A stretch of 64,000 bases of DNA from Bacteroidales bacterium (lineage in GTDB: Bacteria > Bacteroidota > Bacteroidia > Bacteroidales > GCA-2748055). The stretch's first letter is position 1, and every line of letters starts with the position of its first letter. The notes under the pieces are model-generated. The model had not been told where the DNA came from. It saw only the letters and a list, made by a program, of their open reading frames with translations, and did not search any database. The DNA is taken from NCBI GenBank assembly GCA_021738565.1, contig JAIPBT010000014.1:25821-89820 (forward strand), given 5' to 3'. The position numbers and the translations under genes are program-made. This document shows, piece after piece, positions 1-64,000 of the stretch.

Positions 1-812
1 GACCCGTGGGGATATGGATATGGAACAGTACCGGGGTGATCATTCAGTATTGTATAGCTCATCATAACCGGACCAATCCGGAAGCCGCAGATGGTGGAGG
101 ATTTGATTTTGACGGTGGAGTTTCAAACTCAATCATTCAGTATTGTATTTCCCATAATAATGAGGGAGCCGGTTATGGTCTTTACGAGTTCGGTTCAGAA
201 AAAACATGGGAGAATAATACAGTCCGGTACAACATTAGTCAGGATGACGGAATTATCAATGGCGGGTCAGTCGGTATCTGGAAAAACGATGACAGGGGCT
301 CCATGAGGAACTGTGAAATCTACAATAACACTTTTTATAACAGCAATCCTGGAGGAAGCAATCTGTGGTTGTACAGCAATTATCCCGGAATTAACTTTCG
401 AAACAATGTATTTATATACAACGGATCCTTACTCTCTGAAGGGAACAAGTTGAAAGATGAGATTTTCCAGGGCAATCTTTACTGGAACCTGTCAGGGGAT
501 AAAACTTTTGAGGGATTTGAGAGCCTGGAAGCTTGGGCCAAAGCAACCGGAAAGGAGATGCTGGAGAATGAATTTACCGGACTATACCAGGATCCCCGCT
601 TGCAGGATCCCGGCAAGCTTGACCTTACGGATCCGGGGCAGATTATCGACAATATTACTGCTTATGTCCCGCTAAAGGGTTCACCACTGATAAACAAAGG
701 GCTGAACCTGAAGCAAATGTTCGAGATTGATCCGGGACCAAATGATATTAACGGAACGTTGATTCCTGTCGATGAAGCCTATGATATTGGGGCCATTGAA
801 TACAAGAAATAA
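1..812 (+). CDS. Right-handed parallel beta-helix repeat protein, C-terminal part (gene starts upstream of window); probable glycan-active enzyme of the PUL
   Basis: The frame is open from the window edge (codon phase starts at nt 3) to TAA 810-812. The GTG at 6 in the ORF track is a truncation artefact. Repeating turns IIQYCIAHHN / IIQYCISHNN / NNTVRYN / IYNNTFYN (Asn-ladder style) are typical of pectate-lyase-fold beta-helices. Confidence 0.6.
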   Translation, partial: PVGIWIWNSTGVIIQYCIAHHNRTNPEAADGGGFDFDGGVSNSIIQYCISHNNEGAGYGLYEFGSEKTWENNTVRYNISQDDGIINGGSVGIWKNDDRGSMRNCEIYNNTFYNSNPGGSNLWLYSNYPGINFRNNVFIYNGSLLSEGNKLKDEIFQGNLYWNLSGDKTFEGFESLEAWAKATGKEMLENEFTGLYQDPRLQDPGKLDLTDPGQIIDNITAYVPLKGSPLINKGLNLKQMFEIDPGPNDINGTLIPVDEAYDIGAIEYKK

Positions 813-866
813 TAAGAGAACCTGGAATGAATATCCTCCCTTCATAAAAGAATAAAAATTAAACCG

Positions 867-3326
867 ATGAAAAAACAGATGAAAAATTTGATCACTGCAG
901 TAGTGCTCATGCTGATAATGAACGCATGCGGTAGCAAGAAGGACGGAACTTCATCCCTGTTTTCTGATCTGGAGGGCCCGCGGTCAGCGATCCTTTTTGA
1001 TTTTGACTGGAAGTTTTACAGGGGGGAGATTGAAGGAGCCCAGGCATCAAAATTTAATGATGATTCCTGGAGAAATATTGATCTGCCGCATGACTGGAGT
1101 ATTGAAGATATTCCGGGAACCAACAGTCCGCTGGATTCAGGTGCAGTTGGGGGTATTGATATGGGTTATTTCACGGGAGGAACAGGGTGGTACCGCAAGG
1201 TATTTACACTGCCCTCAGAAATGAAAGATAAGCGATTTTCCATGATGTTCGAGGGAATCTACATGGATTCGGAAATATGGATAAATGGTGAACCCGTGGG
1301 AAAACATCCTTACGGTTATACAAGTTTTCAGTTTGATATAACCGATAAGCTGATTTTTGGAAACGACAATGTGGTCGCGGTAAAGGTACAGAATGAAGGA
1401 CGGAACAGCCGATGGTATTCGGGATCTGGAATTTATCGCCATGTATGGTTGACAGTAACCGAACCCATTCACATAACTCCATGGGGAACAGGTATTACCA
1501 CACCCGCTTTGAAGGATGACTATGCCGCGGTACATGTGACCAATGAAATTGAGAATAAAACCGGGGAATACGCATCGGTAAAAGTAAATACAAAGATTCT
1601 TGATGATGAGGGAAATGAAATGGCCAGTGATCTAAGAACAGCGGAGGCCATACCGGGCAGCAAGATCAGCGTCTTACAGGAGATGGAAATCCGGAACCCT
1701 GATTTGTGGTCGCCTGAAACGCCGATTCTGTATCGTGCTGTCACCGAAATTATGAATAAAAATTCTGTCGTTATAGATAAGGTTGAAACTACTTTCGGAG
1801 TCAGGCAGATAGAATTCACCAGTGAGGGCTTTTTTCTCAACGGTGAAAATTTACTGCTGAAAGGAGGTTGCATGCATCATGACAACGGGCCCCTGGGCGC
1901 TGCTGCATATGACCGTGCGGAAGAGCGCAGGGTAGCATTGATGAAAGCAAGCGGTTTTAACAGTATACGTACTGCCCATAATCCTCCTTCACCAGCCTTT
2001 CTGGATGCTTGCGACAGGCTTGGCATGCTGGTGATTGATGAGGCATTTGATATGTGGATGAGACCAAAAAACCCGCAGGATTATTACCGGTTCTTCAATG
2101 ACTGGTGGAGTATGGATATAGAAAGTATGGTGATGAGAGACAGGAATCATCCATCGATTATAATGTGGAGTACGGGCAATGAAATACCCGAGAGAGGTGA
2201 TCCGGAAGGTGTGGAGACATCAAAAATGCTGACCGGATTTATTCACAGCCTGGATCCAACCAGGCCGGTTACTTCGGCCGTTAACGGACTAAATTCCGAC
2301 AAGGACCCTTATTTTGCAACCGTTGATATTGCAGGCTACAACTACTCCTTTGGCGGTGATCATGGCAGGGAAAGTATTTTCAAAACAGATCACCAAAGAG
2401 TGCCCGACCGAATAATGTATTGCTCTGAATCGTATCCGTTAACTGCATTCGGCGCCTGGATGGATGTGCTGGATCATCCCTATGTCATTGGCGATTTTGT
2501 GTGGACCGGATTTGATTATCTGGGTGAAGCAAGTATAGGCTGGCTGGGTTATCCCCACGAAGGGAGCTTTTATCCCTGGAACCATGCCTACTGTGGAGAT
2601 ATTGATATATGTGGATGGAAAAGACCGCAATCGTATTACCGGGATGTACTCTGGAACACGGGAGAGAAACTCTCCATTTTTGTTCAGCCTCCTGAACCCT
2701 CATTTGAGGAGAATCCGGACAGGAAAGACTGGAGTAAATGGTACTGGCAGGATGTTACGGACCGCTGGAACTGGGAGGGATATGAAAATGAGCCATTGAA
2801 CGTGGAGGTGTATTGTGCCCACGAAAGAGTGGAATTATTTATAAACGGGGAATCACTGGGTATCAGGGAAACAAACAGGGGCACTGAATGGATTGCCCGC
2901 TGGGAGGTGCCTTATGTAGCCGGTACCCTAAAGGCCGTTGCATACAATGGTTCTGTTGAAGCAGATTCTTATGAACTGTATACAGCAGGGGATCCGGTAT
3001 CTGTAAAATTAAAGCCTGACCGTACAACCATCCAGGCAAACAATCAGGACCTGAGTTATATTGTGGTCGAACTTATTGACAATAAAGGCAAAAGAAATAA
3101 AGTTGCAGATGAATTGGTGGAATTTCAAATCGAAGGACCCGGATCGATTATCGCTGTTTCAAGTTCGAACCCGATGAGCAGTGAAAGCTACCAGCAACCC
3201 CGGCGTAAAGCTTATATGGGAAGATGCCTGGTCATTATTAAATCTACTAAAAATCCTGGTGTTATTAGACTGAAAGCTTCGGCAGGTCAGTTAAAATCGG
3301 CCGAAGTGCTTATCACCACAATTTAA
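867..3326 (+). CDS. Glycoside hydrolase family 2 (beta-galactosidase/beta-glucuronidase-type), lipoprotein
   Basis: 819-aa ORF with a lipoprotein-type signal (LMLIMNACGS). GH2 motifs present: NSIRTAHNPPSPAFLDACDRLGMLVIDE, acid/base WSTGNE, and later CSESYP. Confidence 0.85.
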   Translation: MKKQMKNLITAVVLMLIMNACGSKKDGTSSLFSDLEGPRSAILFDFDWKFYRGEIEGAQASKFNDDSWRNIDLPHDWSIEDIPGTNSPLDSGAVGGIDMGYFTGGTGWYRKVFTLPSEMKDKRFSMMFEGIYMDSEIWINGEPVGKHPYGYTSFQFDITDKLIFGNDNVVAVKVQNEGRNSRWYSGSGIYRHVWLTVTEPIHITPWGTGITTPALKDDYAAVHVTNEIENKTGEYASVKVNTKILDDEGNEMASDLRTAEAIPGSKISVLQEMEIRNPDLWSPETPILYRAVTEIMNKNSVVIDKVETTFGVRQIEFTSEGFFLNGENLLLKGGCMHHDNGPLGAAAYDRAEERRVALMKASGFNSIRTAHNPPSPAFLDACDRLGMLVIDEAFDMWMRPKNPQDYYRFFNDWWSMDIESMVMRDRNHPSIIMWSTGNEIPERGDPEGVETSKMLTGFIHSLDPTRPVTSAVNGLNSDKDPYFATVDIAGYNYSFGGDHGRESIFKTDHQRVPDRIMYCSESYPLTAFGAWMDVLDHPYVIGDFVWTGFDYLGEASIGWLGYPHEGSFYPWNHAYCGDIDICGWKRPQSYYRDVLWNTGEKLSIFVQPPEPSFEENPDRKDWSKWYWQDVTDRWNWEGYENEPLNVEVYCAHERVELFINGESLGIRETNRGTEWIARWEVPYVAGTLKAVAYNGSVEADSYELYTAGDPVSVKLKPDRTTIQANNQDLSYIVVELIDNKGKRNKVADELVEFQIEGPGSIIAVSSSNPMSSESYQQPRRKAYMGRCLVIIKSTKNPGVIRLKASAGQLKSAEVLITTI

Positions 3327-3328
3327 AA

Positions 3329-4330
3329 ATGACGAATATGAAAAGGCTGTTTATCCTATCATTTATCATAATGGCAGTTTCCTGTGGTGAAAAAACCACA
3401 GAAATTCCCGAATGTTATCAGGAGGTGGATCAGGTACTTTGGGTTGTTACAGACCTGGACAAAACCATACAGGCATACAGCCAACTTGGTTTCACAGATG
3501 TGATGGACCTGGGAACTTCAGTTATTGATTCAAAAGAATTTAAGAACCAGGTGAAAGTAAAGCTGGCAATGGCGAATCTTGGCGGAGCCATCGTAACCTG
3601 GATAGAACTCCTTGATGGGAATTCTGTTTTCCACGAATTCATGGACCACTATGGTGAAGGAGCCTTCAGCCTGGTACATCGGTTCCCGAATAAGCAAAAG
3701 ATGAAACAAGAGATGAATAGGCTGAGGGATCTTGGAATTCAGGTACGCGATGATATAATAATCAATACAGACCAGGAATCAATACACATTGTATTAATGG
3801 ATACCGAGAAGGAAGGAAAATATACGCTTGGATTTACATACAAAGATCAGGGGAAAGATTCAGCTGGGCAATTGAGTGCAGGTAACCGTCATTCTATGAA
3901 AATCAATCAATATGCATTTGCCATCCGGGATCCGGAGCCAGTCTCAGTCTTCTGGCAATCTGTGGGCCTGCCCGAACTCCAGATCAATCACCCGGTGCTG
4001 GGGGAGACAAAGTATTATGGAGAACTGGTAGATCATCAACTGATACAAGGCTGGCAACGCCATGGTAAGGTATCCTACGAATGGTGTATTCCGGTAAAAC
4101 CGCCAATCGTATATGAGGACCATATAAAGTTACATGGCGAGGGGATCCATCATCTTGCATTTTCAGTGGAAGATATGGATAAGGTCCTGGAGGATTTTAC
4201 ATCACGTGGTTTTGTTGTTTCCATGGGTGGAACCTGGGGTGAAAAGGGAAAACCCGGGTCGGGCCGTTACGAGTATATCGATCTTGAAGATTTTGGTGGT
4301 GTGACCATGGAATTGCTGTGGAACTTTTAA
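3329..4330 (+). CDS. VOC (glyoxalase/bleomycin-resistance/dioxygenase-fold) family lipoprotein, two-domain
   Basis: 333 aa with signal plus Cys (IIMAVSCGE). The start lies 2 nt after the GH2 stop, suggesting translational coupling. The second half has the VOC-like GIHHLAFSVEDMDKVLEDFTSRGF motif. Confidence 0.55.
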   Translation: MTNMKRLFILSFIIMAVSCGEKTTEIPECYQEVDQVLWVVTDLDKTIQAYSQLGFTDVMDLGTSVIDSKEFKNQVKVKLAMANLGGAIVTWIELLDGNSVFHEFMDHYGEGAFSLVHRFPNKQKMKQEMNRLRDLGIQVRDDIIINTDQESIHIVLMDTEKEGKYTLGFTYKDQGKDSAGQLSAGNRHSMKINQYAFAIRDPEPVSVFWQSVGLPELQINHPVLGETKYYGELVDHQLIQGWQRHGKVSYEWCIPVKPPIVYEDHIKLHGEGIHHLAFSVEDMDKVLEDFTSRGFVVSMGGTWGEKGKPGSGRYEYIDLEDFGGVTMELLWNF

Positions 4331-4402
4331 CTGCAGAAGATCTTTAATTACCCGAACCAGCGCTAAAATATAAAATGAACTTTAAATTTAAATGACCATA
4401 TC

Positions 4403-7400
4403 ATGAAGTATGCAAACCTTATGTTGATATTCGTTTCCATTGTTTCCCTGAACCTGAAGGCACAATCCCGGGAGAATAATTCCAACGATGTAAATATTTG
4501 GGTAGAAGCAGTAACCATTCCTACCTACGAAGTGGATGAACCGGACCGTATCCCAAGATTTTATGAGGGAAGGGCTTACCAGGGTGCACAGGGAAGGGTT
4601 TATCCCTATCCGATCTATGAGAGCCTTTCAGACAACAGGGTAGTCAGAGAATATGATATGGTATTTCTCGAAAATGAATATATCAAGGTTGAATTGTTAC
4701 CAGAGATAGGTGGCAGATTATTCGGAGCGCTGGATAAGACAAATAACCATGATTTTCTTTACAAACAGCACGTGATCAAACCAGGGCTGATAGGAATGTT
4801 AGGCGCATGGATCTCAGGAGGCGTAGAATGGAATTTTCCGCATCACCACAGGGCCACGGCATTTATGCCTGTGGATTATGTACTTGAGGAAAATGAAGAT
4901 GGCAGCAGTACAGTATGGATCGGGGAACTGGAAATCAGACACCGCATGAAATTTCTGCTCGGTGTAACGGTATATCCTGGAAAATCATACTATGAAGTGA
5001 CCTTCAGGCCATATAACAGGACACCCCTTATCAACTCATTTCTCTACTTCGCAAATGTTGGGGTGCATACCTCGGAAGAGTACCAGGTAATTTTTCCCCC
5101 TGCAACGCAATTCGGAACATACCACGGAAAGAATCAATTTGTTAACTGGCCCATTGCCAAAGAGGTTTATAACAGGGTGGATTATACAGATGGTGTGGAT
5201 ATTTCATGGTGGAAAAATCATCCTGAATGGACCAGTATCTTTGCCTGGAACCATGAGGATGATTTTGTGGGAGGATACGATCATGGAAAAAAGGCAGGAA
5301 CCATGTTATTCTCAAACCATCACATCGCACCCGGGAAAAAATTCTGGACGTGGAGTACAGGTCCAAGGGGTCAGATGTGGGACAAGGCACTCACCGAAAC
5401 CGATGGCCCGGAACTGGAGCTGATGATTGGCGGCTATTCGGATAACCAGCCGGATTACAGCTGGTTGCAACCTTATGAAACAAAATATCTCAGGCAGTAT
5501 TTCTATCCCATCAGGGAGATTGGAAGTGTGAAAAATGCAAACAAAGAGGCAGCCGTTAACCTGGAACTAAGAGAGAAAAACAAAATATGGTTTGGATTGA
5601 ATACAACCAGCCTGCGTGAAAATGCAACCGTGATACTTACTTCCAAAGGCGAAGAGCTGTTTTCGGAAAAAATTAATATTGACCCGGCAAATCCCTATTC
5701 CAGGGAAGTTAAAGTTGCCAAAGGAACCAAAGAGACTGACCTGAAAATAGTACTGAATACTTCCGAAGGAAAGGAACTAATCTCCTATACGCCCGTAGTA
5801 CTGGAAAAAATGGAGATGCCCGAACCGGCAGTTCCTCCGGGACCTCCTGAAGAGATCGGAACAGTCGAGGAGCTCTATTTCACGGGGCTTCGCCTGGAAC
5901 AATTTTACAATCCATCCTACGATCCCGAACCCTATTACATGGAAGCCCTCAACAGGGACCTGTCTAATTACAGGGTTAACACAGCTCTGGGGTTAAGGAG
6001 ACTCCGGAACGGAAATTTTGAAGAGGCGGAAGCTTATTTTAAAACGGCAGTGGACAGGATCACCCATAATTATACGAAGCCAAGGGATGGTGAAGCATAT
6101 TACTATCTTGGTGTGTGTCAGAAGTACCAGGGAAATAATACAGATGCTTACAAGAACCTGTACCAGGCAACGTGGAGCCAGGCATTCCATTCTGCCGCCT
6201 ATTACCAACTGGCGGAACTGGACTGCATGGACAGGCAATATGCAATGGCACTGGAGCACCTTGACCGGTCACTTACAACAAATATGAATCACACAAGGGC
6301 AATGAATCTGCGTGCTGCCATATTACGTAAGCAGGGAAAGGCAGATGAATCGCTGGCACTGACTAAAGATGTGGGTGAATTGGATCCACTTGATTTCTGG
6401 GCAAAGACAGAAGCCATTTTTGCCATGGAAGAGCGGGGAAGACTGGAAGAAGCCGGAGAAGCCAGTCTGAAGATCAGGAAAGCAATGCATGGGTATGTGG
6501 AATCATACCTGGAGATCTCCATGGATTATGCCGGTGCAGGTTTATGGGATGATGCAATCAATGTTCTGTCGGACATCTACCTGGAGGGCAATGTTAACAA
6601 GGAAGCCTACCCAATGGTATACTATTTTCTGGGGTATTTCCACCTGCAGAATGGAGACGAAGTCAAGGCGCGGGAATATTTTGAAACAGCTTCGAAGCAA
6701 TCGCCCGACTACTGTTTTCCGTTCAGACTTGAGTCGATTGGAATTCTGAAAACCGCTATCAAAGTAAATCGTACAGATCCGAAAGCACCATTGTACCTGG
6801 GAAACCTGTTGTTTGACCTGCAGCCTAAAAATGCCATGCTGGCATGGGAAAGATCAGCAGCTATTGATGACAACTATTGGCTCACCCACAGAAACCTTGG
6901 TATGGCCTACTATAAGGTAGATAAAAATATTCCCCTGGCAGCAAAACATTATCTTCAGTCAATCAATCAAAAGCCGGATGATCAGCGGCTGCTTTATGAA
7001 CTCGACCTGATATATGCAGCCGGAAGAGAAAACCCGGAGACCAGGCTGAAATTACTGCAGCAGCACCACGATGTAATTTCAAATAACCATGTGTCAGATG
7101 CCCTCTCCAGGGAGATCATGCTGCTCGTGCAACTTAATCGCTACGAAGAGGCCCTCTCAATTATGGAAGCAAATAACTTCAAACAATGGGAAGGAGTCAG
7201 CAAAGCATACAATTCGTACGTTGACGCACACCTCTTCCTTGGAAGGGAGCAGATGCTGGCAGGGAACTTTAAAGAAGCACTGAATCATATGTCAGCAGCC
7301 GGTGAGTTCCCGGACTATATGATGGTCGCTAAACCCTATAGGGGAGGGCGATCGGGTCAGGTGCATTATTATACGGGAATGGTTTACGATGCTATGGGAA

Positions 7401-7795
7401 AGAAAAAGCAAGCCACTGAACAGTACCAGTTATGTGTCGGGGAAAGACTGAATCCTGGATTAAATGAAAACCATTATTTCCGGGCAGAGGGGTTAAGGAA
7501 TCTCGGTTTTGAGCAAGAGGCAACGGAGATTTTTGAAGGGCTTATCGCCCTTGGTAAAAGTCGGCTGGAATCAACCCAGGCTGATTTTTTTGCAAAATTC
7601 GGCGAAAGGGAGACAGCCGCCGACAAAAAAGCGGATGCGCGCTTCTTAATGGCACTGGGGTACCTTGGCAAAGCAGATCAAAAGGCAGCCCTTCAGGAAT
7701 TGTCCCGGGCGGTTGAACTGAATTCTAACCACATCTGGGCTGCAGCCATGCTGAATGAACTGAACTCAAACCCTGTCACAACCAGTAAAAAATAA
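4403..7795 (+). CDS. DUF5107-type domain protein with C-terminal TPR repeats
   Basis: 1130 aa with a signal peptide. The N-terminal half (IPTYEVDEPDRIPRFYEGRAYQGAQGRVYPYP...) matches my recollection of DUF5107. The C-terminal ~600 aa consist of TPR-like helical repeats (AYYYLG, AYYQLA, ALxHLDRSL and similar). Confidence 0.65.
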   Translation: MKYANLMLIFVSIVSLNLKAQSRENNSNDVNIWVEAVTIPTYEVDEPDRIPRFYEGRAYQGAQGRVYPYPIYESLSDNRVVREYDMVFLENEYIKVELLPEIGGRLFGALDKTNNHDFLYKQHVIKPGLIGMLGAWISGGVEWNFPHHHRATAFMPVDYVLEENEDGSSTVWIGELEIRHRMKFLLGVTVYPGKSYYEVTFRPYNRTPLINSFLYFANVGVHTSEEYQVIFPPATQFGTYHGKNQFVNWPIAKEVYNRVDYTDGVDISWWKNHPEWTSIFAWNHEDDFVGGYDHGKKAGTMLFSNHHIAPGKKFWTWSTGPRGQMWDKALTETDGPELELMIGGYSDNQPDYSWLQPYETKYLRQYFYPIREIGSVKNANKEAAVNLELREKNKIWFGLNTTSLRENATVILTSKGEELFSEKINIDPANPYSREVKVAKGTKETDLKIVLNTSEGKELISYTPVVLEKMEMPEPAVPPGPPEEIGTVEELYFTGLRLEQFYNPSYDPEPYYMEALNRDLSNYRVNTALGLRRLRNGNFEEAEAYFKTAVDRITHNYTKPRDGEAYYYLGVCQKYQGNNTDAYKNLYQATWSQAFHSAAYYQLAELDCMDRQYAMALEHLDRSLTTNMNHTRAMNLRAAILRKQGKADESLALTKDVGELDPLDFWAKTEAIFAMEERGRLEEAGEASLKIRKAMHGYVESYLEISMDYAGAGLWDDAINVLSDIYLEGNVNKEAYPMVYYFLGYFHLQNGDEVKAREYFETASKQSPDYCFPFRLESIGILKTAIKVNRTDPKAPLYLGNLLFDLQPKNAMLAWERSAAIDDNYWLTHRNLGMAYYKVDKNIPLAAKHYLQSINQKPDDQRLLYELDLIYAAGRENPETRLKLLQQHHDVISNNHVSDALSREIMLLVQLNRYEEALSIMEANNFKQWEGVSKAYNSYVDAHLFLGREQMLAGNFKEALNHMSAAGEFPDYMMVAKPYRGGRSGQVHYYTGMVYDAMGKKKQATEQYQLCVGERLNPGLNENHYFRAEGLRNLGFEQEATEIFEGLIALGKSRLESTQADFFAKFGERETAADKKADARFLMALGYLGKADQKAALQELSRAVELNSNHIWAAAMLNELNSNPVTTSKK

Positions 7796-7798
7796 AGT

Positions 7799-8605
7799 AT
7801 GCATAAGATCAAGCGAAGAGAGGCCCTGAAGTTGATTGGTTTAGGATCCGCCTACCTGGCCGGAGGAGCTCAGTTTTCCTGCAAGGGAAAAAAACAACAC
7901 ATCATAACACTCAGCTTTGATGACGGTTTTGAGAAGTCCAGTATCGAAACAGCACGGATCTATGAAAAATACGGGTTGTCCGCCTCGATCAATGTGATTG
8001 CCACAGCACACCTGGAAGGATTTGAACTGCCCAATGAATACCATGCCTGGCCGGCCGGGGATTTTGAACTATGGAACGAACTGCAGGACAAAGGACACGA
8101 GATCATGCCTCATACTTACAAGCATGTCAATCTTACACAGGTGCCTTTTGAGCAGGCCACCAGCCTGATAATGAAATGCTTCGATGTATTTGCCGAAGAA
8201 CTGAAAGGATTCAGGCAGGAGAATGCCGTGTATGTTTTTGCACACAATGCTTCCACACCAGAGCTGGAAGAATGGCTGGCCCCCCGGGTAAGGGCATTCC
8301 GCACGGCAGGCGGAGTTTTTAATCCACTGCCATACATAGGCCAGAAAAAGCTTACCTGCGGCAGCCACGGTCCGGAGAATATAGACAGGGCTTTGGAAAA
8401 AGCTGTGAATGAATTTCTTGATGGTCCATCCGGCTGGTTCATCTTTAACACACATGGCCTGGATGAAGAGGGCTGGGGACCCATGAGTTCAGGTTTTCTG
8501 GATGAGTTGCTTGACCGGCTCGTTAATCATGAATCTGCCAGTGTACTGTCCGCAACCCAGGCTTTGGATCTTGCAATAGGAGGGACACACAAACTTACTG
8601 ATTGA
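7799..8605 (+). CDS. Polysaccharide deacetylase (CE4/NodB-like) with twin-arginine signal
   Basis: 268 aa. Carries the Tat-like KRREALKLIGLG motif, the NodB-type motif ITLSFDDGF, and the His motif MPHTYKH. The start lies 4 nt after the upstream stop. Confidence 0.65.
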   Translation: MHKIKRREALKLIGLGSAYLAGGAQFSCKGKKQHIITLSFDDGFEKSSIETARIYEKYGLSASINVIATAHLEGFELPNEYHAWPAGDFELWNELQDKGHEIMPHTYKHVNLTQVPFEQATSLIMKCFDVFAEELKGFRQENAVYVFAHNASTPELEEWLAPRVRAFRTAGGVFNPLPYIGQKKLTCGSHGPENIDRALEKAVNEFLDGPSGWFIFNTHGLDEEGWGPMSSGFLDELLDRLVNHESASVLSATQALDLAIGGTHKLTD

Positions 8606-8800
8606 GACCATATGCAGGAGATTAAATTTTCTGGGATACTTGGTTTAATGAAGGTCCGTAACTGCTTCATCAACTGCAAGCTGTTCAGGCAAGAAAAAAT
8701 GAAACCATGCAGCAACTGGATTTAGAATTAAAGAATTGGCTGGTGAAAATGGAAGATCCGTTCAAGCTAAATTGATAAAAAAACCAAACAGACTGACACT

Positions 8801-10810
8801 ATGATCAGAAATACTATCCTTACAGTGATCCTGCTGTCGGTCCTGATCCCTGATCTATCAGCCCGGGACCCGGACTATGATGTTGCCGTGTACGGTGCTA
8901 CCGCCGGCGGTACGATTGCAGCCATTGCAGCAGCAGGTGAAGGGGCCGATGTTCTCCTCATCGAACCCGGTAAGAACGTCGGGGGCATGGTTACAGGAGG
9001 ACTTTCGCATAATGATTACGGGGACCGAACCGTGATCGGAGGTATGGCCCTGGAATTCTACAAAAAGGTGGCAGACTATTATGGAAAACCTCTCTATTAC
9101 TGGAGAGGACCCGAACCCCATGTGGGGGAAAAAATTTTCAGGGACTGGCTGCAGGAGGCCGGGGTAGACATATTGTTTGAAAACAGGGTCGTTGAGGTGG
9201 TTAAGCAGAACGGAAAAATTACCAGTATAAAGCTCACGGATGGAAGTGAAGTAACCGCAAAAGTTTTTATCGATGCCAGTTATGAAGGGGATCTTATGGC
9301 AAGAGCCGGAGTTTCATATACCATTGGAAGAGAAAGCATTAAAGAATATGATGAATCCTGGGCCGGGAGACGGGCTATACTCCCGGACGGACACCAGATG
9401 CTTCCCCGGGTATCTCCTTTCAGAGATGAAGGGACCAGTGAAATACTGCCTTTGATCAACCAGGCCCCACTTGTGGGAGAAGGAGATGCAGACAAGGCAG
9501 TTCAGGGATACGGCTTCAGGGTCATCGTTACAACCGATCCGGGGAACAGTGTTCCATTCCCAAAACCTGTAAATTATGACCCCGATAATTATACGCTGAT
9601 CAGCAGATACTACGAAAAGCATCCCGATGCAGGAAATATGGTGCATTTGTGGCCCACGCTGCCCAATGGAAAATCTGATATGAACTCCTCCGGTCCCATT
9701 TCTACCAATGTTGTAGATGGACTGAACTGGGAATACCCTGATGCATCCTACGAAAGAAGAGATGAGATCTGGCAGTTAATGAAAGAATATACCCAGGGTT
9801 TAATCTATTTCTTATCGAACGATCAGTCGGTTCCTGAAAGGATACGTAAAGAGACAAGCAAAATGGCGCTGTGCAGGGATGAGTTTGCTGATAATGAACA
9901 TTGGCCCCATCAGCTTTACATCAGAGTTGGACGCAGAATGATCGGTGAGTATGTGATGACACAGGCTGACCTTGAAAAAGATACGGTAAAATATGATGCC
10001 ATCGGTATGGGCTCCTATAACATTGATGTACGGCACGTACAGAGAACCTGGATCCCGGTGAGCAGGTTTCCTGAATTGCACTACGAAGTTTATAATGAGG
10101 GATACATTTCAATACCCGTCGCACCCTATGAAATACCCTACAGGGCACTGCTTCCAAAGTTTGATGAATCCACAAACCTCATCGTACCCGTGTGCATTTC
10201 ATCCAGCCATATTGCCTATGCCTCGGTAAGGATGGAACCCCAGTACATGATCATGGGCCAGGCTTCAGGAGTGGCAGCAGCCCTGGCTGCAAGGGATGAA
10301 ATACCCGTACAGAAAGTAGATATCATTGAAATGCAGGGAATACTGACCCGCCAGAATCAGGTAATGACACTTAAAAACAATGTTTATGGCGCCTTTGAAA
10401 ACGATAATGGTATTATTATCGACAACAACATGAAGCGTTTTACGGAAAAGAGGGGTAGTTGGCAGGTTTCAGAAACGTTGCATAATGGCAGATTCCAAAT
10501 GAATTATGCGGAAAACAAGGTACAACAGGGGACCTTCAGTTTTTGCCCCTGGATCCCTGAAAGTGGCAATTATGAAATAAGTATCTGGTATCCGGTCATG
10601 AAAAGCTATGGGAAATCTGTTCCTGTGGAAATCGAAGCAAGTGGCAGGGCAGTAAGAAAAACCGTTAATCAGCAAAAAAACGGTGAGCAGTGGGTGTCAT
10701 TGGGTATATATGAGCTGGAGAAAGGATACAGGAAAGCAGTTACCATTATCGCGGATCAGGCAGATGGAACAGTGGTTGCAGATGCGGTAAAATTCAAACG
10801 AATAGATTAA
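8801..10810 (+). CDS. FAD-dependent oxidoreductase (FAD_oxidored-type) with C-terminal carbohydrate-binding-like beta-domain
   Basis: 669 aa with a signal peptide. Dinucleotide-binding motif DVAVYGATAGGTIAAIAAAGEGADVLLIEPGKNVGGM. The C-terminal ~130 aa (GNYEISIWYP...QWVSLGIYELEKG...VVADAVKF) resemble a golvesin/CBM-like domain. Confidence 0.7.
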   Translation: MIRNTILTVILLSVLIPDLSARDPDYDVAVYGATAGGTIAAIAAAGEGADVLLIEPGKNVGGMVTGGLSHNDYGDRTVIGGMALEFYKKVADYYGKPLYYWRGPEPHVGEKIFRDWLQEAGVDILFENRVVEVVKQNGKITSIKLTDGSEVTAKVFIDASYEGDLMARAGVSYTIGRESIKEYDESWAGRRAILPDGHQMLPRVSPFRDEGTSEILPLINQAPLVGEGDADKAVQGYGFRVIVTTDPGNSVPFPKPVNYDPDNYTLISRYYEKHPDAGNMVHLWPTLPNGKSDMNSSGPISTNVVDGLNWEYPDASYERRDEIWQLMKEYTQGLIYFLSNDQSVPERIRKETSKMALCRDEFADNEHWPHQLYIRVGRRMIGEYVMTQADLEKDTVKYDAIGMGSYNIDVRHVQRTWIPVSRFPELHYEVYNEGYISIPVAPYEIPYRALLPKFDESTNLIVPVCISSSHIAYASVRMEPQYMIMGQASGVAAALAARDEIPVQKVDIIEMQGILTRQNQVMTLKNNVYGAFENDNGIIIDNNMKRFTEKRGSWQVSETLHNGRFQMNYAENKVQQGTFSFCPWIPESGNYEISIWYPVMKSYGKSVPVEIEASGRAVRKTVNQQKNGEQWVSLGIYELEKGYRKAVTIIADQADGTVVADAVKFKRID

Positions 10811-10853
10811 TCAATGGACCCGGTACACGTGGATTCATTAAAAACCATAAGCT

Positions 10854-13800
10854 ATGAATAGGCATCTCCCGATTCTGTTTTTTATGTTGTCGATCCTGCA
10901 GATACAGGCCCAGGTCAACCGGTATGAAGAGATCATCCGGTATATTGGAAATCCATCCCTGGTGGAAGAAAACCAGTTGGATCCACATGTCAGAACTATC
11001 CCGTTTGATGAATTGAGTGATGCTTTGGCGGCTGACTATAATCGATCCGGATTTTTCCAGTCACTGGATGGAAGTTGGAACTTTAAACTGACTGATAGTC
11101 CGCTTGAATCTCCTGAAGGGTTCCATCAACCCGGTTATGAAACATCACACTGGGATGAGATTGAAGTGCCCGGAACATGGCAGATGCAGGGATTTGGTCA
11201 TAACATATACAGGAACGTTCCCATGGAGTTCTCTCCCTATGATCCGCCGAATGTGCCCGTTGTGTTCAATCCCACCGGTTTTTATACCAGGGAGTTTGAG
11301 ATACCGGCCTCCTGGAAGGACAGAAAGGTGATTCTCCATTTCGATGGCGTTAAAGCAGGATACTGGATATGGATCAATGGGAAATACACAGGTTTTGACA
11401 AAGGGAGTATGACACCGGCGGAATTTGATATTTCGCGATACCTGGTTGAAGGCACCAATAAAATTGCAGTTCAGGTTGTCAGGTGGACCGATGGAAGCTA
11501 CCTTGAGGACCAGGATATGTGGCGTTTTGCCGGGATCTACAGGAGTGTTTACCTCTACTCCGTTCCTGGAATTCATATCAACGATTACTTTGTGAAAACG
11601 GACCTTGATGAATTATACAGGGACGCCACGCTTGAAATCGATCTTTCCATAAAAAATGAAACGGGAGATACGCCAAAAAAGCTGCGGGTATCAGCGGCCC
11701 TGTATGACAAGGATGGAACAGAAACGACGCGTTTTGATACGGAGATAAAGCAACTAAAAGCCAAAGAAACATCAATGCTCACCATTCAAGAGGAGATTAA
11801 AAGCCCTGAACTGTGGTCCGCGGAAAAGCCAAATCTCTATACACTGGTACTTACACTTGAAAAACCTTCCGGAGAAATACTCGGGATGGTTGAAACAAAA
11901 GTGGGATTCAGGAAACTGGAAATAAAGGATACACAAATGTTTGTAAACGGTGTTCCGGTTACCATTAAAGGAGTAAACAGACATGAACACGATCCGTTAC
12001 TTGGCCGAACAATGCGTCGCGAAATGATAGAGAAAGATTTCCGGGTGATGAAGGAGTTGAATATAAACAGTATACGTACCAGCCATTATCCCAATGATCC
12101 GATGTTTTATGACCTTGCTGATAAATGGGGTTTCTATATCTGTAACGAAGTGAACGCTGAATGTCATTATGGAGAGAGATACTTTGCCGCTCAGCCGGGC
12201 TGGGAAAATGCATTTATGGACCGTACAGCACGCTACCTTCACCGGGATAAAAATCATCCGTCTGTGTTTATGTGGAGCATGGGTAATGAATGCGGATTGG
12301 CTCCGATCCATTACCAGATGGCTGATTTTGTGAGAGCGACAGATCCAACCCGCTTTGTCTATCATCAAACCAATTATCCCAACGGTGATGCGCCATTTGC
12401 AGACATCTGCGGAACCCGGTATCCAAATCCTGCGATGCTGGATGCCATTGGCGATACCACCCGCCGTCCGGTAATTTTGGGTGAATACGCCCATTCTGTG
12501 GGTAACTCCATGGGCCATTTTGATGCGTACTGGGACAGAATGTACAAATATAAATCACTTCAGGGCGGATATATCTGGGACTGGGTGAACCAAAGTATCC
12601 TCGTTGATCTGATCACAACAAAGGATAATTCAACCTTTGACCACGAAGCTATTATCATGGGTAATCCAAAAATGGTTCCCGGGAAAAATGGAACGGCAAT
12701 TCAGTTAAGCGGACTTGATGATTTTGTTGAGGTAAGTCCGCATAAATCCCTTAACATTACCGGAAATAAACTAACACTTCAAACCTGGATCTATCCCCGT
12801 GGATTTCAGGGTTCAAATACCATGATCTCTAAAGGGAACCGTGCCTTTTCACTGGAACAGCATCATGAAGATTCGCTCTCTTTTACCGTGTTCACCAACC
12901 GGAAACACACTGTTTCAGCCTATTTACCAAAGAACTGGAACCATAACTGGAACCATGTGGCAGCTGTCTACAATGGCGAGGAAATCCTGTTGTTTATTAA
13001 CGGGTTCATTGTTGGAACTGCCCCGGCTTCGGGCGACATACAAAGAACCCGCTACGAAGTGATGATCGGGAAAAATCATGAACGTGACCACGAAAATACC
13101 CCAGGGTACATATCAAATGCAATATTTGATGAGGTGATGATCCATACTACAGCCCTGCAGGAAAACAGGCTTTCCTTTTACAACAGTGAACCGGTGACAG
13201 ACCAGCTTGTGCTGTGGCTACCCTTCGAAAAACAATTTAATAAAGGATCCTTTTTATGCTATGGTGCAACTCCTTATACATCAGCAACCATGGACGGAAT
13301 TATATTTGCAGACAGGAGTTATCAGCCCGAGTCCTGGCAGGTTAAACACAGCCACAGCCCCGTGAAAACAATTCCACTGGATCCGGAAAACGGAATATTC
13401 AGAATTCATAACAGGTACCATTTCACAAACCTCGATGAGATCTCAATAGGATGGATCCTGTTAAGGCAAGGGAAACCTGTCATGGAAGGAGAACTGGACC
13501 TTGTGCTTGAACCGTTGCACAAAATGAATATCACCATTCCGGATATCCGGAAGATACAAAATGAAGGGACAGAACATATACTAAGGATTGAATATAAAAC
13601 AAAACATGCACAGCAATGGGCAGAGAGCGGGTATGAAATTGCCTTTGATGAGTTTGTAATCGGGAAAGACATCGGGAAAAAGGACAATGATACGGATCAG
13701 GCTGAATCAAAGTTATCAATTTCAGAAAACGGTGAATTACTATTTATTAAAGGTGACAACTTCAACTATACATTTAATAAAGAATCCGGGGTATTGGAAC

Positions 13801-14603
13801 AGATCAGATATGATGCAACAGACTTTCTTATGGAGGGACCGCGGTTGAACGTGTCGCGGCCGCCCATTGTAAATGAGATTTCAGTCTGGACACGGGCAGA
13901 ATATGCACCCTGGTATGAATGGGGGCTTGATTCGCTTGTTCATGAGTTGGAATCAATCTATTTTGAGCAGGTAAATGACCGGGAAGTACTGGTCAGTGTC
14001 CGGAAAAATTCATATTCCTTCAAGGAGCGTACGTTACAATTCAACAATACGTTTAACTATAAAATAGACAATACCGGCAGCCTGGTCATTGACCATAAGG
14101 TGGTATGTCATCTGGAAATTCCGGACAGGAGACCCAGCAATGATATTCCCTGGTTCCAGAAGATCGGGTTGGAAATGAAATTGAAAACGGGAACGGATCA
14201 TTTCAACTGGTATGGCAAAGGGCCCTTTGAAACCTATCCGGATCGTAAAACAGGTGCCAAAACAGGTCTTTATTCCATGGCAGTAAAGGATATCCGGATG
14301 CCTTATGTGATAACACAGGGGTTCGGGAATCATACGGATGTCAGGTGGCTGGAGGTAATCCATGAAGATGGTACGGGTATGAGGTTTGAAAGTGAGAAAC
14401 CTATGAATTTTAGTGTAGATCCTTATACGAACATGGAAGAAACGTGGTACCCATATCAATTGAAAAAGGGTGATCAGGTAACATTGAATCTTGACAACAA
14501 AGTTAGTGGAGTGGGAGGAACACCTGTAACTGTCAGGCACCAGTTCAGGACCTATCCTGATGAATATCATTACCGGATTCGTGTGCAGCCTGTTCAAAAA
14601 TAA
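10854..14603 (+). CDS. Glycoside hydrolase family 2, LacZ-like beta-galactosidase with an inserted LamG/concanavalin-like domain
   Basis: 1249 aa with a signal peptide. Motifs: NSIRTSHYPNDPMFYDLADKWGFYICNE, acid/base WSMGNE, nucleophile region LGEYAHSVGNS, then YIWDWVNQS. A LamG-like block (GKNGTAIQLSG...WNHVAAVYNGEEILLFINGF) lies before the YGATPY...DGIIFADR segment. The C-terminus is a Bgal_small-like domain. Confidence 0.85.
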   Translation: MNRHLPILFFMLSILQIQAQVNRYEEIIRYIGNPSLVEENQLDPHVRTIPFDELSDALAADYNRSGFFQSLDGSWNFKLTDSPLESPEGFHQPGYETSHWDEIEVPGTWQMQGFGHNIYRNVPMEFSPYDPPNVPVVFNPTGFYTREFEIPASWKDRKVILHFDGVKAGYWIWINGKYTGFDKGSMTPAEFDISRYLVEGTNKIAVQVVRWTDGSYLEDQDMWRFAGIYRSVYLYSVPGIHINDYFVKTDLDELYRDATLEIDLSIKNETGDTPKKLRVSAALYDKDGTETTRFDTEIKQLKAKETSMLTIQEEIKSPELWSAEKPNLYTLVLTLEKPSGEILGMVETKVGFRKLEIKDTQMFVNGVPVTIKGVNRHEHDPLLGRTMRREMIEKDFRVMKELNINSIRTSHYPNDPMFYDLADKWGFYICNEVNAECHYGERYFAAQPGWENAFMDRTARYLHRDKNHPSVFMWSMGNECGLAPIHYQMADFVRATDPTRFVYHQTNYPNGDAPFADICGTRYPNPAMLDAIGDTTRRPVILGEYAHSVGNSMGHFDAYWDRMYKYKSLQGGYIWDWVNQSILVDLITTKDNSTFDHEAIIMGNPKMVPGKNGTAIQLSGLDDFVEVSPHKSLNITGNKLTLQTWIYPRGFQGSNTMISKGNRAFSLEQHHEDSLSFTVFTNRKHTVSAYLPKNWNHNWNHVAAVYNGEEILLFINGFIVGTAPASGDIQRTRYEVMIGKNHERDHENTPGYISNAIFDEVMIHTTALQENRLSFYNSEPVTDQLVLWLPFEKQFNKGSFLCYGATPYTSATMDGIIFADRSYQPESWQVKHSHSPVKTIPLDPENGIFRIHNRYHFTNLDEISIGWILLRQGKPVMEGELDLVLEPLHKMNITIPDIRKIQNEGTEHILRIEYKTKHAQQWAESGYEIAFDEFVIGKDIGKKDNDTDQAESKLSISENGELLFIKGDNFNYTFNKESGVLEQIRYDATDFLMEGPRLNVSRPPIVNEISVWTRAEYAPWYEWGLDSLVHELESIYFEQVNDREVLVSVRKNSYSFKERTLQFNNTFNYKIDNTGSLVIDHKVVCHLEIPDRRPSNDIPWFQKIGLEMKLKTGTDHFNWYGKGPFETYPDRKTGAKTGLYSMAVKDIRMPYVITQGFGNHTDVRWLEVIHEDGTGMRFESEKPMNFSVDPYTNMEETWYPYQLKKGDQVTLNLDNKVSGVGGTPVTVRHQFRTYPDEYHYRIRVQPVQK

Positions 14604-14661
14604 AGTGACAGTTATACATTAAATAGTGTCAGAAAGAAAACTCATTTTAAATAATTTCAGT

Positions 14662-16107
14662 ATGAAAAAGTTTACCACGGTCATTTGTCTTTTTTCGGTG
14701 TTTATCGTTTTACTGGCAAATAGTTGCCGGGGACCGGAACAGGGGACGGTTATTGAAATATATCCTGACTCCGTCATCTCCGATGTTTCAGGGCATCCGG
14801 TTGGAATCAACCTTGATTATTTTACTGATGATGACAATTACCTGCAACCCGAAAGGAGTACGACCGATGCAATCAAAGCAATGGGTGTAAAATACCTGAG
14901 GTATCCGGGAGGAAACAAATCAGATTTTTATTTCTTTTCCGTATCCCCTTACGAGAAATCGGTGCCCACACTGGCCCGCACCGGGAAGGGAGCGGTAGGC
15001 GGAAGACAAAAAATGTTGTTAGATTTTTCAGGATTCGCGGTTGATGTGCTTGACTTTGATGAATTTATGGAGATGTGTCGGGAGGTGGGCGCTGAACCGG
15101 TCATTTGTGTTGCAGCAGATGAGTACCTGGTGGATTACCCTGCAGGGAGCAACTGGGCAAGCCGGGAAGAGCTTATTCACCACGCGGTGGAATGGGTCAG
15201 GTATGCAAACATTAAAAAGAAATACAATATCAGATATTGGATGATTGGCAATGAATCATGGCACAAGCAGAACGAAAACTCAACGGCAGAGATCTACGCA
15301 CAGGATGTAATCGACTTTTCAATAGCCATGAAGCAGGTGGATCCCGATATTCTGATCATTCCGAACGGGAACAACACAGCCTTCAGTCAGACAGTTCTTG
15401 AGATTGCTGGCCAACACATCGACAGGCTGTGTATCAGTAATTATCCGATCTATGGATACCAGGCAGGTTATGCCACCTACCGGGACACATTGCAGGACCT
15501 GATTACATCTGTACGCGATGCGCTCACTGCTATTGAAAATGCCGGTTTAAAGGACAAAGTACCTGTTATAGTTGCAGAATATGGACCATTTGACTGGGTA
15601 TATGACTGGCCAATGATCAATGATATGGGTCACAATCTATGCAACTTTGAGATGACCGGGGAATTACTGCAGGTTCCGGAAGTGGAATTTTCAATTTTTT
15701 GGAATACCCGGTGGATCGATAATGACCTGGATGAAAGCAGTGTGTTTGATGCACTGGACAGGAACGGAAATTTCAATGCAAACGGTATGGGATTAATGAT
15801 ATGGGGAAATTACCTCGGTGACCAGATGGTACGTACATCTTCAACTTTGCATCTGCGCACATTTGCAAGTTATGTTCCGGAAGAGCGGAAATTATTTGTT
15901 TATATCCTGAATAAATCAGATACGGCAGAGCAAATCACGCTCAATATTGATAAGATCAGGAAACCGAAATTGATGATGGCCAGGGAACTTATCAGCACAG
16001 GACCCGACGACCTGGAACCGGTATGGCAGGAATGTGAAAACATCGAAGATCTGCTTAGTTTCACAGTTGGCGGAACTAGTATAACTGTACGTGAATACCG
16101 GCTGTAA
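14662..16107 (+). CDS. Clan GH-A (beta/alpha)8 glycoside hydrolase, GH51/GH79-like (family uncertain)
   Basis: The ATG at 14662 (MKKFTTVICLF... signal) is preferred over the GTG at 14626. Motifs: KYLRYPGGNKSD (compare RYPGG of GH51), acid/base-like WMIGNESW, and nucleophile-like VIVAEYGP. Confidence 0.55.
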   Translation: MKKFTTVICLFSVFIVLLANSCRGPEQGTVIEIYPDSVISDVSGHPVGINLDYFTDDDNYLQPERSTTDAIKAMGVKYLRYPGGNKSDFYFFSVSPYEKSVPTLARTGKGAVGGRQKMLLDFSGFAVDVLDFDEFMEMCREVGAEPVICVAADEYLVDYPAGSNWASREELIHHAVEWVRYANIKKKYNIRYWMIGNESWHKQNENSTAEIYAQDVIDFSIAMKQVDPDILIIPNGNNTAFSQTVLEIAGQHIDRLCISNYPIYGYQAGYATYRDTLQDLITSVRDALTAIENAGLKDKVPVIVAEYGPFDWVYDWPMINDMGHNLCNFEMTGELLQVPEVEFSIFWNTRWIDNDLDESSVFDALDRNGNFNANGMGLMIWGNYLGDQMVRTSSTLHLRTFASYVPEERKLFVYILNKSDTAEQITLNIDKIRKPKLMMARELISTGPDDLEPVWQECENIEDLLSFTVGGTSITVREYRL

Positions 16108-16136
16108 TTCACTATCATTTCCGATACAGTAATGCA

Positions 16137-17813
16137 ATGCAAAAACTACCAAAGATGATACTTCAAGGAAAGAGCAGTGTCCGACTAACAATCCTAATGC
16201 TTGCCATGGGAGTGATTTTAGGCGCTTGCCGGTTCGGTCCGGTTGAGCCGGAGCAACCCAATGTATTGCTCATTTTTTGTGATGACCTGAATGATTCAGC
16301 CGAGGGAATGGGGGGGCACCCCCAGGCAAAGACGCCCCATCTCACACAGGTTGCCAATGAAGGGATCCGGTTTTTAAATGCACACAGTTCAAATCCTATA
16401 TGCGGACCCTCCAGGGCAAGTTTTCTGACGGGTATTTATCCCCATCATTCTGGTCTTTACGGATACAATCAAAATGCAAACAGATGGTACAACAATCCGG
16501 TGTTGAAGCATTGCAAGCCGGTTTTCGAGCATTTCGCAGATAATGGATACCTCATTTTTGGCGCCGGAAAGCTTTTTCACAACAATCATAATACCGAACC
16601 TCTGTTCAACAGGGCGGATAGCCTGGGAGAATTTGGTCCCGGAATGGAATACGGTCCTTTTGCATGGACCGGCAGACATGCGGACAATTTGTACAATGAA
16701 CTGATTGCCCATCCCGACATCCCGGCAGCATTTGGTAAATCCGGGTTCACCTCTTTTGGATCGCTATATGATGTACCCGAAGTACGGTCTGATCCCCGAC
16801 AGGGTATTCCCGGTTACACGGGTTGGTACCTTTATGATTTTTCGGAGGGAAAACCTTACCGGTATAAGGATCCCGACAACAGGGATCCGTTGCCCGACGA
16901 ACTCACAGCAGAGTACATCATAGAAAAACTTAATCAGGATCATGACCGGCCATTTTTTATGACAGCAGGGATCATACGGCCCCATTCTCCATGGGTAGCG
17001 CCTAAGGAGTATTTTGACCTGTTTCCGCTTGATGATGTTGAGCCACCCCCTTACCTTGAGAATGATCTGGAGGATTGTGCCGAAGAATTATGGTACCACT
17101 ATTACTGGGGAAAAAAACACAGGTTTGAGGCGCTGCTTGACGGTTATGAAGGCGATGAAGGCTGGCGGAAGTTTGTCCAGGCATACCTGGCATGTGTTGC
17201 ATTTGCAGATGCTCAGATCGGCAGAATCCTCGAGGCTTTGGATCAAAGCAATTATGCCAGCAATACGATTGTTATAATTACCAGCGACCATGGATATCAC
17301 ATGGGAGAAAAGAACCAGCTTTTCAAACATACTGTATGGGAGGAATCGACCAGGATACCAATGATCTTCAGGTTTCCTGACAGGAGAAACGCGGGAGAAG
17401 AATGTACCGCTCCTGTAAGTTTGATTGATATTTATCCTACCCTGGTTGATCTCTGCGGTTTACGTGGAAGCACCATGCGGAATAACCAGGGACACCCCCT
17501 GGATGGTTTTAGCCTGAGACCATTACTGAACGATCCGTTAATGGAAAGCTGGGATGGCCCCGAAGTGGCATTAAGCTGTATTGATGCAGGTATACCCGTA
17601 AAGAAAGATGAACCCGGAGCGGTCGGTGATCAGCATTTTACCGTGAGGTCGAAGGACTGGAGATATGTACTCACAAGGAGCGGTGAAGAAGAACTATATG
17701 ATCACCGGAACGATCCCCACGAATGGTACAACCTGGCCCATGATACCACTTATGTAGTTCAGAAAAAAGCCTTGAAACAAGAATTATTACGCCTCACAGG
17801 GCGCCTCAACTGA
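16137..17813 (+). CDS. Sulfatase (formylglycine-dependent, S1 family)
   Basis: 558 aa with a signal peptide. Motifs: LLIFCDDLND, the C-x-P-x-R signature in ICGPSRASFLTG, and ITSDHGYHMGEK. Confidence 0.85.
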   Translation: MQKLPKMILQGKSSVRLTILMLAMGVILGACRFGPVEPEQPNVLLIFCDDLNDSAEGMGGHPQAKTPHLTQVANEGIRFLNAHSSNPICGPSRASFLTGIYPHHSGLYGYNQNANRWYNNPVLKHCKPVFEHFADNGYLIFGAGKLFHNNHNTEPLFNRADSLGEFGPGMEYGPFAWTGRHADNLYNELIAHPDIPAAFGKSGFTSFGSLYDVPEVRSDPRQGIPGYTGWYLYDFSEGKPYRYKDPDNRDPLPDELTAEYIIEKLNQDHDRPFFMTAGIIRPHSPWVAPKEYFDLFPLDDVEPPPYLENDLEDCAEELWYHYYWGKKHRFEALLDGYEGDEGWRKFVQAYLACVAFADAQIGRILEALDQSNYASNTIVIITSDHGYHMGEKNQLFKHTVWEESTRIPMIFRFPDRRNAGEECTAPVSLIDIYPTLVDLCGLRGSTMRNNQGHPLDGFSLRPLLNDPLMESWDGPEVALSCIDAGIPVKKDEPGAVGDQHFTVRSKDWRYVLTRSGEEELYDHRNDPHEWYNLAHDTTYVVQKKALKQELLRLTGRLN

Positions 17814-17823
17814 AAAAAATATC

Positions 17824-19887
17824 ATGATGAGAAATTTGATTATTGGATTGTTTTGCCTGACACTGTTTTCATGTATGAAACCGGAGAATAGGCAGCTGTT
17901 ATTGTTCGATCCAGGAAATGAGGGTAAGGAAAAGCTGGTATCCCTTACTGATGATGCACTCTATTTTGATGACCAAAGCGTCAGGGTGGATTTTTCGTCG
18001 GCCAATAAAACATCCGTTATTGCATGTTATCCGGATAATGGACCCTGGGATGCATCTGAATACCGGTTTGTACGGTGTGTTGTTGAGAATCTGGGAAGTG
18101 AGCCGCAGATCGTGGAACTTGGATTTGCCGACTACGATCTTACATTGGGGGCCACTATTGTACAGCCTGGCAAGACAAATACTTTGAAAGCTGTAATCTA
18201 CAGAACAGACCACCCTGCGTATATCGACAGCCTGTTTCCTGTCATGCATGGCAAACCCGACGGTACATTGAGAGGTTGGATGGATTCTACGTCCGATTCT
18301 ATCGCGTTTATTAAGCTGTTGTTTCCGGAACTCACGCCGGGGGCATCTGTAAAGATTGGAAAAATATGGCTGGAGGAGCCTTACGTCCTCTATTCTGAAT
18401 CGCAGTTAAGGGAGAAATATTATCCGTTTGTGGATAGGTTTGGACAATTTATGTACGATGAATGGCCCGGGAAAATTGAGTCTGTTGATGACCTGGTCCG
18501 GTATGATGAGCAAGAAACAAAGGAGCTAGAAAACATGAGGCCAGTGAAGGCGTGGAACAGGTTTGGCGGCTGGGAAAACGGTCCAGCCCTGGAAGCCACC
18601 GGAAGATTCAGGGTGGAGAAAATTGATGGCAGGTGGTGGTTCGTGGATCCGGATGGTAAATTGTTCTGGTCTCATGGTCAGGATTGTGTAGAGTTTGGTA
18701 CCCAGACAAGGACACAGGTAACCGACCGGGAGCATTATTTCCAGGAATTACCAGAAGAGGGAAGTGAGGAAACCGGACTTTACACAACGAGCGAAAGCGA
18801 AGGCAACACCACCAGGTTTTTAAGCTTTCATGCATTGAATATTTTTAGAAAGTATGGCGTAGATTGGAAAGAAAAGAGCAGGGAGCGGCTCCATGCAAGA
18901 TTCAAAAACTGGGGTTTCAATACCATTGGTAACTGGTCCGATCCGGGAATTTATCTGAAGCGGAAAACACCTTATGTCTTAACGGCCTACTCCCTTAAAA
19001 CCGGTATACTGTCCGATCCTTTTGCTCCCGGCTTCAGAGAGGACCTGGAAGCTACCCTCAGGGCACACAACAACGAGATTGGTGATGAGTGGTGTCTTGG
19101 GGTGTTCGTGGATAATGAATTGAAATGGGGAGTAAAATGGGCGCCTAAAATTGCCGAACAGATTATAACAGCACCAGCCGATCAGCCTGCAAAACTGATT
19201 TTAGCAGAAAGGATGCAGGAGAAATATGGAACAATTGAGGGATTGAATGAAGCATGGGGCACCTTTTTCGGGGGTTGGGAAGGTTTATTGTACAATTGTG
19301 AATTGATACCGGGTGCAGCAGTTGATATGCGGGAGTTTATGACAGAATTCACCACACGCTATTATGCAAGCTGCAGAAGTGCCGTAAAAGCGGTAGATGA
19401 AAAGATGCTCTACATGGGATGCAGAATGGACTTCCACCTCTATCCTGAAGACACCTCACTGAACTACATAATTCGTATTGCTTCAAAGTATTGTGACGTG
19501 GTAAGTTTTAACCGTTATCGTTATACCTGTTCAGGGTTGGTGCCTCCTGACGGAGGTGATTATCCCATCATTATCGGGGAGTTTCACTTTGGTTCCCTTG
19601 AAACGGGACTCCTACAACCTGGCTTGCGGTATGCGGCCGACAATCAGGAGCGAGCGGCTTTCTATGAGCACTACGTACGCAGTGCCCTTATGAATCCCTA
19701 TATCGTGGGAACCCACTGGTTCCAGCTTGTGGACCAGTCGGTGACCGGACGGCCGGACGGTGAAAATTACCAGGCCGGTTTTCTTACCGTTGGGGATGTG
19801 CCACAGCAGGAGATCATCAAGGTATCAAGGGCCCTGGGTTATAATATGTACAATATCAGGTCCGGTGTTGATCATTTTCAAAAGTGA
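17824..19887 (+). CDS. Putative (beta/alpha)8 glycoside hydrolase, GH50/GH42-like lipoprotein (family uncertain)
   Basis: 687 aa with a lipoprotein signal (LTLFSCMK). Clan GH-A-like motifs: WGFNTIGNWSD, VFVDNELKWG (NE acid/base) and IIIGEFHFGS (nucleophile-like). The start lies 11 nt after the sulfatase stop. Confidence 0.5.
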   Translation: MMRNLIIGLFCLTLFSCMKPENRQLLLFDPGNEGKEKLVSLTDDALYFDDQSVRVDFSSANKTSVIACYPDNGPWDASEYRFVRCVVENLGSEPQIVELGFADYDLTLGATIVQPGKTNTLKAVIYRTDHPAYIDSLFPVMHGKPDGTLRGWMDSTSDSIAFIKLLFPELTPGASVKIGKIWLEEPYVLYSESQLREKYYPFVDRFGQFMYDEWPGKIESVDDLVRYDEQETKELENMRPVKAWNRFGGWENGPALEATGRFRVEKIDGRWWFVDPDGKLFWSHGQDCVEFGTQTRTQVTDREHYFQELPEEGSEETGLYTTSESEGNTTRFLSFHALNIFRKYGVDWKEKSRERLHARFKNWGFNTIGNWSDPGIYLKRKTPYVLTAYSLKTGILSDPFAPGFREDLEATLRAHNNEIGDEWCLGVFVDNELKWGVKWAPKIAEQIITAPADQPAKLILAERMQEKYGTIEGLNEAWGTFFGGWEGLLYNCELIPGAAVDMREFMTEFTTRYYASCRSAVKAVDEKMLYMGCRMDFHLYPEDTSLNYIIRIASKYCDVVSFNRYRYTCSGLVPPDGGDYPIIIGEFHFGSLETGLLQPGLRYAADNQERAAFYEHYVRSALMNPYIVGTHWFQLVDQSVTGRPDGENYQAGFLTVGDVPQQEIIKVSRALGYNMYNIRSGVDHFQK

Positions 19888-19928
19888 CCACCCCTGATTT
19901 TCCACTGGTCCCGGGTTTTAGAAAATTT

Positions 19929-21395
19929 TTAATTTTCGAAATATACACCGTCCCTTTCCAGTTGGTCATGCAGTGCATCGAACGGCAATTCCCTGGATCC
20001 GAAGTCCTGTTTTGCACACAATGCAGCTGCCGTACCTGCCACCTGTCCCTGTCCCATGCTGCATACGGTATTTCTCGTTGACATATGTGCCCTGTGATCG
20101 GAGGTGATCAACATACCTGTTGCATAAAGATTTTCAAATCCTTTTACTGTAATCGCCCTGTAGGGAATTCCGTAAGTACCCCCACCCCTAACCTGCAAAC
20201 GGGGAGCAAAATCATGAAAACCGTAAACCATTACCTCATCTTCAAAATGCCTTCCATCAATCACATCCTCGTGACTGATATCATAATCACATGCGATGAG
20301 TCGTCCCCTCCTTATATTCAAGGACGGACTCGTTCTGGCGATAAATGCATTTTTGCAACCCGGGACAAATTCCCTGAACAATGCAACGGCTTCATATTGA
20401 CGCTTTCTTAATTCAAGTTCGGCTTTGGCAACCGTATCACGATCAGTCGGACTTTTATCCAGTTTCATGTTCAGTTTGATGAACATCAGGTAATTGTCAT
20501 GTACCGTTGTGGTAGTGGTTGACATTCCTATGTTGCCCGCACGCTCGGAAAATTCATCCGGCAATTTTACATGGTGACCACTCAGGCGTATGATCTGGTT
20601 ATTTATTCCGCTCCTGAAACCTTCTGCTTGCTGGCTAATGGCGTCGTTATCCTTCAGGAACCGATAATAATCATCGATACTGACATTTGCCAGCCCAATG
20701 CTATTACATACCGGGTAATCATTCGGTTCCGTAAAATCAGCGCCGGCATGCGCGCACAGATCACCATAAGCGGTACAATCGATGAAACTCTTTGCTAAAA
20801 AGGCTTCCCTGCCCGATCGGCTCTCTGTAATTACCCCCTTAACCACCGATTTGCTTGCAATCGCTCCTGTCAACAGTGTGTTCAGTGCCATGAAAACACC
20901 GGCTTCAGATAACATCTGCATGGTGACCAACTTGTATAGCTCTGTATCAATGGCCGTGCAAACCGAATCGTAATCATAACCTTCCGACATTTCTGCATGC
21001 CCCGAGGTTCCACCTGCCTCCGTAAGCCTGTCAATGATTTCCTGCGCAATGCCTTTTACAACCTGTCGTTTTTCCACTCCCGGAAATGCTTTCCACAGGT
21101 TGTAGTAACTGTGAAGTGCGGTTCCTCCTTCTACGACAGTACCTCCGGTGTACCCTTTGGCCTCGATCAGGGCCGTCCGGGCACCCGTTCTGGCAGCTGC
21201 AAGCGCTGCAACCACACCAGAAGTTCCCCCGCCTGCCACAACGACATCGAAATCTCTTACCGGGAGCTTCTTTGAAGGTTCATCATATCCTTCTCCAGAT
21301 AAGGTTGATATGTTCCTGTCATCAGGATTATTGCAGCCTGCAATGGCACCTGCGCCTGCAAGCAGTCCCAGTTTGGAAAAATGTCTTCTGTCCAT
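19929..21395 (-). CDS. FAD-dependent oxidoreductase with Tat/lipoprotein signal
   Basis: 488 aa. Starts MDRRHFSKLGLLAGAGAIAGC (twin-Arg plus lipobox). FAD motif DVVVAGGGTSGVVAALAAARTGARTALIEAKGYTGGT. Confidence 0.75.
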   Translation of the reverse strand: MDRRHFSKLGLLAGAGAIAGCNNPDDRNISTLSGEGYDEPSKKLPVRDFDVVVAGGGTSGVVAALAAARTGARTALIEAKGYTGGTVVEGGTALHSYYNLWKAFPGVEKRQVVKGIAQEIIDRLTEAGGTSGHAEMSEGYDYDSVCTAIDTELYKLVTMQMLSEAGVFMALNTLLTGAIASKSVVKGVITESRSGREAFLAKSFIDCTAYGDLCAHAGADFTEPNDYPVCNSIGLANVSIDDYYRFLKDNDAISQQAEGFRSGINNQIIRLSGHHVKLPDEFSERAGNIGMSTTTTTVHDNYLMFIKLNMKLDKSPTDRDTVAKAELELRKRQYEAVALFREFVPGCKNAFIARTSPSLNIRRGRLIACDYDISHEDVIDGRHFEDEVMVYGFHDFAPRLQVRGGGTYGIPYRAITVKGFENLYATGMLITSDHRAHMSTRNTVCSMGQGQVAGTAAALCAKQDFGSRELPFDALHDQLERDGVYFEN

Positions 21396-21824
21396 GTTGA
21401 TTTGTATTGGTTAGGTATTCAATTGCTGGTTAATGTTGATGCTTCAATTGATATAAAGCTACCAATGTTTTGGTGTACTTCCTATCATATGGCGAAAAAA
21501 ATCAGTGATCGTATTATCTACTTTCAAACAGGGAAACAAGCATATATCCCAAAAGTCCATCCGTGGGTATCTGTCAAGAAATGCAAAGATTAATTTTGTT
21601 TTCAAGCAAAAGCAGATATGCATGTGACCTGATCCTGCATATTTAAAAGTGCATGGCAGGCACTGATCCTGAGAGTGTGTTGAAAACCGTTCCCTATTGC
21701 ATAGATCATGGCATTTACAGTGTAACTGACTTTGAATCGGTCCTGGATAACTATGTATGGCTTGCTGAAATATTAAGGGTATATTCGCATGAATAGCATT
21801 TATTGATTACTGAAAAATAATCTG

Positions 21825-23654
21825 ATGGTTTTGAACAACGTGGCACGCTTTATACTGATCCTTTCGATGTCCTGCATTACTATTAGCGGTGTAATGTCAT
21901 ATCCATACCACGACAAACCTCTCAGCAATCCTTCACCTTCACCGGAAGCGGTGGCTCTCTACCGGTTTTTGCAGGATATGTACGGCAACAAAATACTTTC
22001 AGGCCAGATGTGGTCGCCGTGGGGCATCAACGAGATCAGTTATGTATACCAGAATACGGGCAAAAGACCGGCCATTGCGGGATTCGACTTTATACACGAA
22101 CACGAGAACAGCGACGAGGTATGGAAGGCCATCCAGTACTGGAAAGCCGGAGGTATCCCTACGATCATGTGGCACTGGGGCGCACCCGGTGTTGGAGAAG
22201 GATATGAAAACAGCAAGGTGGGCATCGACATCAATAAGTGTTTCGAGGAAGGAACTGTTGAATACAATGATATGTGGTCGGAACTCGAAAAAAAGGCCGA
22301 TCACCTTGAAAGGCTCAGGGATGCCAATGTTCCGATTCTTTGGCGGCCATTCCATGAACTTAACGGCGGCTGGTTCTGGTGGGGCATGCAGGGACCGGAA
22401 CTTTTCAAACAACTGTGGACCACCATGTACGAATATTTTGTTCAGGAAAGAGGCCTCAACAACCTTATCTGGGTGCTTTGTTACCCGGGCAATCCCCATG
22501 AAGACTGGTATCCGGGAGACTCACTTGTGGACATCGCCGGATGTGATACCTATGAAGGGGGTACCAGCGCACAAACAAGGATGTACAACCAGCTTGAACA
22601 GATCGTGGATGATGATGGCATGCCCCTGGCTTACCACGAATGTGGCGTGCCTCCCAACCCGCAGCTTTGCGTAGAAGGAGATGCCATGTGGTCATGGTGG
22701 ATGCAATGGCATACGGGCCACCTCACCGATACAGACAAATCCTACCTGAAGTTCATCTATGACCACCCCCTGGTGATTACGCGCGACGAACTGCCCGATA
22801 TTATGGACATCTACAGTTGGGATTCAACCTGCCTTGTCGACACGGTTACGGTCTTCACCTACGCCGGTGAAGACTCCCTGGTACAATTGAAAGAAGCGCT
22901 GGTTTATATTGACTCCTCCCTGACTCTCAGGGCGGAATCCGGGGGCGAAGGCACCTGGCAATGGGAAGGATGCAGAAACGACACTGCCGGACAAGAATTT
23001 ACAATTCCACTGGATGATAATTGTTCCGCCATAGTAACCTTCACCAACAGCTGCGGAGCCCCTTCCACGGAAAGATTCAGTGTAGTGGGTTCCTGTGATC
23101 CTCCAACGATCTACCCATACATCCTGATTGGATATAACTATCTCAGGCAGGATACAATCACGATTGATCCCGGGACCAGTCTGACCCTGGTTCCCAAAGC
23201 CAATGGCGATACCTGGCAATGGACCGGTCCGGACATCGATACCTCCGCGAACCGGATCACCGTTGCCCCGGAAGATTCATCCGTTTATACGGTTACCATA
23301 ATAAATGATTGCGGAGCTTCTGCAGATCAATCATTCGAAGTGTATATCAGGAAAAACATCATTGATACTACTACAACAGATACTACCGGAACCGGTATGC
23401 AAATGCAGACAACCCCTGACCAGGTGGTCATCTATCCAACTTTCTGCAGGGGACAAGTAACCATTGAATGCAAATCGGACTTTGTAAAGAATAACAGGAT
23501 CGATATTCTTTCTCTGGACGGAAAGCTGCTGGAGCAATATCATTTGTACGGCAAACGGGTCGAACTTGACATTTCCACCTACAATCCCGGCCTCTACCTC
23601 ATCAGGGTAACCACTGATCATTTCATAAAAACAGCCCCAATATTTATTGAATGA
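21825..23654 (+). CDS. GH26-like glycoside hydrolase with two small Cys-containing modules and a T9SS C-terminal sorting domain
   Basis: 609 aa with a signal peptide. GH26 hallmark LWRPFHELNGGWFWWG. Two tandem modules carry TWQW(E/T)G ... N(S/D)CGA(P)S. The C-terminal ~80 aa (VIYPT...GLYLIRVTT...) look like a type-A Por secretion tail. Confidence 0.7.
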   Translation: MVLNNVARFILILSMSCITISGVMSYPYHDKPLSNPSPSPEAVALYRFLQDMYGNKILSGQMWSPWGINEISYVYQNTGKRPAIAGFDFIHEHENSDEVWKAIQYWKAGGIPTIMWHWGAPGVGEGYENSKVGIDINKCFEEGTVEYNDMWSELEKKADHLERLRDANVPILWRPFHELNGGWFWWGMQGPELFKQLWTTMYEYFVQERGLNNLIWVLCYPGNPHEDWYPGDSLVDIAGCDTYEGGTSAQTRMYNQLEQIVDDDGMPLAYHECGVPPNPQLCVEGDAMWSWWMQWHTGHLTDTDKSYLKFIYDHPLVITRDELPDIMDIYSWDSTCLVDTVTVFTYAGEDSLVQLKEALVYIDSSLTLRAESGGEGTWQWEGCRNDTAGQEFTIPLDDNCSAIVTFTNSCGAPSTERFSVVGSCDPPTIYPYILIGYNYLRQDTITIDPGTSLTLVPKANGDTWQWTGPDIDTSANRITVAPEDSSVYTVTIINDCGASADQSFEVYIRKNIIDTTTTDTTGTGMQMQTTPDQVVIYPTFCRGQVTIECKSDFVKNNRIDILSLDGKLLEQYHLYGKRVELDISTYNPGLYLIRVTTDHFIKTAPIFIE

Positions 23655-23819
23655 CATTTGCTTTCGGATTCCCCCGGCAGGCTATTTCATTCTAATCAGA
23701 CAATCGCTTCGCTGACTTGCAGTCCCCCGATTTCGCTCGGGAACCGGGGAATTTAGGATTATTATTGTTGCCCCGACTCCGCCTGGCAACCCTGCTCCCA
23801 GTCACCTGGTCATCACTAC

Positions 23820-23861
23820 TGGCCTTTGGCCCCTGGCTATTGGCTCCTGGCCCCTGGCTCA
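23820..23861. repeat. Heptanucleotide tandem array (TGGCYNN x6), locus A
   Basis: TGG recurs at 23820, 23827, 23834, 23841, 23848 and 23855, an exact 7-nt phase. The array is preceded by the 25-nt word aaccctgctcccagtcacctggtca (23788-23812) and followed by a (TA)n-rich tract. Confidence 0.85.
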
Positions 23862-24101
23862 CTTAATAATGCGATATATTATAAATATATATTTTCCTTT
23901 TCCCCATCAAAGTATGTCCCAAACACTTCAAGTTACAATATGAACGATTTTTATACTGATTATAAATAAATCATCTTTTTATTTCATAAATTTCTTAAAG
24001 ATTTATTTTTCGTAACTTGTTTTTCTGATCTGCACCCGTTTAAAGGTGCATTGCAATAGCATTGCACCATGATTTAAGTAAAAACTTTAAACTTTTTACC
24101 C

Positions 24102-27100
24102 ATGGCTAAATCAGATCAACCCGTTCATTTCGGTTTCGATATCGGATCCATCTCCGTCAACACTGTGGTGATGGATAACGAGAAAAACATTATTGAGAAC
24201 CGCTACGACCTTTGCCATGGAAAACCATTTGCACTGCTGTTGTCGATACTTCAAAGCCTTGAAGAAAAATATTCCAAAGAGCGGGTTGGACTGATCGGGA
24301 TCACCGGAACGGGTGGCAAACTGGCACAGCAACTGATCGGCGGCAAATACATCAATGAGATCGTGGCACAATCCACTTCGGTTGCCGACATGTATCCCGA
24401 CACCAAAACCATCATTGAAATGGGCGGGGAGGATTCCAAGCTGATCATCATGGAGAGCGGGGAAAACGGGGTTACGCGTCTGTCGGACTTCGAAATGAAT
24501 ACCCTTTGCGCTGCCGGAACCGGCTCCTTTCTCGACCAGCAGGCCAAAAGGATCGGGGTGTCCATCGAAAATGAATTCGGAGAACTGTCACTCAAATCTG
24601 AGAACCCGCCCCGCATTGCAGGAAGGTGCAGTGTATTTGCAAAGAGCGATATGATCCACCTGCAACAGATCGCAACTCCGGTACACGATATCGTGGCCGG
24701 ACTGTGCTTTGCCGTTGCCAGGAATTTTATCAGCACACTGGGAAGGGGAAAGACCATTGAATTTCCGGCAATATTCCAGGGAGGGGTAGCCTCAAATGTT
24801 GGAATGGTACGCGCATTCCGTGATATTCTTAATGCCGGCGAGAAAGACCTGGTCATCCCGGAATACAACACATCCATGGGTGCCATTGGGGCCCTGTACG
24901 ATCTGTTTGACAAAAGAAAGAACGGACATGAATCTTACCAGGGTTACCAGAAACTTACCGAATACATCAACGGGGAAAAGTCACGCGGAAAAACCTACCA
25001 GCCGCTACACGATCCAAAATCAAAACACAACAAAGAGGTTCACAAAATCCCGGAATCTGAAGACAAATATCCGGTATACCTTGGTCTGGATGTAGGATCG
25101 CTGAGTACCAACGTGGTATTGATCGATGACGAGAACCGCGTAATCGCCAGGAGGTACCTTCCCACGGCCAGCAAACCCCTGGAAGCCATCCGAAGGGGCA
25201 TGCAGGAGATCTATGAAGAGATAGGTGACAGGGTGGAGGTAAAGGCTTCAGGAACCACAGGATCCGGACGTTACCTCACCGGTGATTTCATCGGTGCCGA
25301 CCTGATCCGCAACGAGATCACAGCCCAGGCCACCGCTGCCATTGCATATGATCCGAAGGTGGATACCATTTTTGAGATTGGCGGACAGGATTCAAAGTAC
25401 ATCAGCATAGATAACGGCGTTGTTGTAGATTTTGAAATGAACAAGGTTTGTGCTGCAGGTACAGGTTCATTTTTAGAGGAACAGGCAGAAAAACTGGAGA
25501 TCAATATCGAAGAGGAATTCGGAAGCCTTGCCCTGAAAGCGAAGCAGCCTGCCGGACTGGGTGACCGTTGTACCGTATTCATGGAGTCGGATCTGAATTC
25601 CTTTCAGCAAAAAGGGGTTGAAACTGAAAACCTGGTGGGCGGACTTGCCTATTCAATCGTCCACAACTACATTCAAAAAGTTGTTAGAAAAAAGCGCATT
25701 GGCGATCATATATTTTTCCAGGGTGGTGTGACCAACAACAGAGCGGTTGTAGCCGCATTTGAAAAGGTTACCGGAAAGAAGATCCACATTCCTCCCCATT
25801 TTGATGTGACCGGGGCCATTGGTGCAGCCATGCTGGCACGTGACCATGTAAAGGAAAACAACCTGAAACCCAGGTTCAAGGGATTTGATATCAGCAAAAT
25901 ACCCTACTCAGTCGATAAATTTACCTGCAAAAGCTGCTCCAACCAGTGTGAGATCCGCATGGTGAAGATCAAAGGAGAGAAGAAACCGCTCTTTTTCGGA
26001 GGCCGATGTGAAAAATATGAACGGGATGAAAGAAAAGGAAAAGGTAAAGATATTCCCAACTATTTTGAAGAACGGACTGAAATGCTGATGGACGGTTTCG
26101 AAAACCAACCCGGGAAAAACGGGTCCAGGGTCATCGGAATCCCGCGGGGCCTTATGGTTTTCTACCAGCAATTTCCCTTCTGGCGAACCTTCTTTGAAGA
26201 ACTCGGATTCCAGGTATATGTTTCCGAGAATACCAATACACAAACCGTAAAAAAAGCGCTCAGCCTGATCGTCGCCGAAACCTGCTTCCCGGTTGAAGTG
26301 ATGCACGGACACATTTACGAACTGCTTGAAAATCCGGATGTGGATCTTGTGTTCACGCCTTTTATTATCAATAACAAAGCAGAAAAGGACAATCCCACAA
26401 CGAACTGCAATTGCCCCTGGGTGCAAACCTATCCCTTTATGGTAAAAGCTTCCCTGCCCAGGGACAAACGGGACAAACTGCTCATACCAACACTTAATTT
26501 CAGGTACTTCGGGAAAGTCACGGCAAACGAATTGTACGAAGGTATCGGGAAAAAATTCAAGATCTCAAAGAGAAAGATTACGGAGGCCATGAAAAAGGCC
26601 GACGAAAAACAGGAGCTTTTTGAAAACAGCGTTGTTACCAGGGGACGTGAAGTAATGGACAACCTGCCGGAAGATAAAGAATGCCTGGCCATCATGGGAA
26701 GGACCTACAACACGGGGGATCCCGCACTGAATCTGAGCATGGTCGAAAAACTGATCAACCTGGATGTGGTTCCTATCCCCATGGATTACCTGCCGCTAAA
26801 AGAGGAACGGATCACCGACCAGTACAACATGATGTACTGGCCCAACGGGCAAAAGATCCTTGCTGCAGCACAGATAATCGCAAGAGACCCCAGGCTGCAC
26901 GCTGTCTATATGGGCAATTTCAGGTGCGGTCCCGATTCCTTCCTTTCCCATTTTGTGGGTGAAGAGATGTCGGGCAAACCCTACATGGAGATCGAGATCG
27001 ATGAGCACAGTGCAGACGCTGGAATGATCACCAGGTACGAAGCTTTCCTCGACAGCCTGAAGGGATCAAGGAAAAGTGGCGGGCGTGAAGTAAACATCCA

Positions 27101-28388
27101 CAGGCCCGGAAAATCTGCCGCATCACCCATGGAAGGAAGAACACTCTATTTCCCCTACATGAACGACGCATCCTACGTGGTGGCAGCAACATGCCGAAGT
27201 TTCGGCATCAACTCCGAGTCATTGCCCATGCAAACCCATAAAGACCTTGAAATTGCAAGAAAATACACCTCCGGCAGGGAATGTTTCCCCATGATCTGTA
27301 CCACGGGAAGCTTTCTGAAAAAACTGATGGAACCGGGTGTCGATCCTTCGAAAACCAGCTTTTTTATGCCCGACCATCACGGTCCCTGCCGTTTCGGTCA
27401 GTACAACAAATTCCAGCGTGTGCTTTTTGACCGGCTTGACTACAAGAAAGCCGAGATCATCTCCCCGAGCAACGACAATTCCTACGAGGACATTTCGGGA
27501 GGCCATGGTACCCGGTTCAGGTACAACTGCTGGAAAGGTTTCGTGGCTGTGGATATCCTCAGAAAATTCAAACAGGAGCACAAACCCTATGAATTGATTC
27601 CGGGAAATACCGACAAGGTCTATCAGCAGGGGCTTCAGAAAATAGTGGATTGCATGGAGAACGGGGCCAAAGGTTTGCCGGATATAGTTGAAAGTATCGG
27701 CAGATCGTTTGCAGAGATCCCATTGAGCAATGGAAAAAGGAAACCAATTGTGGCGGTGATGGGAGAAATATTTATGCGGGACAATCCTTTCTGCAGTGCC
27801 TTCCTGGTTGACAGGCTGGAAAAATTCGGTGCTGAAACATGGATTGCAGGGTTCTCTGAATGGGTGATGTATTCAACGATCCGGTACACCAGGGACAGCA
27901 GGTGGAAAGGTGATTTCATGGGCATCTTAAAGTCAAAATTGCAGGAATACACACAAAATATCTCAGCCAGGAAGATCACCAAACCCGTACATGAGATGTA
28001 CGATCACGACCTTGAAGTTTCCGTCAGGGAAATGCTCGATGCCTGCGGGCCCTACATCCACAGGCATTACGATGGAGACCCAGCACCAAACCTTGGCACC
28101 AGTGCAGTGCTGGCGAAAAAACACATCTCAGGGATCGCGAACATTGAGCCATTCACATGCATGCCGGGAACTGTGGTTACATCGCTGGGAGGCAGTTTCA
28201 GGAGCGATCACGATAACATCCCAATGGTCGCGATCTCCTACGACGGCCAGGAAGAGGCTTCAATCGAACTGAGACTGCAGGCTTTCATGCACCAGGCATA
28301 TGCCTACGCCGAAGCAAAAGGATTGCTTAAAAAGGTTCTCCATAAAGGGGAGCCTTCTGAAAAAGCAAGTGATCCCATCATAAAATAA
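24102..28388 (+). CDS. Fusion protein: two BcrAD/BadFG (HgdC-like) activase ATPase domains plus a 2-hydroxyacyl-CoA-dehydratase-like/DUF2229-type C-terminal half
   Basis: 1428 aa. Two ASKHA modules are present (FGFDIGSISVN...MNTLCAAGTGSFLDQQ...RCSVFAKSD and LGLDVGSLSTN...MNKVCAAGTGSFLEEQ...RCTVFMESD). A Cys cluster CKSCSNQCE...GGRCEKYE follows, then ~800 aa resembling the activase-associated/dehydratase D-component region. Confidence 0.8.
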   Translation: MAKSDQPVHFGFDIGSISVNTVVMDNEKNIIENRYDLCHGKPFALLLSILQSLEEKYSKERVGLIGITGTGGKLAQQLIGGKYINEIVAQSTSVADMYPDTKTIIEMGGEDSKLIIMESGENGVTRLSDFEMNTLCAAGTGSFLDQQAKRIGVSIENEFGELSLKSENPPRIAGRCSVFAKSDMIHLQQIATPVHDIVAGLCFAVARNFISTLGRGKTIEFPAIFQGGVASNVGMVRAFRDILNAGEKDLVIPEYNTSMGAIGALYDLFDKRKNGHESYQGYQKLTEYINGEKSRGKTYQPLHDPKSKHNKEVHKIPESEDKYPVYLGLDVGSLSTNVVLIDDENRVIARRYLPTASKPLEAIRRGMQEIYEEIGDRVEVKASGTTGSGRYLTGDFIGADLIRNEITAQATAAIAYDPKVDTIFEIGGQDSKYISIDNGVVVDFEMNKVCAAGTGSFLEEQAEKLEINIEEEFGSLALKAKQPAGLGDRCTVFMESDLNSFQQKGVETENLVGGLAYSIVHNYIQKVVRKKRIGDHIFFQGGVTNNRAVVAAFEKVTGKKIHIPPHFDVTGAIGAAMLARDHVKENNLKPRFKGFDISKIPYSVDKFTCKSCSNQCEIRMVKIKGEKKPLFFGGRCEKYERDERKGKGKDIPNYFEERTEMLMDGFENQPGKNGSRVIGIPRGLMVFYQQFPFWRTFFEELGFQVYVSENTNTQTVKKALSLIVAETCFPVEVMHGHIYELLENPDVDLVFTPFIINNKAEKDNPTTNCNCPWVQTYPFMVKASLPRDKRDKLLIPTLNFRYFGKVTANELYEGIGKKFKISKRKITEAMKKADEKQELFENSVVTRGREVMDNLPEDKECLAIMGRTYNTGDPALNLSMVEKLINLDVVPIPMDYLPLKEERITDQYNMMYWPNGQKILAAAQIIARDPRLHAVYMGNFRCGPDSFLSHFVGEEMSGKPYMEIEIDEHSADAGMITRYEAFLDSLKGSRKSGGREVNIHRPGKSAASPMEGRTLYFPYMNDASYVVAATCRSFGINSESLPMQTHKDLEIARKYTSGRECFPMICTTGSFLKKLMEPGVDPSKTSFFMPDHHGPCRFGQYNKFQRVLFDRLDYKKAEIISPSNDNSYEDISGGHGTRFRYNCWKGFVAVDILRKFKQEHKPYELIPGNTDKVYQQGLQKIVDCMENGAKGLPDIVESIGRSFAEIPLSNGKRKPIVAVMGEIFMRDNPFCSAFLVDRLEKFGAETWIAGFSEWVMYSTIRYTRDSRWKGDFMGILKSKLQEYTQNISARKITKPVHEMYDHDLEVSVREMLDACGPYIHRHYDGDPAPNLGTSAVLAKKHISGIANIEPFTCMPGTVVTSLGGSFRSDHDNIPMVAISYDGQEEASIELRLQAFMHQAYAYAEAKGLLKKVLHKGEPSEKASDPIIK

Positions 28389-28468
28389 ATCGATGAAAAT
28401 CACTTCAATTACTCAAAAGATTTTATTAATTTTCACAATTAACCAGCTAAACTAACACCAACATTACT

Positions 28469-31400
28469 ATGAAAATAGCAATAAAACCATTGTTTATTGC
28501 ATTCCTGTTTGTCATTATATCTTCTTTCTTTTCAATTTTAATAGCACAAGAAACAGTCAGCGGAACGGTTACAGATGCCGAAACCGGTGATGCCATTATA
28601 GGGGCAACTGTGCTGTTGAAGGGGAGCACAACAGGCAGCATTACCGATATAGAAGGATATTACAGCATCAGTGTAACATCGCGGGATGATGTTCTCCGAT
28701 TCTCCTATGTTGGATACGTCACCCAAGAGATACAGGTAAATGGCAATTCCGTCATTGACGTTCAGCTTGAAGTTGACAGAACCCAGTTGGATGAAGTGGT
28801 GGTGATCGGTTATGGCACACAGAAGAAAACAGACCTGACCGGTTCAGTAACTGTTGTAGACGCAGAGGAAATGCAAAGATCTACTTACAACACACTGGAT
28901 AAGGCTCTGCAGGGCAGGGCTGCCGGGGTTCATATTACAGCAGTGTCGGGAAAACCCGGTGATGTTTCTTCCATTAAGATCAGGGGGATCGGTTCCATCA
29001 GCAGGAGTTCGGAACCACTGATCATTGTCGACGGAATGCCTGTGGGCACCGATTACATGAACGCGCTCAACCCCGCTGATGTTGAATCTCTACAGGTGTT
29101 AAAAGATGCCTCTGCAACAGCCATCTACGGTGCCAGGGGAGCAAATGGTGTAATCCTTATTACAACCCAACGGGGAACCGAGGGCACAGCAAAAGTCAGT
29201 TTTACAGCCAATACAGGGATATCGCAGTTAACCAGTCCCTTCGACCTGATGAATGCATCACAGTATGCAGAATTCTACGAGGCAGTTTACAGAGATTACG
29301 CGAAAGACGATCCCAAGAACATGTATTACCAGGTTTACTCCGATTCTGCAAGGACAGCAAATGATAACCTGGATACCGATACCGACTGGCAGAATGAAGT
29401 GACAAGAATTGGCGTTGACCATGATTACAACCTGAGTGTTTCAGGGGGCAGTGAGAACAGCAGCTACTATGTTGCCGGAAATTACAGTGCCAACCAGGGC
29501 ATTGTTGTTGACACTGACATGAAAAGGTACGGGCTGACTGCCAACTCCAACTTTAAGGTATCCGACCGGATCACAATGGGCGAATCCTTTTCTTTTTCAA
29601 AAGTTGCCATCAATGATGTTTCAAATTACGGGAACGGCAATCCATTCTATGTATCCACGGTAACATCACCATTGATGCCTGTTTACGATCCCGGTGCACT
29701 GGGGGGATACGGTGGCCCGACAGACACACTGACGGGAATCAACGAAAGGACCAATCCGGTTGCAGAACAGATGCTGAATGTTGTGCAGCGCGACCGTTAC
29801 AAGGTACTGACATCCATATACATGGATGCAAAATTACTGCCCGGACTCGTATATACGGTGAGAATAGGAGGCTCCTACAGCATTAATTATGACAAGGAAT
29901 ATAACCCGGAGTACACACTTGGAAACATGCGGCTCAGGGACCGGGACTTTTCCAAATTGAGCGAGAGCAACTCCTATACCGAGAACCTGCAGATGAACCA
30001 CCAGCTGTCCTATGCGAAGAATTTCGGCGATCACAACCTGAACCTGATCGCTGTTTGGGAACGCTTCTCCGGCAACTGGAAATACAATTCTGCAAGTGGA
30101 ACAGACATCGCACATCCCGATCTCGTGGTGCTGGACCAGACAACCGCAAATTTCATTGTCAACGGCAGACCGGCAGAACACAGGCTGGAGTCTTATCTAG
30201 CCAGGGTGCAATACGATTATGCAGGCAAATACCTATTGACAGCAAGTTACAGGGTGGATGGATCATCAAGATTTGGCCCCGAGGGAGGACGCTTCGGGCA
30301 CTTCCCTTCCTTCTCTGCCGGATGGAAGATCAATGAGGACCTGCTGCAGAACGTGGATGAGATCAACATGTTGAAACTTCGTTTTGGCTGGGGCATTACA
30401 GGAAACGAAAACCTTGATGATTACCAGTATTTTAACCTCATAGACCCAAAAGTAAACAGCCGTTATATCTTCGGCGAAAACCAGGATCTCTACCTGGCAG
30501 GGGCCCCTACATCTTTCCAGGCCAATCCTCTGATCAAATGGGAAGAAGCCAGGATGGCAAACTTCGGTATCGATATGAATGCTTTTCGCAACCGCCTGCA
30601 GGTAACGGCAGAATATTATATTAAGAATCAGAATGACCTGCTGGTTCAGAAACCCATATCCAGGGCTTTCGGAAAGTATTCTGCTTACGGTGCAGGAGGA
30701 ACTGTCGGTGCATGGGCCAACCTTTCAAAGGTACAGAACAGGGGACTTGAATTCACAGGTTCCTGGAAAAAAAGGGAAGGTGATTTTCACTATGCTGTAA
30801 CCGCCAATTTCTCTACCATAAGAAACGAGGTAATCGACCTGATCAGGGACGAGATCGTAACAAATTATACCATCACCACGGAAGGATTTCCCATTGGCAG
30901 TTTTTACGGTTTTGTTGCTGAAAGGATCCTTCAGGTGGATGATTTTGATGAAGCAGGCAACTACCTGCATGCAAAGCAGGAAAAAGGAACCTCACCGGGT
31001 GACATTAAATTCAAGGATCTGAACAACGATGGTGTGATCAACAATGACGACCGTACCATCATCGGCAAACCAATACCCGATATGATCTACGGGATCAACA
31101 TTACTGCGGATTACAGGGGTCTGGACCTTACACTGTTCCTGCAGGGTATGCAGAATATGCAGGTATACAATACGATGATGGCACACATTGGCATGGCCTC
31201 AGGAGACAATACCGGGAAAGACGAGAACAAACTTGTGGATGTGATGAATTACTGGACCCCGGAGAATGGATCGACGACCATGACACGACCGACTGTACTG
31301 GATGAAAACCTGAACTCCAGGATCTCAAACTGGTTTCTTTATGAAGCATCGTTTTTACGGATCAAGACCCTGCAGATCGGTTATTCCTTTCCCGAACGTG

Positions 31401-31585
31401 CCCTGTCCGGCCTGAACATTAATCAGTTCAGGATCTATGCCAGTGCAAACAACCTGTTTACAATCACCAGGTATCCGGGGTATGACCCTGAGATCGGAAG
31501 TACGGATCCCCTGAATATGGGCATTGACAATGGTTATTACCCGGTACCCAGAACTGCAAGTATCGGAATCAACCTCACGTTCTAA
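28469..31585 (+). CDS. SusC/RagA-family TonB-dependent outer-membrane transporter
   Basis: 1038 aa. Carboxypeptidase-regulatory-like N-domain (VSGTVTDAETGDAIIGATVLLKGS). Plug motifs VVVIGYGTQKKTDLTGSV and LKDASATAIYGARGANGVILITT. Terminal aromatic residue (INLTF). No STN/anti-sigma domain. Confidence 0.9.
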   Translation: MKIAIKPLFIAFLFVIISSFFSILIAQETVSGTVTDAETGDAIIGATVLLKGSTTGSITDIEGYYSISVTSRDDVLRFSYVGYVTQEIQVNGNSVIDVQLEVDRTQLDEVVVIGYGTQKKTDLTGSVTVVDAEEMQRSTYNTLDKALQGRAAGVHITAVSGKPGDVSSIKIRGIGSISRSSEPLIIVDGMPVGTDYMNALNPADVESLQVLKDASATAIYGARGANGVILITTQRGTEGTAKVSFTANTGISQLTSPFDLMNASQYAEFYEAVYRDYAKDDPKNMYYQVYSDSARTANDNLDTDTDWQNEVTRIGVDHDYNLSVSGGSENSSYYVAGNYSANQGIVVDTDMKRYGLTANSNFKVSDRITMGESFSFSKVAINDVSNYGNGNPFYVSTVTSPLMPVYDPGALGGYGGPTDTLTGINERTNPVAEQMLNVVQRDRYKVLTSIYMDAKLLPGLVYTVRIGGSYSINYDKEYNPEYTLGNMRLRDRDFSKLSESNSYTENLQMNHQLSYAKNFGDHNLNLIAVWERFSGNWKYNSASGTDIAHPDLVVLDQTTANFIVNGRPAEHRLESYLARVQYDYAGKYLLTASYRVDGSSRFGPEGGRFGHFPSFSAGWKINEDLLQNVDEINMLKLRFGWGITGNENLDDYQYFNLIDPKVNSRYIFGENQDLYLAGAPTSFQANPLIKWEEARMANFGIDMNAFRNRLQVTAEYYIKNQNDLLVQKPISRAFGKYSAYGAGGTVGAWANLSKVQNRGLEFTGSWKKREGDFHYAVTANFSTIRNEVIDLIRDEIVTNYTITTEGFPIGSFYGFVAERILQVDDFDEAGNYLHAKQEKGTSPGDIKFKDLNNDGVINNDDRTIIGKPIPDMIYGINITADYRGLDLTLFLQGMQNMQVYNTMMAHIGMASGDNTGKDENKLVDVMNYWTPENGSTTMTRPTVLDENLNSRISNWFLYEASFLRIKTLQIGYSFPERALSGLNINQFRIYASANNLFTITRYPGYDPEIGSTDPLNMGIDNGYYPVPRTASIGINLTF

Positions 31586-31600
31586 ATTTAAAAAATACTG

Positions 31601-33160
31601 ATGATGAGATCTATAATAAAAAATTTGACGGTATTCATTGCAATTTTCCTGATCGGCTCCTGTGAAAGCTACCTGGATATTACACCCAAAGACCGGCTCA
31701 GTGAAGCACAATATTACCAGACCGAACAGGATGCCATCGAAGTGGTCACTTCATGCTACGACCCATTAAAACATCCGGGAGGATTCAATATCAACTTCTT
31801 TTTTATGTTCACAACCTTCAGCGACAGGGCGGTCCATGAAGCTGCAGCCGTGAACCAGTTTACGTTTGATGCTTCATACAGCCGGGTGCTCGAAATATAT
31901 ACTTACATGAGCAAGGGTATTTTCAGGTGCAACCTTGCTTTTGAAAAAATACCCCCCATTGAAATGGACGAGGGCCTGAAAGAAGAACTGCTTGCACAGG
32001 TTCATTTCCTCAGAGGGCTGTATAACTTTTACATGACCACCATTTACAACGAGCCTCCCCTGATAGACTACCTGGTAAAAGATGTTGATCAGCAATTTGA
32101 GAACAGTTCAAGAGAGGAGTTTAAGAGGTCAATTATTAGCGATATGAAGATCGCTGCTGAAGGATTGCCTGCTGCCTGGGATGATGCCAACCTGGGCCGC
32201 GCTACCCGGGGAGCTGCACTGGCAATGATCGGGAAAACATATCTCTATTTTCAACAATGGGACAGCGCTAAAATATACTTGCAACAAGTTAAGGATATGG
32301 CTGATAACGACAATGTTTACGGATTGCTGATGCCGAAGGGCACCGATTCGCTGGATTACTGCTATGCCTACCAGGCCAACTTCTCAGCCATTGATCTTAC
32401 AACCCCCTCCGGGAATACCTATGACTCGGAAAACAACCTTGAATCAATATTCGAAATACAATTCCATTACGGGGGATGGCAGGTCTGGGAAGGCGGATGG
32501 CAGGCAGACGGATCCCTAACCGATCTGTATTTTGGACCTGAGGGTTACAAAAACCTTGCCCCAACAGCCGAATACCGCGATCAGTTCGAGGAAACACCTG
32601 ACCATCCTGCTGGTCTGAAAGATGATCCAAGAAGGTATGTCATGTTCTTCGAACCCGGGGATACCATTTATTATATTGATCAAACGGTTGACCCCATTCC
32701 ATGGGAGGAAAATCTTAATATGAACGGGGCCATCTCAGAAGGATTTGGCTGGGCCAAATACTTCAACCCGGCACACCAGAGCAACAACGGTCCCACCAAC
32801 CTCAGACTCATAAGATATGCCGATGTTCTATTAATGCTTGCTGAAGCAGATTTTATGTCAAACGGTGAATCAAGTTCCCAGCTCGGGTTGGACTGCATCA
32901 ATGCAGTAAGGCAAAGAGCCGGCCTTGAAGGGATCGAAACCGTTACGCGCGAAGCCATCATGCATGAACGGGACATTGAACTGGGCTTTGAATGGTTCAG
33001 GTTCTTTGACCTTGTGCGCTGGAGCATGCTTGAAGACCCCTGGGTGGATATCGAAGAGATGATCCCCTACTTCCAGAAGGGGAAAAATGAATACCTCCCC
33101 ATTCCATTGTACGAAATCAACCTGGCCAGGGAAACATTGAAACAAAATCCCGGTTGGTGA
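31601..33160 (+). CDS. SusD/RagB-family nutrient-binding lipoprotein
   Basis: 519 aa with the lipobox FLIGSCES, starting 15 nt after susC-like. SusD-like motifs LIRYADVLLMLAEA and ERDIELGFEWFRFFDLVRW. Confidence 0.85.
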   Translation: MMRSIIKNLTVFIAIFLIGSCESYLDITPKDRLSEAQYYQTEQDAIEVVTSCYDPLKHPGGFNINFFFMFTTFSDRAVHEAAAVNQFTFDASYSRVLEIYTYMSKGIFRCNLAFEKIPPIEMDEGLKEELLAQVHFLRGLYNFYMTTIYNEPPLIDYLVKDVDQQFENSSREEFKRSIISDMKIAAEGLPAAWDDANLGRATRGAALAMIGKTYLYFQQWDSAKIYLQQVKDMADNDNVYGLLMPKGTDSLDYCYAYQANFSAIDLTTPSGNTYDSENNLESIFEIQFHYGGWQVWEGGWQADGSLTDLYFGPEGYKNLAPTAEYRDQFEETPDHPAGLKDDPRRYVMFFEPGDTIYYIDQTVDPIPWEENLNMNGAISEGFGWAKYFNPAHQSNNGPTNLRLIRYADVLLMLAEADFMSNGESSSQLGLDCINAVRQRAGLEGIETVTREAIMHERDIELGFEWFRFFDLVRWSMLEDPWVDIEEMIPYFQKGKNEYLPIPLYEINLARETLKQNPGW

Positions 33161-33289
33161 TAAGACAGTCATGAGGGTAACGAATGTGGATCTGAGCAAG
33201 CAAAACAGCATCAGTACTTCAGGTTACACGATAATGAACATGGGAAAGGTAATGGGGGAAACAGATGAACAGCCGGAACAGCATTAAGC

Positions 33290-33820
33290 ATGGAACTTCG
33301 CGATTTTCTCACCAACAATGACCTCAGGTTACAAAAAGAAGAAATTGTATCCATCATCGGACCGGATCCGGATGCATTCAATGCTTTAATGGAATATTCC
33401 TTGTCAAGGCAAATGCCTGTTTGCTGGAGGGCCGCATGGATCATGGACCATATGGCTGAAAAACATCCCTGGCTTGCTGAACCACATATTGACAAAATGT
33501 GGAATGAAATACCGAAGGAACATCCTGACGGGGTAACCAGGAGCATACTCCGGCTTCTGACCAGGTATGAAATACCGGAGGATATGCAGGGACTTGCAAC
33601 CGATCTTTGTCTGAACTGGCTTGAAAAAGAAGCAGTGCCGGTGGCCATTAAAGTTTTCAGCATGGAGGTCCTGCTGAACATAACCCGCATTCATCCCGAA
33701 TTGAGAAATGAATTCATCACCCTGATCGAAGATCAGCTCCCCTTTAATTCTGCAGGCTACAAAGCAAGAGCCGACCGGATTATAAAGCAAATGAAAAAAG
33801 CCGCGGATCACTCCAGGTAA
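33290..33820 (+). CDS. Hypothetical all-helical (HEAT/ARM-like) cytoplasmic protein
   Basis: 176-aa ORF with ordinary composition. The competing antisense ORF (33211..33690) is Ser-rich and typical of a shadow frame. No family was recognised with confidence. Confidence 0.4.
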   Translation: MELRDFLTNNDLRLQKEEIVSIIGPDPDAFNALMEYSLSRQMPVCWRAAWIMDHMAEKHPWLAEPHIDKMWNEIPKEHPDGVTRSILRLLTRYEIPEDMQGLATDLCLNWLEKEAVPVAIKVFSMEVLLNITRIHPELRNEFITLIEDQLPFNSAGYKARADRIIKQMKKAADHSR

Positions 33821-34410
33821 CCCGCCAAGTGTTCATCAAAGATCTGGCTGTGTATGATGCGGTAATGGGGGTGGTACGAACGGATATATCGCTTACTGTG
33901 ATGCACTACATATTCCCCGTTTTGCAACAGTGAATCAATAAATTCCCTGTCACTTCCATAGCCATCCAAAGTTTGGGCAACATGTTCAATCTCACCCAGG
34001 ATCATGCCCCATTTCTCAATCCATTCAGCGTGGGAGATTCCTTCTACCGAATTTACACTTTCAATAAAATACCTGAAAAAAGTGTCCCGGGGAATGATGT
34101 TGTCTTTGATCAATGAAAGATTAACGCGATAGAAATTGCCTTCATAACCGGTTGGTTCAATGAGGACCGAATCAATGTAATCATCCTGTGACAATTCATA
34201 ATCCAGGTATCGACCGGCAGATGCAGTATCCGATATCAGGTGCCCCGGACCAAAATAATCCTGGAAATAAGATTTGTAGAGGTCCTTGAGCGTAGAGGCG
34301 GGATACATCTCAAGTTTTGTTCCCAACGATTTCCTTATGATTTCACTTTCGGTTTCCATACAACCCGTGATCATCAGCAATACAAGCAACAGGACCATTG
34401 TTCTAGTCAT
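33808..34410 (-). CDS. Hypothetical lipoprotein
   Basis: The internal start MTRTMVLLLVLLMITGC (lipobox) is preferred over the ORF-track start at 34461. It overlaps the convergent upstream gene by 13 nt. No family was recognised. Confidence 0.45.
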   Translation of the reverse strand: MTRTMVLLLVLLMITGCMETESEIIRKSLGTKLEMYPASTLKDLYKSYFQDYFGPGHLISDTASAGRYLDYELSQDDYIDSVLIEPTGYEGNFYRVNLSLIKDNIIPRDTFFRYFIESVNSVEGISHAEWIEKWGMILGEIEHVAQTLDGYGSDREFIDSLLQNGEYVVHHSKRYIRSYHPHYRIIHSQIFDEHLAGYLE

Positions 34411-34507
34411 ACCTACAAACAGATTTAAAGATATGATTTTGAATTCATATCTATTATACAAAAGTACACATTAAAATGTTGGCTATCTTTATGATGGCTA
34501 TAAAGAA

Positions 34508-35212
34508 TTGCACATGCAAAAAAGAGATATTTGTTTCATTTTATACAGGCCCGCGGTGCCGGGAAACATTGGTGCCAGTGCGCGGGCGATAAAAACAATG
34601 GGGTTCGATGATCTCAGGCTCATTGAACCTGCTGATCACCTTTCGGATGAGGCCCGGATGATGGCACACGGGTCTGTTGATATCCTTGAAAAAGCAAAAA
34701 TATTTACAAGTTTTGAAGAAGCCGCGGCAGACCTCGACCTGGTGATCGCCACCACAGCCAAAACAAAAGCTGCAAAAGTGGATTATATCCGTTCAGATCA
34801 TTTGCTAAAATTCCTTGAGGATAAAGGTTCAATGGTTAAAAAAGCAGGGATCGTATTCGGAACAGAAGAGAGCGGATTGCCCGGTCGCATCATCCTGAAT
34901 TCAAATGCCGGACTGTCCATTCCCATGGAAACCAAATACCCTTCACTGAACCTTTCACAGGCCGTTATGATCATTGCCTATGAGCTGTGTAAAAGTCAGG
35001 ATAAGGCAGTTGATTCTGTAACAGAAAACCAACCGGATCCTTCCTGGAATGAATTGCAGGAACGGACCTCCATTATCCTGGAAAAAAGCGGCATCCTCCC
35101 CTCCACCCCGCTCTACCACAGGATCATTGAAAGGATGTCCTTTCTGAAGGCCTCAGACGCGCGGCTGGTGCATTCAGTAACAAGCAGATTGATGAAAGTG
35201 CTCACTTTTTGA
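34508..35212 (+). CDS. trmJ: SpoU/TrmH-superfamily RNA 2'-O-methyltransferase, TrmJ-like
   Basis: 234 aa. ILYRPAVPGNIGASARAIKTMGF aligns to the E. coli TrmJ N-terminus. Also GIVFGTEESGL and YPSLNLSQAVMIIAYEL (SPOUT knot motifs). Confidence 0.7.
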   Translation: MHMQKRDICFILYRPAVPGNIGASARAIKTMGFDDLRLIEPADHLSDEARMMAHGSVDILEKAKIFTSFEEAAADLDLVIATTAKTKAAKVDYIRSDHLLKFLEDKGSMVKKAGIVFGTEESGLPGRIILNSNAGLSIPMETKYPSLNLSQAVMIIAYELCKSQDKAVDSVTENQPDPSWNELQERTSIILEKSGILPSTPLYHRIIERMSFLKASDARLVHSVTSRLMKVLTF

Positions 35213-35506
35213 GGGTTAGGAGTTCGGCGGCGAGTTTAGAGTAAATCCTTCGCAATGGCAGGGTTACACAGACCACGGAGAAAGCACAGATCACGAAGAA
35301 TATGTTGGTGTCTCGCAGAATCCGCCGCGGCAGATACGCAGAAGTCAGTTTGTCGGTTCGACAGTGCGACAGAAACTTATCTGCGATTGGAGATCTGCGA
35401 GAAATAAAAGTCGGTCTCTCGCAGACCAGGCAAACCTAAATGCAGTTTTTTTGTATGGCTTCGCGGATTTACAGTCCCTCGGCTTCCTCGGGAACCCTGC
35501 TCCCAG

Positions 35507-35641
35507 TCACCTGGTCACCTGATCACCTTTTGCTCCTGGCTTTTGGCCTTTGGCCATTGGCTCTTCACCCCCTCACCTTGTCTCCTGGTCTTCCAGTCCC
35601 GGCTCCTGGCCCCTGGCCTTTGGCTTTTGGCTTTTGGCCCT
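35507..35641. repeat. Heptanucleotide tandem array (YYTGGCY type, about 15 phase-locked units plus degenerate leaders), locus B
   Basis: The phase 35537+7k holds through 35635 (cctggct tttggcc tttggcc attggct ... cctggcc cctggcc tttggct tttggct tttggcc). The array abuts the stop codon of the sulfatase gene at 35642. It is preceded by the same 25-nt word as locus A (35493-35517). Confidence 0.9.
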
Positions 35642-37039
35642 CTATTTCATCAAATAATAATCCTCCCCGTACTTTTCAATCACATGGTCATAATGGCTCC
35701 TGTCTGCATCTGACCTGATGAAAAGGGGTGGTGGAAATGATCCCTTTGACTGCTTGTATTGTTCCATCGATTCAAGCATTTCTTTCACCTTTTCAGGGTA
35801 TTCCTCTGCAAGGTTATTAAGTTCTCCGGGGTCTTCTTTCAGGTTGATGAGCAGCAAAGGGTGCGGGGGAACGGCATGTTTCCATGTTGCTCCCTCAAAA
35901 CCATCGTATGCAAGTTTGATCTTCCAGTCACCTTTTCTGTAGCATTCCAGTTTGGTTCCGTCGTAATACAGAAATTCATTTTGCTCACGTTTTCCCTGTC
36001 CATCAAAAACCTCCACCAGGCTTTCCCCGTCATAATCCCTGTCATCGGGCAATGCAACACCGGCAATTTCACAAATGGTTGGCAACCAGTCCATCATCAA
36101 CCCCATGTCATCATAAACGGTTGCAGGCCTTATCCCGTCCGGCCACATGGCAAGCGTGGGAACTCGCTGACCTCCTTCAAAGGTGTATTGCTTTCCTTCC
36201 CTTAACCCGCCTGCTGATCCGCCATGGTCACGCATAACCAGCCAGGGTCCGTTGTCGCTCGAGAAAACAACAAGTGTATTTTCCAGGATCCCCTCATCTT
36301 CCAGTTTATCCAAAACCTGTCCGACACTCCAGTCCAGTTCCTGGATCACGTCTCCATACAAACCACGGTCCGAAGTTCCGAGGAAATCTTCTGACGCATA
36401 GATCGGGACATGCGGCATGGAATGAGCCAGGTAAAGGAAAAATGGATTTCCGGCATGCCGGTCGATAAAATCCAGCGCTTTTTCAGTATATGTTTTGGTG
36501 GTAAGGCTCTGATCAGGATGAAAGTCCACCACTTCATTTCCTTCCAGGTAGACCACGCTCTCCATATCATTGCTGTAAGGAATGCCGAAGTATTCATCAA
36601 ATCCTCGCTGAAGGGGAAGATAGCGATGCATATGTCCCAGGTGCCATTTGCCAACAATACCTGTTGCATAGCCCCTTGTTTTTAATAAATCTGCAATGGT
36701 ATTCTCTTCAACAGGCATCCCGGTGTAAGATTCCGGGAAAAACACACCGTGAACCCCCATTCTCTGGGGGATTCTTCCGGTCATTAAAGCTGCCCGTGAA
36801 GGAGAGCAGACCGGTGAGGCTGAGTAAAATTCAGTAAATTTCATCCCCTCTTTTGCCATCCGGTCGATGTTTGGAGTTTTTATGTCGGTAGCCCCGAAAC
36901 AGCCAAGGTCTCCATACCCCAGGTCATCGCAGTAAATGATAACAAAGTTGGTTCCCTCTTGCATTTTTTCTGTCGCCTGGTTACAGGATACCGGAAGCAG
37001 CAATGAAACAAATGGAATAATAATTTTTATCCACTTCAT
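35642..37039 (-). CDS. Sulfatase (formylglycine-dependent, arylsulfatase A-like)
   Basis: 465 aa with a signal peptide. Motifs: FVIIYCDDLGYGDLG, C-x-P-x-R in SPVCSPSRAALMTGR, GKWHLG, and FSSDNGPW. Confidence 0.85.
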   Translation of the reverse strand: MKWIKIIIPFVSLLLPVSCNQATEKMQEGTNFVIIYCDDLGYGDLGCFGATDIKTPNIDRMAKEGMKFTEFYSASPVCSPSRAALMTGRIPQRMGVHGVFFPESYTGMPVEENTIADLLKTRGYATGIVGKWHLGHMHRYLPLQRGFDEYFGIPYSNDMESVVYLEGNEVVDFHPDQSLTTKTYTEKALDFIDRHAGNPFFLYLAHSMPHVPIYASEDFLGTSDRGLYGDVIQELDWSVGQVLDKLEDEGILENTLVVFSSDNGPWLVMRDHGGSAGGLREGKQYTFEGGQRVPTLAMWPDGIRPATVYDDMGLMMDWLPTICEIAGVALPDDRDYDGESLVEVFDGQGKREQNEFLYYDGTKLECYRKGDWKIKLAYDGFEGATWKHAVPPHPLLLINLKEDPGELNNLAEEYPEKVKEMLESMEQYKQSKGSFPPPLFIRSDADRSHYDHVIEKYGEDYYLMK

Positions 37040-37049
37040 TTTTCAGGAG

Positions 37050-38153
37050 TTATTGGTTTTGAAAAAATATCTCCATCAGTTCCCCGTCTACCTCACCTTC
37101 GTCATCGAATATACCGAAACTTCCCTTGTAACACCAGTTGGCCCATCCGATACCCTCCTCCTCAAGAGCAGTGATCATATCATCGTACCATCTTAAACCA
37201 TCCTCCCTGGGCGCAGGTTTATACACACCAAATTCGCCACAATAGAGTGGCAAATCATATTTTTTTGCAACTTTCAAGGGCTTCTGGAACATCTTCAGGA
37301 TGGTATCTTTTGTAAAGTATTTTCCCGCTCCGCGCATGGCATTGGCCAGTTCATCAGGAAGTCCTTCAATATCCTCCTCCCTTACAACCTGACCGGGATA
37401 ATGAACAGGACCATCATAATCATAAATGTAGGTCCAGCTGGCCTGGTGATGCGTCAGTGCAAAAGGTGAATAAAAATGGAAACTCAGCAGGATATTCCGA
37501 TCATCTTCAGGAATTTCAAGCTGATCGAATGTTCCAGCAGATTGCCACATGTTTGATCCAATAACGATGGTTCGCTCAGGTTCTGATTCCCTGATCACAC
37601 CAACAGCTTCATTCAAAAGTGAATTCCACTGATCGGGATCATCGGCAACGGCTTCATTCATCAATTCATAGGCGACCTGACCTGTCGGGTACTTCTTCAA
37701 TTCACCGGAAAGATCCCTCCAAAGGTCAAAGAACCGTTCCTGTTCCTTACGTTCGGTCCAAAGTGGTTTTTCACCACGGTTAAAATGATGTGAACGCAGG
37801 ATATGCAGATCAACGATCACCCTGAGCCCCTCATCGCCGGACCAGCCTATCGCATTGTGAAGAAGTTGAAAGGCATCTTCATGCTTGTTCATCTGTTCAT
37901 CCCACATCTGTTCTTCATCGATGGGAAGCCTGATGTGATCGAATCCCAGTGATGCAATCCTCTCAACATCTTCCTGTGTAAAGAACGCGGCCCTTGCTTC
38001 TCCCCTGCGGTCACTCTGGCTCAGCCAGTGAGCAATGTTGGTGCCTCTTTTAACGGCAAATTCATCAAAGACGGATGTCTCTTTTTTTTCATTGTTGCAT
38101 GACGCCAGGAAAAAAACTGCCAGCATCAGCATAGCTTTCATTTTGTAATTCAT
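37050..38153 (-). CDS. Glycoside hydrolase family 5 (cellulase-superfamily) lipoprotein
   Basis: 367 aa with the lipobox FFLASCNN. Motifs: FDHIRLPID, acid/base YELMNEAV, and nucleophile LYCGEFGVY. Confidence 0.8.
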   Translation of the reverse strand: MNYKMKAMLMLAVFFLASCNNEKKETSVFDEFAVKRGTNIAHWLSQSDRRGEARAAFFTQEDVERIASLGFDHIRLPIDEEQMWDEQMNKHEDAFQLLHNAIGWSGDEGLRVIVDLHILRSHHFNRGEKPLWTERKEQERFFDLWRDLSGELKKYPTGQVAYELMNEAVADDPDQWNSLLNEAVGVIRESEPERTIVIGSNMWQSAGTFDQLEIPEDDRNILLSFHFYSPFALTHHQASWTYIYDYDGPVHYPGQVVREEDIEGLPDELANAMRGAGKYFTKDTILKMFQKPLKVAKKYDLPLYCGEFGVYKPAPREDGLRWYDDMITALEEEGIGWANWCYKGSFGIFDDEGEVDGELMEIFFQNQ

Positions 38154-38289
38154 AGCAATTGGTATTATAGTTTATAATTTGCACATCAAAGGACAATAAT
38201 AATTTCAGTCCATCAACCATAAAAGTAACTAAAAAACAGATTGATCATCAACATATCTCATCCATTTTGCCTGACAGGACCATTCAATG

Positions 38290-38315
38290 AAAAAAGGCTG
38301 CCCATCGGACAGCCT
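38290..38315 (-). terminator. Rho-independent terminator candidate after the Gfo/Idh/MocA gene
   Basis: On the minus strand, aggctg-tccgatggg-cagcct (6-bp GC-rich stem, plus-strand 38295-38300/38310-38315) is followed by a T6 run (plus-strand A run 38290-38295). It lies ~30 nt past the stop codon. Confidence 0.55.
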
Positions 38316-38343
38316 CTCTGAAAAATATAAAAAGATTGAATGC

Positions 38344-39837
38344 TTACATCAGCGACCATCCTTCACGATACTCATGCCTGATCATTTCCTCTGCAAATTT
38401 CTTTGCATTGATCGTCTCATGCTGGGTGTTAAACGACGGGTGACCGTTATGAATGGTAAATTCATCTGACTTAACGATACTCACCTCATCATTTTCGCCC
38501 AGGTTGGTGATCTTCATTGCTTCACCGTCCCACTGGAGTTCACGCTTCAGATCCTGCAGGCGAACAGCCAGGTTGCCCATTACGACCATTTCGTTCAGCG
38601 GTCCGGAATAGTTAAAGTTGGAACTTGCCTCAACCCTGTTTTCTGGTGATTCTTTACATGCCCTCACCCAGTCCATTTCATGGCTTGATTCAACCCTGCG
38701 CATCACTTTGGGAGCATCATATTCTTTGGTAACTTCCTTACCGTCTATCCACAACCTTGGATTTGCACCGTAGCATCCGCACATGATCTTACCCTTCTTG
38801 CCTTCGAAAATCACTCCGCCGCTCCAGTCGCCCATCATCTCCCCATCTTTAAGCTCCGGAATTCTTTGGGGCATCATACCTCCGTCATACCATGTAACAT
38901 GCACAGCAGGCATTTTCAATTTGTTTTGCTTGTCCCTTGCCGGGAACCTGTAATGTACCACCTCTGATTGGGGTGCACTTTCAGTATTAAATTGGGTGGA
39001 GCTTGCCTGCACAGCTTCCGGATGACCCAGTTTCAAACCCATAAATACCGGGTCGAGAATATGGCAGGCCATATCTCCAAGGGCTCCGGTGCCATAATCC
39101 CACCATCCACGCCAGTTCCATGGTGTGTATGCTTCGTGGTATGGACGCATTTTAGCCGGTCCGATAAACAGATCCCAATCCAGGGTTTCAGGAACCATCA
39201 TTCCATGTTCCGGTCTTTCCAGTCCCTGCGGCCAAATGGGCCTGTTGGTCCATGCATGTACCCTTTCCACCTCGCCAATAGCATCATCCCACAACCATTC
39301 CGACATGGTCCTGACTCCTTCGTTTGAATTTCCCTGGTTGCCCATTTGCGTGGCAACTCCATATGCCTTAGCTTTCAGGCGAAGCATCCTGGATTCATAA
39401 ACTGTATGAGTCAGGGGCTTTTGCACATACACGTGCTTCCCCATCATAATAGCTTGCATGGCTGTTATGGCATGGGTATGGTCGGGTGTAGCAACAACCA
39501 CTGCGTCAATGGAATCTCCCAATTCATCGTACATCTTCCGGTAATCTTTATAATGCCTGGCTTTGGAATATTCTTCAAATGTACCTTTGGCATAGCTCCA
39601 GTCAACATCGCATAAACCTATAATATTCTGAGAGTTCATGTTGTTAATGTTGGTATGCCCCATACCTCCGACACCGATTCCGACAATATTCAGTTTATCG
39701 CTGGGAGCAGTTCTCCCTTTTGCACTAATTATGCCACTGGGCAGGATAGTCATTCCAGCAGCTGCAGCAGCAGACGTTGCAACAAATTTCCTTCTTGACA
39801 CAACATTTTTCTCCTGTGATCTTTTAGATTTTTTCAT
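38344..39837 (-). CDS. Gfo/Idh/MocA-family NAD(P)-dependent oxidoreductase with twin-arginine signal (periplasmic sugar/glycoside dehydrogenase candidate)
   Basis: 497 aa. Tat motif SRRKFVATSAAAAAGMTIL. Rossmann motif LNIVGIGVGGMGHTN. The conserved VYVQKPL (EKP-type) motif is present. Confidence 0.85.
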   Translation of the reverse strand: MKKSKRSQEKNVVSRRKFVATSAAAAAGMTILPSGIISAKGRTAPSDKLNIVGIGVGGMGHTNINNMNSQNIIGLCDVDWSYAKGTFEEYSKARHYKDYRKMYDELGDSIDAVVVATPDHTHAITAMQAIMMGKHVYVQKPLTHTVYESRMLRLKAKAYGVATQMGNQGNSNEGVRTMSEWLWDDAIGEVERVHAWTNRPIWPQGLERPEHGMMVPETLDWDLFIGPAKMRPYHEAYTPWNWRGWWDYGTGALGDMACHILDPVFMGLKLGHPEAVQASSTQFNTESAPQSEVVHYRFPARDKQNKLKMPAVHVTWYDGGMMPQRIPELKDGEMMGDWSGGVIFEGKKGKIMCGCYGANPRLWIDGKEVTKEYDAPKVMRRVESSHEMDWVRACKESPENRVEASSNFNYSGPLNEMVVMGNLAVRLQDLKRELQWDGEAMKITNLGENDEVSIVKSDEFTIHNGHPSFNTQHETINAKKFAEEMIRHEYREGWSLM

Positions 39838-40130
39838 CAGAAAATAATTTAGTTATACTATTAATATTCAGTCTATTATATCTTCAAAAAACAGATGTCT
39901 TAATCCTAATGCCATGGAACCCTCATGTTATTTTCATTCCCTGTTGTGAACGTTGGTGCATGAGGGTTTCATCAGAAAATAATTTAGTTAAGCATATGTA
40001 TTTCAAATAATCATTATCTCAAATATATGACAATTTAGAGATTGATGCCATCGAACCTTCATGTTATTTATATTGCCTTTTGCAAACGATGGTGCATGAG
40101 GATTTCATAATAAAATAAGTTTAATAGTTG
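39834..40130 (-). repeat. Approx. 135-bp tandem repeat (about 2.2 copies) duplicating the translation-initiation region of the Gfo/Idh/MocA gene
   Basis: tcatcagaaaataatttagtta occurs at 39834 and again at 39969 (identical 22-mer). A degenerate third copy (tcataataaaataagttta) is at 40105. A ~58-nt hairpin module (atgccat[g/c]gaacc[c/t]tcatg...gtgcatgagg[g/a]tt) is also repeated. Confidence 0.85.
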
Positions 40131-40359
40131 ATAGTAAGCATTTTATTAACTATAACCGTTAATACAGGGGAGGAAAGATAATAATTCAGCTTAAAAAATC
40201 CTAAATTTATTGTACGAACAAGAGGTGTTCCAGCTTGTATAAAAGCAAGGAGTATAACAAACGATGAAAAAAGATGTTGTAACCAATGACAATCGATCGT
40301 TCAATAAATTTCACTGCATAAAAATTCCGGATGGAAATTATTTTATAATAAGATGACCG

Positions 40360-41013
40360 ATGGCTGTACCTGATGACGAAAAATATGTCAAATCTTTGAT
40401 CGCCGAGGGTGAACACGGGCGGCTCGATTTTAAGTTTGAGATCAGCAGTGCAAAAAAAATTGCCAAAACCCTTGTTTCTTTTGCGAATACTGAAGGAGGA
40501 AGGCTGCTGATCGGCGTAAAAGACAATGGAAGGGTCAGTGGTGTAAGGACCGACGAGGAATACTACATGATAGATGCTGCTGCATCACTTTATTGCAAGC
40601 CATCCCTTTCGTTTGAAAGCTTTCACAGGGAGGTTGACGGAAAAACAGTGCTTGAGATCGAAATCCGGCACTCTGAAAAAAAACCGCATTTTGCAAAGGA
40701 TGAGAATGGCCGGTGGCTGGCCTATCACAGGGTGCTGGACAAAAACTACCTGGCAAATAAAATCCAGCTCGGGGTATGGAAACGTGAAAAACGAAGGCAG
40801 GGAACATTTATTGAATACACGGAAAATGAAAAAGAGATACTTCAGTACCTGAATAATTTTGAGTCCTCCACATTCCATGTGCTGAAAAACGAATTCAACT
40901 GGGGTACCAGGAAACTGCAGAACATCCTTATCAACCTGGTATCCCTGCAGGTTGTTTCAATGAATTACAATGAAAACGAGATGGTATTCAGTATTTCCGA
41001 CAGGATACACTGA
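40360..41013 (+). CDS. AlbA_2 (Schlafen-like, divergent-AAA) DNA-binding domain protein with C-terminal wHTH-like region
   Basis: 217 aa. EGEHGRLDFKFEISSAKKIAKTLVSFANTEGGRLLIGVKDNGRVSGV is the typical AlbA_2 N-terminal pattern (E-x-LEFK ... AFANT-GG-L-IGV-D-G). Confidence 0.65.
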   Translation: MAVPDDEKYVKSLIAEGEHGRLDFKFEISSAKKIAKTLVSFANTEGGRLLIGVKDNGRVSGVRTDEEYYMIDAAASLYCKPSLSFESFHREVDGKTVLEIEIRHSEKKPHFAKDENGRWLAYHRVLDKNYLANKIQLGVWKREKRRQGTFIEYTENEKEILQYLNNFESSTFHVLKNEFNWGTRKLQNILINLVSLQVVSMNYNENEMVFSISDRIH

Positions 41014-41221
41014 ATAACTCAAGTCAGCATCATTCCGGCTACGGCACCTGCTTTCAAAGTGTTCTCCTTCCCCCGGTTCTGACTTTTCCACCCCCAACCC
41101 CGGCCCTTCCCCCGGTGGGTGAAGGGAGGGGTTCTGAAGAGAAATTGTGCTTCGTACGATTTTTCCTTTGCCGGGCACATTTACAAAAAATTGTATGCGA
41201 TGGCGCAACGCGGACTTATGT

Positions 41222-41320
41222 ATGAATTCACCATGGTACTACGGGGCAGACAAATCTATTAAAGAGAGAGCGTCTGAGTTGCGAAAGAAGATGACATCGC
41301 CAGAGAAAATCAAAATCTTT
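41222..41320 (+). pseudogene. 5' fragment of a DUF559 (Vsr-like endonuclease domain) gene, truncated
   Basis: The translation MNSPWYYGADKSIKERASELRKKMTSPEKIKIF matches the characteristic N-terminal LKERARELRKNMTxAEKxLW segment of DUF559 proteins. The reading frame then runs into heptamer repeats and stops, and no endonuclease core follows. Confidence 0.4.
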
Positions 41321-41333
41321 TCGGCAAAGCCTG

Positions 41334-41375
41334 ACCAATAGCCAGAAGCCAGGGGCCAGGGGCCAGAAGCCAGGG
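41334..41375. repeat. Heptanucleotide array (RRGCCAG type), locus C left block
   Basis: GCCA occurs at 41341, 41348, 41355, 41362 and 41369 (7-nt phase). The orientation is opposite to loci A and B. Confidence 0.85.
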
Positions 41376-41429
41376 TTGGGGGTTTTCCCCCTTCACCCAC
41401 CGGGGGAAGGGCCGGGGTTGGGGGTGAAC

Positions 41430-41491
41430 GATAGCCAGGGGCCAGGAGCCAATGGCCAAAAGCCCGTCTAACCAGCAACCAGCAACCAGCA
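41430..41491. repeat. Heptanucleotide array (RRRGCCA x4 then CCAGCAA x3), locus C right block
   Basis: GCCA occurs at 41434, 41441, 41448 and 41455, followed by accagcaaccagcaaccagcaac. Confidence 0.85.
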
Positions 41492-41567
41492 ACTTACATC
41501 AAATAGAATTATCAATGGATGCCGGGGTGTAGAGAAACGGTTCGGGGAATTACAAATGCATCATCCC

Positions 41568-42269
41568 TTAACTTATCTTGCTGTTGACTCCTTTGATCAC
41601 GGCATCCAGGATCCTGTAGCCATCTCCCTTGCCATCCAGTGCAACCAATGCCCGTTCAGGCTGCGGGATTATGCCAAAAACATTCTTGTCCCTGTTGCAA
41701 ATGGCTGCAATGTTATCGGTTGAACCCAGGTAATTCACCGATTCTGTTATCCTCCCTTCATGGTCACAGTACCTGAACAATATTTGTCCCTCCTGCCGCA
41801 TTTCAACAAGGTCATTTTCACCGGCCCGGTACTTTCCACGGTAGGTGGCGACAGGTATATAATAAGCCTCTTCCTGGTCAAGTTGCTCCGTCATTATGGT
41901 ATGCTGATTCTCCGGTTTGACGAATACATACTTGCATACAAACTTTTTCGAAGTATTGTCCTCCAGCATGCCAGGTAACAGATCCAGTTCACACAGCAAA
42001 TGAAAGCCGGAGTTAATTCCTATGATGTATTTTCCTGAAGCTGCGAATTCATTTATATACCTTAAGGCAGATGAATGCTCAAGGCATGTTTGAATAGATT
42101 TGCTCTCGCGACATGGAAATCCACCCCCAATAAGCAAAACGTCCACATCAAAGGGGCCTGTTTCTGCATACCAGATCTCACATACTTCCTGGTGAAGGTG
42201 AGCCGAAATGCAATGCATCAATTCAGTATCCCCATGGCCTCCGGGATATTTCAGAATACCCGCTTTCAT
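41568..42269 (-). CDS. PurQ-like class-I glutamine amidotransferase homolog lacking the canonical Cys/His catalytic residues
   Basis: 233 aa, collinear with B. subtilis PurQ as I recall it. GVCNGFQILQELGLLPG corresponds to GINSGFHLLCELDLLPG. KFICRPV corresponds to KFVCKYV. GNVLGMMPHPERA corresponds to KNVFGIIPQPERA. Confidence 0.7.
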   Translation of the reverse strand: MKAGILKYPGGHGDTELMHCISAHLHQEVCEIWYAETGPFDVDVLLIGGGFPCRESKSIQTCLEHSSALRYINEFAASGKYIIGINSGFHLLCELDLLPGMLEDNTSKKFVCKYVFVKPENQHTIMTEQLDQEEAYYIPVATYRGKYRAGENDLVEMRQEGQILFRYCDHEGRITESVNYLGSTDNIAAICNRDKNVFGIIPQPERALVALDGKGDGYRILDAVIKGVNSKIS

Positions 42270-42444
42270 ATAAAATTAGGTTGAACTGATCAAAGATATA
42301 TATAAAAGTGGACCGGGCAAATTACCGATGAAGGTATACATGTTTTGAATAATAAGATTAAAATATATTGATACTTCTTTTCGCTATCTGTACATTTGCA
42401 ATGTGCAATGGAGGGTAACATGATTGTCGTTCAATTTGTTCTGA

Positions 42445-43302
42445 ATGGAAATAAGCGATGCAGATATCAGGGAATTTCAGACTGCCGTAAAACAACATTC
42501 TGTATATGACTTCAGCCAGTATTCATTCAACTCATTGAAGAGAAGGCTGATAAAGATCATTGAGGAATACGGCAATGACCTTAGCACGCTCACTGACAGC
42601 ATCAGTAAAGATGGCAAACTGGTTGAGGAAATTATTAAAAAAATAACGGTTGGAACAACAGAGCTCTTCCGTGATCCCCAGGTTTGGAAAAAGCTGATGC
42701 TGCATGTACTGCCCAGGTACCGGAAGCACTCCAATATCAATATTTGGCATCCGGGTTGCTCAACGGGCCAGGAAGTCTACTCGATGATGATCCTTCTTGA
42801 CCAGCTTGACATGCTTGACAGGTCCCGCATCTATGCAAGTGATATCAACCAGGACCTTCTGGAAAAAGCAAAAGGCGGAAGCTACGGCCTGCGTTTTAAC
42901 CAGTCATATTTTGATAATTTCAACAAGGTGTTCTCTGTCAATACACGGGATCAGGTCGCTTTTAATTCATTCGACAAATATTTCCAATCCGATATCACAT
43001 CAGACCGGATCATAATGAATGACTACCTCACCAGCAAACCGGTGTTTCAAAAAATTGACCTGATCAACGAAGGAAACCTGTTCCCGTTGAAATTTGACCT
43101 GATCATATGCAGGAATGTTATCATTTACTTTAATTTCGAGCTGCAGAACAGGATATTGAAACTATTCCACAACAACTTAAGATCAAATGGCTTCCTTGTC
43201 CTCGGACTGCACGAATCGATTGTCGGTCCGGCTACCGTATTGTTCAACAAATTCGACGATTTCTACATAAAAAGAAACGAAAATGATATTTATTCATCAT
43301 AA
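42445..43302 (+). CDS. CheR-type SAM-dependent protein methyltransferase
   Basis: 285 aa. The CheR N-terminal helical domain is followed by TELFRDPQVWKKL and IWHPGCSTGQEVYSMMILL (SAM site), then DLIICRNVIIYF. Confidence 0.8.
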   Translation: MEISDADIREFQTAVKQHSVYDFSQYSFNSLKRRLIKIIEEYGNDLSTLTDSISKDGKLVEEIIKKITVGTTELFRDPQVWKKLMLHVLPRYRKHSNINIWHPGCSTGQEVYSMMILLDQLDMLDRSRIYASDINQDLLEKAKGGSYGLRFNQSYFDNFNKVFSVNTRDQVAFNSFDKYFQSDITSDRIIMNDYLTSKPVFQKIDLINEGNLFPLKFDLIICRNVIIYFNFELQNRILKLFHNNLRSNGFLVLGLHESIVGPATVLFNKFDDFYIKRNENDIYSS

Positions 43303-43508
43303 TATCACAAAAGGCAATGAATAAATGGTATTAATCGCCTCTGCTTCATCTGTTGTTTTCTGAAATTTTCTAATTAAAAAATTCATCCTGACAGGTTTTA
43401 TCTGTATATTTATCTGCCCGGTCCATACAGAATGCTCAAAAATAAACAATCGCACTGTGGCAGGGGGCATATCTTTAGTGCTTGTCAATAAAGTCGGGTG
43501 GCTGGATC

Positions 43509-43613
43509 ATAATGTTCGTTTGCAAGGCATGCGAAGTCGGGAAATGCGGAGTCCCGATATATCATCGGGATGAGTAATTTCCCGACGAGCGTAACGCAGC
43601 AAACGGACATTAT
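43509..43613 (+). other. 105-nt extended imperfect hairpin (three stacked stems) 22 nt upstream of the SiaB-like start codon
   Basis: Outer stem: ataatgttcgtttgc (43509-43523) pairs with gcaaacggacattat (43599-43613), 15 bp with one mismatch. Middle stem: gtcgggaaat pairs with atttcccgac (10 bp). Apical stem: tcccgat (43552-58) pairs with atcggga (43564-70), with loop atatc. Confidence 0.8.
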
Positions 43614-43634
43614 GGACAGACACTCTTAAGTCTT

Positions 43635-44201
43635 ATGAACAATAAAAGGGGATATTTTGATGCAATCAGTGAGTTCTATGATGACTTGCCTGACAGTGAG
43701 ATCATCCTGGCTTTTGATGGTGATGTCACACACCAGGTAATGAAAGCTTTCGTATCATCCGTGGAAGACAGGCTGGAAAGGGAAAACGAAAATGAAGCTT
43801 CACGGAACAGGCTGTATCATGTCCTGGTGGAGTGCCTGCAAAACATCAACAGGCATGCAGATGACCAGGAGCCGGTTGATGTGGAATTCTTTCCCGGCAG
43901 GGGGGGGATCCTGCTTAGCAGAACCAATAAAAAATACTGTTTGGTTACAGCCAACATCATCAGGAATGAAGAAATTCCCGAATTGAAGGAAATGCTTGAG
44001 AAGATCAACCCCATGAAAGATGAAGAATTGAATTTGCTTTATAAAAAACAGCTCACAGAAGGACAATTATCCTCTAAAGGAGGAGCAGGACTGGGATTTA
44101 TAGACATCAGGAGAAAAACAGGCAACAAAATGGAATTCAAATTTGTCAGCAAAGAAAAGGAGACTTCCTTTTTTCTTCTGAACATAACTGTAAACAGATA
44201 A
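43635..44201 (+). CDS. SiaB-like GHKL-fold Ser/Thr protein kinase (anti-sigma-factor-kinase-like)
   Basis: 188 aa. N-box-like LVECLQNINRHA and G-box GGAGLGFIDIRRKTGN. It sits immediately upstream of a DUF1987 gene, the same arrangement as siaB-siaC. Confidence 0.55.
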   Translation: MNNKRGYFDAISEFYDDLPDSEIILAFDGDVTHQVMKAFVSSVEDRLERENENEASRNRLYHVLVECLQNINRHADDQEPVDVEFFPGRGGILLSRTNKKYCLVTANIIRNEEIPELKEMLEKINPMKDEELNLLYKKQLTEGQLSSKGGAGLGFIDIRRKTGNKMEFKFVSKEKETSFFLLNITVNR

Positions 44202-44207
44202 CTTACT

Positions 44208-44588
44208 ATGGCAGCTTTGAAAATCGAACCCGGAGATGATACTCCAATGGTTATACTGGACAAGGAGCATAACAAATTTGAAATATCAGGAAAATCAATG
44301 CCGGCAGATGTGCGGAGCTTCTATCAACCTGTGCTTGATTGGGTGTCTGCCTATACGGATGATCCGCTTGATAAAACAATATTTGACTTTAAACTGATCT
44401 ATTTCAACACCTCCTCTTCCAAGATATTCCTGGATATTTTTATGATGCTGGAGGAATTATCCGAAGCGGGCAAAGAGGTACTTGTAAGATGGCATTCCGC
44501 TGAACCTGATGAGGACATGCAGGATGCAGGAGAAGAGTATGCAGAAATGACCGAATTGCAATTCGAATTCCATACATACGAATTTTAG
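44208..44588 (+). CDS. DUF1987 protein (SiaC-like regulatory phosphoprotein)
   Basis: 126 aa. TPMVILD...FEISGKSMPADVRSFYQPVLDWV...FDFKLIYFNTSSSKIFLDIF...VRWHSAEPDEDMQDAGEEY matches the DUF1987 pattern. The start lies 6 nt after the kinase stop. Confidence 0.7.
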   Translation: MAALKIEPGDDTPMVILDKEHNKFEISGKSMPADVRSFYQPVLDWVSAYTDDPLDKTIFDFKLIYFNTSSSKIFLDIFMMLEELSEAGKEVLVRWHSAEPDEDMQDAGEEYAEMTELQFEFHTYEF

Positions 44589-44601
44589 GCATTAAGAACG
44601 A

Positions 44602-47600
44602 ATGAGTGAAGAGATTCTACGTGCATTGATGGAATTATTCGCCATCATCATCAAGCAGGATGGCGGATTATCGGAAAAAGAAAAAGAGTACGTCCGCAAG
44701 TTTCTGGTGCAGCAAATCGGGATCGAATCCGCCGATGCCTATTTTTCATTGTTTCTTCAAAACGCCACTGATGAAAAAGTCACAGAAGATGACGGTCAGA
44801 AAAAGAAAAAGCTGACCTCTGTCCTGGATTCTGTAAAGACCTTGCGCATCGGGAAAAAAATCAGCAAAACGCTTAATCAGCGGCAAAAGATAGTAGTGCT
44901 GGTAAGGGCACTTGAACTGATCTATACCGAATACAATCTTACCGACCAGCGTTTGGGGATCGTGGAAACCATCGCTGATGTGTTCAAAGTGAACAAAGAT
45001 GAATACAACAGCATCATGCGTTTCATCAAGGCTGCAGAGGACAAGGATCTAAATGATCCAAACCTGCTGGTGATTCACCCCGGAGTCCCGCCGGAAGGTA
45101 GCACACATGCCATCCAGGCTGAAGGTCTTGATGAGCTTATCATCCTGCTGAGGGTCCCGTCTGTGGAACTCTATTTTATGAATTATTGCGGCACACTGGA
45201 AGTATTGCTCAACGGACACCATCTTCAGTCACGGAGTATTTACCTGCTTGCCAACGGAAGCAGCATCAGGCTTCCCGTGGGTGTGCCAATCTATTACAGT
45301 GATATTACATCGGTATTTCTCTCCCCGGGAAACAAGGACAAGATAATACTTGAGGCTGACGACCTCTGTTACAAGTTTCCCGGAAATGTAACAGGACTAG
45401 AAAAAATCAGTTTCATCGCCGACCAGGGCAACCTGGTCGGGATCATGGGAGCCAGCGGCTCCGGTAAAACCACCTTGCTGAATGTATTAAGCGGGATGTA
45501 TAACCCCTCATCGGGATCCGTGCGCATAAATGGCATCGATCTTTTCAGAGATAAAGAACAACTGAGGGGAGTGATTGGTTATGTTCCCCAGGATGACCTG
45601 CTGGTAGAAGAACTCACCGTATTTGAAAACCTTTTCTACAGCGCAAAATTTTGTTTCAGGGACCTGGACAACGACGAAATCAAAAAGAAAGTAATTGAAA
45701 TGCTGGACACCCTGGGGCTGCTCAGGAAAAAGGACCTGAAAGTCGGCTCTGTGATGAATAAAACCATCTCGGGAGGTCAGAGAAAAAGGCTTAATATCGC
45801 ACTTGAACTGATCAGGGAACCCGCTGTCCTGTTTCTCGACGAACCGACTTCAGGACTCTCTTCCAGGGACTCTGAAAATGTGATGGACCTGTTGCGGGAG
45901 CTTGCGATCAAAGGCAAACTGATTTTCAATGTGATCCACCAGCCTTCCTCGGAACTGTATAAAATGTTCGATATGGTAATCGTTCTTGATGAAGGCGGAC
46001 GAATGATCTACTTTGGAAATCCCGTTGAGGCGGTAATTCATTTCAAAAAGATCGATAACCAGGTTAACTACGGTGCGGGAGAGTGCCCGGTATGCGGAAA
46101 TATCAATCCTGAGCAAATCTTCAGTATCGTCGAAGCACGCCAGGTAGACGAATTTGGGAATTATACGAGCCGCAGAAAGATAAGTGCTCAAAAATGGCGG
46201 CAATTTTTCGAATCGGAAAGGACTGTAAAGGAAAGAAAGCAGGAAGCAGAGAAGCCGCCTTCAAAACTAAATGTCCCCGGCTGGTTCGGCCAATTTGTCA
46301 ATTACCTAAAAAGAGACTTTAAAGCAAAGATCAGCAACCGGCAATACCTTGGCCTTGTGCTTGGCGTTTCACCAATACTTGCAATCATACTTTCATACAT
46401 CATCAGGTATATAGCTGATCCCACCAGTCATACTTATGTTTTCAGGGAAAATGAAAACATACCGATCTATATTTTCATGGCAATCATTGTGGCCCTGTTT
46501 CTTGGCCTCATCATGAGCGCGGAGGAGATCTATCGCGACCGCAAGATACTGAAAAGGGAGAAATTCCTGCACCTCAGCCATTCATCCTACCTCATTGCAA
46601 AGATCAGCAACATAACATTGATGGCGGCCATGCAAACCATCATATTTGTTCTGATAGCCAACACTGTGCTTGGAATATACGGGATGACCTTCCATTACTG
46701 GTTTGCCCTTTTCTCTGTAGCCGTTTGTGCTAACTTTATCGGGCTGATCATCTCCTCCGCATTCAACTCGGCTGTAACAATTTACATCATTATCCCCCTG
46801 GTGATGATCCCCATGATGGTACTCAGCGGAGCAATGTTCAGCTTTGAAAAGCTCAACAGATCAATTACCAGTGTGAACAAAGTACCGCTCATTGCAGAGG
46901 CCATGCCTACCAAATGGGCATTTGAGGCGCTGATGGTCAGACAGTTCAAGAACAACCGGTTTGAAGAAAATTTCTTTGAGATTGAAAGAGAGATCAGCAG
47001 GACAAATTTCCAGTCGGCCTATTACATCCCGGCCCTGGAGGAAAGATTGTCTCTGGTCATGGATGAGTTTGAAGAAAAAGGCAGGATCAGGGAGACACAA
47101 CAGGAACTCCTGGTGCTGAAAAATGAAATACTGCGACAGCAGGACAGCATCGGAGTTTCAACATTCAACAGGGAAACCTTCAATCCGGGAAATTTCACAG
47201 ATCAAACCTACTCGGAAATAACTGCATTTTTTTCTGAATTGAATGATTATTACCTGGAACAGTTCTCAAAAGCAAACAGGATCAAGCAAGACATGCTTAA
47301 CCAGATCATGGAGGAGCACCGCGAACTTTATTATAGTCTTCTTGACAAATACCACAATGAAAGCGTTTCAGATCACGTAAAAAAGATCTATGAAAAAAAC
47401 AAGATCATTGAATCTGATGGCAGGTTATACCAGCAGACCGACCCTGTATTCCTCTACCCTGAATCGTTCCGCTCTCATTTTTATGCGCCTGTAAAGAAGG
47501 CCTTTGGAACCTACATTGATACATACTGGTTCAACATTGTATTCATATGGCTAATTTCTCTCCTCCTGTATGTTATACTCTATTTTGATCTGCTCCATAA

Positions 47601-47628
47601 GCTGATCAGTTCATCCCTTTTTAAATAA
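44602..47628 (+). CDS. ABCG/ABC-2-type transporter (fused NBD-TMD) with N-terminal TerB-like domain, a possible degenerate FHA-like module and a long C-terminal extension ending in an extra TM helix
   Basis: 1008 aa. TerB-like LMELFAIIIKQDGGLSEKEKEYVRKFL. Walker A GASGSGKTT, Q-loop VPQDD, signature ISGGQRKRL, Walker B LFLDEPTSGL and H-loop VIHQPS. ~6 TM helices span aa ~560-800, with a terminal TM YWFNIVFIWLISLLLYVILYF. Confidence 0.8.
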   Translation: MSEEILRALMELFAIIIKQDGGLSEKEKEYVRKFLVQQIGIESADAYFSLFLQNATDEKVTEDDGQKKKKLTSVLDSVKTLRIGKKISKTLNQRQKIVVLVRALELIYTEYNLTDQRLGIVETIADVFKVNKDEYNSIMRFIKAAEDKDLNDPNLLVIHPGVPPEGSTHAIQAEGLDELIILLRVPSVELYFMNYCGTLEVLLNGHHLQSRSIYLLANGSSIRLPVGVPIYYSDITSVFLSPGNKDKIILEADDLCYKFPGNVTGLEKISFIADQGNLVGIMGASGSGKTTLLNVLSGMYNPSSGSVRINGIDLFRDKEQLRGVIGYVPQDDLLVEELTVFENLFYSAKFCFRDLDNDEIKKKVIEMLDTLGLLRKKDLKVGSVMNKTISGGQRKRLNIALELIREPAVLFLDEPTSGLSSRDSENVMDLLRELAIKGKLIFNVIHQPSSELYKMFDMVIVLDEGGRMIYFGNPVEAVIHFKKIDNQVNYGAGECPVCGNINPEQIFSIVEARQVDEFGNYTSRRKISAQKWRQFFESERTVKERKQEAEKPPSKLNVPGWFGQFVNYLKRDFKAKISNRQYLGLVLGVSPILAIILSYIIRYIADPTSHTYVFRENENIPIYIFMAIIVALFLGLIMSAEEIYRDRKILKREKFLHLSHSSYLIAKISNITLMAAMQTIIFVLIANTVLGIYGMTFHYWFALFSVAVCANFIGLIISSAFNSAVTIYIIIPLVMIPMMVLSGAMFSFEKLNRSITSVNKVPLIAEAMPTKWAFEALMVRQFKNNRFEENFFEIEREISRTNFQSAYYIPALEERLSLVMDEFEEKGRIRETQQELLVLKNEILRQQDSIGVSTFNRETFNPGNFTDQTYSEITAFFSELNDYYLEQFSKANRIKQDMLNQIMEEHRELYYSLLDKYHNESVSDHVKKIYEKNKIIESDGRLYQQTDPVFLYPESFRSHFYAPVKKAFGTYIDTYWFNIVFIWLISLLLYVILYFDLLHKLISSSLFK

Positions 47629-47663
47629 AATTCCCTACCTTTGGAGATAGAAATACCTTCCAT

Positions 47664-48557
47664 ATGAAGCCAAACATTATTTATGTCTTCCTGATGGTCC
47701 TGTTTCTTGCATCATGTGGCAACAGGAATAATGAAGACCTTTCGGTGGCCTACCGGGAAGCAGAGATGGAAGAACTTCTGGTTTCTGAAGAAGCCATGAA
47801 TGAAGTTATTGAAAACATCGCATCTCCCATTGAAGTTGCATCAATGCTGAATGATCTTGAAGTTCCCTTCTCCGTCACCTACCTCTCCAACCCGGAAAAC
47901 ATGTCAAGCTACTCCACCAGCTATGAAATGGCATTCAATCTGGGAGCGTTGAGTTCAGACCTGGGTTACCTGAACATGTACAACAAAACCGGAACAGCAA
48001 TCAATTACCTGAGCACCATCAACAGGCTTACCGAAGCACTTGAGGTTGGCCAGTTTTTTGATTTCGTTAAAATGAAGCGCCTGGCAACGAGTGAAAACAA
48101 CCTTGATTCATTGCTCTTCACTTCCATCAACAGCTTTAACCGGATGGACAAATACCTGCAAAACACAGATCGAAGTAACCTCAGTGCGCTGATGGTATCC
48201 GGTGTTTGGATCGAAGGTTTTTACCTGGCAACACAGGTCTATGAAAAATCAGAAATTGAGCAGGTCAGGGATGTAATAGGTGAACAGAAACTGATTCTAA
48301 ATGATCTTTTGATCATACTGAACAATTATAAGTCAATTGAATATTTTCAGGATATTATAGCTGACTACGAAAAACTAAAAAAACACTTTGACAATGTAAA
48401 GATCACCTATGAGATAGATGAACCAGAAACTGTTGAGATTGACGGGATGCTGATGGTCGTGCAGGCAGAGTACAGCACGATAGAAATGAGCGATGAAACG
48501 CTCGACAGCATCATCCGTGTAACGGAAGAAATTCGTGACAAACACCTCAACATCTGA
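47664..48557 (+). CDS. Hypothetical helical lipoprotein
   Basis: 297 aa with the lipobox VLFLASCGN, starting 35 nt after the ABC gene stop. No family was recognised. Confidence 0.5.
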   Translation: MKPNIIYVFLMVLFLASCGNRNNEDLSVAYREAEMEELLVSEEAMNEVIENIASPIEVASMLNDLEVPFSVTYLSNPENMSSYSTSYEMAFNLGALSSDLGYLNMYNKTGTAINYLSTINRLTEALEVGQFFDFVKMKRLATSENNLDSLLFTSINSFNRMDKYLQNTDRSNLSALMVSGVWIEGFYLATQVYEKSEIEQVRDVIGEQKLILNDLLIILNNYKSIEYFQDIIADYEKLKKHFDNVKITYEIDEPETVEIDGMLMVVQAEYSTIEMSDETLDSIIRVTEEIRDKHLNI

Positions 48558-48561
48558 TGCC

Positions 48562-49014
48562 ATGAGAACAATATACCACATAGCAATATTGATACTGTTC
48601 CTTGGCGCAACAGCTTTCATTCCCCAGGATACATCTACCGATGTAATGGAATGTGCTGAAAAAGCCGGTCCCTCGGCAATATATTTAAAAGACTTCAGGG
48701 TTGAACTTCCTGCAGCCAAATCCGGGGAGCCGCCGCCGATGTTTAGACAGGCAATTGTACTGCGCGGCAACAACATTTACCGTTTCAACCTGTGTAATTC
48801 GAAAGGTGAAGCGGTGATCAGGATCTATGATTCTTCAAAACTTATTCTCTCTTCCTACGATCCTGCAACCAAAAAAGAGTCAAATCCGATATCTTTCCTC
48901 TGCAGGAAAACAGGGCCATACAACATTGTGATCACCTTTAAGGATGGAAAGGAAGGAGAAGCAATCGGGATCATGAGCCACGTTAAAATTAATGAAAGCC
49001 GGAGGTCAAGGTAA
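48562..49014 (+). CDS. Hypothetical small secreted protein
   Basis: The ATG at 48562 (MRTIYHIAILILFLGATAF signal) is preferred over 48535, which would overlap the upstream gene. It lies 4 nt after the upstream stop. No family was recognised. Confidence 0.4.
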   Translation: MRTIYHIAILILFLGATAFIPQDTSTDVMECAEKAGPSAIYLKDFRVELPAAKSGEPPPMFRQAIVLRGNNIYRFNLCNSKGEAVIRIYDSSKLILSSYDPATKKESNPISFLCRKTGPYNIVITFKDGKEGEAIGIMSHVKINESRRSR

Positions 49015-49219
49015 TACGTGCATTTACACATTGAGCAAGTTCATCATGCTTTAACTGTGTTTTTCCCGCGTTGCATGCTTCAGTTGTTGTATTCAATATC
49101 CTAAATTTCCCGGCAACAAGCAGGCCCCCGGCCAATTCATATTTAGGGCCTCAGACTTTTTCAGCAAGCCCTATTTACGTTATATACTGAGAAATATTTC
49201 TTAATTTTGATACCGGAAT

Positions 49220-51259
49220 ATGAAAAAAGCTGCGATCATATTGCTGCTGGTCCTCCCCTCGTTCCTGATCTGCCATTCCAAAGTGGGATCAGAACCGGTT
49301 ATCCGTGGTATTTCTTCTGATGCAGCTTCAGAGATTGTTATCGATTCGGTCATTACAAGCAATCCTTCGTGCTCGGGCGACAACAATGGAAGTATAACCA
49401 TCATTGCCAGTGGAGAAAACAAACCATTTCAGTACTCAATAAATGGAACCGATTATCAATCCGATTCCACATTTAACAATATACCGGCCGGAGCTTACCA
49501 TATTTATGTAAAAGATGCAGGTGATATTGAAATCAGCGGTCCTGAAATAACAATTGAGAATCCTCCGGTACTTTCCTTATCTTCCTTTGATATCAACAAT
49601 CTTTTTTGCAACGGGGACAATTCCGGGGCAATGATCATCAGGGCAAGGGGAGGAACACCGCCCTACCGGTATTCCCTTGGTAACTCATTCTCAGAGGACT
49701 CCGTATTTACCGGACTTGCTGCAGGAAACTACAATGTGACTATTGTTGACGACAATGGCTGTGAACTCATACAGACAGGCATTGAGATCACCGAACCCCC
49801 TGTCTTAAGTGTCACTGAAACTGAGAAAAATGACCTGGAATGTTACGGAGATAATTCAGGATCAGTTTTTATCAGGGCAGATGGCGGGCTGAAACCTTAC
49901 GAGTATGCTGTTGAAGGTTTTTACCAGTCAGACTCATTGTTTACAGGGCTGGAAGCAGGACCATATACAGTCACGATCCTCGATGAAAACGGCTGTGCTG
50001 CCATTGGACCTACTGTAACACTTACACAGCCCGAGCCGATCCTTACTACCGTTGCTGAAAAATCCGATGTATTGTGTGTCGGTGACAGCAATGGCTCATT
50101 CAAAGTCAGGGCCAGCAATGGCACAGCTCCTTACATCTATTCCATAGACGGCGGCAATAGTTACCAGGACGATTCTGTATTCAGCCAATTGGTTCCGGGA
50201 ACCTATAAAATTCTTACAAAAGATGCCGAAGGATGTAAGATGGCCGGCCCGGGCATTCAAATTGAAGAACCGGATTCCATTGCACTTGATTTTGATATTG
50301 AAGATGCCCTCTGCTACGGCGATTCAAGCGGAAATATAACTGTTGTTGCATCCGAAGGGACACCGCCTTACAGCTATTCCCTGGACAGTGAAACCTACCA
50401 GGTCGATTCCGTGTTCAATACCCTTACAGCAGGAACCTACGATATCTACGTTAGGGATTCCAATGATTGTCCTGCCGAAACAACCGGAGTGCCGGTATCC
50501 CAGCCGACTGAACTGGTTGTTTCGGGCATCGAAACCAACGGGGCCCTTTGTTACGGTGACTCTTCCGGCAGCCTTAACATAGAAGCCGGCGGAGGAACAC
50601 GGCCATACAGGTACTCTGTCGATGGTATTAATTTCCAAAGCGACTCATCCTTCATGAACATATCAGGCGGAAGGTACCAGGTGCATCTGCTCGACTCGAA
50701 TCAATGTGAGAACGAACCTGCTTTTGCGGAGATCAGCGAACCGGATTCACTCACCGTTAATGTAACTTGCACTGAACATATATTCAGCGATTCTCCCGGG
50801 GAGATCGTCGCGGAAGCATCGGGAGGAACCGCTCCCTACCTGTATACATTGATGCCCGGAGGTACGGAACAGGACAACGGGGTGTTCATTTTTGAAACCC
50901 CGGAAGAGGCAGGCACCTATACTGTTGAAGTGAATGATTATTATGGTTGCGGACCGGTATCCACGGAAAACATTGATATTATTGACAGCACCTTTAACGC
51001 AGTCTTAAACCTTTATGCAGGGAAAGTGAAGATCTACCCAAATCCCTCATCAGGAGTGGTAACCATTGAATTCGGGACCGACAAGCCGGAAATGAAGCTG
51101 GAGCTGATAAGCATCGACGGAAGAAAGGTCTACACTCAAAAATTGATAAACACCAATGGGTCCGTACATGAGATCCTTGACCTTGCAGGTATCAGGAAAG
51201 GCTTCTACTTTATTCGGATCGACGGACTTACGATGAAAGGCGGACTGATCCTGAGGTGA
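49220..51259 (+). CDS. SprB-repeat cell-surface protein with T9SS C-terminal sorting domain
   Basis: 679 aa with a signal peptide. There are seven ~78-aa repeats of the form C-x-G-D-x-(N/S)-G-x-(I/F)...GG-x-x-PY-x-YS...Q-x-DS-x-F-x-x-L-x-AG-x-Y-x-(V/I)...D-x-N-x-C. The tail is VKIYPNPSSGVVTIEF...GFYFIRIDG. Confidence 0.8.
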   Translation: MKKAAIILLLVLPSFLICHSKVGSEPVIRGISSDAASEIVIDSVITSNPSCSGDNNGSITIIASGENKPFQYSINGTDYQSDSTFNNIPAGAYHIYVKDAGDIEISGPEITIENPPVLSLSSFDINNLFCNGDNSGAMIIRARGGTPPYRYSLGNSFSEDSVFTGLAAGNYNVTIVDDNGCELIQTGIEITEPPVLSVTETEKNDLECYGDNSGSVFIRADGGLKPYEYAVEGFYQSDSLFTGLEAGPYTVTILDENGCAAIGPTVTLTQPEPILTTVAEKSDVLCVGDSNGSFKVRASNGTAPYIYSIDGGNSYQDDSVFSQLVPGTYKILTKDAEGCKMAGPGIQIEEPDSIALDFDIEDALCYGDSSGNITVVASEGTPPYSYSLDSETYQVDSVFNTLTAGTYDIYVRDSNDCPAETTGVPVSQPTELVVSGIETNGALCYGDSSGSLNIEAGGGTRPYRYSVDGINFQSDSSFMNISGGRYQVHLLDSNQCENEPAFAEISEPDSLTVNVTCTEHIFSDSPGEIVAEASGGTAPYLYTLMPGGTEQDNGVFIFETPEEAGTYTVEVNDYYGCGPVSTENIDIIDSTFNAVLNLYAGKVKIYPNPSSGVVTIEFGTDKPEMKLELISIDGRKVYTQKLINTNGSVHEILDLAGIRKGFYFIRIDGLTMKGGLILR

Positions 51260-51314
51260 CAAAAAATGCAGCTACCCGCTTGATCGCATTGTCCGGACCT
51301 CCGTTCAGTCACCT

Positions 51315-51343
51315 GAGGAAATTCATCCGGTTCCTCTTTTTTT
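51315..51343 (+). terminator. Rho-independent terminator candidate after the SprB-repeat gene
   Basis: gaggaa (51315-20) pairs with ttcctc (51331-36), with a 10-nt loop, followed by a T7 run (51337-43). Confidence 0.45.
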
Positions 51344-51380
51344 CTATCTTCGTACTTTCAATCAAAAAATAGCACCAAAG

Positions 51381-52649
51381 ATGAACATCCTTATCCTTGG
51401 ATCCGGTGGGCGCGAACATGCCCTTGCATGGAAGATCGCACAAAGCAAGAAGCTTTCCGAATTATACATCGCACCGGGGAATGCAGGAACTGCCAGCATC
51501 GGAACCAACCTTGATCTTTCACCTGTCGATTTTACAGCTGTAAAAAACGCGGTGCTGGAAAATAACATTCACATGGTTCTTGTTGGACCGGAGGCTCCCC
51601 TGGTAGCGGGGATCCACGATTTTTTCCTGGATGATGAACAGCTTAGGTCCATCCCGGTAATCGGACCTGCCAAAGCAGGGGCAGAACTGGAAGGAAGTAA
51701 GGATTTTGCTAAAATGTTCATGCACAAATACCACATACCCACTGCAAAATTCCGCACTTTCTACAGTGATTCCCTTGAACAGGGAAAACAATACCTGTCT
51801 GATATCGATCCTCCGTACGTTCTGAAAGCCGACGGACTCGCGGCAGGAAAAGGGGTGCTGATAATCGACGAACTTGAAACCGCCCGGAATGAACTTGAAA
51901 ACATGATCCGGGGAAAATTCGGGGAGGCATCAAAAAAAGTCATCATTGAAGCGTTCCTCAGCGGAGTGGAACTATCGGTGTTTGTCCTTACCGATGGTGA
52001 CGGATATGTATTGCTTCCGGAAGCAAAAGACTACAAACGCATTGGAGAAGGAGATACAGGTCTGAATACAGGAGGAATGGGGGCCGTATCACCGGTTCCA
52101 TTTGCCGGTGTTGATTTTATGGACAAGGTTGAAAACAAGATCATTCGTCCAACCATACATGGTATGAAAAAGGAGGGCATACCATACACCGGATTCATAT
52201 TTTTCGGACTGATCAATGTTAAAGGGGAGCCTTTTGTTATTGAATACAACGTAAGAATGGGTGATCCGGAGGCAGAAGTGGTTCTCCCAAGGATCAAAAC
52301 AGACCTTGTGGAACTGTTGCAGGCCACCGCGGAAAAAAAACTCAGCAAGGTATCCCTGGAAACAGACAACAGGGTGGTATCAACTGTGATGCTGGTTTCG
52401 GGGGGATATCCCGGCAGCTACGAAAAAGGGAAAGTGATCTCAGGACTTGATCAGGTTGATACAAGCATCCCCTTCCATGCCGGAACAAAATTGTCGGAAG
52501 ACCAGGTTGTAACAAACGGGGGAAGGGTGATCGCGGTAAGTTCTTTCGGAAAAGATATGGAGTCTGCACTCAGACTTTCCTATGCCAATGCTGAAAAAAT
52601 TTCTTTCGATAAAAAAACCTATCGTAAAGACATAGGTTTCGATCTTTAA
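51381..52649 (+). CDS. purD: Phosphoribosylamine--glycine ligase
   Basis: 422 aa. Starts MNILILGSGGREHALAWK. Also ADGLAAGKGV, YNVRMGDPE and GGRVIAVS, which are classic PurD motifs. Confidence 0.92.
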   Translation: MNILILGSGGREHALAWKIAQSKKLSELYIAPGNAGTASIGTNLDLSPVDFTAVKNAVLENNIHMVLVGPEAPLVAGIHDFFLDDEQLRSIPVIGPAKAGAELEGSKDFAKMFMHKYHIPTAKFRTFYSDSLEQGKQYLSDIDPPYVLKADGLAAGKGVLIIDELETARNELENMIRGKFGEASKKVIIEAFLSGVELSVFVLTDGDGYVLLPEAKDYKRIGEGDTGLNTGGMGAVSPVPFAGVDFMDKVENKIIRPTIHGMKKEGIPYTGFIFFGLINVKGEPFVIEYNVRMGDPEAEVVLPRIKTDLVELLQATAEKKLSKVSLETDNRVVSTVMLVSGGYPGSYEKGKVISGLDQVDTSIPFHAGTKLSEDQVVTNGGRVIAVSSFGKDMESALRLSYANAEKISFDKKTYRKDIGFDL

Positions 52650-52659
52650 ATTTTGTGCA

Positions 52660-53643
52660 ATGCTGCTTAAGATATTAAAGAACAACCGGTTTGGAGGGAT
52701 TGTTTTTATCTTTCTCCTGATGATGCTTATCTGGACAAAGCCCTTGCTGGTTCCGCCGGAGCTTGATCTGGGTGTTACAATGCCATTGTACGACCTGTTG
52801 TTTGGAGCCATACAAAAAAGCAATGTTGCATCGGTCATCATCAGTATGGCTGTATACGCGGTGCTTGCCTCCCTGATGATAAGACTGAATACGATCCATT
52901 TCCTCCTGGAGGAACGTTCTTACATGCCGGCAATATTCTTCCTGCTGATCTCAGCCACATTTCCAGCAGCATTGATCATCAACCCATTGCTGATCAGCAG
53001 CCTCTTTTTATTGCTGGCTTTTCTGATCATGATCCGGGGAGAGGAACACAGGGCAGAACCACTGTCCCTTTTCAATGCCACTTTGCTCATTGGAGCAGGC
53101 AGTTTCTTCTATCTGAAAATTATTTGGTTCATTCCCCTGTTATGGATTACAGCGGCAATGATCAGACCGCTGAAATGGAGGGGGATTGTCAATCCCTTTA
53201 TAGTCCTGTTGCTGATCGCCCTGTTTCAATTCACCTATTACTGGGTATTTAAAGACGACATTGGTCTGTTCATTGACCTTGTGAGGGAAAACCTGAACAT
53301 TTCGGGAAATTTTGAAGGTTTTGATAAACCGGTATGGATGTTGCTTGGCTTTCTGACATTCCTCGTTTTCATCTCAAGTGCGCAGCTTATCAGCCGTTTT
53401 CAGGTGCGAAAGATCATTGTCAGAAAACTGTACCAGGTATTCTTTTTTATGTTCCTGTACCTGTTGGTCTTTTACGCGGCGATCAGCAGGTTCAATGTAA
53501 TGATCATGCCTTTGCTGGCAGTTCCGATGTCATTTTTGTTCTCAGTGGCATTTCATAAAAAACAGACCTTCTGGTGGCATGAATTGCTGATCTGGATATG
53601 GATCGGTCTGATCGTTTATATGAACATTTACGAATTCATTTGA
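52660..53643 (+). CDS. Polytopic integral membrane protein, unknown function
   Basis: 327 aa with ~8-9 hydrophobic segments. It starts 10 nt after purD. No family was recognised with confidence. Confidence 0.5.
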   Translation: MLLKILKNNRFGGIVFIFLLMMLIWTKPLLVPPELDLGVTMPLYDLLFGAIQKSNVASVIISMAVYAVLASLMIRLNTIHFLLEERSYMPAIFFLLISATFPAALIINPLLISSLFLLLAFLIMIRGEEHRAEPLSLFNATLLIGAGSFFYLKIIWFIPLLWITAAMIRPLKWRGIVNPFIVLLLIALFQFTYYWVFKDDIGLFIDLVRENLNISGNFEGFDKPVWMLLGFLTFLVFISSAQLISRFQVRKIIVRKLYQVFFFMFLYLLVFYAAISRFNVMIMPLLAVPMSFLFSVAFHKKQTFWWHELLIWIWIGLIVYMNIYEFI

Positions 53644-54247
53644 TCGAAGACATTTCGTATCCTTTTTCCTTCAGAAACTTCAGAACTTCCGGAAGCGCAT
53701 GGTACAAATTTTCAGAGGCCTTTATCGAATCATGGAATACGATAATGGATCCGGGACGAACATTGCAGACAACATTTTTCACCACCTGTCTGCCGGATAT
53801 CTTGCGGTTGTAATCAACACTTAAGACGGTCCACATGATGATCCTGTACCTCTTTTTCAATACGCGGATCTGGCCGGGCCTGATCCTTCCGTAAGGAGGT
53901 CTGAACAGATCAGTTCCGATAATTTCAGCCGCATGATCAACATTCGCAAGATAGTTCCCGGCAGAATACCTGAAACCCTTTATATGAGAATAGGAGTGAT
54001 TGCCAACCGCATGTCCCCCGGCAAGTATTTTACTGAATATGGCCGGATGTTTCTCCACATTGTTACCCAGGCAAAAAAAGGTTGCCTTTGCCCCGAACTG
54101 TTCAAGCTGCTCAAGAACCCATTCTGTCACCTCCGGGGTGGGACCGTCATCAAATGTAAGAAACACTTTCTTCCCCTCTGCAGGCAGTTCCCATGTAAGG
54201 TTTTTAAAGGAACAAGCGAGCAATCCTGGTATACGGGCAATCAACAT
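53636..54247 (-). CDS. Polysaccharide deacetylase (CE4/NodB homology domain)
   Basis: 203 aa. Carries VFLTFDDGPTPEVTEWVLEQLEQFGAKATFFCLG and GHAVGNHSYSH, the canonical NodB motifs 1-2. Confidence 0.8.
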   Translation of the reverse strand: MLIARIPGLLACSFKNLTWELPAEGKKVFLTFDDGPTPEVTEWVLEQLEQFGAKATFFCLGNNVEKHPAIFSKILAGGHAVGNHSYSHIKGFRYSAGNYLANVDHAAEIIGTDLFRPPYGRIRPGQIRVLKKRYRIIMWTVLSVDYNRKISGRQVVKNVVCNVRPGSIIVFHDSIKASENLYHALPEVLKFLKEKGYEMSSIK

Positions 54248-57200
54248 CTAGCGGGAGAAATATTGTTCAAAGATTTCAACATAGGAATCAACCTCTTCCT
54301 GGATCTTCCTTGAAAGGTCAGTCTCTCCAAATCCAACTGCAATGCTGCTCATGCTGTTCAAATCACGCATAACCTGCAGAAAATCGGTTCGCATCTTTTC
54401 CGATTTCGCAGGATTGGCAAGTATTACACTGGTATAGTAATCAAGTTCCCCGGTGCTGACCGATTCCATTTTTTCAGTCAGTGCAACCGCCTTTTCAACA
54501 GCATTTGCGACATAATAACTCTGAATGATGGGAACCACCGAAAAATTGAACGGCACCCTATCATGCGGCATGTGCTCCATGCAGTAATCGAGGACTTTTA
54601 TTGCTTTTTCATTTTCCCCCTCCTCAGCAAGTGCCCTGGCCAGTGAAGCAAAAGCATACCGGTATTTTATGGTCATTCGTATGTTGTTTTCATCCAGGTA
54701 GATATCCGGGTCATCAATTCCTCCCCACTCAAATTCATCTATCAGCCGTTTGTACATGCGATCCGTATCTATCATTCCAAAGATCGCCGAACTTTGAACA
54801 TCTATAGGAGCTATCCGGTATGCAAGCCCCTCCTGGATGAACGTATTGTCAAGATTCAGGAAATATTCATTGGAGACGGTATTGGAAAAATAGATCGGTC
54901 TTTCCCAGTTATTGGTGGCCAGCATATCAAGTTGCGCGATCGTATTTTTATAGATCACCTCATCGGTCAGCCTGAAGCGCACCTCATTAACCAGGTTTTT
55001 GGCAACGGTTCCGGTCTTTATTGCAGCCGGTAACCCTGCTGTATCAACAGGAACAACAAACTTTCTTGCAGGTATGAAATACCTGTTATTCTCAAACCGC
55101 GGATCTTCGGATGCAAGGAAATTGATGGCATCTTTCAATGGTGCCGCATCTGTATCTATTGTTTTGACCAGCGCCTCAAGGTCACTTACAACTGCACGCA
55201 ATGCCTGCTGGTCCATACCAATTTTTTCAGCCACATCCTCATTCTGAAATGTCCTCAGGTAAGAATATAGCCTCATTGGATCCATGCGGTCCCTAAGATC
55301 AATAAAGGCTTTGTAATCATTGGGATAACCTGATGGCAGCCTGGATCTCTGAACAAGCAACAGTGCATCGTTGAACAATTGCATTACATCATCTTCATAT
55401 TTGTCCTCATTCACCAAGTATTTCTGCCCGATAAGGGCCGTAGCTGTCTCAACCAGGTACGCATAGTCCCTTGTCCCCTGCCTGTATTGCTTTATGGTCA
55501 TGCTTAAGGGCAGGGGTTCAGATTCATAGAATTTAAAGGTCATCTGCTCAATGTACCAATCTGCCGTGAGGTAGCTGAGATTGACCACCCTGACATCTGT
55601 GCGGTAACCCTCCACTTCCTGGATGTACCACAGCGGAAATGTATCGTTATCGCCATTGGTAAAAATGATGGCATTTTCATCGCATGAATTCAGGTAATTC
55701 CTGGCAAATGCCGTTGTGGTATACCTTCCGGACCTGTCATGATCATCCCAGTTCTCTTTGGCCATAATTCCGGGAACAAAAACCAGGGCTGCCAGGACTG
55801 AAACCACCGGTACTGCAAAAGACCTGACCTTTTTCTGAATAAATTCTATGATCCCTACAACACCAAGTCCTATCCAGATGGAAAAGGCATAAAAAGATCC
55901 CGCATAGGCATAGTCCCTTTCCCTGGGTTGCAATGGATACTGGTTCAGGTAGACTACAACAGCCAGTCCCGTTAAAATAAAAAGCAGCGCCACAATCCAT
56001 GCATCTACTGTCTTTCGGCGGAAGTGAAAGATCATTCCAACGAGTCCGAAGATCAGCGGAAGCATATAATACCTGTTGTAGGCCCTGTTGCTCCTGATGG
56101 AATCAGGCAGGTCATCCTGGGGTCCGAGCCGTGCCTCATCAATAAATTTAATGCCGCTTAACCAGTTCCCTTTGTGTAACTCGCCATGACCCTGCATATC
56201 GTTCTGCCGACCGGCAAAATTCCACATGAAGTAGCGCATGTACATATAACCAACCTGGTACCTGAAAAAGAACTTGAGATTCTCAGAGAAGTCGGGTTTC
56301 CTTTTGGGAGAATTTCTGTCGTACCTGATATTGCCCATTCTGTTTAAAACGGGCTGACCGTTGGCATCTGTTCTTACATTGTATAGATCCGATTCCCTGA
56401 GCTTTCCCCAGTAAATGTATTCGTTTGTATGCTTCCCCTGACTGCTCCACATCCTTGGGAAAAATCCTTCGAACCTACTGTTGTACACATAATTGCGGTC
56501 ACGACTGACCTCATCATAACCCCCTTCACCACGATAGTAAGCCGGGCTGCCAGGTTCAACCGACTCCGGAACTGCATTGAAATAGGCCCCGTGAAAAAGC
56601 GGGCGATCCCCGTATTGTTCCCGATTCAGATAGCTTTGCAATGAAAAAATGGTCTCCGGGTTGCTCTCATCAAGCGGCGTATTTGCAACCGACCTGATTA
56701 CAATAACTGCATAGGATGAATATCCAATCATAAGCACAAAAACGGCAAGCAAAAGTGTATTCCACAAGACCTTTGCCTTTTTCCTTGTATAATAAATGCC
56801 GTAAATGACCAAACCGAACAGAAGGATAAGATATATGGCCACACCCGAGAAATAGGGCAATTTCAATCCATTGACAAACATCAATTCAAACTTTGATGCA
56901 AAAAATGGAATTCCTGCAATGATCACTTCGAGAACGAATCCGAGAAGCAACAGGGATACACCCAGTGCAGCAAGTAATCCCCTGGTGCTGAATTTGAATT
57001 TCCTGAAATAAAAAACAAACACAAGGGCAGGTATTGCCAGGAGGTTCAGCAAATGCGTACCGATAGAGATGCCCATAACAAAAGCAATGAGAATAAGCCA
57101 CCTGTTCGCATTGGGTTCGTCGGCAATATTTTCCCATTTCAGCATGGCCCAGAAAACAAATGCGGTAAAAAGAGATGACATCGCATACACTTCGGCCTCA

Positions 57201-57625
57201 ACAGCAGAGAACCAGAAGGTATCTGAAAAGGTATAGGCAAGGGCACCCAATGCCCCTGCACCAAGTATGGTGACCAGCTCCGATGCACTATATGGTCTGT
57301 TGTTATCGTAAAATTTGCGGACCAGGTGTGTGATGGTCCAGAATAGAAAAAGAATGGTGAAGGCACTTGCCAGTGCAGACAGGGCATTCATCGATGCTGC
57401 CACGGCAAGTTCGTTACCCCCTGCAAACAATGTAAAAAACCTTCCCAGGATCATGAAAAAAGGGGCCCCGGGCGGATGACCCACCTCAAGCTTGTATGCA
57501 GTGGCGATGAATTCACCGCAATCCCAGAACGAACTTGTTGGCTCCATTGTCAGCAAATAGGTAATTGCGGCAACCAGGAATATGAGCCAGCCTGCTATTA
57601 GATTGTAAAACCTGAAATTTTTCAT
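54248..57625 (-). CDS. DUF2723 family large membrane protein (GT-C/PMT-like putative glycosyltransferase) with C-terminal TPR-like region
   Basis: 1125 aa. The N-terminus LTMEPTSSFWDCGEFIATAYKLEVGHPPGAPFFM is the DUF2723 hallmark. There are more than 10 TM helices. Its stop codon abuts the start codon of the CE4 gene with no intervening nucleotide. Confidence 0.75.
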   Translation of the reverse strand: MKNFRFYNLIAGWLIFLVAAITYLLTMEPTSSFWDCGEFIATAYKLEVGHPPGAPFFMILGRFFTLFAGGNELAVAASMNALSALASAFTILFLFWTITHLVRKFYDNNRPYSASELVTILGAGALGALAYTFSDTFWFSAVEAEVYAMSSLFTAFVFWAMLKWENIADEPNANRWLILIAFVMGISIGTHLLNLLAIPALVFVFYFRKFKFSTRGLLAALGVSLLLLGFVLEVIIAGIPFFASKFELMFVNGLKLPYFSGVAIYLILLFGLVIYGIYYTRKKAKVLWNTLLLAVFVLMIGYSSYAVIVIRSVANTPLDESNPETIFSLQSYLNREQYGDRPLFHGAYFNAVPESVEPGSPAYYRGEGGYDEVSRDRNYVYNSRFEGFFPRMWSSQGKHTNEYIYWGKLRESDLYNVRTDANGQPVLNRMGNIRYDRNSPKRKPDFSENLKFFFRYQVGYMYMRYFMWNFAGRQNDMQGHGELHKGNWLSGIKFIDEARLGPQDDLPDSIRSNRAYNRYYMLPLIFGLVGMIFHFRRKTVDAWIVALLFILTGLAVVVYLNQYPLQPRERDYAYAGSFYAFSIWIGLGVVGIIEFIQKKVRSFAVPVVSVLAALVFVPGIMAKENWDDHDRSGRYTTTAFARNYLNSCDENAIIFTNGDNDTFPLWYIQEVEGYRTDVRVVNLSYLTADWYIEQMTFKFYESEPLPLSMTIKQYRQGTRDYAYLVETATALIGQKYLVNEDKYEDDVMQLFNDALLLVQRSRLPSGYPNDYKAFIDLRDRMDPMRLYSYLRTFQNEDVAEKIGMDQQALRAVVSDLEALVKTIDTDAAPLKDAINFLASEDPRFENNRYFIPARKFVVPVDTAGLPAAIKTGTVAKNLVNEVRFRLTDEVIYKNTIAQLDMLATNNWERPIYFSNTVSNEYFLNLDNTFIQEGLAYRIAPIDVQSSAIFGMIDTDRMYKRLIDEFEWGGIDDPDIYLDENNIRMTIKYRYAFASLARALAEEGENEKAIKVLDYCMEHMPHDRVPFNFSVVPIIQSYYVANAVEKAVALTEKMESVSTGELDYYTSVILANPAKSEKMRTDFLQVMRDLNSMSSIAVGFGETDLSRKIQEEVDSYVEIFEQYFSR

Positions 57626-57667
57626 GGTGTTTGATTAGCAACCTGACAAAGATAAAAGGATATTATT

Positions 57668-57750
57668 AAAAGCCAATGGCCAGGGGACAGGGGGACGGGG
57701 AGAGGTTCTCCTTTGCCGAAGGTTACGGAGGACAAAGGGGGCCAGGAGCC
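57668..57750. repeat. Degenerate heptanucleotide array (RRRGCCA/GGGGACA type), locus D, followed by (TA)n tracts
   Basis: The array reads aaagcca atggcca ggggaca gggggac ggggaga ... gggccag gagccag. Tracts atatatatat, aaatatatatattt and catatatatatt follow up to 57830. Confidence 0.75.
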
Positions 57751-57848
57751 AGTAATAAAAATATATATATTTATATAGTGAGATAAATATATATATTTCT
57801 GGTTAACTGGTTAGGGCCCTGGCACATATATATTCCCAGGAGCAGTAA

Positions 57849-58370
57849 TTACATCTCCTGCAAGACAAATCGCCAGGGTTTGTTCTTCCAGTAGGACCCG
57901 GCATAATCTATACCAACACGAGGATATGATGTGTAGTGCGGAACAATGCCTGATTCAAAGATCTGAACCCTGCCGGAGTTTACAATATCCTCCCTGTTGA
58001 ATGATCCGTCAAGTCCGAGTTTTCGTGTTACCCTTCCAGGACCCGGTGCATCTTCGATTCCCCTGATGAGTACGGCCTGGGGTTCGTCTTTCAGAGAAGT
58101 TACTATGTTCATCATCCAGTGAATGCCATAGATCAGGTACATGTAAAGTATACCGCCCTCCGCGAACATTACGCTTGTGCGTGGAGTCCTGCCTCTGCAG
58201 GCGTGACATGCCTTATCCTCCATTCCCCTGTATGCCTCTGTCTCGGTAATGATATGTTCGGAAATATTTCCTGAAGGCAAGAACCTGACAATTTTCTTTC
58301 CAATCAACTCCGGCGCCACTTCAAGAACATCCCGGGTAAAAAATTCCCTGTTCAATTTCGTTAAATCCAT
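57849..58370 (-). CDS. mpg: DNA-3-methyladenine glycosylase (AAG/Mpg family)
   Basis: The start MDLTKLNREFF (58370) is preferred. Motifs: VAPELIGKKIV, ITETEAYRG, D-x-A-C-H-A, and GILYMYLIYGIHWMMNIV. Confidence 0.8.
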   Translation of the reverse strand: MDLTKLNREFFTRDVLEVAPELIGKKIVRFLPSGNISEHIITETEAYRGMEDKACHACRGRTPRTSVMFAEGGILYMYLIYGIHWMMNIVTSLKDEPQAVLIRGIEDAPGPGRVTRKLGLDGSFNREDIVNSGRVQIFESGIVPHYTSYPRVGIDYAGSYWKNKPWRFVLQEM

Positions 58371-58486
58371 TTTATTTACCCTTAATACATCCACGACCAC
58401 AGCCTACTATTCTATTTGATACAACCGGAACACAACTAAGTCCGTCGTTATATTTTCCAGCTTCTGGCCCAATTCGTAATTGGCCC

Positions 58487-58951
58487 CTAATACATCCCCC
58501 TCTCTTCCATTGACTTCCACTTATCCAGCACCGCTTTCGCCTCTGACAGTTCAATGCGATTCATTTTGAGCTTCCTTTTTCCGGGAGACTTCGATAGTTC
58601 ATCATAGATGAATTCATCATCAAACCCGGCTTCGGATGCATCTTTCCTGTCAGATGCAAAATAAACTTCATCGATCCTGGCCCAATAAATCGCTCCAAGG
58701 CACATGGGACAGGGTTCACAGGTGGCATACAAAGTGCATCCTGAAAGATCAAAACTCTTCAGTTTCCCGGCAGCCAGCCTGATGGCCTCTATTTCGGCAT
58801 GTGCTGTGGGATCATTCTCAGTCCTCACTTTATTGGCGCCCTCTGATATTATTTCACCATCCCTGACTATGACAGCACCGAAAGGGCCGCCTCCGTTTTC
58901 TATGTTATTCCCGGCAATTCTTGCTGCGAGTTTCAAATATTTTGAATGCAT
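58487..58951 (-). CDS. guaD: CDA-fold nucleoside/nucleobase deaminase, guanine deaminase (GuaD)-like
   Basis: The start MHSKYLKLAA (58951) is preferred. GGPFGAVIVRDG, DPTAHAEIEAIR, CEPCPMCLGAIYWARI and EAGFDDEFIY align closely to B. subtilis GuaD as I recall it. Confidence 0.75.
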   Translation of the reverse strand: MHSKYLKLAARIAGNNIENGGGPFGAVIVRDGEIISEGANKVRTENDPTAHAEIEAIRLAAGKLKSFDLSGCTLYATCEPCPMCLGAIYWARIDEVYFASDRKDASEAGFDDEFIYDELSKSPGKRKLKMNRIELSEAKAVLDKWKSMEERGMY

Positions 58952-59128
58952 GATGTTTGAAATGATTACGGGTACAAAGATAGGATATTGATTCGTATAC
59001 CCGGTGGAACGGCAATGTTTCAATCTACCGGATTATGGAACCAGGTTCATGTTAAAATATGAGAATTGTATTTTGAAAATAGTATGGCATTTTGTGCCTC
59101 GAAATTATACCGGAACTGCTACAACGGA

Positions 59129-60760
59129 TCATTGGACATCCTCCTCTTCATTGCTATTGTTTTCATCGACAGCTGACCCTGATGCCCTGGTTTTCCATTT
59201 CCAGTCAGGACCAAAAACAAACAAGGCATAAAATAGTCCGAATATAACAACCCCCGGAGTGTTTTCAAGCGTATCCTCGTCCAGCATCGATAATCCCATG
59301 GTAAGAATGAATACCAGCAGCATGTATGATCTCCACCTCTTTTTGACAAATACCGGCAATACAAGCGAAAGCATGCAAAGAACAAACCCCGGGATTCCCA
59401 ATGCAATCGCCAGGGAAAGGTACTGGTTGTGTGCCCTGCGCCTTCTCTCTAATCTCAATTGAGAATCCACTTCATCATAATATTTCTCAAACGATTTTCT
59501 TACATCCCCGGTACCAACCCCGATCAACATATTTTCGAGGGCAATATGGGCGCCTGCTTTCAGGTAAAAGTAACGCTGCACAAGCGATTTATCATTGGCA
59601 CTGTAACCGAGTTTAAACCTGTCGAACTCCCAAATTACTTCATATATCCGGGGATAAAGCGCAAACTTTCTTAGAAAGATGTGATTGGCGATCCCCTTTT
59701 CTATGGCAGCAATATCAGTACTATCCAGTTGCTGTATTCCTGCAGAATCCTTTCTGAGCCCCCTGGAAGTAAGATACCTGATCAATGTAAATCTCAGGAT
59801 ATCCCCGTTTTCAGCTTTCCCCATGTAGTCGATATCGCTCAGTTTGTTCCACTCCTTTTCAAGTTCTTCAGGACAAACATGGATCCATACATAATGTCCG
59901 TTCTCGGTTTCCCTGTTATCCAGGTGATTCACATAAGGATTTCCATTGACCGTATAAGAGTCAATTTCTTCCGGGTTCAATTCTTCAAAGTTGTAAAACC
60001 TGTTTATGGAATTTCCGACATATATAATGGCAAACAGAGGAATAAACAATATCACGACCGAGACCATGAACCGTCCTGTCCGGTCGGGTATATTTCCAAC
60101 AAAGTTCAATGAAAGAAAGAGTGTGACAATGACAATGATCACGATTCCCGACAGGGACCTCAGCAAGATAAGGAACACGGGCAGCCATACTATTGCAAAA
60201 AGGTAAAACAATCTCATATGCCTGTTTTCTTCTTCCGTTTTGCTGAAAAGAAAGTATACAGAAAAAAGTATGGAGAGCACGATCATAAGGGCAAACCTGA
60301 TGTGCCCTATAAAAATGGAGGCATCCCTGAAATCGTTAATTTCAACCGGCAACAATCCGGTTATTGCCAATACACTTACAAAAGAACCGGCGATACAGGC
60401 AGCAATGAATACGGTAAGAATTGCCCTGAGCTCACTCTTTGAAAAATGACCGGATGTTACAACAATAAACGGGATGATGATCATCGGCAATTTAATCTTC
60501 AGGTCCTGCAGACCATAGGCCAGGTCAGAAGACCACAGCATCCCGATGATGTGGAGTGCATAGAATGAACCATATATCCAGAATGCCTTTTCCTGCCGGA
60601 GGCGCTGCCACTTTTTCCTGAAATCACCCTCAAGTAACCAGTTGAATCCCAGGACAAACTGCAAGAAAGAGGATGCATATATTGATAAAGGAAGGGAAGC
60701 TGCAAGCAGCACAACCAGGTAAAAATAGATGCTTCTGTGTAATTCGCTGTTCCGCCTCAA
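59129..60760 (-). CDS. O-antigen ligase (Wzy_C)-family polytopic membrane protein
   Basis: 543 aa with ~11 TM helices. It has a large loop with RRRAHNQYLSLAIALGIPGF (H-N-x-Y-L ... G motif of the O-antigen ligase family) and an acidic C-terminal tail. Confidence 0.6.
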   Translation of the reverse strand: MRRNSELHRSIYFYLVVLLAASLPLSIYASSFLQFVLGFNWLLEGDFRKKWQRLRQEKAFWIYGSFYALHIIGMLWSSDLAYGLQDLKIKLPMIIIPFIVVTSGHFSKSELRAILTVFIAACIAGSFVSVLAITGLLPVEINDFRDASIFIGHIRFALMIVLSILFSVYFLFSKTEEENRHMRLFYLFAIVWLPVFLILLRSLSGIVIIVIVTLFLSLNFVGNIPDRTGRFMVSVVILFIPLFAIIYVGNSINRFYNFEELNPEEIDSYTVNGNPYVNHLDNRETENGHYVWIHVCPEELEKEWNKLSDIDYMGKAENGDILRFTLIRYLTSRGLRKDSAGIQQLDSTDIAAIEKGIANHIFLRKFALYPRIYEVIWEFDRFKLGYSANDKSLVQRYFYLKAGAHIALENMLIGVGTGDVRKSFEKYYDEVDSQLRLERRRRAHNQYLSLAIALGIPGFVLCMLSLVLPVFVKKRWRSYMLLVFILTMGLSMLDEDTLENTPGVVIFGLFYALFVFGPDWKWKTRASGSAVDENNSNEEEDVQ

Positions 60761-61731
60761 AATGCTACACTGATTAAAATTTGTTGAGAATTATGAATGC
60801 CCTCACCTTTCACAAAATGAAAGTTCCATCCCAATTTGGAATCAATTTTACTACTTTTAAACGGATCTGCAAAGAGGTCGATCCTTCCATAATTTCCCGA
60901 CCTGTAAAACGGATCTCCATAGGCAAAATCAATCGGATCACCGAAATAATAAGCTCCCTTTATTCCAAAAATACCGTACGTCAGGTCCAGACCTGATATC
61001 ACTCCTTTGCCCCATACAAAATCACCTGGTCTGATTCGGTTGTAAGACGACAAAATCCCGAGAGAAGCCTCAATATCAAAAGGGAAGCTTCCATCATCAA
61101 CAGAATAACCGGCCATGGCAGACATGATCCCGTTGTCCTGGAGTTTGAATGATCCCAGGTTGCTTATCCCACGGGCATTGTGGTACATCAGGAACATGCC
61201 CCGGAGAAACAATCCCCCCGCATGAATCTTTGAATCAATTCCGATCAAAAACCTCTCCCTCCGGTTTTCTGCAAGCCGCCCGGTCCAGTCAACAAAACCC
61301 TTGATGTATCCCAGGTTACCGGAATAGCTGATCAGCGAACCTTCAATATTGGGACGGTAATAATTCAGTGTATCATTCAGAAAACTCAAAGGCATATCGA
61401 GCAGGTACTTTCGGGATACCACACCAAAATACATCTGTAACGCATTTTTGTCGTAATGGTAATAGAGATTCAACCGGGGGGGGATCTCCAACAACGAGCT
61501 CCCATGTTCATACAGGTAATTGATGCCGGTTACGATCTCGTGTGTCGAATCAATTTCAAACACCAGGTTGGCATCAAGTGCGGCTCCGAATATGGTTTGA
61601 GGCAGACCATAATCGGAAAAATATTCCCTGTTATCAAATATTTGATCGAACCTGAGTTTATAATCAGGTTTTTGAGCTGCCAACGATATACCGCTGTATA
61701 TGATGATAGTAAATAGCAGTACCTTCTTCAT
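60757..61731 (-). CDS. Hypothetical outer-membrane beta-barrel-like protein
   Basis: 324 aa with a signal peptide. It shows alternating-hydrophobicity strands rich in Y/G/F, and the C-terminal residue is Phe (ISVAF). It overlaps the downstream ligase-like gene by 4 nt. Confidence 0.4.
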   Translation of the reverse strand: MKKVLLFTIIIYSGISLAAQKPDYKLRFDQIFDNREYFSDYGLPQTIFGAALDANLVFEIDSTHEIVTGINYLYEHGSSLLEIPPRLNLYYHYDKNALQMYFGVVSRKYLLDMPLSFLNDTLNYYRPNIEGSLISYSGNLGYIKGFVDWTGRLAENRRERFLIGIDSKIHAGGLFLRGMFLMYHNARGISNLGSFKLQDNGIMSAMAGYSVDDGSFPFDIEASLGILSSYNRIRPGDFVWGKGVISGLDLTYGIFGIKGAYYFGDPIDFAYGDPFYRSGNYGRIDLFADPFKSSKIDSKLGWNFHFVKGEGIHNSQQILISVAF

Positions 61732-62016
61732 TCGCCAAATTTAAAAATCCCGGTGATCCGGTACAAATAATCCCGCAGCTGACTGCGAAAACCTTAACCC
61801 GGATGTTGCAGTTAAAGGGCCAAAAGGTCAGGGCATTCATACCGGAAACTCATACTGTTAAAGCATTAAAGGTAAATAAATCCTGATGATGCTGAAAACA
61901 TCCAAAGAATCGCATGGACCGGGCAACAAAACAGGCTTCTAAATTTCAGAGAATCTGACAATTAAGAATTAAAGAAATAAATTGTTGATATGTTATTGTA
62001 TTAAAAAAAAGATTTG

Positions 62017-62024
62017 TATTTTTG
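62017..62024 (+). promoter_or_regulatory. Bacteroidota sigma-A -7 element candidate (TAnnTTTG) upstream of rplM
   Basis: tatttttg at 62017-62024 fits TAnnTTTG, ~50 nt upstream of the rplM start. TTG-containing words lie ~20-25 nt further upstream. Confidence 0.35.
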
Positions 62025-62075
62025 CAGACCACAAAAATCAGGTGTTAATAACATACAGAGAAAAACTATAAAAAC

Positions 62076-62531
62076 GTGGACAAATTAAGTTATAAAACCG
62101 TTTCAGCAAATAGGGACACTGTTCAAAAAGAATGGGTGATTGTTGACGCAAACGGCGAGGTTTTGGGCCGCCTTGCCTCAAGGGTGGCAATGATGCTCAG
62201 GGGAAAGCACAAACCGGATTTCACTCCCCATGTGGATTGCGGTGACAACGTTATTGTCATTAATGCTGAAAAAGTTAAGCTTACAGGGAACAAATTAACC
62301 CAGAGAGAATATGTCCGCCATTCGGGTTATCCCGGGGGACAAAAAACTGAAACCGTCGAAAACCTGATGAAAAGACGTCCTGCCGACGTTGTTGAAAGGT
62401 CTGTAAAGGGGATGCTTCCCAAGAGCAGGCTCGGCAGTGAAATGTTTCGTCATTTGTTTGTATATGTTGGTGATTCACATCCGCATGAAGCACAGCAGCC
62501 AAAGAAAATTGATTTAAATACCATTAAATAA
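62076..62531 (+). CDS. rplM: 50S ribosomal protein L13
   Basis: 151 aa with a GTG start. DKLSYKTVSANRDTVQKEWVIVDA ... GRLAS-VA--LRGKHKP-FTPH-D-GD-V-VINA is the L13 signature. Confidence 0.95.
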   Translation: MDKLSYKTVSANRDTVQKEWVIVDANGEVLGRLASRVAMMLRGKHKPDFTPHVDCGDNVIVINAEKVKLTGNKLTQREYVRHSGYPGGQKTETVENLMKRRPADVVERSVKGMLPKSRLGSEMFRHLFVYVGDSHPHEAQQPKKIDLNTIK

Positions 62532-62537
62532 GCATAC

Positions 62538-62924
62538 ATGGAGTCCATAAACACTATCGGAAGAAGAAAAAAGGCCATCGCGCGGGTCATTCTTACTGAA
62601 GGTAAAGGGCAGATCACTGTCAATCACAAAGACTACAAAGAATACTTCCCTTTCAAGCAACTGCATTATGTGGTTGATCAGCCACTGAACCTGCTTGAGG
62701 TTAAAAGCAAATATGATGTGAAGGTGAACCTGACCGGCGGAGGCATCAAGGGTCAGGCAGAGGCCCTGCGGCTCGGTATAGCCAGGGCGCTGGTCAAAGT
62801 TGATGAAGAGTACAAACCGAAGCTTCGTTCAGAAGGCTTCCTTACCAGGGATCCCCGTGCAGTTGAAAGAAAAAAGCCAGGTCAGCCCAAAGCAAGGAAG
62901 AAGTTCCAGTTCAGCAAACGTTAA
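62538..62924 (+). CDS. rpsI: 30S ribosomal protein S9
   Basis: 128 aa. GRRKKAIARV ... GGGIKGQAEALRLGIARAL ... LTRDPRAVERKKPGQPKARKKFQFSKR is the S9 signature, including the C-terminal SKR. Confidence 0.95.
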   Translation: MESINTIGRRKKAIARVILTEGKGQITVNHKDYKEYFPFKQLHYVVDQPLNLLEVKSKYDVKVNLTGGGIKGQAEALRLGIARALVKVDEEYKPKLRSEGFLTRDPRAVERKKPGQPKARKKFQFSKR

Positions 62925-63009
62925 TCATAAATACATAACAATCAAACGCGAAATTTCCGGGACTTCCTTTGTGAACTACCCGGGGGTTGCTTAAGCAAAA
63001 TCTAAAAAA

Positions 63010-64000
63010 ATGCCAGAAACAAGTTTTAAAGAATTATTGGATGCAGGTGTGCATTTTGGTCACCTGAAAAGAAAGTGGAACCCGGCAATGGCTCCTTATA
63101 TTTTCATGGAGAAGAACGGGATCCACATCATTGATCTCAACAAAACAGAGGCCAAGCTGGAAGAGGCAGCGAATGCAATGAAACAAATTGCAAAATCAGG
63201 ACGAAAGATCCTTTTCGTTGCCACCAAGAAGCAGGCCAAGGATATCGTTTCTGAAAAGGTGAAGGCCATAAACATGCCTTATGTAACCGAGCGCTGGCCC
63301 GGGGGAATGCTGACGAATTTTCCGACAATCAGAAAAGCGGTCAAGAAAATGACCTCCATTGATAAAATGGCCACCGATGGCACATTTGACACATTATCCA
63401 AAAGAGAGAAACTTCAGATCACCCGTCAAAGGGCCAAACTTGAAAAGATGCTGGGGAGTATTTCCGACCTCACCCGTCTTCCAGCCGCAATGTTTATCGT
63501 TGACGTTACCAAGGAATACATTGCAGTCCGTGAAGCTAACAGACTGAATATTCCGGTTTTTGCAATGGTCGACACCAATTCCAATCCGAAAAACATTGAT
63601 TTCCCAATTCCTGCAAATGACGACGCGTCAAAATCCATCTCACTGATCCTGGATTATGTTTGCAATTCGATCGGTGAAGGACTGAATGAAAGGAAGATGG
63701 AAAAGGAAAAAGAAGCAAGTACCGCGAAAGAGAAGCGGGAAAAAGAAAAGAAGCCTGCTGAAAAATCAGAATCAGGCAGGTCTCCTCAAAAGGCTGAGAA
63801 AGCAAAAGTTGACAAAAAAGCTTCTGCTGAAGAAAACAAGGACAAACCTGCAGCCAATAAGAGCGAAAAGAAACCGGAGGAAAAAGCCAAAAAGGATACC
63901 GGCGTAAAGGCAGAAGAAAAAGATGAAAAGAAAACGGAAAAAGAGTCGGAAGAGAAGGCTGAAAAGAGTGTAGAAGCAAAGATCGATGATGAAAAGGAGT
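63010..64000 (+). CDS. rpsB: 30S ribosomal protein S2 with Lys/Glu-rich C-terminal extension (3' end beyond window)
   Basis: It is absent from the ORF track because no stop occurs before the window end. From the ATG at 63010: MPETSFKELLDAGVHFGHLKRKWNPAMAPYIFMEKNGIHIIDL..., then FVATKKQAKD, ERWPGGMLTNF, IVDV and E-IAVREA-RL-IPVFAMVDTNSNP. From ~63688 onward the sequence is EKEKEASTAKEKREKEKK... Confidence 0.9.
   Translation, partial: MPETSFKELLDAGVHFGHLKRKWNPAMAPYIFMEKNGIHIIDLNKTEAKLEEAANAMKQIAKSGRKILFVATKKQAKDIVSEKVKAINMPYVTERWPGGMLTNFPTIRKAVKKMTSIDKMATDGTFDTLSKREKLQITRQRAKLEKMLGSISDLTRLPAAMFIVDVTKEYIAVREANRLNIPVFAMVDTNSNPKNIDFPIPANDDASKSISLILDYVCNSIGEGLNERKMEKEKEASTAKEKREKEKKPAEKSESGRSPQKAEKAKVDKKASAEENKDKPAANKSEKKPEEKAKKDTGVKAEEKDEKKTEKESEEKAEKSVEAKIDDEKE

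Follow-up and report, generated by a model that had tools for sequence, protein, structure and literature searches.

A truncated copy of a widespread Bacteroidota gene cluster in which a SiaB/SiaC phospho-switch may control an ABC exporter

The closest described counterpart of the locus analysed here is the SiaABCD module of Pseudomonas aeruginosa (PMC8457831, 10.1101/674879), whose phosphoprotein SiaC binds and activates the adjacent effector only when its T68 is unphosphorylated (PMC8457831). DUF1987 proteins, the family of SiaC, have been proposed by their characterisers to modulate the product of the adjacent gene (PMC8457831). MlaB, a STAS protein, regulates the ABC ATPase MlaF and acts on its ABC transporter, and a phosphomimetic change at its conserved Thr weakens binding (PMC7367683). 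Rv1747 of M. tuberculosis, an FHA-bearing ABC exporter, is under Ser/Thr phosphorylation control, its export being regulated by phosphorylation and the Ser/Thr kinase PknF being encoded in the same operon (PMC3138270). RsbU/RsbV/RsbW-type systems resemble the present cluster in combining a PP2C phosphatase with sensory domains, a GHKL-type kinase and a STAS-fold phosphoprotein. In P. aeruginosa, SiaA is membrane-anchored and contains a HAMP domain.

The window, meaning the whole 64-kb stretch of DNA analysed, carries six plus-strand ORFs with intergenic spacings of 332, 6, 13, 35 and 4 nt. This co-directional layout, together with the spacings and a hairpin, was reported in the earlier note, and ORF calling and folding recovered all of it at the same coordinates. 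All six ORFs are intact and full-length:

42445..43302, + strand: CheR-type SAM-dependent methyltransferase, 285 aa (PF01739, 117.7 bits, plus CheR_N)
43303..43634, unstranded: non-coding spacer of 332 nt, the deletion junction by synteny with the relatives L008, L010 and L011
43506..43625, + strand: palindromic (REP/MITE-like) repeat copy (folding z = -11.3; dispersed matches in Bacteroidales)
43635..44201, + strand: SiaB-family (DUF6272, GHKL-like) kinase, 188 aa (NF038262, PF19788)
44208..44588, + strand: SiaC-family (DUF1987, STAS-like) phosphoprotein, 126 aa (PF09345)
44602..47628, + strand: ABCG/ABC2-type half-transporter, 1008 aa (ABC_tran, ABC2_membrane, TIGR00955)
47664..48557, + strand: conserved lipoprotein, 297 aa (lipobox Cys18)
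48562..49014, + strand: small secreted protein, last gene of the module, 150 aa (signal peptide)

Profile searches support the families proposed for these proteins (CheR, SiaB family, DUF1987, ABC_tran and ABC2_membrane). The kinase matches PF19788 (DUF6272) at 122 bits and the NF038262 SiaB_fam_kinase model at 147.7 bits (cut-off 85), aligns with P. aeruginosa SiaB (6kko_A, E = 1.5e-7) through its E..QN and GAGLG motifs, and keeps 38 of the 40 family-invariant positions. SiaC matches PF09345 at 130.4 bits and aligns with PDB 6kko_C at E = 4e-15, so that N67-T68-S69 falls at positions identical to those of P. aeruginosa SiaC; the phospho-acceptor T68 (codon 44409-44411) is invariant in 84/84 SiaC orthologues. 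The SiaB-like and DUF1987 assignments hold at this level; the window proteins do not reach the NCBIfam equivalog cut-offs for SiaB and SiaC, and only the family-level SiaB model passes. Window SiaC carries a unique A69S change beside T68, plus E33A. Within its clade, window SiaB is 54-61% identical to its relatives, whereas intact relatives at equal ABC divergence share 67-72%; this raised divergence is seen neither family-wide nor in the other PP2C-less lineages.

The exporter matches ABC_tran at 120.8 bits, ABC2_membrane at 75.4 bits and TIGR00955 at 2e-79, and ABCG2 aligns to its residues 272-748. Its domains, in residues, are arranged as follows:

1-143: TerB-like helical bundle
~155-240: FHA-like beta domain
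~250-490: NBD
~564-782: TMD
then ~190 aa: cytoplasmic extension
979-997: terminal TM helix

Its earlier designation as a TerB-domain ABCG exporter is right as to the ABCG-type NBD-TMD core and a TerB-like bundle, but the TerB score of the window protein (21.2 bits, covering profile positions 3-116 of 118) lies below the Pfam cut-off of 24.4, which many exporter homologues pass. For an AF2 model of residues 1-260 (pLDDT 78.5), Foldseek returned FHA domains (probability ~1.0) for the beta part and 2h5n for the helical part. The best sequence-level match of the FHA-like region is the MEK1 FHA profile (E = 0.069), Pfam FHA has no match in the window exporter, and the canonical pThr-binding residues are not recognisable (no conserved G-R or S-x-x-H). 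The model indicates a TerB-like plus an FHA-like fold, and the extra regulatory-looking N-terminal modules noticed earlier correspond to these ~250 aa of cytoplasmic domains. Rv1747 is likewise an exporter with fused NBD and TMD and an FHA-type module at its N-terminus, sharing one operon with a kinase. It differs in possessing two canonical pThr-binding FHA domains and in being itself phosphorylated by a Hanks-type kinase, whereas the window exporter has a single degenerate FHA-like fold behind the TerB-like bundle, its kinase is GHKL-like, and SiaC, a phosphoprotein in its own right, is likely to act as the intermediary.

Profile searches found no family match for the lipoprotein or the small secreted protein, both of which keep all their family-invariant positions. 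The lipoprotein (lipobox LASC, Cys18), presumed to be a periplasmic partner of the exporter, has 2630 homologues, every one annotated 'hypothetical' and without a Pfam domain; its AF2 model (pLDDT 80.2) combines a helical bundle with a 4-stranded sheet and has no PDB fold match (probabilities <= 0.3). The small protein shares 59-72% identity with its relatives. An alternative GTG start is possible upstream at 48535, and the start at 48562 is favoured because the relatives' gene calls are 148-150 aa.

The window holds one copy of a widespread Bacteroidota gene cluster of which the literature searched contains no description, as the earlier note had suspected. The module of SiaB, SiaC, ABC exporter, lipoprotein and small protein is present in at least 584 species genomes of Bacteroidota; cultured carriers include Alkaliflexus imshenetskii DSM 15055 and Draconibacterium orientale. 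Among 87 related loci and across 80 species genomes searched with custom HMMs, linkage to the ABC gene was found for SiaC (81/83), SiaB (77/77), the lipoprotein (72/75) and the small protein (68/70), so the SiaB/DUF1987 pair recurs beside a TerB/FHA-like ABC gene and two downstream genes almost universally across Bacteroidota. This linkage holds even where ABC identity falls to ~44-55%, and it is kept where the sensor block has been lost or relocated; in L005 the start and stop codons of module genes overlap, and in L064 the ABC gene occurs with neither SiaB nor SiaC. Directly upstream of SiaB, 68/71 relatives encode a GAF/PAS-SpoIIE (PP2C) phosphatase of ~870 aa (median spacer 38 nt), preceded by CheR, a GAF/PAS sensor and a small GAF protein whose N-terminus is hydrophobic; a second CheR and CheB are often present as well. 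All seven Pfam-annotated metagenomic relatives show the order CheR / GAF-PAS / (CheB) / GAF / PAS-GAF-SpoIIE / DUF6272 / SiaC / ABC, which the 297-aa and 150-aa genes continue in six of them, L011 being the exception. Carboxylicivirga (L078, L089) retains the five-gene core without the sensor block and L031 retains it with a PP2C-less gene; therefore, the SiaB-SiaC-ABC unit coheres independently of the sensor block. The clusters examined contain no GGDEF-motif ORF, no gene-sized unassigned gap, and no DNA-binding or other effector gene. It had been considered that a cognate PP2C might prove to be the conserved partner elsewhere, with the ABC gene varying freely; the PP2C is indeed conserved, but the ABC gene does not vary freely.

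The three closest relatives (L008, L010 and L011; ABC identity 71-74%) are syntenic with the window on both flanks. The left flank comprises GFO_IDH_MocA, SLFN_AlbA_2, PurQ and CheR, the window CheR being full-length and 53-58% identical to its syntenic counterparts, and the right flank comprises SiaB, SiaC and ABC, followed in L008 and L010, though not in L011, by the genes for the lipoprotein and the small protein. The place of the window's 332-nt spacer is taken in relatives by genes for a GAF/PAS sensor (~780 aa), a GAF protein (~270 aa), the PP2C and sometimes CheB; in relatives, three to five sensor genes separate CheR from siaB, and CheR associates with the GAF/PAS proteins and CheB. 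Neither tblastn nor hmmsearch --max detected remnants of the sensor, GAF or PP2C genes in the window, and searches that used the relatives' proteins as tblastn and HMM queries, together with a Pfam scan of large ORFs, found no PP2C and no GGDEF gene in its 64 kb. Synteny indicates that ~6 kb with the sensor, GAF and PP2C genes disappeared from the window lineage precisely at the gap between CheR and siaB, in a lineage-specific deletion that left CheR, with which the ancestral sensor block began, as an orphan. Because the PP2C adjoins siaB in nearly all relatives, including every one syntenic on both flanks, the PP2C-less state is, by parsimony, a secondary loss. The evidence for the deletion comes from one assembled contig, and a second contig with an identical SiaB is not on record. 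Describing the locus as a switch without a SiaA phosphatase is accurate for the window and mistaken for the system, while the lack of a SiaD-type cyclase extends to every cluster examined. The notion of a CheR without a visible partner fails, since the relatives' CheR is accompanied by GAF/PAS sensors, usually CheB, and often a second CheR.

The hairpin in the spacer spans ~107 nt (stem 43508-43614), with arms at 43508-43523 and 43599-43614 that are 94% complementary, plus an inner stem. The 131-nt hairpin region folds at -69.6 kcal/mol versus -33.6 +/- 3.2 for shuffles, none of 200 being as stable. Sequence comparison identifies it as a member of a palindromic repeat family (~106-110 nt) that is dispersed in many copies in Bacteroidales genomes (at least 107 matching loci), and an operon-specific regulatory structure was rejected on this ground. 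The copies are intergenic in 115/117 cases, occur in either orientation, and share the invariant boxes AATGTTCG, CAAGGC, AACGCAG and CGGACATTATGGACAGAC, with covariation in 11/19 stem pairs. The window copy is ~60% identical to the others at the median and ~80% at best; no second copy was found elsewhere in the window, and none at the equivalent junctions of intact close relatives. The family resembles REP/BIME-type or MITE-like repeats in being short, imperfectly palindromic, multi-copy and nearly always intergenic, and differs in its invariant boxes and compensatory stem changes between genomes, with no matching Rfam family.

The earlier note read the locus as a native minimal switch lacking PP2C and cyclase, in which CheR methylation and SiaB phosphorylation may jointly control the exporter. 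The true absence of both genes from the window, the position of CheR on the same strand 332 nt upstream, and the Carboxylicivirga core, which also lacks an adjacent phosphatase, agree with this reading; however, the phosphatase adjoins siaB in the close relatives syntenic on both flanks, and CheR in relatives goes with GAF/PAS proteins and CheB rather than with the switch or exporter, so that synteny largely refutes it and leaves it highly improbable. An assembly artefact, in which the genome would still have its sensor/PP2C block between two copies of the dispersed repeat and the assembler would have joined across them, would fit a multi-copy repeat lying exactly at a junction seen in a single contig. 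It is nevertheless improbable, as the repeat copies diverge strongly, the element is only ~107 nt long, other copies are missing from the window and from the intact relatives' junctions, and the spacer that remains consists of 332 nt of unique sequence.

Loss of the input half could also have left a decaying, non-functional remnant, to which the raised divergence of SiaB and the two SiaC substitutions would point. This is unlikely, considering the six full-length ORFs, the invariant positions retained by SiaB, the lipoprotein and the small protein, the absence of the SiaB divergence signal family-wide and in the other PP2C-less lineages, and the Carboxylicivirga species that keep the core without a sensor block. 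A further reading, doubtful though less easily dismissed, is that SiaB/SiaC act on a distal target, such as a transcription factor or another enzyme, and that the same regulon carries the exporter and its two downstream genes as co-transcribed cargo. Adjacency is the only link between switch and exporter, canonical pThr-binding residues are not recognisable in the FHA-like domain, and SiaB/SiaC are absent beside the ABC gene of L064; yet the linkage is extreme (gaps of 6 and 13 nt in the window, overlapping codons in L005) and persists through deep ABC divergence and sensor-block loss or relocation, the clusters encode no alternative effector, the ABC protein bears ~250 aa of extra regulatory-type cytoplasmic domains, and DUF1987 proteins have been proposed to modulate the adjacent gene's product (PMC8457831).

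Like SiaABCD, the cluster is a tight operon with a SiaB-family kinase, a DUF1987/SiaC protein, a presumed effector beside siaC and, in the window's relatives, a PP2C encoded immediately upstream. Unlike SiaABCD, its effector would be an ABCG-type exporter with two envelope proteins rather than the GGDEF cyclase SiaD, the relatives' phosphatase carries cytoplasmic GAF/PAS sensor domains and comes with CheR/CheB and additional GAF/PAS proteins, and the window copy has no phosphatase left. With MlaB-MlaF it shares a small STAS-like protein that has a conserved Thr at the phospho-switch position and is encoded with an ABC transporter. MlaB, however, lacks a kinase or phosphatase of its own, and its phosphorylation is unproven, whereas a complete kinase, and ancestrally a phosphatase, is present here; Mla is an MCE-type lipid transporter of separate subunits, whereas the exporter here is a fused NBD-TMD protein of ABCG type (PMC7367683). 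Contact between SiaC and the ABC protein is a prediction, and conserved adjacency is equally expected from mere co-expression of the five genes. In contrast to RsbU/RsbV/RsbW-type systems, a sigma or anti-sigma function is not evident, and the output is presumably post-translational control of the transporter.

Overall, we favour, at a probability of roughly 0.6, the reading that the window carries, in truncated form, a conserved two-half cluster in which a SiaB/SiaC phospho-switch would control the exporter and the phosphatase was lost by deletion. The exporter is the likely output because no cluster contains a GGDEF gene, and its plausibility in this role, already suggested earlier, gains from the near-universal linkage of the pair to the ABC gene. 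If the system works as SiaABCD and other partner switches do, SiaB would phosphorylate SiaC at T68 and the PP2C would dephosphorylate it; one phospho-state of SiaC may then bind the exporter at its TerB/FHA-like N-terminal module, its NBD or its cytoplasmic extension, switching export on or off. The lipoprotein and the small protein would work with the exporter on the periplasmic side, and CheR/CheB methylation may tune the GAF/PAS sensors. The window would retain this switch without a cis-encoded phosphatase and CheR without neighbouring substrates; with that phosphatase gone, SiaC would therefore be either locked in the phosphorylated state or served by a phosphatase encoded elsewhere. For the family as a whole, the cluster would represent a partner-switching system whose presumed output is an ABC exporter.

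The best description of the window cluster is that of a copy, deleted for its phosphatase, of a widespread and undescribed cluster that combines sensors, a partner switch and an ABC exporter. The earlier note had described six co-directional open reading frames with gaps of 332, 6, 13, 35 and 4 nt and a hairpin in the first gap, all of which were confirmed:

42445-43302, + strand, CheR-type methyltransferase
43506-43625, palindromic element (hairpin) in the 332-nt gap
43635-44201, + strand, SiaB-like kinase
44208-44588, + strand, SiaC-like (DUF1987) phosphoprotein
44602-47628, + strand, ABC exporter, 1008 aa
47664-48557, + strand, lipoprotein, 297 aa
48562-49014, + strand, small secreted protein, 150 aa

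The interpretation placed on this arrangement is partly supported. Its gene assignments were upheld by profile searches, with PF01739 matching the CheR, NF038262 the SiaB-like protein, PF09345 the DUF1987 protein, and ABC_tran and ABC2_membrane the exporter. The kinase belongs to the DUF6272/SiaB_fam_kinase family (NF038262, 147.7 bits where the cut-off is 85), and the phosphoprotein scores 130.4 bits with PF09345. Since neither reaches the equivalog model of Pseudomonas aeruginosa (NF038264 for SiaB, 63.5 against a cut-off of 225; NF038265 for SiaC, 82.7 against 150), they are members of these families and not orthologues. The kinase aligns with PDB 6kko_A at E = 1.5e-7, its E..QN and GAGLG motifs in register, while the phosphoprotein gives an ungapped alignment with P. 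aeruginosa SiaC (PDB 6kko, 6kko_C; E = 4e-15) and is identical at the N67-T68-S69 positions. In P. aeruginosa, T68 of SiaC is phosphorylated by SiaB, and the phosphorylated form does not bind its effector (PMC8457831). This threonine is kept in all 84 SiaC orthologues. The window cluster thus resembles SiaABCD in its SiaB-family kinase and its SiaC protein with the Thr68 switch residue, but differs in lacking both a co-encoded PP2C phosphatase (SiaA) and a GGDEF diguanylate cyclase (SiaD) as output.

Homologues of the ABC protein of about 1000 aa form a large family in Bacteroidota. Seven metagenomic homologues with Pfam-annotated neighbourhoods (55-74% ABC identity) share one gene order: 5' of siaB, all seven carry CheR, a GAF-PAS-PAS protein of about 780 aa, sometimes CheB, a GAF protein of about 250-280 aa, and a GAF-PAS-PAS-SpoIIE (PP2C) protein of about 860-870 aa, followed by DUF6272, SiaC and the ABC gene; proteins of about 297 and 150 aa then follow in six, and both are missing from L011, one of the three closest relatives of the window. 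When genome contigs were scanned with the single ABC protein, only unrelated Firmicutes ABC genes were returned, and an alignment of the ABC-specific N-terminal module was used as the survey query. It retrieved at least 584 species genomes, all of Bacteroidota, including the cultured Alkaliflexus imshenetskii DSM 15055, Carboxylicivirga linearis, Carboxylicivirga sp. N1E11, Draconibacterium orientale and Marinilabiliaceae bacterium ANBcel2.

Table. Components of related clusters, detected with a custom HMM per component in 80 retrieved and seven metagenomic loci; only loci with enough flanking sequence were judged.
SiaC adjacent: 81/83 loci judged
SiaB: 77/77 loci judged
PP2C: 68/71 loci judged
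Small GAF protein: 63/68 loci judged
CheR: 54/59 loci judged
CheB: 47/59 loci judged
Two CheRs: 36/51 loci judged
Lipoprotein: 72/75 loci judged
Small protein: 68/70 loci judged

The SiaB/SiaC pair therefore recurs beside the ABC gene, as the earlier note had asked of it. The absence of a phosphatase, which that note took as the special feature of the system, does not hold as such, for the PP2C accompanies 68 of 71 relatives: the phosphatase belongs to the cluster family, and the window lineage has lost it. The three PP2C-less exceptions are two Carboxylicivirga species, in which the five-gene core has a different setting and is preceded by genes for an asparaginase and for a small, separate TerB protein, and the locus L031, where the PP2C position is held by a 724-aa GAF-PAS protein without a SpoIIE domain. 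Loss or separation of the phosphatase has thus occurred three times or more, whereas SiaB, SiaC, the ABC protein, the lipoprotein and the small protein were kept together. In the C. linearis locus (L089, 8271-8645), a 124-aa TerB-like protein (PF05099, 23.5 bits) lies just 5' of siaB. A single locus, L064 (860-10909), has an ABC homologue and no SiaB/SiaC; two large Reg_prop/Y_Y_Y-SpoIIE (PP2C) genes follow there on the opposite strand. No gene-sized unassigned gaps and no GGDEF-motif ORFs were found inside 88 clusters, nor was GGDEF found in the window cluster or in the seven Pfam-annotated relatives.

The loss in the window lineage can be placed precisely. The window and its three closest relatives (L008, L010 and L011) share a left flank of a GFO_IDH_MocA oxidoreductase, SLFN_AlbA_2, PurQ (minus strand) and then CheR, and the window CheR is full-length, with 53-58% identity to theirs. 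This synteny, together with the gene order of the relatives, indicates that 5.7-6.4 kb are missing between CheR and siaB. Remnants of the lost genes were found neither in the gap nor in the rest of the 64 kb (tblastn; hmmsearch --max), and the PP2C is absent from the whole window. Faster SiaB evolution after the phosphatase loss was considered by comparison within the clade, family-wide and across PP2C-less lineages. Within the clade, SiaB identity is 54-61% between the window and its relatives versus 67-72% between intact relatives at equal ABC divergence; no such excess of SiaB divergence is seen family-wide or in the other PP2C-less lineages. The window SiaB retains 38 of 40 family-invariant positions, and the window SiaC deviates at four, among them A69S beside T68 (residues 68-69, 44409-44414), where the window and P. 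aeruginosa have Ser and all 83 other cluster orthologues have Ala. E33A also falls at a position conserved in 82 of the 83 other cluster-associated SiaC orthologues.

The hairpin in the gap is real. An outer stem of 16 nt (43508-43523 with 43599-43614, 94% complementary) encloses an inner stem of 23 nt, and the region folds at -69.6 kcal/mol versus -33.6 +/- 3.2 for shuffles (z = -11.3). A conserved structured leader 5' of siaB was rejected, as the siaB spacer of relatives has a median length of 38 nt and little structure; a TATATTTA motif recurs in that spacer, but its AT bias and its closeness to the start codon are too great for an interpretation, and a scan for sigma-70 promoters and terminators gave background level. 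When the gap was compared with related loci by blastn, intergenic matches appeared in L054 and L058, which on reading of the sites are the same element. Metagenome contigs gave no match to an exact 22-mer from the loop of the hairpin, and a census of Bacteroidales genomes with a degenerate pattern from the shared boxes gave at least 107 loci, in both orientations, with more than 25 copies in one metagenome-assembled genome. Copies include:

43506-43625, window, in the CheR-siaB gap
14506-14623, - strand, cluster locus L054
615-731, - strand, cluster locus L058
repeat-bearing loci L092-L171

Among the copies analysed, 115 of 117 are intergenic; their lengths centre on 106-110 nt, all fold stably, and neither orientation is strongly preferred with respect to the neighbouring genes. 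When 24 copies were aligned, 11 of the 19 predicted pairs showed compensatory changes, with an invariant U.G pair and the invariant boxes AATGTTCG, CAAGGC, AACGCAG and CGGACATTATGGACAGAC. Rfam has no match, whether the whole window is scanned at gathering thresholds or the gap at E <= 1. The hairpin is a copy of a multi-copy, intergenic, palindromic element of REP/MITE-like type, a dispersed structured Bacteroidales family new to Rfam. By profile search, just two of the 87 further cluster loci have repeat copies, and the window has a single copy, exactly at the deletion junction; given this position, the repeat may have taken part in the deletion. There is a small chance that the junction is instead an assembly mis-join at the repeat. 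All six window ORFs are intact, the lipoprotein and small protein retain every family-invariant position, and no second contig with the window's SiaB is on record. If the deletion is read as such, components that seem missing from a single window can be recent deletions, a lesson for annotation.

The window CheR matches PF01739 at 117.7 bits together with CheR_N, and the window contains no CheB, MCP, CheA or CheW. The earlier observation that this methyltransferase lacks a visible MCP or CheB partner in the window was correct; its proposed role in regulating the switch or exporter was not borne out, since in relatives CheR goes with the GAF/PAS sensors, CheB and often a second CheR, and the window CheR is an orphan. 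MCPsignal, CheA and CheW are missing from the Pfam lists of the relatives' clusters, which provide an example of CheR/CheB operating with soluble GAF/PAS proteins instead of chemoreceptors. Clusters of the Alkaliflexus/Marinilabiliaceae type (L038, 240-1340; also L029, L030, L056, L059 and L085) place a 367-aa REC-CheB, a receiver joined to a methylesterase, ahead of the GAF/PAS sensor and have the short CheB as well; the domain scans run found no CheA, CheW or MCP beside it.

The ABC protein carries its nucleotide-binding domain N-terminal to its transmembrane domain in one polypeptide (Pfam ABC_tran, residues 266-417; ABC2_membrane, 564-782). TIGR00955 matches it at 2e-79, under the model's cut-off, ABCG2 aligns over residues 272-748 and so covers both domains, and the best PDB matches include ABCG1, ABCG5, Pdr5 and Cdr1; by sequence it is closest to the ABCG/PDR exporters. 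Hydropathy analysis gives five clear segments in the transmembrane domain and an extra terminal helix (979-997) behind an extension of about 190 aa. Residues 1-260 were modelled with AlphaFold2 from an 8-sequence alignment (pLDDT 78.5), giving a predicted bundle of seven helices and, behind it, a beta domain at about 155-240. The TerB and FHA-like character that the earlier note saw in this N-terminus is supported at the level of fold (AlphaFold2, Foldseek). TerB (PF05099) scores 21.2 bits over the N-terminal 159 aa versus a gathering threshold of 24.4, covering profile positions 3-116 of 118, and is precomputed in about a third of the ABC homologues listed, while Pfam FHA has no match in the protein at E <= 10. 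In Foldseek, the helical bundle matches 2h5n (probability 0.96, TM 0.56), and the beta domain matches the FHA domains of MEK1, Rad53, RNF8, EssC and DgcB with probabilities of 0.96-1.0, at about 3 A rmsd over about 80 columns and with weak E-values of 0.003-0.3; the top PDB match of its family profile is likewise the MEK1 FHA, weakly (E = 0.069). An FHA beta-sandwich is therefore supported at fold level for the predicted domain. Its conserved signature is LRxPSVxLYF...Y.G...LNG...YYSD, and of the candidate positions for phosphothreonine binding (canonically G-R, S-x-x-H and N), conservation across 86 orthologues is limited to S187, N204 and G205, R184 being variable and S-x-x-H absent. As the canonical G-R and S-x-x-H residues are not recognisable in this signature, phosphopeptide binding by this domain is not to be assumed.

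The lipoprotein family has 2630 detectable members, none annotated; the predicted structure (pLDDT 80.2) combines a helical bundle and a small sheet and gave no credible PDB match in a fold search. The small protein carries a signal peptide but matches no family. In L021 (9992-13966), the ABC protein and lipoprotein form one ORF of 1325 aa, with a 1322-aa database counterpart (P0106). The lipoprotein start codon and lipobox are still in frame, which points to read-through of a lost ABC stop codon and not to a designed fusion, so that this ORF is weak evidence of a physical link between the two proteins. A lasso-peptide-like set (NTP_transf_5, Asn_synthase-like, HPr_kinase_C-like, sulfotransferase and PqqD) lies directly 3' of the cluster in L003 (11687-17024), L004 (11732-17060), L005 (12888-16988), L013 and L016 and is absent from the window; as it accompanies only about 5 of 55 loci, it was rejected as a cargo clue or part of the system. 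At this position, ahead of purD, the window encodes a protein of 679 aa (49220-51259) that contains seven SprB repeats and ends in a T9SS C-terminal sorting domain; relatives have NTP_transf_5 or the lasso-like set there instead. An anti-phage defence reading was also rejected: the PADLOC matches are generic ABC-ATPase matches to the nucleotide-binding domain only (mad3, mad8, AriA, AbiLi), while SiaB, SiaC, the lipoprotein and the small protein have no match. On the other flank, a Schlafen/AlbA_2 gene (40360-41013; PF04326, 73.7 bits) is syntenic 5' of purQ in the three closest relatives and has no PADLOC match. Farther upstream lies a glycan-utilisation region (867-23654). Its products are two GH2 enzymes, of which one is LacZ-like and 1249 aa long, a DUF5107-TPR protein, a GH26 enzyme with a T9SS tail, two FAD_oxidored proteins, of which one carries a Golvesin_C domain, and a 687-aa protein without a Pfam match (17824-19887).

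Partner-switching systems control sigma factors, diguanylate cyclases and the expression of secretion genes; for an ABC exporter, to our knowledge, direct control by a phospho-switch has been put forward only as a hypothesis, in the case of MlaB. By analogy with SiaABCD, STAS-type partner switches and MlaB-MlaF, the sensor-PP2C would dephosphorylate SiaC at T68, SiaB would phosphorylate it, and one form of SiaC would bind a cytoplasmic part of the exporter and alter its activity. In the window, with the phosphatase in cis gone, SiaC should be mostly phosphorylated, barring another PP2C in trans. The exporter as the probable output of the SiaB/SiaC pair, already proposed in the earlier note, is strengthened by the very tight linkage, which outlasts loss of the sensor block, by the lack of GGDEF or any alternative effector encoded in the clusters, and by about 250 aa of regulatory-type domains. 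Direct SiaC-exporter coupling is plausible, and there are two precedents: the STAS protein MlaB binds and regulates the ABC ATPase MlaF, and a phosphomimetic at its switch Thr weakens binding (PMC7367683), while Rv1747 of Mycobacterium tuberculosis, an FHA-bearing exporter of the same domain order (NBD-TMD), is activated through phosphorylation by a co-operonic kinase (PMC3138270).

The fuller reading, to which a probability of roughly 0.4 is given, is a pathway of at least 584 Bacteroidota species in which the SiaB/SiaC switch would directly gate an envelope exporter of ABCG type by way of the TerB/FHA-like module at the exporter's N-terminus, the input coming from cytoplasmic GAF/PAS sensors that would adapt by CheR/CheB methylation without MCP, CheA or CheW, with the window as a natural phosphatase-null variant. 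The full-text literature searched contains the work on P. aeruginosa SiaABCD, MlaFB and Rv1747 and no description of the Bacteroidota cluster, an absence that holds for that library and agrees with the earlier note's view of a possibly undescribed system. In the cluster, a complete set of kinase, phosphatase and phosphoprotein adjoins a transporter with dedicated regulatory domains, accompanied by two unannotated families of envelope proteins whose members number in the thousands, and the cluster is a conserved, experimentally accessible case carried by cultured Alkaliflexus, Draconibacterium and Carboxylicivirga. The natural variants without phosphatase (the window and Carboxylicivirga) predict which phospho-state is constitutively tolerated. 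If true, the pathway would add a new class of output to those of partner switches and put chemotaxis-type methylation to a new use.
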